From the NCBI GenBank assembly GCA_031316235.1, contig JALDRA010000001.1, forward strand, positions 2,430,001-2,462,000: a DNA stretch of 32,000 nt, written 5' to 3'. This DNA comes from Candidatus Scalindua sp. (GTDB lineage: Bacteria; Planctomycetota; Brocadiia; Brocadiales; Scalinduaceae). Shown piece after piece: positions 1 through 32,000 of the stretch. A program made the position numbers and the translations under genes. How positions within the stretch are numbered: the stretch's first letter is position 1; the number at the start of each line of letters is the position of its first letter. Below the pieces are notes generated by a model. The model did no database searches. It had not been told where the DNA came from and worked only from the letters and a program-made list of their open reading frames with translations.

Positions 1-1
1 G

Positions 2-2068
2 GACGCAACTGCCCAGATGGCACTTTTACAATTTATGATGGCAGGCAAGGAGAAGACGGCGGTGCCTGCCACGGTGCATTGCGACCATTTAATACTGGCA
101 AAGGAAAGTGCCGGGCCGGATCTTGAAAAGTCAAAAGTGACGAACAGGGAAGTATTTGATTTCCTCGCCTCTGTTTCAAACAAATACGGTATCGGTTTCT
201 GGAAACCCGGAGCAGGCATAATCCATCAGGTGCTGTTCGAAAACTATGCGTTTCCCGGGGGGATGATGATAGGTACTGATTCTCATACGCCAAATGCAGG
301 CGGTCTGGGTATGATTGCCATCGGGGTAGGGGGAGCTGATGTGGTGGACGTAATGGCAGGCATGCCGTGGGAACTGAAAATGCCGAAAATGATCGGCATA
401 CGGCTGACGGGCAAAATGAGTGGGTGGACATCTGCCAAGGACGTAATCCTGGCGATTGCCGGTATTCTCACGGTAAAGGGCGGAACCGGATGCATAGTGG
501 AATACTTTGGTGACGGCGCACACGAAATTTCCTGTACGGGGAAAGGTACAATATGCAATATGGGAGCGGAGGTCGGCGCAACTTCCTCGATATTTGAATA
601 TGACAAGAAAATGAAAGCGTATCTGGAAGCAACCGGAAGGTCAGATATCGCTGAATTGGCCGATGAAATGGCCGTACACTTACGCTCTGACGATGAGGTG
701 CATGAAAATCCCGAAGAATTTTACGATCAGTTAATCGACCTTAATCTCTCAGAACTGGAACCCCATATTAACGGTCCGTTTACCCCGGATTTATCATGGC
801 CTGTTTCTCAATTCAGCAAAGCAGTAAAAGAGCAGGATTGGCCTGATAATCTTGAAGTAGGGCTGATCGGTTCCTGTACAAATTCATCATATGAAGACAT
901 CAGCAGAGCAGCTTCCATTGCCAAACAGGCACTCGTAAAGAATTTGAAGGCAAAAGCGGATTTTATCATTACACCGGGATCGGAACAGGTCCGGTTTACA
1001 ACGCAAAGAGATGGTTTCCTCGATACGTTTGAAAAAATGGGGGGGGTAATCCTGGCAAATGCATGTGGCCCCTGCATAGGTCAGTGGCAGAGACACAACG
1101 AAGATCGAAAACATCGAAACTCTATTATAACCTCATTTAATCGGAATTTTAAAAAACGGAATGATGGCAATCCCAATACCTACGCATTCGTAGCCTCTCC
1201 GGAAATTGTAACTGCCATGGCACTTGGAGGGCGTTTAAGCTTTAATCCACTTGTAGATACCCTGATAAACGAAGAGGGGGAAGAGGTCAAGCTTGATGAA
1301 CCGAATGGAGCTGAATTACCAGGCAATGGCTTTGAAGTGGAAGAATCGGTATACATACCACCCGCAGAAGATGGAAGCAAGGTTGAAGTAACCATTGATC
1401 CGAATTCTAAAAGGCTTGAGCTGCTTTCACCCTTTCACGCATGGGAAGGTGAAGATCTGTACGGGTTGAAATTGTTTATCAAGGTAAAAGGGAAATGTAC
1501 TACTGACCACATCTCCATGGCCGGATACTGGCTGATGTACCGGGGACATCTGGACAGCATATGCCAAAACTTGATGCTGGGTGCGGTGAACTACTTTAAC
1601 GATACTGCCAACCTGGTGAAAAATGCATTGACCGGTTCATATGACGAGGCCTCCAAGGTGGCTCGTTATTACAAAAACGCCGGCGTTGGTTCCGTGATTT
1701 TTGGGGACGAAAATTACGGAGAAGGGAGTTCCAGGGAGCATGCCGCCATGGAACCGCGCCACATGGGTATTCGTGCCGTTATCGTCAGGTCGTTTGCGAG
1801 AATCCACGAAACAAACCTCAAAAAACAGGGAATTCTGGCTCTTACCTTTATCGACCCTGAAGATTATGAAAAGGTACAAGAAGACGACACTGTCGATATC
1901 CTTGGATTAAAAAGTTTCGCGCCTGATACCAGATTGACCATTCGGCTCAATCACGCAGACGGCAGCACCGATGAGTTCCAGGTGCATCACACCTATAACC
2001 AGTCACAAATCGAGTGGTTTAAGGCCGGCAGTGCCCTTAATCTCATCCGTAAACAGGCCAATAAGTAG
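2..2068 (+). CDS. aconitate hydratase, mitochondrial-type (5' end cut by window edge)
   Basis: The frame is open from base 2 ([11 protein letters not shown]...). Fe-S ligand motifs GSCTNSS and CGPCIGQW are present, as is the C-terminal motif [14 protein letters not shown]. Stop TAG is at 2066-2068. Confidence 0.93.
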
Positions 2069-2206
2069 TGTTGTTTGAACGAAAAGTACTCATCTACTGC
2101 GTTGCTGTAATAATTTCGCAATCCTCACGTACTTGAGTACGTTCCGGTTACGAAATTATAACGCGCCTTGTATATGGGCACTTTTGGTTCAACCACTGGG
2201 TTTCCT
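2065..2206 (+). repeat. ~140-bp long imperfect-palindrome (hairpin) element, copy 1, starting at the aconitase stop codon
   Basis: It aligns by eye over ~140 bp with the reverse complement of 11223-11365, including an identical 32-mer aatcctcacgtacttgagtacgttccggttac. It is itself a long hairpin centred on acgtac-ttga-gtacgt (2127-2142). Confidence 0.8.
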
Positions 2207-2414
2207 TTTAAGCACTAAGTAAAATCTATGCAAACTTTTCCGGATGTTTAACAACACCTATCCTCTTTATGCTGATCCAAGCACTGACTTTCAATTAGCA
2301 ACATGTTATGATTTGTAGATAATAACTCGAACACGCAAAAAGCATAACCTGAAACTTCTGACAGTTTTTGCTTTTGGTTATTGCATGTTCGCTTTTCATG
2401 ACAAAAAATGTTAT

Positions 2415-2440
2415 ATGAAGTAGTGGTCAATAGTGTTTCA
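2415..2440. repeat. 26-bp lox/dif-like site, copy 1 (left arm degenerate)
   Basis: Sequence atgaagtagtggtcaatagtgtttca. The right 19 nt are identical to copy 2 (4077-4102). It lies exactly where ParE-like homology ends. Confidence 0.6.
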
Positions 2441-2790
2441 GAAATATTATCTTTCTCGATTCTATAATAAATTGCATATGGAAATCGCTTGAGTAGACAT
2501 CTCCTAAAGTCTTTGTATACTGTTTGATATATTAATGGGGTTCGTTGTATTGTGCAGGAAAGAGCATAAAAAACACGAAGAAATTCTTCACCAAGTCCGA
2601 TAGCTGTTTCCTCATACCAACTATAACCTTATATAATATACTCATTTCATAATGGTTTTCGGATAAAATCCGAGAAAAAACGGAGCGAGTATAACTGCAA
2701 CCAAGATTTGGTTTTCAGAAAAACCGAAAACCAAATCGGTTTTAGTATATCTTCTTCTGATTCAGGAAGAAACGATAAAGAATAAATCAT
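2441..2790 (-). pseudogene. ParE/RelE-family toxin remnant, split by a MITE-like element and 3'-truncated
   Basis: On the minus strand, ATG at 2790 gives MIYSLSFLPESEE. The 115-bp element 2636-2750 follows, then GYSWYEETAIGLGEEFLRVFYALSCTIQRTPLIYQTVYKDFRRCLLKRFPYAIYYRIEKDNI. An in-frame TAA sits at the junction. The ATG overlaps the TGA of the upstream antitoxin remnant (ATGA). Confidence 0.7.
2636..2750 (+). mobile_element. MITE-like element, copy A (short class, 115 bp)
   Basis: Ends are atatactca...ttagtatat (inverted). Internal hairpins are tcggat-aaa-atccga and ggttttc...gaaaacc. It aligns along its full length with copies at 15522-15639, 28951-29094, 29641-29755 and 30838-30980. Confidence 0.8.
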
Positions 2791-2996
2791 TTCCTTTTTT
2801 GGATACGTGCTTGTAATTCCTTAAGAGACAATAGTTCACCAGGAGAATAATTTTTTTTCAATCGATATTCTAGCTCTTTCTTATGACTTTCCGGCATAGG
2901 AATATCAGATTCAATAGATGAGATACTATCCCAGAGATCTTCTAAAAAAAGTATCTTTTCTGGGACCTTAGCACTTACCTTCGCCGACCCGAAAAA
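2787..2996 (-). pseudogene. addiction-module antitoxin remnant (no start codon)
   Basis: The open frame FFGSAKVSAKVPEKILFLEDLWDSISSIESDIPMPESHKKELEYRLKKNYSPGELLSLKELQARIQKRK* has a LEDLWDSI core. From memory this resembles the 'putative addiction module component' antitoxin family. Its only Met is internal. Its TGA overlaps the ParE-like ATG. Confidence 0.5.
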
Positions 2997-3232
2997 TTAT
3001 AAAAAGGAATAACTTTCATATGTGTTCTTGTTCGGCCAGGTTTTTAAATGTTTTTCTTTAGCACATTGAAGCTGTGGTAAAACAGTCTATAAGGTGACGC
3101 CTTCCCGGATCAATCGGTTCGAACTGGCAGTCAAAAAAGCAAGAAATTGTCGGCTTGGACACTAAGTTTTTTCTAAGACAAGCTTAGATAAAAAGCCTCT
3201 TTCAGCGGGTTGTCATTCATCAATAATAATTC

Positions 3233-3258
3233 GAAACTGAATGGACAATTGTGTTTCC
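3233..3258. repeat. 26-bp lox/dif-like site, copy 1b
   Basis: Sequence gaaactgaatggacaattgtgtttcc matches copy 4 at 21 of 26 positions. It lies ~40 nt downstream of the vapC stop. Confidence 0.6.
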
Positions 3259-3299
3259 TTCATTTTGCAGGTATACCCTACTTGTCAGGAAAGCGATGG

Positions 3300-3725
3300 T
3301 TATTTATTGGATTCCCAAGGATTGATAATCTTAATACCGCAACCTTCAAAATCCTTGGTATTTCTTGTAGCTATAGATGCTCTCTGTGATTTGACAATAG
3401 CTGCAATCATTAAGTCCACCACATCGGTATTAAATCCATCTTTCTCAAGTTTTGCAGCCATAACACCATAAATATAGGCGGCTTCCTCATCGAAAGAGAA
3501 AATACGACCACCGAAAGCATCTGTGATAAAGGCAGAAAAATTAATTTCCAGTGTGTTGCGCCGCTTACCTTTTGGTAAACGTGCCAAGCCCCTTTGAATC
3601 TCTGCAATAGCTATTGTTGTTAATGCCAAGTTGGTTGGTTTTTGCGCAGCTATCCACTCTTTTACATTTTCATGTGGTTCTTCGCGCATGAGTTCCGAAA
3701 TGATGTTAGTATCAAGAATAATCAT
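3300..3725 (-). CDS. vapC: PIN-domain toxin, VapC/FitB-like
   Basis: MIILDTNIISE... with PIN acidic residues (LDTN, SE, DLMIAA, TRNTKDF). The ATG at 3725 overlaps the vapB TGA (TGATG). The track start at 3728 is a TTG one codon upstream. Confidence 0.88.
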   Translation of the reverse strand: MIILDTNIISELMREEPHENVKEWIAAQKPTNLALTTIAIAEIQRGLARLPKGKRRNTLEINFSAFITDAFGGRIFSFDEEAAYIYGVMAAKLEKDGFNTDVVDLMIAAIVKSQRASIATRNTKDFEGCGIKIINPWESNK

Positions 3726-3970
3726 CAATTAAATTCAATATGTTGACGCTTAGAGCTTCGCTCTGGTAATTCAATATCAACACCATGTTTGGAACCAAAA
3801 TATTTTTCAGCCATATCCAGAATGTTAACAGGTTTCAAGCCGTTTGCGCAGGATGCTTTCCTTAGAATTTGACGGACATAGGACTCAAGAGAAACCCCAG
3901 ATTGAGCCGCATGGATACGAAGAGCCTCTTTTGTTTTGTCCGACAAATTACGTATTGTAATACTAGCCAT
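3725..3970 (-). CDS. vapB: ribbon-helix-helix antitoxin, VapB/FitA-like
   Basis: MASITIRNLSDKTKEALRIHAAQSGVSLESYVRQILRKA is a typical RHH N-terminus. The gene is translationally coupled to vapC. Confidence 0.82.
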   Translation of the reverse strand: MASITIRNLSDKTKEALRIHAAQSGVSLESYVRQILRKASCANGLKPVNILDMAEKYFGSKHGVDIELPERSSKRQHIEFN

Positions 3971-4076
3971 TAATATCTCCTTATGAAGTCATTGTAATCA
4001 TTGCAATCATTGATGTCAATATATTATTTCGTATGATAATAGGTCGTAAAGCCTGTTATGTAACATCGGAGAATTG

Positions 4077-4102
4077 TAAACAGAATGGTCAATAGTGTTT
4101 CA
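4077..4102. repeat. 26-bp lox/dif-like site, copy 2
   Basis: Sequence taaacagaatggtcaatagtgtttca matches copy 4 at 24 of 26 positions. It lies 108 nt upstream of the vapB start on the minus strand. Confidence 0.7.
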
Positions 4103-4595
4103 GATCATCGCCAGTTCAGAGCCCACCCATGTCCTTGGTATTGATGATCCACAAAATGCTGTCACCTTCCCCATAGAAAGACGACAACCTCCTACTTTCA
4201 TTCCTCTTAAACCCTTCTTTCTTCGTCTGTGTAAAAAATACATTAAGACATGTCATATACCAATACACACGAAAACCGCATAAAGGAGTTTTAAGAGGAT
4301 GGAGAGAAATAACAGATTTTACACACCTGATTAAACACCATGTTCATCAGCCAAAAATTTGTAAGATTGTTCATGACACACCAGCAAAGAAAACGGGGGT
4401 TTGTTTAACAATGTACCGCTTACGCTTTTTCACTAATATTTGAGGAGCTTAAAGAGGTAAGGTAGCCGGTAAAATAATCTACGTAATAGTCCAATAAAGA
4501 TTTTTGAGTTTTTTTACGATTTACCTCCAAATGGAAAACAGCATTATAAAAGCCTTAAAAACCAAGACCTCATAAGGGCAAAAAAAATAATTGGC

Positions 4596-5720
4596 CTAAC
4601 TTATAACCCTGCTCTCTTTAAACCCCCAATCATCAAAGAAAGCACCATCGTCTTTAAGACGATCCATAGACCTATAAGAAAAAAGGCTTGCACATGAAGC
4701 ATAACGATATATTAAGTCTTGTTTTTCTTTTTGATGAAGCCCTTCCCACCAACTTGGAGTCATAAAAACATTGTCGCAAAATTCAAAGAAAAACCTAATC
4801 AAAGAATTGGTTATGGAACAATGGGGGATATTCGATAAGCTCTCAATAAATTTACTACACATTCCCATACTGTCATTGTCTTCTACCCAACTAAAAATAA
4901 CAACACCACCACCACTATCTGTTGAGATCGAGGAGAAAGTAATTAATTCATTGGTCTTGTCTAGATTAAAAATATTTTGTAAAGCATTTCCATGAAAGTC
5001 GCATTCAGGGAATATACCAGCACTACATAAAACAGATGGCGTCTTTTGGAAATAAATTATGTAAGCTTTTATTTGGCTATAATCTTTTGCCATTAATATC
5101 TTGTCGAACTTTTCCTTGTAATATTTTGCATCACGTATTCCAGCTATCACAGCCTCACTATAGTTAAGATGCCTAGCCTGTATATCGAACTGATCTTCAA
5201 CACTTCTCCCCTTATCAGACTCTCTTAAAAAATCTAATGTATCAGCTTGACAAAACTTAAGAAACCCTTCTCTGGCTTGTGCTCTATATGCAAGAAGAAA
5301 ACATTGCTCTTTGTCACCAATAAAAGGTTTGTCCTCTAAAGGTTTAAATAATTCATTATCGTGATATTCACAAAATCCGTTAAAAACTGATGCCTTATTT
5401 ATGCCAAGCAACTCAGGGGGAAGAAGTCCATCATGTTGAGATCGGTTTTTAAAACTTTCTACTTTAAACGCATATATATGGCCATTTTGAGCAATTCTTT
5501 TTAAACTACTAATTGATACCGTGTGAGCCTTTACAATGCCTCCTTTGCATTGGCCTTTGTGACAATCAGCTGCATAACAATATTTTTTGCTAAACGATTT
5601 CTTGATAGATTTGATAAATTCCCACGGTTTATTAGGCTCATCCTTGTCACGATCTAAATGACATTTTTTATATTTCCTTTGTGATCCGCACCAACAAGGA
5701 CTATTTCTGCCGAGCTTCAT
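4596..5720 (-). CDS. SEC-C-motif protein of unknown function
   Basis: The N-terminal NSPCWCGSQRKYKKCH is a SEC-C zinc-binding motif. The rest is unrecognised but has Cys/His clusters (CHKGQCKGGIVKAHTV ... NGFCEYHDNELF). Confidence 0.6.
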   Translation of the reverse strand: MKLGRNSPCWCGSQRKYKKCHLDRDKDEPNKPWEFIKSIKKSFSKKYCYAADCHKGQCKGGIVKAHTVSISSLKRIAQNGHIYAFKVESFKNRSQHDGLLPPELLGINKASVFNGFCEYHDNELFKPLEDKPFIGDKEQCFLLAYRAQAREGFLKFCQADTLDFLRESDKGRSVEDQFDIQARHLNYSEAVIAGIRDAKYYKEKFDKILMAKDYSQIKAYIIYFQKTPSVLCSAGIFPECDFHGNALQNIFNLDKTNELITFSSISTDSGGGVVIFSWVEDNDSMGMCSKFIESLSNIPHCSITNSLIRFFFEFCDNVFMTPSWWEGLHQKEKQDLIYRYASCASLFSYRSMDRLKDDGAFFDDWGFKESRVIS

Positions 5721-5770
5721 TTATTTTTTGATAAACATCTAATAGCTTAATAGAAATATGAATTTACTGA

Positions 5771-6355
5771 CTATGACCACATCCGGGAAGCAATGCCGCG
5801 CTGTTCTTCTCCTAATGCGTTGGCATATATTGCAGTCATTTCAAGGCTTGAATGCCACAACCATTTTGAAAGCATGTTAAGAGGTACGCCTTTAGAGATT
5901 GCGTGTACTCCAAAGCCATGCCTTAGACCCTTCGGGCTTTTATGTGGGCCGTCAGGTATTCCGGCTTCATCCATAACGGATTTAATATAACGAAATCCAG
6001 TCATAAGCGACCAGGGCCATAAAGGTTTATTAAGGATAGTCCTTTTTTTAGTTTTTAAAGCCTCTGTAAGGCCATGAACCATATCAATGGTATCAAGTGC
6101 CTCTTCGGGAATTGGAACGACCCGGTGAATGACCTTACCCCGTTTTTTGAGTGATTTAAATATAAGCGCTTTTTCTGAGAGGTCTACAAGCTTGGGTGTT
6201 AATGAAAGGGCTTCGCTGATTCTGCATCCAGTATAATGAAGGGCAAAGCAGAATGTACGGATTTCTCTCGGGGCCTTTTTGGCCGCTTCGAGAAAGTCTT
6301 CTCTTTCTTTTGAGGTAAGATAAAGCCTCTGTCCTTTTGAATCGATTAACTTCAT
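5771..6355 (-). CDS. small (about 194 aa) tyrosine recombinase, catalytic domain only, FimB/FimE-sized
   Basis: Catalytic signature: Arg in TGCRISEAL, then KGLRHGFG (xLRH box), then WHSSLEMTAIY (His/Trp plus the Tyr nucleophile). The likely start is ATG at 6355 (MKLIDSKGQRLYLTSKERE...). The track ORF extends 22 codons further upstream. Confidence 0.85.
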   Translation of the reverse strand: MKLIDSKGQRLYLTSKEREDFLEAAKKAPREIRTFCFALHYTGCRISEALSLTPKLVDLSEKALIFKSLKKRGKVIHRVVPIPEEALDTIDMVHGLTEALKTKKRTILNKPLWPWSLMTGFRYIKSVMDEAGIPDGPHKSPKGLRHGFGVHAISKGVPLNMLSKWLWHSSLEMTAIYANALGEEQRGIASRMWS

Positions 6356-6366
6356 AATTGTTCGTT

Positions 6367-6396
6367 TTGTTACAATACTTATAGGAAGTGTAACAA
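6367..6396. promoter_or_regulatory. inverted repeat TTGTTACA-N14-TGTAACAA just upstream of the recombinase start
   Basis: Perfect 8-bp arms at 6367-6374 and 6389-6396, 12 nt from the ATG at 6355. Confidence 0.4.
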
Positions 6397-6451
6397 TAAC
6401 AACTAAAGAAATGCAATTCAAGGACTAAACTAATACGAAAAGAGGCAAATT

Positions 6452-6480
6452 ATGTTACAGAATACCCTATTTTGTAACAT
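6452..6480. promoter_or_regulatory. inverted repeat ATGTTACA-N13-TGTAACAT
   Basis: Perfect 8-bp arms at 6452-6459 and 6473-6480. The same TGTAACAT half-site recurs 11 nt left of site copy 2 (4059-4066). Confidence 0.4.
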
Positions 6481-6490
6481 TGGGGAATCT

Positions 6491-6516
6491 GAGACAGATT
6501 AGTGTATTCTGTTTCA
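6491..6516. repeat. 26-bp lox/dif-like site, copy 3 (most symmetric variant)
   Basis: Sequence gagacagatt-agtgt-attctgtttc(a). The 10-nt arms are complementary at 8 of 10 positions around a 5-nt centre. Confidence 0.65.
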
Positions 6517-6554
6517 AACCGGTCTGTACGAGTTGCAAATTATTGGTAAAAAAT

Positions 6555-6617
6555 ATTTAACGCCTCGCATCAGAGGCCTGGCCGTAGGCCAGATCCGTCT
6601 GCATGCGCTTGTTAGCT
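6555..6617 (-). other. attC-like folded recombination site (A)
   Basis: Minus strand: AGCTAAC-aag-cgcat(g)cag-[ctggcc tac ggccag]-ctgatgcg-aggc-GTTAAAT. It has an RYYYAAC-like box overlapping the TAG stop of 6616..7665 and a perfect GTTRRRY core. It also has an unpaired spacer, a stem with one bulged G, and a terminal hairpin. Confidence 0.55.
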
Positions 6618-7665
6618 AGCCATCTTTTTGATCATTATTATCGTTTCGATGAAGTGGGTATGGGTACGGAATTAGCTGCCCAAACATTCCCATAACCATT
6701 AACCATAGCTTGCTAGTGCGTGATTGAATTCTTGATAACTCCTGAGGGTTTTCAGCTTTTACTTCACCGTGATTTATCGAGTTTCTGATGTCGTATAGCC
6801 GATTAACAGTGTCTTCACGATTGAAGCACTCATCAATGAAGTGATCAGCAGATTCTCCGAAACAAACTCCAATTGCATGGATTGCTTTTGTCTTTAAACC
6901 AGGATTAACCACAGTGGTATAGGCTTCTTGGATAAACGCCGGAGATACTTTTCCTCCATGTGATACAAATATTGCTTCAATCTTATCCTGCTTTTCGACC
7001 TTTGTTTGTTTTTCGTATGGTACAGCTAGGCATATCGCATCGACTAAACACTCAAAAGCGTTCCAGTATGCGGCATAAATTTTCAGTAAGTCAGGACTAG
7101 ACAAATCCATCATTGGTTGTTTTGGATCCCTTATCCAAAACAGGGCAGCTTCAACTTTTCCTGAAATTTTTGGGTGAATCGATACGGCACCTTCAACAGC
7201 GCGACCTAGGTCGTCATGGTTCAATTTGGTTTTTACGCCACCACCTCCACCATCATGGGTAATATGCGACCACCAACCACAATGGCAATTAGTCCGTGTC
7301 ACAAGTGTAAATGCACCCAAAAATAAATTAATTCTTCTCGATGCATCTAATATCGATGCAATCGATTTGTCGTTAATTGTCGCTTTTGCTTTATGAACAG
7401 TTCTTTCATTTTTAATGACTGTATTTTTCAAGTTCTCAGGAAAAACTGTTATTCCTAAGCTTTCAATTTCGAATAATTTGTCTAATGGCTCAAAGTCACC
7501 AAAGATTAAAAATACAAAATCGTCACCCCAGTCTTTGGGCCAGTGTTCAATACGTTGCTCAAGGTGAGCAAGGCCAGAGGCATGAACCCATTCCAGACCT
7601 TCGGATTGCAGTTCCTTTACCCGATCAAAATATTTATGAATCTCTGGGGGTGTTTTAGTGGCCAT
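6616..7665 (-). CDS. hypothetical protein with C-terminal HEPN-like Rx4H motif
   Basis: 349-aa ORF. The C-terminal LYDIRNSINHGEV contains R-N-x-x-x-H, the HEPN RNase signature form. The rest is unrecognised. The start lies 26 nt after attC-like site B. Confidence 0.55.
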   Translation of the reverse strand: MATKTPPEIHKYFDRVKELQSEGLEWVHASGLAHLEQRIEHWPKDWGDDFVFLIFGDFEPLDKLFEIESLGITVFPENLKNTVIKNERTVHKAKATINDKSIASILDASRRINLFLGAFTLVTRTNCHCGWWSHITHDGGGGGVKTKLNHDDLGRAVEGAVSIHPKISGKVEAALFWIRDPKQPMMDLSSPDLLKIYAAYWNAFECLVDAICLAVPYEKQTKVEKQDKIEAIFVSHGGKVSPAFIQEAYTTVVNPGLKTKAIHAIGVCFGESADHFIDECFNREDTVNRLYDIRNSINHGEVKAENPQELSRIQSRTSKLWLMVMGMFGQLIPYPYPLHRNDNNDQKDG

Positions 7666-7690
7666 TGACTGAATTTAAACGTTGAAAGAT

Positions 7691-7778
7691 GGCTAACGCC
7701 CGGGCTCAGGGGCGGTAAAAAAGCGTAGCGAGGAACGAGCGCAGCTTTTTTTACGTCCCTTGGAGCCCATTGTTATGT
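7691..7778 (-). other. attC-like folded recombination site (B)
   Basis: Minus strand: ACATAAC-aat-gggctc(c)aaggg-[acgtaaaaaaagc...gcttttttaccg]-cccctgagccc-gggc-GTTAGCC. It begins 4 nt after the TGA of 7782..8480 and has the same TAAC-AAK...RGGC-GTTA frame as site A. Confidence 0.55.
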
Positions 7779-7781
7779 GTT

Positions 7782-8480
7782 TCAATTGTCTTCACTCACA
7801 AAGCCAAACCTACGATGGAGCCAGCTAATCAGCAAAGGGTACATTAGCAGAAATGCCAAAACACCAAACCCAGACTTAACATAAAACTCCACTTGCGGAG
7901 ATAGCCCAGACACTTCGGTTACTTCAAATGGCAATATAATCGGGTTTTCCAGCTCATAAGAATCGCGGTTAATAGACGGCTTGTACCATTTGGAAAATGG
8001 CAGCTCAATAAATGACAATGATAATTGATTGGAGCCTGCACTCTTTGGTCTGTAACTCCAACTCCAGCGCGCTTCCTCATCTAGTATTTGTTTTGCTGTA
8101 AAAGATTTTTCTTTTGAAGGTGACACTGATATTTCAGGGCCAGAAAGTTCTACTTTTAGCGGTTTAGTGTTCTCCGCGTTCAAGCCGCTGAAAATAGGGG
8201 GAATAAGTCGAAAACTCAGTGTGCCAGTTTCAGTAATGCTAATTCTTTTGTCATACACTATCGTCAATTCACCGACATCCTTGGTCATGGACAAAAGGGC
8301 CGGGATATATGGTGTATGAGATACTACTTCTGGTTTACCTGCCTTCACTGAATTCTTGTCTTCTTCGTATGCAAGAAACGTAACGATGTTAATGCCGATA
8401 CCAATCAGAGCAGCAACAACTGCTAAGCTGACCTTTAAGCTTGAAGATAAGGATATGATGTATTTGTTGAATTCGTTCAT
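7782..8480 (-). CDS. membrane protein, N- and C-terminal TM helices, unknown function
   Basis: 232-aa ORF with hydrophobic segments LAVVAALIGIGINIVTFLAY and GFGVLAFLLMYPLLISWL. No family recognised. Confidence 0.55.
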   Translation of the reverse strand: MNEFNKYIISLSSSLKVSLAVVAALIGIGINIVTFLAYEEDKNSVKAGKPEVVSHTPYIPALLSMTKDVGELTIVYDKRISITETGTLSFRLIPPIFSGLNAENTKPLKVELSGPEISVSPSKEKSFTAKQILDEEARWSWSYRPKSAGSNQLSLSFIELPFSKWYKPSINRDSYELENPIILPFEVTEVSGLSPQVEFYVKSGFGVLAFLLMYPLLISWLHRRFGFVSEDN

Positions 8481-8709
8481 ATCTCTACTTTACACATAAC
8501 AGTTAAATGGACTGCGACTATGTTATCAGAAATATACGGCGGCTGTATATTTCGAATATCATGACAAATTTCTGTTCTAAAGAAGAAACAATCTGCCCTT
8601 ATCGGACGGTCACAATCAGGGTATTATATAAAATGTGAAATAAAATGACATAACAAAATACATTGATGTGATTAAGAAAATAACAGTTATGGCTACGTGA
8701 TTTTTATGT

Positions 8710-8735
8710 GAAACAGAATGGTTAATAGTGTTTCA
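8710..8735. repeat. 26-bp lox/dif-like site, copy 4
   Basis: Sequence gaaacagaatggttaatagtgtttca. It is followed by the same ~45-nt conserved linker as copy 3. Confidence 0.7.
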
Positions 8736-8771
8736 AATTAGTCTGTGCGGGTGCAAATTATAGGTGAAAAA

Positions 8772-8838
8772 ATTTAACGTTTGAGTAAAGCTAGCCTGTT
8801 TGGCAAATAAAGCTATTAATACAAGAAACGTGTTAATC
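8772..8838 (-). other. weaker attC-like site (D)
   Basis: Minus strand: GATTAAC...GTTAAAT, with the same R' core as site A. TTAAC/GTTAA and gttt/aaac pair, but the inner stem is poor. Confidence 0.3.
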
Positions 8839-9068
8839 ATTGGGCGCAGGGAGTTTTCCACCCTGCGCCAAACTCATTTTTTTCATCAATTGGTTTGCTA
8901 AAACACTACCTCAAGGATAATTTCAAATAAGTAGAATTATCAAATGATTAAGCATCATTGTCCGCTTCGTACACACCTCTCAAAGAGGTATTGCCCTTTA
9001 CAATTTCTTCCACGCCCCCTTTGCTACTTTTCTGTTTGCCCAAAAAGGGCGTTTATATTTCCTACTCT

Positions 9069-10787
9069 CTAATGAACAGTTGGCAATCGTAAACTACTCA
9101 AAAACGTTCTTAACGCTAATCTGTCATTATCAGAAAGACTTTCGAATTTTGCAATAGAGCCGTTAGCCTCGCTGCCAGTTCCTTTATGCATGAGAATGGC
9201 TTCAGTCAGAGTCAGCGCTCGACCATCGTGCATCCATGGTGCCGTATCAGCCACTCCCCACAGTGGACGGGTTAAGAACTCATTTTCAGGGATCTCTTGG
9301 CCACCATCTGTTTTCTGGGTAATAGGCTCTTCCAGAACATTTCCCATCTTATGTCGCTTTAAATCGCTGTAGAGCGGCACATCGATTTTCCCGTTTTTAT
9401 GAGGAAGACGGGGCAGAGTTTCCGGTGGACCATCCTCACGGTTAAGATTGCGGGAGTAGCCTTTTAAGTTTAATAGAATCTCTTTCGCAACCATCTCCGC
9501 AGGAGTCTTCCCTTCAACAGATTTCAACAATTTCATTTTCTTTTTTATTGAATATTTCTCCAATGATGGTGACACACTATAAGGCACCGTAATCCCAAAT
9601 CTCTCCGCTTTCTTCCCTAACTTCCTTAATTACTTTTTGACCACGGAGTGAGGAAATCCTTTCTCTACCTTGTCTTTCATCGCCTTATCTGTTCTCGGAT
9701 CTCGAATTGTCGCAAAGGGACTGTCGATTGTAAGGCTTGGGGTATGGCAGGAGGCGCAATCAGCGCTCATAAAAATATCTCTGCCTTGCTGAACCCTCTG
9801 TGCATCAAGTCCCCTGGAAGACTCAGTTGGGGGTCTTACAAAAGCAAGGAACGTGGCAACAGCACTGATGTCACCTTCAAGTATCTCATTCGTTGCGTCA
9901 TCGGAATTGCCATCCAAATCATTGAGTTCTGGATTTGCCTCAAGAAATTCCTTAGGTTGCACGCTGAAATGAAAATTCATGGCGTCCCTGATGAAGTTTC
10001 GTAGATTGCTGGCTATTCCTCTCCATTGAAAAGGTCGAACGAGGAGGTCATGACTGACACCGACAACATCGCTAAAGTCGACTGTTCAGCCCTGATCAGT
10101 GACAATTTTTCCAAAGGACACTCCTTTGGTGACAAGCTCCACCATATTCCCTGGATTTGCCTGTGCCTCAGCTAATTTCTCCTGCAAATCCCAAGTCATT
10201 TCTTCTGCTAGAGTTTGTGTGTACCCAGCTCCAAATGCGTGCGGAGGGTTCCGGATAACACCCCTGGTCGGATTGGTGGAATCACACTCTTCGCTCTCAG
10301 GCTCGCACCCGAAATTCTCCAATCCAAAGGCACTAGAAGCAAATCCTGCACCCCCAGCGGTAAATCCTAGTTGTTTGGCAAAACGGATTTTGGGTTGATC
10401 GTTAGAATAATTTTTCTGAGGCGCAAACCCAACAGCTAAATGACACTCAAGGCACGATTGTGAATCGAGCCCATTAAAATGCAGGAACGGATAGTTCTCC
10501 CGGTCATCCATTGTATACTTACTGCGTCGTGGTCCGGTGGGACCTTCACCATAATGATCTTCAGTTGTAAAACGGTTTGAGAAAATATGTTTACCAGCGT
10601 AAAACAAATCTTCAAACGGCACTTTATTTTGATTGATGTCATCTTGACTAAAACGGACCTCATCGATGAGATTACGTTGGTCTGCTAAAGGCTGGTCCGT
10701 CCTTGAAGCTATACTACTGCAACCTACTGCGACGATGATGATGATTGATACAAAAATCCACAAGCGAATCTTTGTTCCATTTCTCAT
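9069..10787 (-). pseudogene. di-haem cytochrome c peroxidase-like lipoprotein (DUF1111-like) with two in-frame stops
   Basis: Three track ORFs share one frame (ends 10841, 9980 and 9587 are all 2 mod 3). They are separated by TGA (10086-10088) and TAA (9630-9632). Motifs present: CLECH, CASCH, DLKRHKMG, TAPWMHDGRALTLTEAILMH. The signal/lipobox is MRNGTKIRLWIFVSIIIIVAVGC, from the ATG at 10787. Confidence 0.65.
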
Positions 10788-11222
10788 AAAGCTTCTTCCT
10801 TTAGTGTTTAAAAGAAAGAATATATAATTGCCTAAAAGCAAACTGAGAAATTGATAAGCAAAAACAATATCATTTTTCTTTTCAGGAGAGCGGATTTGTA
10901 AGATTTTGCATAATAATATGTTTGAAAATAGAGATTAAGACCTAAATTGAGAGATTCAATTTTTTCTATTATGGTAACCGCTGACCTTCTACCTGACTAT
11001 GTCATTCAGGCGGGTAGCCCGAGTTTATCATCAAACAATGGGTCTACGTGAATTTTTCGTAAGTTACGCAAACTAAAGGTGTGACTACCCGTCCCTGCCA
11101 GAAAGATTGTTGCCCGCCCGTCCCCTTCAGGCCATTGGGACGAGGTGGCAATTTTGACAGAGCTGTCCCTGTCTGCTTGCGTACGCACAGGCAGGGAGGA
11201 TGCTCTAACTCGATTGCTTGAC

Positions 11223-11365
11223 GGAAACACAAGTTGAAATAAAACTGCCTAGATACAAGGCGCATAATTATTTGGTAACCGGAACGTACTCAAGTACGTG
11301 AGGATTCCAAAATGATTGCAGCAACGCAGTAGGTGGGTAGTTTTAGTTCAACTTGAACTCGCTAC
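11223..11365 (-). repeat. ~140-bp long-hairpin element, copy 2, starting at the stop codon of 11362..11691
   Basis: Its reverse complement aligns with 2065-2206. It holds the same position relative to the upstream gene's TAG. Confidence 0.8.
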
Positions 11366-11691
11366 TCTACTTCTTTCATCATTACCCCGCAATGGCAGTT
11401 ATCCTGTTCATCTGCCTGCGTACCGCAGTCACATCCCCCGCTGCAGGCACACTCATATTGAAGGTCATCACTCGGACCGCTATCAGAAGGAATAGTAATC
11501 AGGCCGCAGAGACACCTGCCCCCGGGTTTTAATGTTTCGTATTCACAGAGACAGCCGCCAGGGCAATTGCAAATGTAGATCGTGGTTTTTTCGGATGCCT
11601 TACCCATAGAGGTTAAGCAACAAAGAGTGGTAAGCACGATAGCGCTTACTATCACCAGGGTAAATATTCCTCTTTTCAAACTGGTAAACAT
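11362..11691 (-). CDS. small membrane-anchored/secreted Cys-rich protein with a tandem CxCxGGCxC...CxCG motif
   Basis: N-terminal hydrophobic segment IFTLVIVSAIVLTTLCCL. Two repeats: YICNCPGGCLCEYETLKPGGRCLCG and YECACSGGCDCGTQADEQDNCHCG. Confidence 0.6.
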   Translation of the reverse strand: MFTSLKRGIFTLVIVSAIVLTTLCCLTSMGKASEKTTIYICNCPGGCLCEYETLKPGGRCLCGLITIPSDSGPSDDLQYECACSGGCDCGTQADEQDNCHCGVMMKEVE

Positions 11692-11859
11692 TGCGTTGAC
11701 TCCTTTCTCTCTGTCTCAGGCAATTCCTTGAATTGCCCATAATCTTTTAATGAAAAAACCGTAAATTTTTCCAACCGCTCTCTCCTGCATATAAGCGGCG
11801 TTTCAGTACAATATACGCCCGTTTTTATATACCATTTTGTCCTATGTGTCAATGCTCTT

Positions 11860-14001
11860 TTATTCCAGAATGATTCTCGCATCAACGGCTACTACCCCTT
11901 TCTCGTAAACAAGGAGGGGGTTCAGTTCAATTTCTCTTATGCGGTCAATTTCCGAGATTAATTCGGAAACAGCCGCGACTGTCCTGGCAACTTGGGGTAT
12001 GTCAAGCATCTTTGTACCTCTGTAACCAGACAATATGCGGTACCCTTTGATCTCCTGTATCATCATCAATGCTTCTTTCTCTGTTACCGGAGCTATTCTG
12101 AATGATACATCGGCAAAGAGCTCCACAAATACGCCTCCGAGGCCTACCATGACTGTAGGGCCGAACTGTTCATCCCTTAGTGCACCAACTATTACCTCTG
12201 TTGTCGGCATCACCTGTTTTTCTACCAGTATACCCGTTATGTCAGCACCCGGCATATTTATTGAAAGATTTCTCATTATGTCATGGCAGCAATTTTCTAC
12301 CTCTTCCCTGCTTCTCACATTCACTGCTACACCTCCAACGTCACTTTTATGCAGGACTGATGGTGTAGAAATCTTCAGGACGACAGGGAATCCCAGTGAT
12401 CCTGCCGCTTCTACCGCTTCTTTTTGAGTATTTGCCAGGAGGTATGCAGGAGTCGGGATTCCAATTGCTTTGATAATGTCCAGGGCTTGATGGGGGAGCA
12501 CGATACCTTTGTCTGAGCGCATTACATTTTTTATTATCTTCTCTGCACTCTTACAGCCCTCTGAAGAGAGAGCCTCGGGTGTCCGTTTCTCCGGAATGGA
12601 AGGTTCTGTTTTTTCTTCCCGTTTGCCTCTCATGCAGATCCTTCCCCTTTTTACCAGGACACTCATTGCCTTTACACACCGTTCCGGTGAGGTGAATACG
12701 GGAATCCCGGTCTCTTCAAACATGAGTTTCAGTGTTTTGGTATGCTTACCGCCGATCGTACATATGATAACGGGTTTTCCTGACTCTTTTGCCTTTTCTG
12801 AAATAATGTCAACAACTTCCTCGGTCATAGTCGGCGGAGGCATCAGCGGGATGACAATTGCGGCATCAAAAAAATCATCACCAATAAATGCTGTCTCCAG
12901 TACCGTTCCGAAATCTCTGTTACCGGAACTGCCGGTTATGTCAATCGGATTATTCAGGATATAAAATTCCGGAAATACTTTTGAAAGGTTTTTTCTGATA
13001 TTCCCGGGTGTCCTTGCAACGTTAAGTCCTTCCAGACCACACATATCTGACACGGCAACACCAAATCCTCCGCCATTGGTGATAACGAGGATTCTGTTGC
13101 CTCGCGCAGTCCTCTGCATTGATAAAACCTTGCACGCATCGACAAATTCTTCAAGTCCGTCAACGGTTATAATTCCCGATTTCCTGAAGGCGGCATTGTA
13201 GATTTCATATTTTCCCGCAATCGCACCGGTATGTGACCGTATTGCCTCTATTCCAAAATCTCCTCTGCCTACTTTTAAGGCTACCATATGCTTCGTCTTT
13301 GTGCAGCGGCTTGATGCTGCGATAAATCTTCTTCCATCATCAACGGATTCCATATACATCCCGATTACACGGGTAGAATCATCATCAATTAAATACTCAA
13401 TCAATGCTGATTCTCCTATGTCAACACGGTTTCCGTAACTGACAATTTTTGATACGCCAATCCCTTCCTGTGCAAGCAGATCCATGAGGGAAACGGCGTA
13501 GGAACCGCTCTGCGTCAGAATGCTCACGGGACCTTTCCCGGGGAGTTCAACCTTATCCCAAGGCAGAAAAGAAGTTGTGAAATTTGAATAATTATCAAAT
13601 ACACCAATGCAGTTCGGACCAATTATGTTTATTTCATCACGGTGACAAATATTCTTTATCTCCTTTTCAAGTGCCCGCCCTCTATCACCCGACTCACCAA
13701 ACCCCCCGCTGATTATTATTGAATGTTTTATTCCACACCCTTTGAGTTGTCTGATTACCTCAGGGACATGGTGTGCAGGAACTGCAATGACGGCAAGATC
13801 GATCTTATCCGTTACTTCAAGAAGGGATGCGTAACAGGAAAACCTAAAAACCTTATCATGATGGGGGTTGATCGGTACAATTTGTCCCTGATATCCCATT
13901 TCTTCAAGATTTTTAAATATTACGGATGAGATGTTTTGAGGATCTTCCGTTGCCCCTACTATGGCAATAGATTGAGGTGTAAAAAACTTTTCAAGCGACA
14001 T
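11860..14001 (-). CDS. acetyl-CoA synthetase (ADP-forming) / NDP-forming acyl-CoA synthetase, fused alpha-beta
   Basis: 713 aa. N-terminal CoA-binding fold (PQSIAIVGAT...), a ligase-CoA domain (SQSGSYA) and a C-terminal ATP-grasp region (GFPVVLKI...SDVGGV). Confidence 0.88.
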   Translation of the reverse strand: MSLEKFFTPQSIAIVGATEDPQNISSVIFKNLEEMGYQGQIVPINPHHDKVFRFSCYASLLEVTDKIDLAVIAVPAHHVPEVIRQLKGCGIKHSIIISGGFGESGDRGRALEKEIKNICHRDEINIIGPNCIGVFDNYSNFTTSFLPWDKVELPGKGPVSILTQSGSYAVSLMDLLAQEGIGVSKIVSYGNRVDIGESALIEYLIDDDSTRVIGMYMESVDDGRRFIAASSRCTKTKHMVALKVGRGDFGIEAIRSHTGAIAGKYEIYNAAFRKSGIITVDGLEEFVDACKVLSMQRTARGNRILVITNGGGFGVAVSDMCGLEGLNVARTPGNIRKNLSKVFPEFYILNNPIDITGSSGNRDFGTVLETAFIGDDFFDAAIVIPLMPPPTMTEEVVDIISEKAKESGKPVIICTIGGKHTKTLKLMFEETGIPVFTSPERCVKAMSVLVKRGRICMRGKREEKTEPSIPEKRTPEALSSEGCKSAEKIIKNVMRSDKGIVLPHQALDIIKAIGIPTPAYLLANTQKEAVEAAGSLGFPVVLKISTPSVLHKSDVGGVAVNVRSREEVENCCHDIMRNLSINMPGADITGILVEKQVMPTTEVIVGALRDEQFGPTVMVGLGGVFVELFADVSFRIAPVTEKEALMMIQEIKGYRILSGYRGTKMLDIPQVARTVAAVSELISEIDRIREIELNPLLVYEKGVVAVDARIILE

Positions 14002-14238
14002 GATAGAGTGCTGTTGTGATTATAATAAAAGATTAACGTCCAGATGGTAACTGATTGATCTGCAGACAGGCAAAATGGATATTTTACAATGTGGCTGAAC
14101 GGAAACTACCCATCTGCCGCGTAGCTGCAGGGATACCCTGATCCTCCCGGTAGATGGCTATGCTCCGTTTGTGAAATCGGCGTATCTGGTGGCCGGCTAT
14201 TATGTTTCAAACCACTGGATTTCCGTTCAATCACTGTT

Positions 14239-14679
14239 TTAAGGAACCGGTTGATCCCTTTTCTGTTCAAATTCATGAATACACAGCTCCGCAAATGCTA
14301 CTGCATGGGGGATGCTGCCCCAGTCTGTACAGTAATAGAGAGGTATATTATACAATAAATAACGTTTCAGCTGTTTACTTTTTATTTGACAGGGATCGAT
14401 GTTGTTGATGATTTTATTTGACAGGGATTTAACCTTTTTAAAGGATTTTATCTCAATGATTCCTACCACGTATCCCAGGGAGATAATAGCAATGTCGGGA
14501 GACAGCGCTCCCTTATAGGCCTCACATACAATCGGGCAGCCAACGGTGCACTTGATGTTTCTGTCTTGCAGGCGTTTATAAATTTCTGCTTGAATAACCG
14601 GTTCTGGAAGCCTGTCAGGGGGAACAAATTTCCTGTAATCCCAACTTGAATTTTTGAGAAATTCCAGTTTGTTTGCCAT
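14239..14679 (-). CDS. hypothetical protein, possible small PD-(D/E)xK nuclease fold
   Basis: 146 aa. SPDIAIISLGYVVGIIEIKSFKK gives a D...ExK spacing, with an upstream helix Glu (VIQAEIYKRL). AGGA lies 11 nt before the ATG. Confidence 0.4.
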   Translation of the reverse strand: MANKLEFLKNSSWDYRKFVPPDRLPEPVIQAEIYKRLQDRNIKCTVGCPIVCEAYKGALSPDIAIISLGYVVGIIEIKSFKKVKSLSNKIINNIDPCQIKSKQLKRYLLYNIPLYYCTDWGSIPHAVAFAELCIHEFEQKRDQPVP

Positions 14680-14966
14680 AAATGAGGATCCTGTTCTGGA
14701 AATCAGATGCCGGCCTCACCACGGCATACATTCGCTGCTCAGTTTCAGCTTGACCAAATCTGGCCTGAAACTGAGCATGATACGATAACAATTGTATTTT
14801 TTTTCTGAACCCAAACGAAACGTACACATTTGAGACAGGGGCATTGCTGTCATGCCCGACAGATATTTTATCTTGAATTGACACAATTTCCATATATATT
14901 CTTACTCTTGGTAACAAGTATCTTATTTTATGATTACAGCATCATTTATTTTAAGGAGATCTCAGT

Positions 14967-15461
14967 ATGGCGGATACTTTCTCATTCGATATCGTCTGCA
15001 ATGTAGAGATGCATGAAGTGAAAAACGCAGTTGATCAGGCAAAAAAGCAGCTTACGGTAAGATACGACTTTAAGGGGAGTAAGTCTTCTATTACCTTAAA
15101 TGATGATAATTCTATCACCCTCATTGCTGACGATGACTATAAACTTGACAGTTTAACAGAAATTCTCAAGGCAAGACTGGTAAAGAGAGAAATTCCTCTC
15201 AAGGCACTTATTTTCGGAAAGAAGGAGAAGGCATTTGAGGGGAATGTCAGGCAGTCAATCACGTTTCAGGCTGGTATTCCTTCAGAAACAGCCAAGGAGC
15301 TCGTAAAATTTATCAAGAGTCTGAAGCTGAAAGTACAATCTCAAATCCAGGAAGATAAGGTCAGAATCTCAGGTAAAAACAAGGATGATCTTCAAACCGT
15401 GATGCAGGCAATAAGAGACAAAAAGTATGAAATTGAAATGCAGTTTACAAATTATAGATAG
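14967..15461 (+). CDS. yajQ: YajQ-family nucleotide-binding protein (UPF0234)
   Basis: MADTFSFDIVCNVEMHEVKNAVDQAKKQLTVRYDFKGS..., 164 aa. SD aaggag precedes the ATG. Confidence 0.88.
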   Translation: MADTFSFDIVCNVEMHEVKNAVDQAKKQLTVRYDFKGSKSSITLNDDNSITLIADDDYKLDSLTEILKARLVKREIPLKALIFGKKEKAFEGNVRQSITFQAGIPSETAKELVKFIKSLKLKVQSQIQEDKVRISGKNKDDLQTVMQAIRDKKYEIEMQFTNYR

Positions 15462-15521
15462 CGGTACAAATTCCTTGCTTTTTCCTTCACTCGTGGTATG
15501 GTTGAGTTTAAATTATGCGTA

Positions 15522-15639
15522 TCTCTACTGAAACCGATCTGGTTGTAGATTTTTCTGAAAACCAGAGCCTGGCTGCCGGTACATCCGCTCAATTTTATCT
15601 CGGATTTTATCCGAAAACCATTGTAAGATGAGCATATAC
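15522..15639 (-). mobile_element. MITE-like element, copy B (short class, ends degenerate)
   Basis: Its reverse complement aligns with copy A (…caatggttttcggataaaatccgagataaaattgagcg…ggttttcagaaaaatc…gatcggtttcagta). Confidence 0.7.
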
Positions 15640-15742
15640 GCGGTGCGTAATGCACACTGAATAGACACAACGTTCTTATCAATTCTGGCAGGAAAGTATT
15701 TTCTTCGCTTCACCTATTTTACACCGGAAAGGAGCTGCACTC

Positions 15743-16540
15743 ATAGATAACTCACTCACACAGTTTTTTGAATTTGCAATCAAGGTAAGCAGGGAAGCCG
15801 GGGAGCTGAACCGCTCATCTTTTGGAAATCCAAAAAAGGTTGATACAAAAAAGGACGATAGTCTGGTTACCGAGACTGATAAAGAGTCTGAAATACTCGT
15901 CAGGGAGAGGATTTTCAAGATTTTTCCAGAACACGGCATCCTTGGGGAAGAGTTTGGTCTGAAAGAATCTGACACGGATTATTACTGGTGCATAGACCCT
16001 CTGGACGGGACATCAAATTTTGTCCGGGGGATACCTCTTTTTGCTGTCTCGATAGCGCTCCTGCATAAAAACGAACCTATAGTAGGGGTTGTCTATGACC
16101 CGATACATAATAATTTATTTTCTGCCCTGAAAGGGGGAGGTGCTTTTCTCAACAATGTACCCTTGAGCACAACAAACAAACCATTACAGGAAAAATTATT
16201 ATTTGCTGTGCAATCGGATTATAAAGAAGAAATACCCGGTCACATGGTCCGTATACTGAAGAAGGCAAAGATCCGTAATGTTGGGGTTGCATCATTACAC
16301 ATCTGCTATGTCGCTGCGGGATGGCTTGATTGCTATGTTGACCAGAAGAGCTCACTCTGGGATATTGCTGCCGGTTCCCTCATTCTTACCGAAGCAGGAG
16401 GCACAATCAGCAATACTGATGGAGAAAATCTCTATCCCCTGAGGGACAGTATTGCCACCTATACGGAAAGAAAAATGCACTGTATCGGTGCGAAAAATGA
16501 CACACACAAAAGGGTCCTGAGCGAATTTTTTTTGTTATAA
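15743..16540 (+). CDS. inositol monophosphatase family protein; start codon non-canonical or uncertain
   Basis: Frame open from 15665. Motifs: LVTETDKESE, WCIDPLDGTSNF, WDIAAG. There is no in-frame ATG, GTG or TTG before 16163. SD ggaaaggag (15726-15734) lies 8 nt before ATA at 15743. The track shows only the C-terminal 125 aa. Confidence 0.8.
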   Translation: MDNSLTQFFEFAIKVSREAGELNRSSFGNPKKVDTKKDDSLVTETDKESEILVRERIFKIFPEHGILGEEFGLKESDTDYYWCIDPLDGTSNFVRGIPLFAVSIALLHKNEPIVGVVYDPIHNNLFSALKGGGAFLNNVPLSTTNKPLQEKLLFAVQSDYKEEIPGHMVRILKKAKIRNVGVASLHICYVAAGWLDCYVDQKSSLWDIAAGSLILTEAGGTISNTDGENLYPLRDSIATYTERKMHCIGAKNDTHKRVLSEFFLL

Positions 16541-17509
16541 GTGGTCTCTATGAAGAAGGAAGACAACACCTATCTCCTGGCTGCTGATGTAGGGGGTACG
16601 AATACCAGGGTTGCCGTGGTGACCCGTGAAGGCGGGATACATACTCTCTTGAAAAAACGTACCTGTAGTAAGGAAGGCAGGGATGAGATGATCCCGTTCC
16701 TTATCTCCCTTTTTAAAGAGACCATGAGAGAATCTAAACTCTCTCGTGAGAAGATAAGCGGCCTGGGGATTGGTTTTCCAGGTCCTTTAGATGCGCAAAC
16801 GGGTACCATATTCAATCCTCCTAACCTGCCGGGCTGGGATACTGTTCCGTTAAGACGTATACTCGAAGATGAATTCAGGATGCCTGTTTCAATTGAGAAT
16901 GATGCAAATGCAGCTGCACTTGGTGAATGGTGGAAGGGTGTCGGGGTCGGGACAAAGAGTTTCGTATGTATTACCCTGGGTACGGGTGTTGGAGGGGGCA
17001 TAATCCTGGATGGGAAACTCTGGTATGGGGCATCATCGATGGCGGGGGAAATTGGTCACACTACCATTATACGAAACGGGATACCCTGTACCTGTGGAAA
17101 TAACGGCTGTCTTGAGGCCTATGCTTCGGCCAGGGGCATTCTCGACAGAACACGGAGGATATTGGCGGAAACACAAAAAGGGGGACAGGCAGAGATGGAG
17201 CTCACGTTTGAAGATATCAGCAATATGGCGGCGCAGGGAGACGACAGGGTATTACCTGTCATTGAGGAAACAGGTGCTATCCTCGGTATTGCAGTGGCGA
17301 ACCTCGCTAATCTCCTCAATCCGGAAATGATTGCACTGTTTGGAGGTGTAACCAACCTGGGAGATAAACTTTTCATACCGATGAAGGAAGAGGTCAGAAA
17401 AAGGGCTTTTGAAAGGGCGAGAGAACCGCTCAAGATTGAAGTTGCAAAACTGGGTGATAACAGCGGGCTGCTTGGAGCGGCAAAAAGTATCCTGGAAAAA
17501 AGTCAGTAA
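16541..17509 (+). CDS. ROK-family sugar kinase (glucokinase-like)
   Basis: LAADVGGTNTRVAVV ATP-binding motif and the ROK zinc signature CTCGNNGCLEAYAS. GTG at 16541 abuts the upstream stop. An alternative ATG is at 16550. Confidence 0.88.
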   Translation: MVSMKKEDNTYLLAADVGGTNTRVAVVTREGGIHTLLKKRTCSKEGRDEMIPFLISLFKETMRESKLSREKISGLGIGFPGPLDAQTGTIFNPPNLPGWDTVPLRRILEDEFRMPVSIENDANAAALGEWWKGVGVGTKSFVCITLGTGVGGGIILDGKLWYGASSMAGEIGHTTIIRNGIPCTCGNNGCLEAYASARGILDRTRRILAETQKGGQAEMELTFEDISNMAAQGDDRVLPVIEETGAILGIAVANLANLLNPEMIALFGGVTNLGDKLFIPMKEEVRKRAFERAREPLKIEVAKLGDNSGLLGAAKSILEKSQ

Positions 17510-18015
17510 ACTTTCTGTATTCCCTCTAACGTTAAGAGCCTCTTCTTCAGGTGAATTCCAGATGAGTAGCCACCAAGACTCCCGTCAGAACAGACAACGC
17601 GGTGGCAAGGTATTGCGGGGGGTAATGGATTCGCACCAACTGCATTACCAACTGCCCTCGATGCATTCATATCCCCGATTTCACCGGCAACCCATTTGTA
17701 TGACCGCAATTCACCATAGGGAATATCCATGAGTTTTTTCCATACCTTTCTCTGGAATTGCGTCCCCGCACGTAAGTCTAAGGGAAATGAACACTCTCTC
17801 AGCTCGCCATTAAAATAGTCGAGGAGCACTTTCTGTATCTTCCCGAATTCCGACTTATCCTTGACAGCCTCTTCGCGAAACATTTTCTTCAGGGAGGATA
17901 AAAATTCAGCCTCATCCATACCTGAAAAGTCAATAGAACATACACCCTTTACGGTTTTTGCGGCAAAGACGCGGCCGAAAGGGGAATGAAAATCCGTATA
18001 ATAGATTTTTTCCAT
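17503..18015 (-). CDS. ogt: methylated-DNA--protein-cysteine methyltransferase
   Basis: Active-site IPCHRVV, NPLPPAIPCHRVVCSDGSLGGY; 170 aa. Confidence 0.9.
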   Translation of the reverse strand: MEKIYYTDFHSPFGRVFAAKTVKGVCSIDFSGMDEAEFLSSLKKMFREEAVKDKSEFGKIQKVLLDYFNGELRECSFPLDLRAGTQFQRKVWKKLMDIPYGELRSYKWVAGEIGDMNASRAVGNAVGANPLPPAIPCHRVVCSDGSLGGYSSGIHLKKRLLTLEGIQKVY

Positions 18016-18091
18016 ATGAAAACCATTGGTCTGTAACTATACATTATGAAGGGTCCAGGAAAAAATCGCCCGTATCTTTTCCTGAACCCTT

Positions 18092-18871
18092 CTATGCCTT
18101 ACGTCCGAAAACAAGCTTTGTTGCATTGATAAGACCGACTATAATAGCTGTTATCAAAAGAATAGTCAACAGGATTGAGAGTATGTATGAAATAGTCCTC
18201 CATGCATTGTCTAATATTTCCTGCCACCATTTGTACTCCAGTAAAGAAATCCCAATCCACTCTAAACCGAACAGGCTTAATCCCAAGACGAGAAAACCCA
18301 ATACAATGTACTTGATATCACTTCTGTGCGGTGCCATCGATACGGTAAAGATAATGGAGGCAAGAAAGAAAATGACCGAACCTATCGTATGGAAACCCTG
18401 AGTCCAGAATTTATTAAGCGTCAGCTGCAGTATGTCCAGCGAGTCCTTTGCGTATTCAAATACCGCCTTTAATGAATAGGTAAATTCATTCGGCAGCGTC
18501 TCATCCACCCGGATTGGGTTCCCAAGAATAACCGAAGTAACCACAAGGGCAAATGCACATCCAAACAGAGGAGAAGCCGAAATAAAGAAGTCAAAGAGGA
18601 AGGGGATCTTTGGTCTATCGTACTTGATAGTACCGCTTACAGGTTTAAAGATGTTGAGTTCCTTTATGGTAGTTCCCGTAATCAGACATAAAAGGGCATG
18701 ACTGAGCTCATGGACGATAATACCCGGAAAAAGGAAAAACTTGATTACCTTTACGTTCAGGTGTTTCTCCCATAACTTTTCAATACCAAAGCTCATGAAA
18801 ACAACAGCAATGAATGCAAAAGTAAAGGCCAGGTATACCGTTTCAGGCCTCCCTGAATTTCTGGGATACAA
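18092..18871 (-). CDS. polytopic membrane protein with HExxH motif (putative membrane metalloprotease)
   Basis: GIIVHELSHALLCLITG lies within a hydrophobic protein. The start is an uncertain TTG. Confidence 0.55.
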   Translation of the reverse strand: MYPRNSGRPETVYLAFTFAFIAVVFMSFGIEKLWEKHLNVKVIKFFLFPGIIVHELSHALLCLITGTTIKELNIFKPVSGTIKYDRPKIPFLFDFFISASPLFGCAFALVVTSVILGNPIRVDETLPNEFTYSLKAVFEYAKDSLDILQLTLNKFWTQGFHTIGSVIFFLASIIFTVSMAPHRSDIKYIVLGFLVLGLSLFGLEWIGISLLEYKWWQEILDNAWRTISYILSILLTILLITAIIVGLINATKLVFGRKA

Positions 18872-19142
18872 ATAGTACAGTAAGACGATAAAAAGTGTTA
18901 TCAGAACGCAACTCCTGCAAAAAAGGTGATTTAGATTTACTGTCCGTATTTAAGTGTTTCGGTATTTTTTTGACAGGGCTCAAGTATGTATCGTACCATG
19001 GACAGTACAAAAATCCATTTTACCTCACACTACTCAATGCATGATCATTACCAGATTTTAGGCTATAAATTAATGTTGTCAATAGTTTTCAAATTTCAGA
19101 GATCAGTTGGCAATGGGTATAGTATGGATTTCATATTTAATC

Positions 19143-19757
19143 TTACCGTAATCGATCCCTGAGCTCCTTTGAAATTTTACTGGGTGTTGAATATCCTGAT
19201 TCTGCCCATTGCTTAAACGCCAGCTTGACGAAGTATTCGGCTTCCTGAAAATCTTCTGAATAATCTTTTATCTCATCATGTGACGGTTCTGCTAACTCTG
19301 TCTGGAATATTTGCTTAACATTCGTAATGTCTTCTGCCGATACTGCTTTTTCTAACTCTTTTCCCTTTTTTGAGATTAAATAGGAAATGATCTTGTCTGA
19401 CCATGCACTGCTGAGATAATATGAAGCTATCAGGTGTTCAAGGTCGCCGGCCTCGTGCCGTGATCTAAGTCCTTCGTATATGAGCTGTTTCTGTTCATTA
19501 ATTTCCCGATTAGAAAGTGATAGCCCTTCTGACAGCAAAGAGATTTTCGACAAACCTTCCAGTCTCTTCGCTTCCTGTACTGCAATCTGATAGAAAACTC
19601 CATCGTCATCTTCATAACTTGTCATTACATCCCATAAAGCAGAACAATAGAGAAGCTTATAGCCTGTTGGTAATTCTGTTTTTGCATAACTGATACCTGG
19701 TAAAACCAGAATAAGCAGGGTAAAAAAGGCAATTTTTCTCAAGTACTTACGCATCAT
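19143..19757 (-). CDS. secreted hypothetical protein
   Basis: Signal peptide MMRKYLRKIAFFTLLILVLPGISYA; 204 aa; no family recognised. Confidence 0.55.
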   Translation of the reverse strand: MMRKYLRKIAFFTLLILVLPGISYAKTELPTGYKLLYCSALWDVMTSYEDDDGVFYQIAVQEAKRLEGLSKISLLSEGLSLSNREINEQKQLIYEGLRSRHEAGDLEHLIASYYLSSAWSDKIISYLISKKGKELEKAVSAEDITNVKQIFQTELAEPSHDEIKDYSEDFQEAEYFVKLAFKQWAESGYSTPSKISKELRDRLR

Positions 19758-20359
19758 TTAGTAATCCCTTTCCTCTTTTAAAGCTACGGCTGGAAAAAAT
19801 TATTTTTTCTGTGAACAAGTTGTTCGCAGGATCTTCAACTCTGTTGCTCTATTCACAAGCTCCGTACCAAAACAACAATAAAGCATTCAAAAAACCACTG
19901 GTTTTATAACGCATTATTTGCACAATCTTTAGGTGCGGAAGTGAGAAAAAAAAGATCACTCATTTTGCACAGCAGTTGTCGGTAAAAATAAACAGATTCC
20001 TGTGTATAAGTCATGTTGATTGCAACAAACACCTGTAGAGATGATACTTACGGGTAGCTCATTTTTTTCTGAATAAATAGACAATACCTGACAGGAAAGG
20101 GAACAGGACGAGGTCTGGATTACTTACCCTATCCGATATTTTCACAAGAAGCGTCTGCTTGGGTGTCTGTTCTAAATTGAGGCAGTGGTGGGGATCCTGA
20201 AAAAATAAAACTATGATCAGGAATGAATCTTGGTCAAGAGTGAGAAGTGAAAAGAGGGGCATTTGAATCAACTGGGCAGTTGCTGCCGGAACGGTTACCA
20301 CATTGTAAACAAAAAATATGAAAAGGGTGACAATTTAAAATTCCGTACACTATAAACAA

Positions 20360-20400
20360 AGCCCCCGATACCTTTTTATGGATATCGGGGGCTTTTTCGT
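20360..20400. terminator. GC-rich hairpin with T-runs on both strands (bidirectional terminator candidate)
   Basis: agcccccgata-N11-tatcgggggct is followed by tttttcgtt on the plus strand and by ttgtttat on the minus strand. It lies ~110 nt downstream of csp. Confidence 0.6.
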
Positions 20401-20508
20401 TATCATTATACTAATACTTTACAACTACTCCATATTGATTATGATATACAACTCTCTTTCGATAGATTATACAGGATAAAATATATGAGTATGTTTTATA
20501 ATATATAT

Positions 20509-20709
20509 TTATATTTTGACAACATTTGAGGCTTTGCTGCCTTTTTCACCCTGTTCTACGTCAAACTCTACCTGGTCGCCTTCTGAAAGGCTTTTAAAGC
20601 CTTCAGACTGGATTGCGGTATGGTGAACAAAGACATCTTCCCCATTCTCCGGAGTAATAAAACCAAACCCCTTTGAATCATTAAACCACTTAACTGTTCC
20701 GTTTTGCAT
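20509..20709 (-). CDS. csp: cold-shock protein, CspA family
   Basis: [30 protein letters not shown] contains the RNP1/RNP2 motifs. ATG at 20709 is preceded by agggggtg. The track start (GTG 20721) is probably too far upstream. Confidence 0.93.
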
Positions 20710-20743
20710 ATTGAAAATCACCCCCTTTAATATAGTAAAAAGG

Positions 20744-20786
20744 TAAAAAAATAAAAAAAGGCTGCAAGATTGGAAACCTTGCAGCC
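20744..20786 (-). terminator. rho-independent terminator after the 1465-aa gene
   Basis: Minus strand: ggctgcaag-gtttccaat-cttgcagcc followed by ttttttttattttttt. Confidence 0.75.
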
Positions 20787-20878
20787 TTTATATAAGAGTA
20801 TATAACGATCGATACAACTACCAACTGAAACCGATACTATCACACATGAATCATGAATGCAAGGATAAAATATTTCGT

Positions 20879-23800
20879 TCACAGCCGAGAGTTAAAGAGT
20901 GACAGGCAGTTTAAAGAATTAAAAAGCACCTTTCTTTGGAATTGCCTTGCAAAAGAACCGATATTGCCTGGTGCAGCGAGTCTTTTTTTGCCTTTCTTCT
21001 GTTGTTTCTTTGTAAAACACTCTCTCACTTCAAAGGCGAAACGATCGATTATTTCAGAATTAACGGTATCACCGTTCATCGACAGGGTTAATGAGATTAA
21101 ATCCTTTTCTTCTCCAACATGAAAATACTGAGCCTCTGCAACTTTGTTAGGCATGCACTCATGCGGACCAACAGATATGACCCCGTCAATAACTCCATAC
21201 TCATTTTCATGAACAGGGCCTCCCAATGTAAGAACCGCTTCACCATGTAATTCAGAGTTTATATAAGGAGACGAGGCTTTTATGGAATCAGCAACCGATG
21301 TGCGTGTTCCCCAGCCTAAAGTGCCGGCGAAAATATTATATATGCGATTAATGACACCAATCTCTACTTCAGAAGAGAACCGTGCTTTTAGAAGGTGATC
21401 ACCATTCAGGTTGCGACCTTCTTTAATCCGTTGTATTTGACAAAATGTAATATATTCTAACCATTCGGTAAAAGGGGCAACGATAACACGCAGCCCTCTT
21501 TCTTCAAGCTTCTTTATGATAAAGTTATTAGCATAAGGTTCCATCCTGACATATATTTCACCTACCATCGCAACAGTCGGTAATCTTTTTGAAAAGTCCT
21601 TAGCTTGCCGAAAATCATTTGCAGCGCGGGACATCAGGTCTGATATCCCGAACATTCCTTTGGGTAATTCACCAAGAGCGGTTAACAATGAGCTTGCACT
21701 GCTATTTGAAAGTAGCTCAATAAGGTCATTGAAATACCGATTGTAGATTTGCTGGCTTATTCCCTGTTCTCTCTCACAGGGCCTTACGTCATGTAATGCA
21801 GCGGTAAGCAGATCAGAAGCGGCATATCCTGCTATCGCACGTACCCGGAAATCCGGTGACATTCCCGCAAAATAGTCCTGATCGCTGGGTGCGACAATAC
21901 GAACCCGATTTCCCCAATTGGTTTTTTCCAGGATGATCTTATGCAGGATATTATATACTCCAAATCTACATGGTCCATTAGACGTTGGCATAAAGAAAGC
22001 AAATCGTTTATTACTATCGTTTTCTTTGCTCAGTCTCTCCAAAAGGCTTCCGGCGGTAATTATCATGGGAATACACTCTTTGCCAGAGGTATATTGCCGT
22101 CCAAGCCGTAGAGAGTCATTAGTTGGTTCGGGAAGTGTTTCAGCACAAATCCCTTCAGATTGAAGTAATGATGTTAAAATATCTGGGACTGCACCCATAC
22201 TCGGCAGTAATACTACTTCCTTATTCTGGCTGGCTTCCCTGATGTTGGTATTATGATCTTCCAGTGCCTTGAAATCAGGAGATTTCAAGGACGCCCTTTT
22301 GGTGTCTTCCAGTCGCTTATACCTTTCTACACAATAAAGAAATGCCTCAATTCTGGTCTTGGTACCGGCATCACCCGCATGTCCATCGGTTTCAATGATA
22401 GAAAATGGTTTATTTTCCATAATATAGGAAAAAAAGTGAAGGTTAAAACTGTCGGGTCCACAGGAATAATTTGAGCAGTATATTGCGTAAACATTATCAG
22501 TCCGCCGGATTTGATGTGCAGCCCGAAGAATTAACTGGCTATATCCCCAATACATATCGGTAAAGACCGGCACATCGCTGGTAACTGGATAACAATCCAC
22601 TGGAATAGCTATAGCCCCCTGGGATCTAAGCAGGTTAGGTACATTTGAATTGAGAACGTCGTTGTGAATTGTATACGTTCTACCCAGCACAACAACGGGA
22701 ACAATATTGTTGGTAAGAGCAAAATTCAATGCTCGCTGTCCTATTTCTTTAAGTCTCCGGTCAAAATCACTTTGAGCCCTGCAGGCCTCTGTGTACGCGT
22801 CTGTGTATCGCTTTTGGCTTCCTACTTCTTTTGCTAAACTTCGGCATATTTTTTTAAAGCGCTCAGAGTGTAAACTTTCCTTACCCATATCTATTCGAGT
22901 GGTAATGAATCGGGGGGAAGTCTTCCCCGTCCCTGATCTTTGTACTATATCGGGGCTGCCCTGGACTATTGGACAGGTATTGGCGATTGTCTCCTCTTTT
23001 TGACGTGGCAGCTCCCGTAACCGCGGAGCAAAGATATAATCCGGCTCATCAGCAATTATTCGGGATATGATCCCATAATATAATTGCATGGGGGCGCAAA
23101 AAGGAATATTTGCTGCTTCTATTCCTGTTTTAAGTTCCTTATATCCAGCTCCAGAATAAATACGTGGTACAAGGCCCAGGGATTTGAAAAAAGTCACGTA
23201 ATATGGAATCAGACCTTTCAGGGTAAATTCTTCACAGATAGCTATAGTCTGTCCCCCGGCAGCCTGATGAGCCTCTCCTATTACAGCTTGAATCATCTCC
23301 CTGCGTTCTAAAAATGGATCTGGAGTGAGATCAGGAAGTTTCTTTTTTGATCGGGTACCTTTATCATATAAAGAACAGTTGCCGCCCCATAAAAATCTCT
23401 GTTTGTTTTTATTAACCGTGGTATATATGCGATCAATACGACACTTATTACCACTGCCGCCACAGGCCTTGGTTGATTTGCAGATAAATTGATCTCTGCG
23501 GTCAACAGTTGCGTTTAAAAACTTTTCAAGCTCCAGGGCCTTATCAGCTGTGGTAATTTCCTTATGTGTGAGGAGCGAGATTCCCAGGGCTCCTATGGTG
23601 CCCGGATTCGCCGGTATGATAACCTGTCGTCCGGTCTGTCGACCAACAGCTGCGGCTAAAGCATCTGACATAAAAGGCATTCCCTGGCAGAAAATGCGTT
23701 TTCCGACAGAACGGTTACCTTTCACCCTGTTCAGGTAGTTTTGAATGATTGAATCATATATACCAGCCAGAATAGGACCCTGATCACAACCCGAGGCAAC

Positions 23801-25276
23801 TGCCTCATCGATAACTTCTGCCATAAAGACCGAGCAGTGCTGTCCGAGGGATAAACAATGATCAGCTTCCATAGCCATCTTTCCCATTTCTTTAATATCA
23901 GTTACATTTTGAAATTTTTTACCCTGCTCTTCAATAAATGATCCAGTTCCAGCACTGCAGGCTTCATTCATTGCGGCATCGCATACACGACCATTATCAA
24001 GGCGAATATACTTGGCGTCTTGCCCTCCTATCTCGAAGATGGTATCCACCATTGGATCAAAATAGAGTGCTCCCTCGGCATGGGCGGCTATTTCATTGAG
24101 GACAAAAACAACATCGGTGCCAAAACACGAAGCCAGGAGAGAACCCACGATTTCACGACCTGATCCGGTCACTCCAACTGCATAAACCTCAAGCCTGTGA
24201 TCTGTTTCATGTAAAAACATATCAGTAAGTTTTCGAGCGGCACAAACGGGATCTCCTGAAGTATTTACATAGCCTTCCCAGAGAGTCTTTTTTGTATTAA
24301 TCTCAATGGCCACAGCCTTGGAACCGGTTGATCCAATATCATAACCCAGGATGGTCTTACAGAGTTCATCTGTAAGTATAATTTCCGGCCTCTGCATTCT
24401 TGTTACCCTGTTTAAAGCACTGGTCAAAGGAGCTGTAACCTCCAGGGAAGAATGGTCATGAGGTGAAATTACCATTTCCAGGGATGGGAGTTCTGGTTTT
24501 TGCTCTGCCGCGATAAGAGCGGCACCGAGAGCTTCCAGGAAAAGACCATCATCGGGATTGGATTCGACAAGCGTCATTCCCCTTGAGGTAAGAAAATGAC
24601 GAAAGTTATCATGCACTCGCCTGGATATACACACTCCGCCATTTAATAATACCCGTGGCGGAGAGAGATTAGGTTTTATCAATACCTGCACGTTTTCGCA
24701 GACAGCATCGTAGAGACCGGCAAGTATTGCACGACGGTCTTCTCCCTTATTTGCGAGATGGGTCATGTCCGTTTTAAGAATCACGGGACATCGGCCTGAA
24801 AGAGATGCTGGTTCCTTTACATCACAAGCCATTTTACTGGCAGTCTCTATATCAAGATCAAAACGTTCTACCAGTTGGCGTAAAAAATTTCCTGTACCTT
24901 GTGAACAGCGTGAGTTTTCTCGAAATATTTGCTGATTACCCGTACGTAGTTCAAGCACTGAAAAACCATGGCTGCCAATTGAAACAACGGTTATTGGTTT
25001 AATCTCCGGGTATTTATAACTGACACCTTTTGCAAGTGCGGCTTTGGTAGGTACACGCTCAAGATTGAGAACCCTGCTTATACGTCCGGTTGTTACGACC
25101 GAGGTTAAGCTTTCCCAATCAAGCTTGCTTATTCCTTTTTTAAAAGCATGAAGGGGGTTTTTATCATGAGCGACAATAAACTCATACGTTATGACAAGCT
25201 GGCCTTTGTGGCGCTCAAGCAAGATAAATTTGATTGTTTCAGCGCCTAAATCTATACCGAGATATCGTTCATGCAT
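20879..25276 (-). CDS. BadF/BadG/BcrA/BcrD-type ATPase (2-hydroxyacyl-CoA dehydratase activase-like) fused to a large activase-associated C-terminal region
   Basis: Two acetate/sugar-kinase-type ATPase modules (LGIDLGAETIKF...; LGYDIGSTGSKAV...). They are followed by ~850 aa typical of the long 'CoA-substrate-specific enzyme activase' proteins. 1465 aa. Confidence 0.75.
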   Translation of the reverse strand: MHERYLGIDLGAETIKFILLERHKGQLVITYEFIVAHDKNPLHAFKKGISKLDWESLTSVVTTGRISRVLNLERVPTKAALAKGVSYKYPEIKPITVVSIGSHGFSVLELRTGNQQIFRENSRCSQGTGNFLRQLVERFDLDIETASKMACDVKEPASLSGRCPVILKTDMTHLANKGEDRRAILAGLYDAVCENVQVLIKPNLSPPRVLLNGGVCISRRVHDNFRHFLTSRGMTLVESNPDDGLFLEALGAALIAAEQKPELPSLEMVISPHDHSSLEVTAPLTSALNRVTRMQRPEIILTDELCKTILGYDIGSTGSKAVAIEINTKKTLWEGYVNTSGDPVCAARKLTDMFLHETDHRLEVYAVGVTGSGREIVGSLLASCFGTDVVFVLNEIAAHAEGALYFDPMVDTIFEIGGQDAKYIRLDNGRVCDAAMNEACSAGTGSFIEEQGKKFQNVTDIKEMGKMAMEADHCLSLGQHCSVFMAEVIDEAVASGCDQGPILAGIYDSIIQNYLNRVKGNRSVGKRIFCQGMPFMSDALAAAVGRQTGRQVIIPANPGTIGALGISLLTHKEITTADKALELEKFLNATVDRRDQFICKSTKACGGSGNKCRIDRIYTTVNKNKQRFLWGGNCSLYDKGTRSKKKLPDLTPDPFLERREMIQAVIGEAHQAAGGQTIAICEEFTLKGLIPYYVTFFKSLGLVPRIYSGAGYKELKTGIEAANIPFCAPMQLYYGIISRIIADEPDYIFAPRLRELPRQKEETIANTCPIVQGSPDIVQRSGTGKTSPRFITTRIDMGKESLHSERFKKICRSLAKEVGSQKRYTDAYTEACRAQSDFDRRLKEIGQRALNFALTNNIVPVVVLGRTYTIHNDVLNSNVPNLLRSQGAIAIPVDCYPVTSDVPVFTDMYWGYSQLILRAAHQIRRTDNVYAIYCSNYSCGPDSFNLHFFSYIMENKPFSIIETDGHAGDAGTKTRIEAFLYCVERYKRLEDTKRASLKSPDFKALEDHNTNIREASQNKEVVLLPSMGAVPDILTSLLQSEGICAETLPEPTNDSLRLGRQYTSGKECIPMIITAGSLLERLSKENDSNKRFAFFMPTSNGPCRFGVYNILHKIILEKTNWGNRVRIVAPSDQDYFAGMSPDFRVRAIAGYAASDLLTAALHDVRPCEREQGISQQIYNRYFNDLIELLSNSSASSLLTALGELPKGMFGISDLMSRAANDFRQAKDFSKRLPTVAMVGEIYVRMEPYANNFIIKKLEERGLRVIVAPFTEWLEYITFCQIQRIKEGRNLNGDHLLKARFSSEVEIGVINRIYNIFAGTLGWGTRTSVADSIKASSPYINSELHGEAVLTLGGPVHENEYGVIDGVISVGPHECMPNKVAEAQYFHVGEEKDLISLTLSMNGDTVNSEIIDRFAFEVRECFTKKQQKKGKKRLAAPGNIGSFARQFQRKVLFNSLNCLSLFNSRL

Positions 25277-25390
25277 GGGTAAACTCCAAAAAGATAAGAA
25301 GAAATGATAAAGCTACGTATTATCTAAGTCAAGGAGAAAAGCGCTATAACTGTTCAGGCAGTTCAACCATTGGTATACGCATGGATCGCA

Positions 25391-28300
25391 TCAAAACTTT
25401 CCTTTGGAAGCAGAATGCGTATCCCCTGCATATTGTATCCATGAGTATAAGTTAAGTCGTTCCATATTGTCTATCGTAGAACAATTCGTCTCTACCAACC
25501 CCTGGGAACCAACCACAATGGCAAGAGACTGAGCCCTTGAGACCGCAACATTCAGCCGGTTCCTGTCTAATATAAACTCCATACCGCGACTGCCAAATTC
25601 TCCGGGGCTGGCACACATGGATATGATAACGATAGGTGCCTCCTGGCCCTGAAACTTATCCACTGACGCGACTCTTGCACCGTTCGGAAGTGCCTGGGTC
25701 AGTTTGCGTACCTGCAGGTTGTATGGGGTAACGAAAAGTATATCACGCTCGATTTTCACCTGACCCTGCAATTTCCCCGCACTATCCGTCATCTTGCGAC
25801 CGGTCAATTCATTGACAATTCGACAAATAACCGCAACTTCTTCATCACTGCCCTGTACGTTACCTTCATGTTCAACTCCTATAAAGAGCAGACCGGCTTC
25901 AACAGTAACGATGGTACCTCCAACGCGGGGTATTTTGATAATCCTGTTCTGTGTATGAGGCTTCGGCCTGAGCCTGCTTTCATACATTGCATGAGAGATA
26001 AAACTGCAGATCTCAGGATGCATACGCCAGGTGGTTTCAAGAAATATACCCTGTTCCGGAGGTATTGTCGCATGTTTTTGAAGGTAATATTCAAGTATCG
26101 ACTGACCACTTTCACCAGGGTGAACACCCTGTACCGGTTGCCCCAACTGCATCTGGTCACCCAGCAGGATGATGTTTTCTGTTGATCTGGACATCCCCGC
26201 AAGATTTGCAACAGAGACCTGTCCTGCTTCATCAACAAACAGATAATCAAGCTTCTCTATCATATCATCACGGGAGAAGAACCAGGCAGTCCCCCCGACC
26301 AGACCACTACGGTATGTTGCGGAAGCATTACGAGAGTCTTTTACGCGTTTTATGTAAGAGAAGTCCTCAAACAATGGATCATCTTCACCTCCCACCTTGA
26401 TACCGGTAAATTCTGCGGTCGAATGCTTACAGGCTGCACGCATCAAATTAAGAATTGCCTTGTGACTGTTAGATGTAATACCTACGTTCTTACCCCTGGA
26501 CAAAAGTGCGGCAATCATGAGCGCTGCCGTATAGGTCTTTCCTGTACCCGGCGGGCCCTGTATACAGAGGCAGCTGTTGTTTAGATCCTCAGCTATCCGT
26601 ATTGCTGCTTCGGTAGTACCTTCATTTTTCCCGACAAGGGGCCCTTCTGCACCCGATTTAAGACGGGGCGGTCTTCGGTAGAGGAAATCAGCCAGTGCGT
26701 CAGGGAGTTTTCCTGTTTCATGGTAGGTTTTTACCACTGAGAAAACAGCGTTTGTGATGACATCCGCATTAATCCATTCAAAAGGAATGATTGATGTACG
26801 TCCCGGCAGGCTTTCCATTTCGAGCTTATTCAGCTGTTGCCGGCCTATCTTTATCTCCAGTTCTCCTTCAGGGCTGAAGCCCGATACCGTAGCGGTAACA
26901 CCCCTGTCCGGCACAAACTTAACTGTCGCACCTTCAGCTATTTTCGTCTCCTGTTCCGGGTCAAACTGGTAGCGAAACATCAGGGATCTCTTTTCCTCTC
27001 CTGGAGCACCAACAAGCCTGATACCCGCAAGGCAATCCATATCGTCAAACAATTCGTGCTCTGTTTTATCGAAACGCTCAAACATCTCCCACCACATCGT
27101 TTTCTCACAGCGACGGTGAAAATCGAGTAACCATGCCAGAAGTTCATGAATACGCCAATGTTCAGCACCTTTCTCATGTTTCCGGGTGGCATCCGGTATC
27201 TCTCCAAGAAGTGTATCAGCCAATTGCTGTCGTTCAAGCACTCTTTCACTGACCGTGTGCACTTCACCGCTATCTTCCACTGGGACCGTTTCAGACCAGG
27301 AGATACCGGATTCTGATTGTTTATCTCTCAACCACTTAGTCAGTAACCAGGTAGAACGACAGTCATCTTTATTATAATTACGGATAGAGGTCAGAAAATT
27401 CGATTTCTTCCACTCCTTTGGCTGGCCACTCTCGATCCACGCATCATAATAGACAATCGAGGCCCCGGCATCTACTACATTGCCCTCTCGTTTCTCCATA
27501 TAAAGGTGCTCAAGATTTTTTATGGAGTAACGAGGCTCGCCAACACGCACACCGTTGCGGACTATTTTGTAAAGGTCTATAAAAACATTATTCCTCAGGA
27601 GTTTGTCGACAGATTCTTCTCTCGTCCCGTATTTACTCATCAAACGTTTTAATGCCGTCTGTTCATATGAAGCATAGTGATACACATGCATGGATGGATC
27701 TCTCTCCCGGCGCTCTATCACCCAATCGACAAATGCTCCAAAGGCCTCTTTTTCCTCTCTTTCATCATGTGCCCACCAGTCAATAAACAGAGGGGAACCA
27801 TTTTTTATGTATACTGCGCCGAAAAGATATTCCAGACAATCATCCCCAAGCGGATAACCTTCCATATCGAAAAAGATATCCATTGGTGATTCATGCGGTA
27901 ATGCTGCAAGGCCGAGAGAGGGGTTTTCCTGCGGAGGGAGTAGTACCTTATAGACAGGCTTTTCCCGGGTAGCTGAAATAACCTGGAGATTTGCCTGTTC
28001 CTTGAGACGTGCAAGCACATCATCCTCTATTTTTTTGACACGGGTAACCTTTGTCTTTGCAAGCTGGGTCATCGTGTCTATTCCCGCCCTGTTCAATTTG
28101 AGTATCTGGCCTTTCGAAATGTTTGCAACCTGTGCCAGGTGGTCTGTATCAATAAGGATCTTTTCAGCATGAGAAGCCCAGGACCCGTGGTGAGCCGAAG
28201 GGTCAGGCATGGGTGAGTTCTGGAGAGAGAAGCTCTCCATGAAACGGAGGAATCTCGTTTTTATCCGTTTATAGTAATAGTAGAAGTCTGTTACCCTGAA

Positions 28301-28843
28301 TGTGCACGTATCTCCCGTACCCAGTATAATGCCGATGGTTTCCGGTCTCTGTGTCGTCATCTCCTCAAGCATATCTGCATAGCAACAGAGCTGGAGTAAA
28401 AAGTATGGCTTTACCTGGCGTGCGAGCTTGGTATCCCAGACAGAATATGAAATGATAGTGTTTCCGGAGTCTTCCCGCTTGATAAAATCAGCGTATCCAG
28501 CCATCCCGGAGCCCTTCAGTCTTGCCTGACAGATAAACTGGTGTCCTTTTTCAAGGGCCTTCAGGGTCTGCTCAAAGGCGTTGTCATGGAGCATTTGTTC
28601 CTGCTTGTTTTCAGTACTGATGATGCAGATATCGTAGCCCTCTGCAAGCAGTTTTTCTTGATATCTTTTTTCATGTTCGTAACCCTTTTTCCGGAGTATC
28701 TCTAGTTGTGGATCATCCTCATCGGGTTGAACAGAGCCTGGTTCCTCAAGATATTTCCGCTGCATCCAGCTTGCAAATGGTGATGCTGCAAATTGAATCA
28801 GGTCTGAAGGTGAATAAATGAGGGTATTATTGTCGTAATACAT
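25391..28843 (-). CDS. RecB-like PD-(D/E)xK nuclease / RNase-H-like / SF1 (Upf1/DNA2-like) helicase fusion
   Basis: The N-terminus has GYADFIKRE...VWDTKLA (D...DxK), then an HhH-like ISKGQILKLNRAGIDTMTQLA and IFFDMEGYPL. Helicase motifs: GPPGTGKT, LFVDEAGQ, VDKFQGQEAPIVIISM, RLNVAVSRAQ. 1150 aa. Confidence 0.8.
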   Translation of the reverse strand: MYYDNNTLIYSPSDLIQFAASPFASWMQRKYLEEPGSVQPDEDDPQLEILRKKGYEHEKRYQEKLLAEGYDICIISTENKQEQMLHDNAFEQTLKALEKGHQFICQARLKGSGMAGYADFIKREDSGNTIISYSVWDTKLARQVKPYFLLQLCCYADMLEEMTTQRPETIGIILGTGDTCTFRVTDFYYYYKRIKTRFLRFMESFSLQNSPMPDPSAHHGSWASHAEKILIDTDHLAQVANISKGQILKLNRAGIDTMTQLAKTKVTRVKKIEDDVLARLKEQANLQVISATREKPVYKVLLPPQENPSLGLAALPHESPMDIFFDMEGYPLGDDCLEYLFGAVYIKNGSPLFIDWWAHDEREEKEAFGAFVDWVIERRERDPSMHVYHYASYEQTALKRLMSKYGTREESVDKLLRNNVFIDLYKIVRNGVRVGEPRYSIKNLEHLYMEKREGNVVDAGASIVYYDAWIESGQPKEWKKSNFLTSIRNYNKDDCRSTWLLTKWLRDKQSESGISWSETVPVEDSGEVHTVSERVLERQQLADTLLGEIPDATRKHEKGAEHWRIHELLAWLLDFHRRCEKTMWWEMFERFDKTEHELFDDMDCLAGIRLVGAPGEEKRSLMFRYQFDPEQETKIAEGATVKFVPDRGVTATVSGFSPEGELEIKIGRQQLNKLEMESLPGRTSIIPFEWINADVITNAVFSVVKTYHETGKLPDALADFLYRRPPRLKSGAEGPLVGKNEGTTEAAIRIAEDLNNSCLCIQGPPGTGKTYTAALMIAALLSRGKNVGITSNSHKAILNLMRAACKHSTAEFTGIKVGGEDDPLFEDFSYIKRVKDSRNASATYRSGLVGGTAWFFSRDDMIEKLDYLFVDEAGQVSVANLAGMSRSTENIILLGDQMQLGQPVQGVHPGESGQSILEYYLQKHATIPPEQGIFLETTWRMHPEICSFISHAMYESRLRPKPHTQNRIIKIPRVGGTIVTVEAGLLFIGVEHEGNVQGSDEEVAVICRIVNELTGRKMTDSAGKLQGQVKIERDILFVTPYNLQVRKLTQALPNGARVASVDKFQGQEAPIVIISMCASPGEFGSRGMEFILDRNRLNVAVSRAQSLAIVVGSQGLVETNCSTIDNMERLNLYSWIQYAGDTHSASKGKF

Positions 28844-28950
28844 GATAACTGTTCAGCGTAATATTTCCACTTTATTGAAATCAGGAATTCCTTCAATGAA
28901 AAGTACTGTCAATGCATGGATAGAGGTCTTTAAATTCTTTTTTGCGGTTG

Positions 28951-29094
28951 ATATACTAAAAGCGATCTGGTTTTAGATTTTTCTAAAAACCAAAACCTGT
29001 TTGCTGATATCCCCGGACAAAAAGCGCCGAGGACTTTCCCCGCTCCGTTTTTTTCGCGGATTTTATCCGAAAACCATTATAAGATGAGTATTAT
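28951..29094 (-). mobile_element. MITE-like element, copy C (long class, 144 bp)
   Basis: Its reverse complement aligns with copy E, including the extra ~28-nt internal block (…aaagtcctcggcgctttttgtccggggata…). Confidence 0.8.
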
Positions 29095-29172
29095 AGTATT
29101 TATTGTCAACTGAAAACACCTATCATAATAGCTTTTCAATTACATTACCACGCTATTATACTAATACGCTTC

Positions 29173-29629
29173 TTGTTCGAAGTTTTTTGTCCTCACAATG
29201 CATTTTGCGGCATTTGGAAATTTTATCGGTACCTGTGGAGTCCTCCATCAGCATTTAAACGTAACGGTGAGCTTGTACCTTTGTCCTCAGAGGCAAAATC
29301 TCAATACCATCAGATGGGTTCCTGGATTTTCAGCCTTCAGACACAGATCCTCTCAGGCAAAAAGTACTTTTTTTGCACTATTTTTTACGTTACTATACTA
29401 CTCTTTGCATTACAATGCGACCTTCCCGCTGTTTTCAAAAATATCTGTCAGGGGGGATGATATATCGCAGTTCTATAAATTTCTCACAGAAAAGGAAACA
29501 AATCCACGATTTTCTGGTACAATAAAATGGAATTTTACAAAATTTCTTCCGGATTGTGAGGGCAATATTGTTGATCCCTTTACCCCAATAACCAGACCTG
29601 ACAGTAAAAAAAATGACAAAGAGGATTGA
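29173..29629 (+). pseudogene. glutathione peroxidase remnant (frameshifted, active-site region missing)
   Basis: The C-terminal 60 aa are well conserved (YNATFPLFSKISVRGDDISQFYKFL...GTIKWNFTKFL). The upstream part is in another frame and degenerate (NGELVPLSSEAK-SQYHQM-GSWIFSLQTQ). It has no VNVASxCG(U/C) segment. Confidence 0.6.
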
Positions 29630-29640
29630 GCAGATAGCAG

Positions 29641-29755
29641 GTATACTCATCTCATACTGGATTTCGGATAAGATCCGAGATAAAATTGAGCGAGTATACC
29701 TTCACCAAGCTTTGGTTTTTTAAAAAGCCAAAAACCAAATCGGTTTCAGTATATA
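29641..29755 (+). mobile_element. MITE-like element, copy D (short class, 115 bp)
   Basis: gtatactcatctcatactggatttcggataagatccgag…ccaaaaaccaaatcggtttcagtatata. It ends 15 nt before the cytochrome gene ATG. Confidence 0.8.
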
Positions 29756-29770
29756 GAGTAAAAAGGAAAA

Positions 29771-30511
29771 ATGTGTATGAGATGTGCATCACTATCAGGA
29801 GCAGTATTTCTTGTGTGTCTGTTTCTTTCTCAATCACCTGCACAGGAAACGGGAACAGCTGTCCAGTTCAAGAAAGGGAAATTTTTATATGAAAGTAAAT
29901 GTTCAAAATGCCATACGCTCGGACGTGTTTTTACGGATCCCAAGACTCATGATGAGTGGAGGTCCTGCGTTACCCGAATGAGGGAGAAGAGCCCGATGTG
30001 GATTACGGATGAAGAGGGGGAACAGATAATCGGAGAGATCTTGCATACGGGAGAGGGTGTCGTTGGTGAATTTCCTCAGAAGAAAAAGTATGATGATGCC
30101 AAATTGCTTCTCATCGACAGGTGTACTGAGTGCCATTCTCTCAACAGGATACTTATTGCAAGAAAAACAAGGGGGGAATGGGCACAAACGGTGTTGAAGA
30201 TGCGTAAAAAGTCACCAGAGTCATTTCTTGATGAAGACATACCCCTCCTCACTGATTTTCTTGGTGAGAGAAGTGATATGTTGCGAGATGATCATGCGGC
30301 TGAGATAATGGTGACCAAATGCCTGGTCTGTCATGACGCGGCGAGGATACTTCTCGAACGTAAATCGAGAACAGAATGGGAAAAGACCGTCAGTGATATG
30401 CAGGTCTATGCCAGGAAAACATTTCTGGAAGACTGGTTTATGTCAAGTGAATTTACCCTGATTGTTGACTTGCTTGAGAAGACACAGGGGGTTGAATCGG
30501 ATGGATGGTAA
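29771..30511 (+). CDS. secreted tri-haem cytochrome c with three tandem ~70-aa haem domains
   Basis: Signal peptide MCMRCASLSGAVFLVCLFLSQSPAQE. Three repeats of CxxCH...R...(T/S)xxEW...V..M (CSKCH, CTECH, CLVCH). The haem-domain type resembles the quinohaemoprotein amine dehydrogenase haem-binding domain. Confidence 0.8.
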   Translation: MCMRCASLSGAVFLVCLFLSQSPAQETGTAVQFKKGKFLYESKCSKCHTLGRVFTDPKTHDEWRSCVTRMREKSPMWITDEEGEQIIGEILHTGEGVVGEFPQKKKYDDAKLLLIDRCTECHSLNRILIARKTRGEWAQTVLKMRKKSPESFLDEDIPLLTDFLGERSDMLRDDHAAEIMVTKCLVCHDAARILLERKSRTEWEKTVSDMQVYARKTFLEDWFMSSEFTLIVDLLEKTQGVESDGW

Positions 30512-30622
30512 TCCCTGAAAACTTTTTTCAGATGAGTGTATCTTCCGTCTATGCCCGCCTGTGCGATACACGTAGACAGGTGCGCTAACCCGCAGCGAAC
30601 GCTCTAGAAAGGAGAGATTTTA

Positions 30623-30838
30623 ATGAATACGTGCAGTTTGTCTGATTTTATGGAAATTCTTAAGCCCTGGCTTTCACGTGATTATCTTCAGAAAGCCTCC
30701 CTGGATAAAGAGGGTCGTTTAATAGTGCTCTTCACGGACGGTATACAGAATGTATACCACATTAAAGATTGTACGGCTGATCAATTAAAGGAGATTCTTG
30801 ATGATTTTAAAAAGAGAGGTATCGAGGTTGAAGAGTAA
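30623..30838 (+). CDS. small hypothetical protein (71 aa)
   Basis: Good SD (aaaggagag) 6 nt before the ATG. No family recognised. Its stop abuts MITE copy E. Confidence 0.5.
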   Translation: MNTCSLSDFMEILKPWLSRDYLQKASLDKEGRLIVLFTDGIQNVYHIKDCTADQLKEILDDFKKRGIEVEE

Positions 30839-30980
30839 TATACTCATCTCATACTGGATTTCGTATAAAATCCGAGAAAAAAACGGAGCGAGTAAAGTCC
30901 TTGGCGCTTTTTGTCCGGGGATACCTTCACCAGGATTTGGTTTCCGGTAAAACCGAAAACCAAATCGGTTTTAGTATATA
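30838..30980 (+). mobile_element. MITE-like element, copy E (long class, 143 bp)
   Basis: atatactcatctcatactggatttcgtataaaatccgag…aaaaccgaaaaccaaatcggttttagtatata. It shares the internal block with copy C. Confidence 0.8.
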
Positions 30981-31201
30981 CTCTCCACTCCGGCTTTATC
31001 TGCTGAAGCGGCAAGGTCTTAAGCGGCAGCTTTATCAATCCTGGAGAATTCGCTCTTTTAAGAGGAATCATTCCCTTGAGAGTATGCGGGGGTGGGGGCG
31101 TGGGTAGAGCCATATATAATTTTTCTCCCTGTTTTTTTTATTACGGGGTTCCTGTTCAAGCACTAATTACGATAATCTGTAAAGAGTAGGGGCGTTTATT
31201 C

Positions 31202-32000
31202 ATGGAAGGTGATGATCTTTCAAAGCTTCGTATTGAGAGGACAACATATCAGGCACAGCATAAGAATCGGAAAAGATTTTTGAGCATACTTATCGTATCA
31301 GCAGTTTTTGCTGGTGGCGGCATTTTCTATGCAGCTGGTATCTTGACACCTGCAATAAAGGTGAAGGTCACCAGTCTGACAACTATCTATCCTTCACAGA
31401 CATTTACCCTTATGAATGCCAGCGGATATGTTGAGGCCCAGCGAAAGTCTGCTCTTTCCTCAAAGATCACGAGCTGGCTCGTAGAGCTGTTCGTGGAAGA
31501 GGGAAATATTGTGAAAAAGGGAGAGATAATTGCAACCCTGGAAAACGGGGATATTCTCACTGCCCTTGATAAGGCAAAAGCAAATATTGAAGTAGCCCGT
31601 TTTGAGCGGGAACTCGCCGATGCAGAGCTTGTCGAAGCTACTCTTGCCTTTAATCGAACCAGAGAGTTATTAGAGGAGAAGGTTGTCTCTTTATCAGAAT
31701 TTGATGTTGCTGAGGCAAGGTATAAAACCGCTTTTGCGGCTGTATCTGCCAAGCAGGCAGTTTCAAAGGCTGTGGAAGCCGCATTAAAAGAGGTTGAGGT
31801 GAGTCTTGAATATACGTTTATCCGGGCACCATTTGATGCAGTTGTACTTACGAAAAATGCAGATATCGGCGACATTATAACACCACTGGGGGCAGCGGCC
31901 AACGTTCGTGCCTCGGTAGTAACCATAGCAGATATGGATTCTCTCCTGGTTGAGGTTGACGTTTCAGAATCCAACATAGAACAGGTCAAGACGGGGCAGC
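31202..32000 (+). CDS. efflux membrane-fusion protein (HlyD/MacA-type periplasmic adaptor), 3' end cut by window edge
   Basis: ATG at 31202, open to the window end. It has an N-terminal TM (FLSILIVSAVFAGGGIFYAAG), a lipoyl-like VEEGNIVKKGEIIATLE, a coiled coil, and LEYTFIRAPFDAVV. It is absent from the ORF track because no stop lies in the window. Confidence 0.85.
   Translation, partial: MEGDDLSKLRIERTTYQAQHKNRKRFLSILIVSAVFAGGGIFYAAGILTPAIKVKVTSLTTIYPSQTFTLMNASGYVEAQRKSALSSKITSWLVELFVEEGNIVKKGEIIATLENGDILTALDKAKANIEVARFERELADAELVEATLAFNRTRELLEEKVVSLSEFDVAEARYKTAFAAVSAKQAVSKAVEAALKEVEVSLEYTFIRAPFDAVVLTKNADIGDIITPLGAAANVRASVVTIADMDSLLVEVDVSESNIEQVKTGQ

Follow-up and report, generated by a model that had tools for sequence, protein, structure and literature searches.

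The accessory island at about 2.1 to 9.0 kb of the window (the whole 32,000-nucleotide stretch analyzed, from a Candidatus Scalindua chromosome) is probably a decayed array of site-bounded gene modules among which integron-type cassettes are interspersed. To judge from its sequence, the array would have been assembled by site-specific recombination of the Cre/lox kind. Along the minus strand, the island reads copy 5, the membrane and 349-aa proteins as a pair of integron-type cassettes with attC-like sites, copy 4 with site I, the recombinase and the SEC-C protein, copy 3, VapBC, copy 2, a decayed toxin-antitoxin pair, and the half-site copy 1 (Table 1). The strongest result is that the VapBC module recurs in a related genome (L114) as a site-to-site unit with other neighbours. 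From copy 3 to copy 2, the window and L114 are 88% identical over 870 positions, and just outside these two copies the identity drops to the background of about 40%. L114 also contains the MITE-like repeat of 2634-2751 and a recombinase fragment, but in a different module order. The original prediction, that the repeats bound modules whose order or content would vary among relatives, is borne out here. VapBC homologues in L115 and L116 occur without the sites, and the VapC protein is identical to one recorded for a Candidatus Scalindua contig of 4.15 Mb.

Table 1. Features of the island (positions in the window)
Feature	Position	Strand	Description
Copy 1	2414-2440	+	Half-site; retains centre GGTCA and right arm ATAGTGTTTCA, left arm unrelated; outermost site, aconitase side of island
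RelE/ParE-like toxin remnant	2441-2633	-	Ends ...FPYAIYYRIEKDNI directly at copy 1; weak similarity
MITE-like repeat	2634-2751	+	About 120 bp; interrupts toxin remnant; families D1-D3
Antitoxin-like small ORF remnant	2788-2965 (approximate)	-	Ends ...ESHKKELEYRLKKNYSPGELLSLKELQARIQKRK-stop; from translation
Copy 2	3232-3258	+	CGAAACTGAATGGACAATTGTGTTTCC; downstream boundary of VapBC module
vapC	3300-3728	-	PIN
vapB	3725-3970	-	FitA-like RHH
TGTTACA-type 27-mer, collapsed remnant	4054-4065	-	TGTTACATAACA; 10 nt from copy 3
Copy 3	4076-4102	+	GTAAACAGAATGGTCAATAGTGTTTCA; upstream boundary of VapBC module
SEC-C protein	4596-5720	-	374 aa; SEC-C motif N-terminal
Tyrosine recombinase	5771-6355	-	194 aa; catalytic domain only
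Site II	6368-6395	-	TGTTACACTTCCTATAAGTATTGTAACA; 28-bp TGTTACA-type palindrome, 13 nt upstream of recombinase ATG
Site I	6453-6479	+	TGTTACAGAATACCCTATTTTGTAACA; TGTTACA-type 27-mer upstream of recombinase
Copy 4	6490-6516	+	TGAGACAGATTAGTGTATTCTGTTTCA; 10 nt from site I, forming a double site
attC-like site 1	6555-6617	-	R'' AGCTAAC ... R' GTTAAAT; imperfect 63-nt hairpin
Cassette-like ORF	6616-7665	-	349-aa protein, no family assigned; between two attC-like sites
attC-like site 2	7691-7778	-	R'' ACATAAC ... R' GTTAGCC; stable hairpin, z-score -3.6
Predicted membrane protein	7782-8480	-	232 aa, no family assigned
Conserved leader	8548-8694	-	About 150 nt after copy 5; contains TATAAT-like box
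Copy 5	8709-8735	+	TGAAACAGAATGGTTAATAGTGTTTCA; arms match cross-phylum consensus perfectly
attC-like site 3, weaker	8772-8838	-	R'' GATTAAC ... R' GTTAAAT; poor fold

All five direct copies were found on the plus strand where the original prediction had placed them. It described a 26-bp palindrome with a 5- to 6-nt centre, and the geometry of a tyrosine-recombinase core site, two inverted arms around a short centre, holds. One extra 5' base makes each copy a 27-mer, however, with two 11-bp arms and a 5-bp centre (consensus TGAAACAGAAT-GGYYA-ATAGTGTTTCA). The centres of copies 1 to 5 are GGTCA, GGACA, GGTCA, AGTGT, and GGTTA, and the spacings between copies are 818, 844, 2414, and 2219 bp. Contrary to the earlier claim, complementarity of the outer arms does not hold throughout: copies 3 and 4 have one outer mismatch apiece, and the left arm of copy 1 is unrelated. 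Copy 1 breaks off at the border between arm and centre, like the half-site L004 5214; between them, these half-sites break at either centre edge. Copy 4 is a separate subtype, with the GAAT kind in both arms, and the site at L115 8301 has the same sequence except for TT instead of AA in one arm.

The five copies are non-random, far above chance. With the two central bases of the consensus ignored, the window contained 4 matches at up to 6 mismatches and 7 at up to 7 mismatches, compared to 0.0 and 0.2 in 60 dinucleotide-preserving shuffles. The consensus of the original prediction gave 2 matches at up to 3 mismatches, with 0.00 expected. Near-identical 27-mers with unrelated flanks were present in Scalindua, Alphaproteobacteria, Acidobacteriota, and Nitrospinia genomes. 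The 17 loci, from several phyla, compare with about 4 chance matches expected in 596 Gb by our own arithmetic from 19 specified bases. Arrays of direct sites also occur in L004, L003, and L115, and Scalindua genomes carry several dispersed copies each (L011 and L017 lie on the same contig).

Comparison of gene neighbourhoods supports a link between the 27-mers and the recombinase family encoded in the array. Profile searches agree that the resident recombinase is a catalytic-domain-only enzyme, with the conserved residues R45, K71, K142-x-x-R145, H168, and Y177. By the NCBIfam cut-offs it is neither Xer nor IntI (30 bits against the IntI profile TIGR02249, cut-off 265), and a 198-position invertase profile, covered at positions 3 to 174, gave 37.7 bits against a cut-off of 222. 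Xer proteins were the solved structures closest to its model. Its family comprises at least 4,934 protein clusters, all of about 190 to 206 aa with the catalytic residues conserved, and is a very large, widespread, and uncharacterised family of putative recombinases. Homologues directly adjoin a 27-mer site at L012 and L008. A site of the 27-mer architecture was found within 350 nt upstream of the gene in 56 of 77 homologue loci, compared to 4 of 62 control stretches; the other 21 loci had no site above the threshold used, and because the score was devised after the sites were seen, this is not an independent test. The upstream site lies 100 to 230 bp before the gene, and many loci have an additional 28-bp site close to the start codon. 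The outer bases, which vary (AA, TT, AT, CC, and others), agree between the two arms of a site and between site I and site II within a locus, and their type follows the protein tree (the nearest neighbour shared the type in 21 of 36 cases; p < 0.0005 by permutation). In some relatives, inverted site pairs are about 130 bp apart or flank the gene, with centres that are reverse complements of each other. Four complete plasmids (L107, L117, L118, and L119) have exactly one site I each; it precedes the gene and lies close to par, rep, or toxin-antitoxin genes.

The original prediction had not reported sites I and II, the remnant at 4054-4065, the three attC-like sites, or the recurring double site. 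A plasmid homologue 89% identical to the resident recombinase also has TGTTACA-type sites upstream, its site I differing by one base, and the TGTTACA-type site at L019 9854, in the same place relative to the gene, differs from site I at 1 of 27 bases. Site II is probably an operator or accessory site. Copy 4 and site I, 10 nt apart, form the double site; the remnant likewise lies 10 nt from copy 3, and its counterpart in L114 is an intact site. The original prediction named the resident enzyme and host XerC/D as candidates to act on the five copies. The resident enzyme's family is tied to them, but its own upstream sites are TGTTACA-type whereas the copies are TGAAACA-type, and the window encodes no TGAAACA-type enzyme.

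Homology also ends at sites around the recombinase gene. The alignment with plasmid relatives (L019 and L111 to L113) was limited to the site I 27-mer and a stretch that starts about 77 nt before the ATG (6432) and includes the stop codon at its end, with no alignment over the roughly 20 nt between them. Homology with L110, which lacks the SEC-C gene in an otherwise homologous arrangement, breaks within the right arm of site II. At copy 1, a breakpoint had been deduced from ParE-like homology ending there. The gene content predicted for the intervals was otherwise confirmed, but the ParE identity is weak: the toxin remnant had no Pfam match at E 0.01 and matched ParE2 (8c26) at E = 0.74 only. 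The aligned residues, 19 to 79 of 105, would fit a gene cut short at its 3' end at copy 1. MITE-like and REP-like repeats abound in the window.

We propose that all five repeats represent recombination sites of the double-stranded core type, whose arms would bind the recombinase and whose short centres would be the place of strand exchange. The site could be divided as 11+5+11 bp or, if the overlap is T-GGYYA-A, as 10+7+10 bp. The plasmid layout, with one site upstream and the 28-bp site at the gene start, would be a Cre/loxP-like arrangement for multimer resolution or cointegrate formation. On a chromosome, a one-site circle may integrate into another site, and a series of such integrations would yield accessory modules with direct site repeats between them. 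The differing centres, the half-site copy 1, the MITE insertion, and the truncated toxin make the array look largely fossil. Under tyrosine-recombinase rules, the differing centres should block most exchanges between the present copies, which is a point against this explanation. Another is that no empty site, circle junction, or recombination product was seen.

The recombination that the original prediction invoked for the whole array fits the VapBC unit, but copies 4 and 5 lie at integron-type cassettes. Both are about 40 nt inside cassette starts, after R' GTTAAAT of adjoining attC-like sites, indicating that two recombination systems may be interleaved. IntI could have placed these two copies. 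It is nevertheless unlikely that the island is an integron cassette array without an integrase (CALIN), with the 27-mers as passengers in the 5' ends of IntI-moved cassettes. The three attC-like sites are in gene orientation with stop codons at R'' (that of the ORF at 6616-7665 is inside R'' of attC-like site 1), the R'-leader-site arrangement of copies 4 and 5 recurs in L111 and L016, and toxin-antitoxin systems and proteins of unknown function are typical cargo of chromosomal integrons. However, the attC-like sites were called by eye and with a home-made scan rather than a validated attC model, and none adjoins copy 1, 2, or 3. The VapBC unit common to L114 is bounded by 27-mers rather than attC sites, the plasmid 27-mers are beside the mini-recombinase with no attC-like site near the gene, and the window encodes no IntI.

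The 27-mers might instead be operators for the recombinase-like protein or another dimeric DNA-binding protein, spread by duplication of promoter regions. Site II extends into the sequence immediately before the recombinase ATG, most copies precede an operon in its reading direction, and the leader after copy 5, with its TATAAT-like box, is common to L007 and L115, where it precedes different genes. We consider this explanation doubtful at best, since copy 2 and its L114 counterpart are downstream of vapC, half-sites break at the centre, and homology breaks exactly at sites. The inverted pairs with reverse-complementary centres and the plan of arms and short centre likewise argue for core recombination sites.

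Dif-like targets of host XerC/XerD, like those of Acinetobacter pdif modules or IMEX arrays and with the small recombinase irrelevant, are a very unlikely identity for the sites. Their size and palindromic plan are similar, Xer proteins are structurally nearest to the recombinase model, and the modules carry toxin-antitoxin genes, as pdif modules do (PMC5790767, PMC12907356). However, the site travels and co-varies with a dedicated mini-recombinase, occurs in several dispersed copies per Scalindua genome, and has a 5-nt rather than a 6-nt centre, and its near-identity across phyla is not expected for dif. By eye, no resemblance to the conserved XerD arm TTATGTTAAAT was apparent. Finally, despite the repeat-rich window, we give almost no credence to a chance palindrome or to a piece of some dispersed IS or MITE, because flanks beyond about 10 nt have nothing common to all five copies, so that the repeat does not belong to a longer element as the original prediction had allowed, Rfam has no family for the 27-mer, shuffled sequence yields nothing comparable, and the link to the recombinase is strong.

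The proposed Cre/lox-like modular recombination has partial parallels in several known systems. As in the pdif modules of Acinetobacter plasmids and chromosomes, the island's short palindromic sites bound small modules bearing toxin-antitoxin genes. The pdif sites are 28 bp, dif-like, recombined by host XerC/XerD, and alternating in orientation, whereas those of the island are direct repeats of 27 bp and unrelated sequence that move together with a dedicated 194-aa enzyme, whose scores are far below the Xer cut-offs. Published work describes pdif modules as small accessory modules, including toxin-antitoxin modules, bounded by short palindromic tyrosine-recombinase sites in varied contexts (PMC5790767, PMC7399989, PMC12907356). 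Serial integration at one site, leaving direct site repeats between elements, is also the pattern of IMEX arrays at dif, but those rely on host Xer and the one dif of the chromosome, whereas the island's dispersed sites are tied to their own recombinase family.

Like integron cassettes (IntI, attC, attI), the modules hold one or two genes in one orientation separated by recombination sites, and the toxin-antitoxin cargo and the attC-like sites in the same island add to the likeness. However, attC sites are folded and 55 to 140 nt long whereas the 27-mers would be short double-stranded core sites, the 194-aa enzyme is without IntI-specific features, and the modules carry their own promoter regions. 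DNA invertases of the FimB/FimE type share the size and catalytic-domain-only build of the enzyme, and the inverted site pairs of some relatives recall them. In contrast, the enzyme's invertase score is far below the cut-off, the window's sites are direct and 0.8 to 2.4 kb apart, and fim uses 9-bp repeats and host factors. The arrangement on the plasmids resembles Cre/loxP of phage-plasmid P1, with a single tyrosine recombinase and, once per plasmid, a simple site of inverted arms beside its gene. The 194-aa family differs from Cre and TnpI in having no N-terminal core-binding domain, and loxP is 13+8+13 bp. The putative extra binding sites near the family's genes recall the accessory repeats of the Tn4430 IRS, which with TnpI forms a single-protein plasmid resolution system (PMC2847244).

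The original prediction held that five direct copies of an imperfect palindrome divide an accessory region of the window into small gene modules. All five copies were found at the predicted positions on the plus strand, and each gained one base at its 5' end, giving a 27-mer of two 11-bp inverted arms around a 5-bp centre. The repeat can also be read as 10+7+10 bp, with the conserved T and A counted as overlap. A tyrosine-recombinase core site has two inverted enzyme-binding arms around an overlap of 6 to 8 bp, and whether the 11+5+11 or the 10+7+10 bp reading applies would depend on the putative cleavage points. The copies are directly oriented and spaced 0.8 to 2.4 kb apart. Of the five, copy 1 amounts to a half-site, while copy 4 represents a separate subtype. 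The centres differ among the copies, with GGTCA common to copies 1 and 3 only. The window contained 4 matches with up to 6 mismatches, compared to 0.0 in dinucleotide shuffles, and 7 matches with up to 7 mismatches, compared to 0.2. Rfam returned no family for the site at E values up to 1.

Features of the window, with arms and centres of the 27-mers
Feature	Position	Strand or orientation	Sequence or remark
Copy 1	2414-2440	+	TATGAAGTAGT GGTCA ATAGTGTTTCA
Copy 2	3232-3258	+	CGAAACTGAAT GGACA ATTGTGTTTCC
Copy 3	4076-4102	+	GTAAACAGAAT GGTCA ATAGTGTTTCA
Copy 4	6490-6516	+	TGAGACAGATT AGTGT ATTCTGTTTCA
Copy 5	8709-8735	+	TGAAACAGAAT GGTTA ATAGTGTTTCA
Collapsed partner 27-mer of copy 3	4054-4065		TGTTACATAACA
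Site II of recombinase	6368-6395		13 nt from ATG
Site I of recombinase	6453-6479		TGTTACA type
attC-like site, strong	6555-6617	gene orientation	stop codon inside R''
attC-like site, plausible	7691-7778	gene orientation	
attC-like site, weak	8772-8838	gene orientation	
Non-coding leader	8548-8694		TATAAT-like box
vapBC	3300-3970	-	
SEC-C gene	4596-5720	-	
Recombinase gene	5771-6355	-	194 aa
di-haem oxidoreductase ORFs	9069-9587, 9630-9980, 10086-10841		PF06537
Small ORF	11362-11691		109 aa
MITE-like repeat	2634-2751, 29639-29755, 30836-30980	+	
MITE-like repeat	15526-15635, 28954-29091	opposite strand	
Second dispersed element	2072-2197, 14094-14231		
Second dispersed element	11235-11351	inverted	

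The recombinase encoded between copies 3 and 4 consists of a catalytic domain without an N-terminal domain, as had been proposed. It matched PF00589 with 67.8 bits (cut-off, 27.1), and this domain, together with the R...K...H/K-x-x-R...H/W...Y residues, places it in the tyrosine recombinase superfamily. A set of 17 homologues preserves R45, K71, K142xxR145, H168 and Y177, and an AF2 model (pLDDT 84.7) resembles the catalytic domains of Xer, IntI and lambda Int. The family comprises at least 4,934 clusters (E ≤ 1e-10), all of about 190 to 206 aa, whose members are annotated as "site-specific integrase" and nothing more. In viral contigs the 27-mer pattern was absent and there were only three full-length family members, so the family is rare there. 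No description of the family or its site was found in the literature or in the curated protein and RNA libraries searched, and a term search of a paper on tyrosine-recombinase classification yielded nothing on catalytic-domain-only enzymes.

The 27-mer recurs in distant hosts. A degenerate-pattern scan of one genome per species returned 17 loci, compared to about 4 chance matches expected by our own arithmetic from 19 specified bases and 596 Gb. The full palindrome TGAAACAGAATGGCCAATAGTGTTTCA, or a close variant of it, is present at about 13 of them within unrelated flanks, many of which are G+C rich; the hosts include Scalindua, Alphaproteobacteria, Bryobacteraceae, Nitrospinia and others. 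Two Vibrio matches were discarded as chance, as both fall within a conserved gene and have no TGAAAC arms. At two of the loci, L012 and L008, a homologue of the 194-aa recombinase directly adjoins the 27-mer.

We additionally surveyed the site from the protein side, using 80 metagenome loci plus plasmid and contig loci. An upstream 27-mer of the form TGnnACA(GAAT or CTAT)-N5-(ATTC or ATAG)TGTnnCA (site I) was present within 350 nt of the ATG at 56 of the 77 loci with enough upstream DNA and in 4 of 62 control stretches, by a scoring rule that was devised after examples had been seen. Its usual distance from the ATG was 100 to 230 nt. Many loci also have a 28-bp palindrome (site II) 20 to 75 nt from the ATG, with the same outer bases as site I. 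These variable outer bases (AA, TT, AT, CC, GAA and others) match between both arms and, at each locus, between the two sites. Among close relatives the outer-base type tracks the protein tree, and for 21 of 36 proteins the nearest neighbour shares the type (permutation P < 0.0005). Site types switch even between proteins that are 78 to 88% identical, which rules out a strict rule of one site type per enzyme.

The resident recombinase has both sites, which were missed in the first reading. They are of the TGTTACA type, and a plasmid homologue has sites of the same type in the same relative position, with one base different in site I. Copies 1 to 5 are of the TGAAACA type, unlike the resident enzyme's own sites. 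Only 10 nt separate copy 4 from site I, so that the two form a double site, which the first reading also missed. This pairing of a 27-mer, 10 nt and a TGTTACA-type 27-mer is found again at copy 3 (with a collapsed partner), in the comparison loci L007 and L114 and twice in L115. The site at L115 8301 equals copy 4 with TT for AA in one arm, which also counts against the strict rule and suggests that the two types swap arms or interconvert. In the window, in L007 (6843-6994) and in L115 (about 8365-8480), a site or double site is followed by some 150 nt of conserved non-coding leader that includes a TATAAT-like box. The gene behind this leader differs among the three loci and encodes a membrane protein, an FMN reductase or an HATPase_c_3 protein. 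The leader could be a portable promoter. A 40-nt leader was rejected as a family-wide accessory site, being common to Scalindua-related loci only.

In some relatives, inverted site pairs with reverse-complementary centres flank the recombinase gene, at positions relative to the ATG of -118/+577 (L084), -118/+1612 (L089) and -117/+775 (L101/L102). In L012, L093/L094 and L097 such pairs surround some 130 bp of DNA upstream of the gene. Inversion switching, as by FimB/FimE of similar size, may thus be a further function of the family.

In the window, the island (about 2.1 to 9.0 kb) has a G+C content of 36 to 40%, compared to 45 to 48% in the flanking DNA. It is bordered by an aconitase gene on one side and by a broken di-haem oxidoreductase gene, probably a pseudogene in three ORFs, on the other. 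All genes of the island are on the minus strand, in agreement with the original prediction, and a VapC identical to that of the window is recorded on a 4.15-Mb Candidatus Scalindua contig. GC skew at the island showed no clear switch pointing to a terminus or dif location. The first module contains a truncated toxin and is split by a MITE; its proposed ParE identity was not upheld, as Pfam gave nothing and BLASTP and PDB gave weak hints only. The MITE-like repeat measures about 120 bp and contains internal hairpins; it has five copies in the window, of which the one at 2634-2751 splits the ParE-like remnant, and it occurs in L114 at 7436-7632. A second dispersed element of about 125 nt with a strong hairpin is also found in L007 (7843-7968) and L116 (3663-3763). 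L007 was rejected as a syntenic empty-site comparison, since its match to window 2072-2197 is this REP-like repeat, also present at 11235-11351, and hence no synteny. The small ORF beyond the island encodes a cysteine-rich protein with a signal-peptide-like N terminus and no family match.

Homology between relatives breaks at the sites. Window 4102-3232, which spans copies 3 to 2 and comprises the double site, vapBC and the downstream site, is 88% identical to L114 5618-6500 over 870 positions; directly outside both 27-mers the value drops to about 40%, which is background for a forced alignment. L114 is a close relative: the MITE recurs in it, as does a fragment of the recombinase gene. Its module order differs (thioredoxin-like gene, VapBC, MITE and recombinase fragment, RelB-YafQ), as do the neighbouring genes. 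The VapBC unit compared to L114 supports the proposal that the 27-mers bound modules. Evidence against it comes from the VapBC homologues in L115 and L116, which lack such sites. A HigBA-like module common to two Scalinduaceae loci, L016 and L017, had no clean site-to-site boundaries on comparison. Homology between the window and plasmid relatives is limited to the site I 27-mer and to a region that starts about 77 nt before the ATG (6432) and ends at the recombinase stop, with about 20 nt between them unaligned. With the related locus L110, the breakpoint lies in the right arm of site II. L110 5841-5989, homologous to window 4517-4369, directly follows the recombinase gene; the SEC-C gene is absent there, indicating that it was inserted in the window or deleted in L110. 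Copy 1 and the half-site at L004 5214 each keep one arm and T-GGYYA-A and have lost the other arm, a break that would be expected if exchange occurs at the edges of a 5- to 7-bp overlap. Direct-site arrays also bound accessory genes in the alphaproteobacterial chromosome L004 (dehydrogenases, a hydrolase and GNAT), in L003 (a methyltransferase-like gene) and in L115.

A homologue was recorded in PLSDB on 42 plasmids, from Acetobacteraceae, roseobacters, Shewanella and Desulfosarcina. Relatives 89% and 77% identical to the window recombinase are on contigs with Rep, relaxase, coupling protein and ParA genes. Four complete plasmids (L107, L117, L118 and L119) have exactly one site I each, a short distance upstream of the gene, in the neighbourhood of parA, parDE, rep or toxin-antitoxin genes. 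The more divergent plasmids L108 and L109 had no site I at the threshold used.

Part of the island has integron features. An attC site, the boundary of an integron cassette, has the form R''(RYYYAAC)-L''...L'-R'(GTTRRRY), spans 55 to 140 nt and folds into an imperfect hairpin. The 27-mers contain no R boxes and are too short, and three separate attC-like sites, overlooked in the first reading, are present. Copies 4 and 5 lie about 40 nt after the R' sequence GTTAAAT, behind a common leader, an arrangement also seen in L111 and L016. The DNA between copies 5 and 4 thus consists of two integron-type cassettes, and the recombinase unit, too, has the look of a cassette in these lineages. The window encodes no IntI; the ORF at 16541-17509, considered as the integrase for these sites, is a ROK-family kinase. 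HigB/MqsA-like toxin-antitoxin pairs lie beside TGAAACA-type sites in L016 (1654-1681 and 1749-1775) and L017 (441-467); their antitoxins are 92% identical, one copy being beside malQ/glgP and the other beside uvrC. In L016 this pair takes the recombinase's place behind sites I and II. A pure integron array with the 27-mers as passengers would fit copies 4 and 5, but it accommodates neither copies 1 to 3 nor the L114 unit nor the plasmids, and we consider it unlikely.

If the 27-mers were operators only, the half-sites and homology breakpoints would be left unexplained, which makes this reading quite improbable. Host Xer/dif-like sites are very improbable, since the 27-mer is dispersed and co-varies with its own enzyme. 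The recombinase also falls outside Xer, scoring 51.6 bits for XerD (cut-off, 329.6), 42.3 for XerC (335), 58 for XerA (220) and 16 for XerS (267). That the 27-mer is an IS or MITE fragment or a chance match is scarcely credible, given the shuffles and the unrelated flanks: nothing beyond about 10 nt on either side is common to all copies, where an IS or MITE fragment would show conserved flanks, terminal repeats or target duplications.

We favor, with reasonable though not high confidence, the reading that the 27-mers are core recombination sites of the mini-recombinase family. A plasmid or excised circle with one site would integrate into another site, repeated integration would leave directly repeated sites between modules, and recombination between direct sites would release circles again. 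The enzyme for the TGAAACA sites could be the resident TGTTACA-type recombinase or a paralogue elsewhere. The array in the window looks mostly fossil, since its centres differ, copy 1 has lost an arm, a MITE splits the first module and the toxin is truncated. More tentatively, a gene-cassette system parallel to integrons may have gone unrecognised, in which recombinases of about 194 aa would act on a double-stranded 27-bp site, often present as a double site with a promoter-bearing leader behind it. Small accessory modules (toxin-antitoxin, defence and metabolic) would in this way be captured, shuffled and expressed between plasmids and chromosomes across bacterial phyla, with arm specificities diversifying fast into orthogonal enzyme-site pairs.

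If the favored reading holds, a very abundant group of "site-specific integrase" genes gains a defined DNA site, a plausible role in plasmid maintenance and a part in the traffic of accessory modules, toxin-antitoxin pairs among them, between plasmids and chromosomes of distant phyla. Modular gene arrays would then have a third origin besides integrons and Xer/pdif modules, one that is interleaved here with integron-type cassettes. The 194-aa recombinase, the 27-bp site and its natural arm variants could form a compact toolset for genome engineering and would interest specialists in mobile elements.

Known systems differ from this one in several respects. A dif-like site has 28 bp (11+6+11), a conserved XerD arm and one main copy per replicon. 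The 27-mer is unlike dif, as originally stated, in its 27 bp, 5-nt centre, several copies per genome and covariation with the mini-recombinase, the dif sequence being compared by eye. The IntI models TIGR02249 (30.4 bits; cut-off, 265) and PRK15417 (22.6; 435) match only the C-terminal 70 aa of the recombinase, and the FimB/FimE-type models PRK09871 (37.7; 222) and PRK09870 (31.9; 221) were also far from their cut-offs. FimB/FimE invertases act on inverted sites flanking a short invertible promoter segment, whereas the 27-mers in the window are direct. There is a likeness to Cre/loxP: in each of L107, L117, L118 and L119 a single recombinase gene and a single cognate site lie among maintenance genes, a layout that would fit a single-protein system for multimer resolution or cointegration. 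Judged from sequence, the 27-mer system, with its putative activity, lies outside Xer/dif, IntI/attC and FimB/E; it would work like simple tyrosine-recombinase systems, with an outcome resembling pdif modules and integron arrays.

Follow-up and report, generated by a model that had tools for sequence, protein, structure and literature searches.

Two attC sites without an integrase gene in the window mark a probable cassette pair in Candidatus Scalindua

The window analysed here, a stretch of 32,000 nucleotides from Candidatus Scalindua sp. (contig JALDRA010000001.1, positions 2,430,001 to 2,462,000), carries on its minus strand, in this order, ORF232 (8480..7782), a hairpin site termed site B (7691..7778; 88 nt), ORF349 (7665..6616), a second hairpin site termed site A (6555..6617; 63 nt), and a gene coding for a tyrosine recombinase of 194 amino acids (6355..5771). 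The coordinates and sequences of the two hairpins, which the original prediction had located at the 3' ends of consecutive genes on the minus strand, were confirmed. Site B begins 3 nt past the TGA stop codon (7784-7782) of ORF232, and ORF349 ends in a TAG stop codon (6618-6616) that is overlapped by the first box of site A (AGCTAAC), as had been pointed out before. Similarly, the cassette-like spacing ascribed to the locus stands, the next ORF following soon after site B, although the distance between the end of site B and the ATG start codon (7665) of ORF349 is 25 nt and not the 26 nt counted earlier. The two sites lie on the same minus strand, 1074 bp apart. The promoter scan of the window gave no result above chance. 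ORF232 encodes a protein with hydrophobic stretches close to both ends, for which no family was found in the Pfam and NCBIfam scans. The ORF349 product has an identical counterpart, a hypothetical protein, in a Candidatus Scalindua metagenome-assembled genome (MAG), and another assembly (the Logan contig of run SRR28338161) contains the locus as a whole without any difference. No Pfam family was found for ORF349, which contains an Rx4H motif (RNSINH) and displays a weak HEPN-type match (PADLOC CARF_HEPN, E 0.0023); its family may be HEPN-like.

A folded attC site is an imperfect hairpin, in which an R box (TAAC/GTTA) and an L box pair around an unpaired central spacer (PMC5027507, PMC4889954). 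Extrahelical bases in the L'' arm direct the strand choice of the integron integrase IntI, and cleavage separates the C of the bottom-strand 5'-AAC-3' from the A before it, at a point that reads G|TT on the gene strand (PMC5027507, PMC4889954). Published attC sites are 57-141 nt long, their bottom and top strands differ in stability by 2.12 kcal/mol on average, and among the extrahelical bases of the bottom-strand L'' arm, the one at position 16 is usually a G and that at position 23/24 a T, a 6-bp stem lying in between (PMC5027507).

Site B displays this anatomy in its canonical form. On the gene strand it reads ACATAAC-AAT-GGGCTC..-A/T stem-..GAGCCC-GGGC-GTTAGCC, with R'' (ACATAAC) at 7778-7772 and R' (GTTAGCC) at 7697-7691; these boxes pair over TAAC/GTTA, and the crossover is predicted between G7697 and T7696. 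In the register of the model, the bottom strand exposes extrahelical G16 and T23, separated by a 6-bp stem, and the top strand has a bulged C16, six stem positions and then an unpaired A23. In the stem between the bulges, an A x C mismatch of the top strand turns into a T.G wobble on the bottom strand only. Folded with DNA parameters and a constrained R box, the bottom strand of site B reaches -19.5 kcal/mol versus -17.9 kcal/mol for the top strand. Site A reads AGCTAAC-AAG-CGCAT(G)CAGA(C)GG..CTGGCC/GGCCAG..CCTCTG-ATGCG-AGGC-GTTAAAT on the gene strand, with R'' (AGCTAAC) at 6617-6611 and R' (GTTAAAT) at 6561-6555. Its boxes pair over TAAC/GTTA plus one outer pair, and its crossover is predicted on the gene (top) strand between G6561 and T6560; the recombinogenic bottom strand is the plus strand of the window. 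DNA folds leave bases unpaired in its L'' arm at the canonical positions 16, 21 and 24/25, and covariance-model alignments and folds together give a register of C16, G21 and T24/A25, in which 6 bp separate position 16 from position 24. The C at position 16 of the bottom strand, where a G is usual, is atypical. The folding energies under the same constraints are -14.1 kcal/mol (bottom) versus -13.3 kcal/mol (top).

Taken together, both sites fall within the published length range, have the more stable fold on the bottom strand, and carry their unpaired bases on the arm opposite the bottom-strand 5'-AAC-3'. The invariant AAC/GTT is present in all four boxes, one of which fits the consensus RYYYAAC/GTTRRRY at seven of seven positions and three of which fit it at six of seven; pairing of the R boxes extends over just 4-5 bp. 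Constrained DNA folds reproduced the bulges, the unpaired spacer and the L stem, and hence bear out the attC architecture of boxes, spacer and bulge that had been read from the letters.

The TAAC/GTTA boxes alone prove nothing, as the plain pattern TAAC-N35-65-GTTA occurs 17 times in the window versus 13 expected, which is no enrichment, so that a structure-aware model was needed. Because Rfam at gathering thresholds gave zero matches in the window, two attC covariance models were built, both without window sequence, as stand-ins for IntegronFinder's own model. The first model (R1) comprised seven class 1 attC sites located 3' of aadB, aadA1, aadA2, blaVIM-2, aacA4, arr-3, and aac(6')-29a, the class 1 integrons having been located on plasmids using the IntI1 protein; the imposed structure had 7 bp in the R box and 5/6 nt in the spacer, followed by an L box in which the position-16 bulge separates 3 bp from 6 bp. 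When both strands of the whole 32-kb window were scanned with filters off, R1 ranked site A first with 21.9 bits (E 0.001) and site B second with 20.6 bits (E 0.0025), the next-best match having an E-value of 2. For the second model (R2), 80 metagenome loci encoding IntI relatives 55-100% identical to IntI1 were fetched, and the 78 attC sites that R1 found near intI in such loci served as input. R2 matched site B with 40.0 bits (E 1.9e-8) and site A with 20.5 bits (E 0.0025), on the minus (gene) strand only, the E-values of the models resting on shortened calibrations. The two sites align end to end (model positions 1-61 of 61 and 1-85 of 85). As a positive control, all 78 matches of R1 (E <= 0.04; 79 intI loci) lay upstream of intI and on the opposite strand; lying throughout where cassettes are expected relative to intI, in position as well as in strand, they validate the model. 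As a negative control, R2 gave one match at E <= 1 in 848 kb of DNA from 80 loci with homologues of the small recombinase. Site A taken alone is only moderately significant (E about 0.001-0.005). As the only significant matches of the window under both home-built models, sites A and B came through the covariance-model check of the originally proposed attC identity.

The sole further match of R2 in the window is a weak attC-like element upstream of ORF232 (8772..8838, minus strand; GATTAAC...CTCAAACGTTAAAT), with 9.1 bits and an E-value of 2.5. It folds no better than shuffled sequences (z +0.2), and was rejected as a third attC site since neither score nor fold supports it; it may be a decayed attC site or a chance match. 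It is the only candidate for an upstream attC site, and a 5' boundary of the first cassette was not found. The 3' part of this cassette (7697..8480, minus strand) consists of ORF232 and site B, whereas the second cassette (6561..7696, minus strand; 1136 bp) consists of ORF349 and site A.

Comparison with other genomes bears on the boundary between the two cassettes. An unrelated metagenome contig (L185) encodes a homologue of the ORF349 product with 84% identity, and the nucleotide homology between this contig and the window spans 7697..6603, its onset coinciding exactly with the G of the R' box GTTAGCC of site B; the DNA upstream of GTTAGCC is unrelated in the two. Judged by this alignment, the left boundary of the ORF349 cassette lies at G|TTAGCC of site B with nucleotide precision. 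Indeed, the left end GTTAGCCAT is common to six contexts (the window, L185, L096/L097, L090, L098, and L092), while the sequences upstream of it differ. Furthermore, attC sites accompany ORF349 homologues elsewhere. On a 630-kb contig of an uncultured Desulfobacter (L090), the homologue and the next gene, which encodes an FRG domain, are bracketed by three attC sites; in L098/L099, the homologue lies within an array of four attC sites; and in L096, one attC site is found upstream of it. ORF349 homologues are thus attC-bounded cassettes in other lineages (L090 and L098/L099). No attC site was detected around the homologues in L094/L095, L100, L101, and L183/L184, the last of these (83% identity) being the closest homologue contexts after L185, indicating that the family is not always cassette-borne. 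The attC sites that trail the genes of this family differ in sequence and share the same architecture. When ten attC sites from these contexts are aligned, 95.6% of the L helix is paired and six of its nine pairs show two-sided changes, pair counts that are biased upward as the alignment was fitted to the model; the covariation score amounts to 0.44, versus 0.14 for shuffled alignments (none out of 500 reaching 0.44) and no more than 0.11 for slid controls.

Sites A and B are therefore most probably bona fide integron attC sites, and the region 8480..6555 (minus strand) a CALIN of two cassettes, a reading to which a probability of about 0.9 is assigned. The term CALIN (cluster of attC sites lacking integron integrase) applies to two or more attC sites of one strand that are separated by under 4 kb and have no intI, and half of all CALINs occur in IntI-encoding genomes (Cury et al. 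2016, PMC4889954). The covariance models, the folding, the cassette boundary and the homologous cassettes all speak in favour of this interpretation, which had been put forward from the letters of the locus. As each of the two genes ends in a genuine attC site, they would represent mobile cassettes stranded without an integrase. When the plus strand of the window becomes single-stranded, sites A and B would fold on this bottom strand into imperfect hairpins, and recombination between site B and site A would excise ORF349 together with site A as a circle of 1136 nt, which could be re-inserted at an attI site or at a secondary GTT site. An IntI encoded elsewhere in the genome or in a former host would have placed the cassettes at this position, and both sites are probably still recombination-competent.

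Neither an intI gene nor an intI pseudogene was found in the window, which extends 6.5 kb to one side of the cluster and 24 kb to the other, when its larger ORFs were searched with Pfam and NCBIfam and when tblastn was performed with IntI1 and VchIntIA (best E 3.8), in line with the lack of IntI noted before. Likewise, the window contains no complete integron, that is, an IntI with its specific insertion adjoining the array plus an attI site. The cassettes need not be orphaned for that reason, as a functional integron may exist with its IntI gene at another place in the 4.15-Mb chromosome; the cassettes would then have become detached from it, or have been inserted by it at a secondary site, and would still be actively shuffled. 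Such an origin is a sub-case of the CALIN explanation and not its contradiction. The share of CALINs that occur in IntI-encoding genomes (PMC4889954), the good preservation of both attC sites, with the canonical G16 and T23 retained in site B, and the integrons reported in Planctomycetes all favour it. Nothing speaks directly against it, the window itself being without IntI, and it is tentatively rated at somewhat below even odds.

Two readings would deprive the hairpins of their integron nature altogether. Rho-independent terminators, or other stem-loops of 3' untranslated regions with TAAC/GTTA ends by chance, would also be expected at the 3' ends of genes, where both sites are found. They would be in keeping with the observation that both sites fold better than shuffled sequences (z -2.3 and -3.3) and with a T-run about 12 nt past the stem of site A. 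A terminator scan was negative at both sites, though, and no T-run abuts either stem. Moreover, full-length attC models fit one strand only, with both R boxes, the spacer and the bulge at position 16 included, G|TT of R' is where the cassette boundary lies, and members of the ORF349 family are followed by attC sites of unrelated sequence and the same architecture, all of which makes a terminator origin very improbable. The other reading assigns the hairpins to the 194-aa recombinase (5771..6355, minus strand; Pfam PF00589, 1.3e-18), as a miniature integron-like system in which an enzyme with a catalytic domain only would act on folded attC-like sites. Site A and the recombinase gene do share one strand, the gene being situated 200 bp downstream, and at one homologue locus (L144) a 29-bit attC match directly follows the recombinase gene. 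That match is the only attC site that R2 finds in the 80 homologue loci, and a general association between such recombinases and attC sites was rejected on this count. Many of the homologues inspected are instead preceded, 30-400 bp upstream, by conserved duplex palindromic sites (arm-N5-arm); a GTTACA-type site of the window (6452-6480) is kept at 94% identity on a contig without attC (L186); the protein lacks the N-terminal domain and the specific insertion of IntI; and the ORF349 cassettes of L090 and L098 have no recombinase of the 194-aa type nearby. Against these observations, the hairpins are exceedingly unlikely to be sites of this enzyme.

The recombinase also has its own affiliations. 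In NCBIfam and PDB it matches XerA/XerD and FimB/E-type proteins best, in all cases distantly and far under the curated cutoffs, and its scores against the NCBIfam integron-integrase models are 29.9 and 23.1 bits, the cutoffs being 265 and 435. The idea of a decayed IntI was rejected because of the missing N-terminal domain and insertion, the scores far under the cutoffs, and the tblastn result; the protein is not an IntI and stands outside the integron system. Its family is very large (4938 matches) and plasmid-associated, occurs in multiple copies in Vampirovibrio, Melainabacteria, and Jiella, and is frequent among Rhizobiales. A plasmid-like contig (L186), with genes for Rep3, a relaxase, T4CP, and ParA, carries a recombinase copy with 89% identity. 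A 209-aa integrase in L092 was considered as a relative of the window recombinase and rejected (BLASTP E 3.7).

Two kinds of two-armed sites surround these genes. GAAACA-type sites of 27 nt (arm-N5-arm) are located at 2416, 3234, 4078, 6488 (inverted), and 8711, and the CALIN lies between the copies at 6488 and 8711. The original prediction had described the attC pair as embedded in an array of 26-bp sites; this location holds, but the 27-nt sites have their arm motif in common with sites of the small recombinase family and with no part of an integron. Indeed, many of the 80 loci with homologues have sites of the same architecture at 30-400 bp upstream of their recombinase gene, indicating that the 27-nt sites look like those of the recombinase family and not like those of the integron. 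GTTACA-type sites of the recombinase of the window are found at 6452-6480 and 6364-6393; the former is the one 94% identical to its L186 counterpart, and homology to that contig begins exactly there. In another Scalinduaceae MAG (L103), only fragments of the recombinase gene, no attC site and no 27-nt site were found. The window further displays a low-GC mosaic island at about 2100-9000, with toxin-antitoxin (TA) modules and a plasmid-type small recombinase, in which the cassettes probably sit as cargo.

The two kinds of recombination site meet in a duplicated leader. The stretch of about 65 nt behind the crossover in R' of site A (6561..6495) is duplicated with about 80% identity at 8778..8715, following the GTTAAAT box of the weak attC-like element (8772..8838); the leader after GTTAAAT reads ACCWATAATTTGCAMCYCGYACAGAC, and both of its copies run into a 27-nt two-armed site. 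This duplication hints at an interplay of two recombination systems. It would be unlikely, yet conceivable, that a second site-specific recombination system, of non-integron type, carries the two integron cassettes as cargo. A circle composed of the leader, a 27-nt site and the two attC cassettes could have been integrated by a small tyrosine recombinase of the plasmid type. Alternatively, IntI could have repeatedly used a GTTAAAT secondary site within the extended site of the other system.

Compared with known CALINs, the two-cassette CALIN proposed here shows no essential difference. Its two attC sites are separated by under 4 kb, on one strand and mutually dissimilar, with no intI or pseudogene nearby, and each follows a promoterless-looking ORF of unknown function, resistance-gene homologues being absent. 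The locus differs in being of minimum size (two sites) and in being enclosed in a mosaic island whose borders are formed by sites belonging to an unrelated family of tyrosine recombinases. With the attC sites of class 1 integrons (aadA1/aadA7) and the VCRs of Vibrio, sites A and B share the R''-UCS-L''-VTS-L'-UCS-R' layout, the G|TT crossover, the bottom-strand bulge at position 16, a T at 23/24, and a stop codon that overlaps or abuts R''. They differ from these by the lack of an adjacent IntI and attI, by R boxes that pair over 4-5 bp, and by the C16 of site A. The ends of site B (TAACAAT-GGGCTC-C-AAGGG...CCCCTGAGCCC-GGGC-GTTA) closely resemble the VCR consensus. For the 27-nt array, as distinct from the attC sites, a parallel exists in the pdif/Xer-site modules of Acinetobacter plasmids, in which short two-armed duplex sites delimit small cargo, such as TA pairs. 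Both involve two-armed duplex recombinase sites that delimit small modules. However, the 27-nt sites resemble those of the 194-aa family with a catalytic domain only and not those of XerC/D, the modules of the window are candidates only, and the 27-nt copies are arranged as four direct and one inverted instead of alternating.

The CALIN adds a verified pair of integron cassettes to an anammox planctomycete, the marine Candidatus Scalindua; a full-text literature search for 'Scalindua' combined with 'integron' yielded nothing relevant. As CALINs are already known to be abundant, this confirms known biology without extending it. The homologues of ORF349, of which 172 were detectable and none has a Pfam domain, define a widespread cassette family, Pfam-less and about 345 amino acids long, that moves between Planctomycetota and Desulfobacterota contexts. 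The sole lead beyond known biology is that the R' boxes of the attC type abut a duplicated leader and a site like that of another recombinase family. Either of the two routes by which the cassettes could have become cargo would, if true, mean that integron recombination and a different system for shuffling modules engage in crosstalk.

In the low-GC island of this region (approximately 2100-9000; GC content of 0.36-0.40 versus approximately 0.45 outside), a two-armed site of 27 nt with the arms TGAAACAGAAT-N5-ATAGTGTTTCA occurred five times (2416-2442, 3234-3260, 4078-4104, 6488-6518, the latter inverted, and 8711-8737). These sites bounded small modules, namely a TA remnant, VapBC, a SEC-C protein with a recombinase, and two attC cassettes. 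Many genomes have identically organised sites closely upstream of their homologues of this small recombinase. Furthermore, a leader of approximately 65 nt was present in two copies of approximately 80% identity (6495-6561 and 8715-8778, minus strand), both starting with a GTTAAAT box and leading into a 27-nt site; it was absent from the remaining 27-nt sites and from the other genomes examined. At the edge of the island, two neighbouring ORFs (9069-9587 and 9630-9980, minus strand), each a partial match to the di-haem oxidoreductase (DHOR) family, look like a split or decayed gene.

The tyrosine recombinase (5771-6355, minus strand) consists of 194 amino acids, comprises the catalytic domain only, and belongs to a very large, plasmid-associated family that is often multi-copy. 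Its own sites are of the GTTACA type (6452-6480 and 6364-6393), the distal one being the exact start of the homology between the window and a plasmid-like contig (L186) that carries Rep3, relaxase, T4CP, and ParA genes. Comparison with 14 relatives revealed the substitutions R117L and G167W in the window recombinase, both at nearly invariant positions. Among the 80 loci surrounding homologues of this recombinase, a single, strong attC match (29 bits; L144, 3749-3835, minus strand), in a Rhizobium MAG, was the sole one located directly downstream of such a homologue; Alphaproteobacteria have been reported to be devoid of integrons and CALINs.

As to the modules themselves, the VapB/VapC toxin-antitoxin pair (3300-3970, minus strand) is followed by a second, apparently truncated addiction module (2647-3019, minus strand), which looks to be interrupted by a dispersed repeat. 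Two families of such repeats (approximately 100 nt, with internal palindromes) occurred in the window, one at 2634-2751, 29639-29755, and 30836-30980, the other at 15526-15635 and 28954-29091; both are MITE- or REP-like and displayed no kinship to the attC sites. A near-perfect palindrome of 21 nt (ATGATATTCGAAATATACAGC/GCCGTATATTTCTGATAACAT; 8520-8562), 40-80 nt upstream of the start of ORF232, the gene of one cassette, could be an operator. The gene of the other cassette, ORF349 (6616-7665, minus strand), was without a Pfam family; near residue 305, its product has the sequence RNSINH, which fits an Rx4H motif, and it weakly matched CARF_HEPN of PADLOC (E 0.0023). One homologue adjoins DruA and an FRG-domain gene, and ORF349 may thus encode a toxin or defence protein of the HEPN type.
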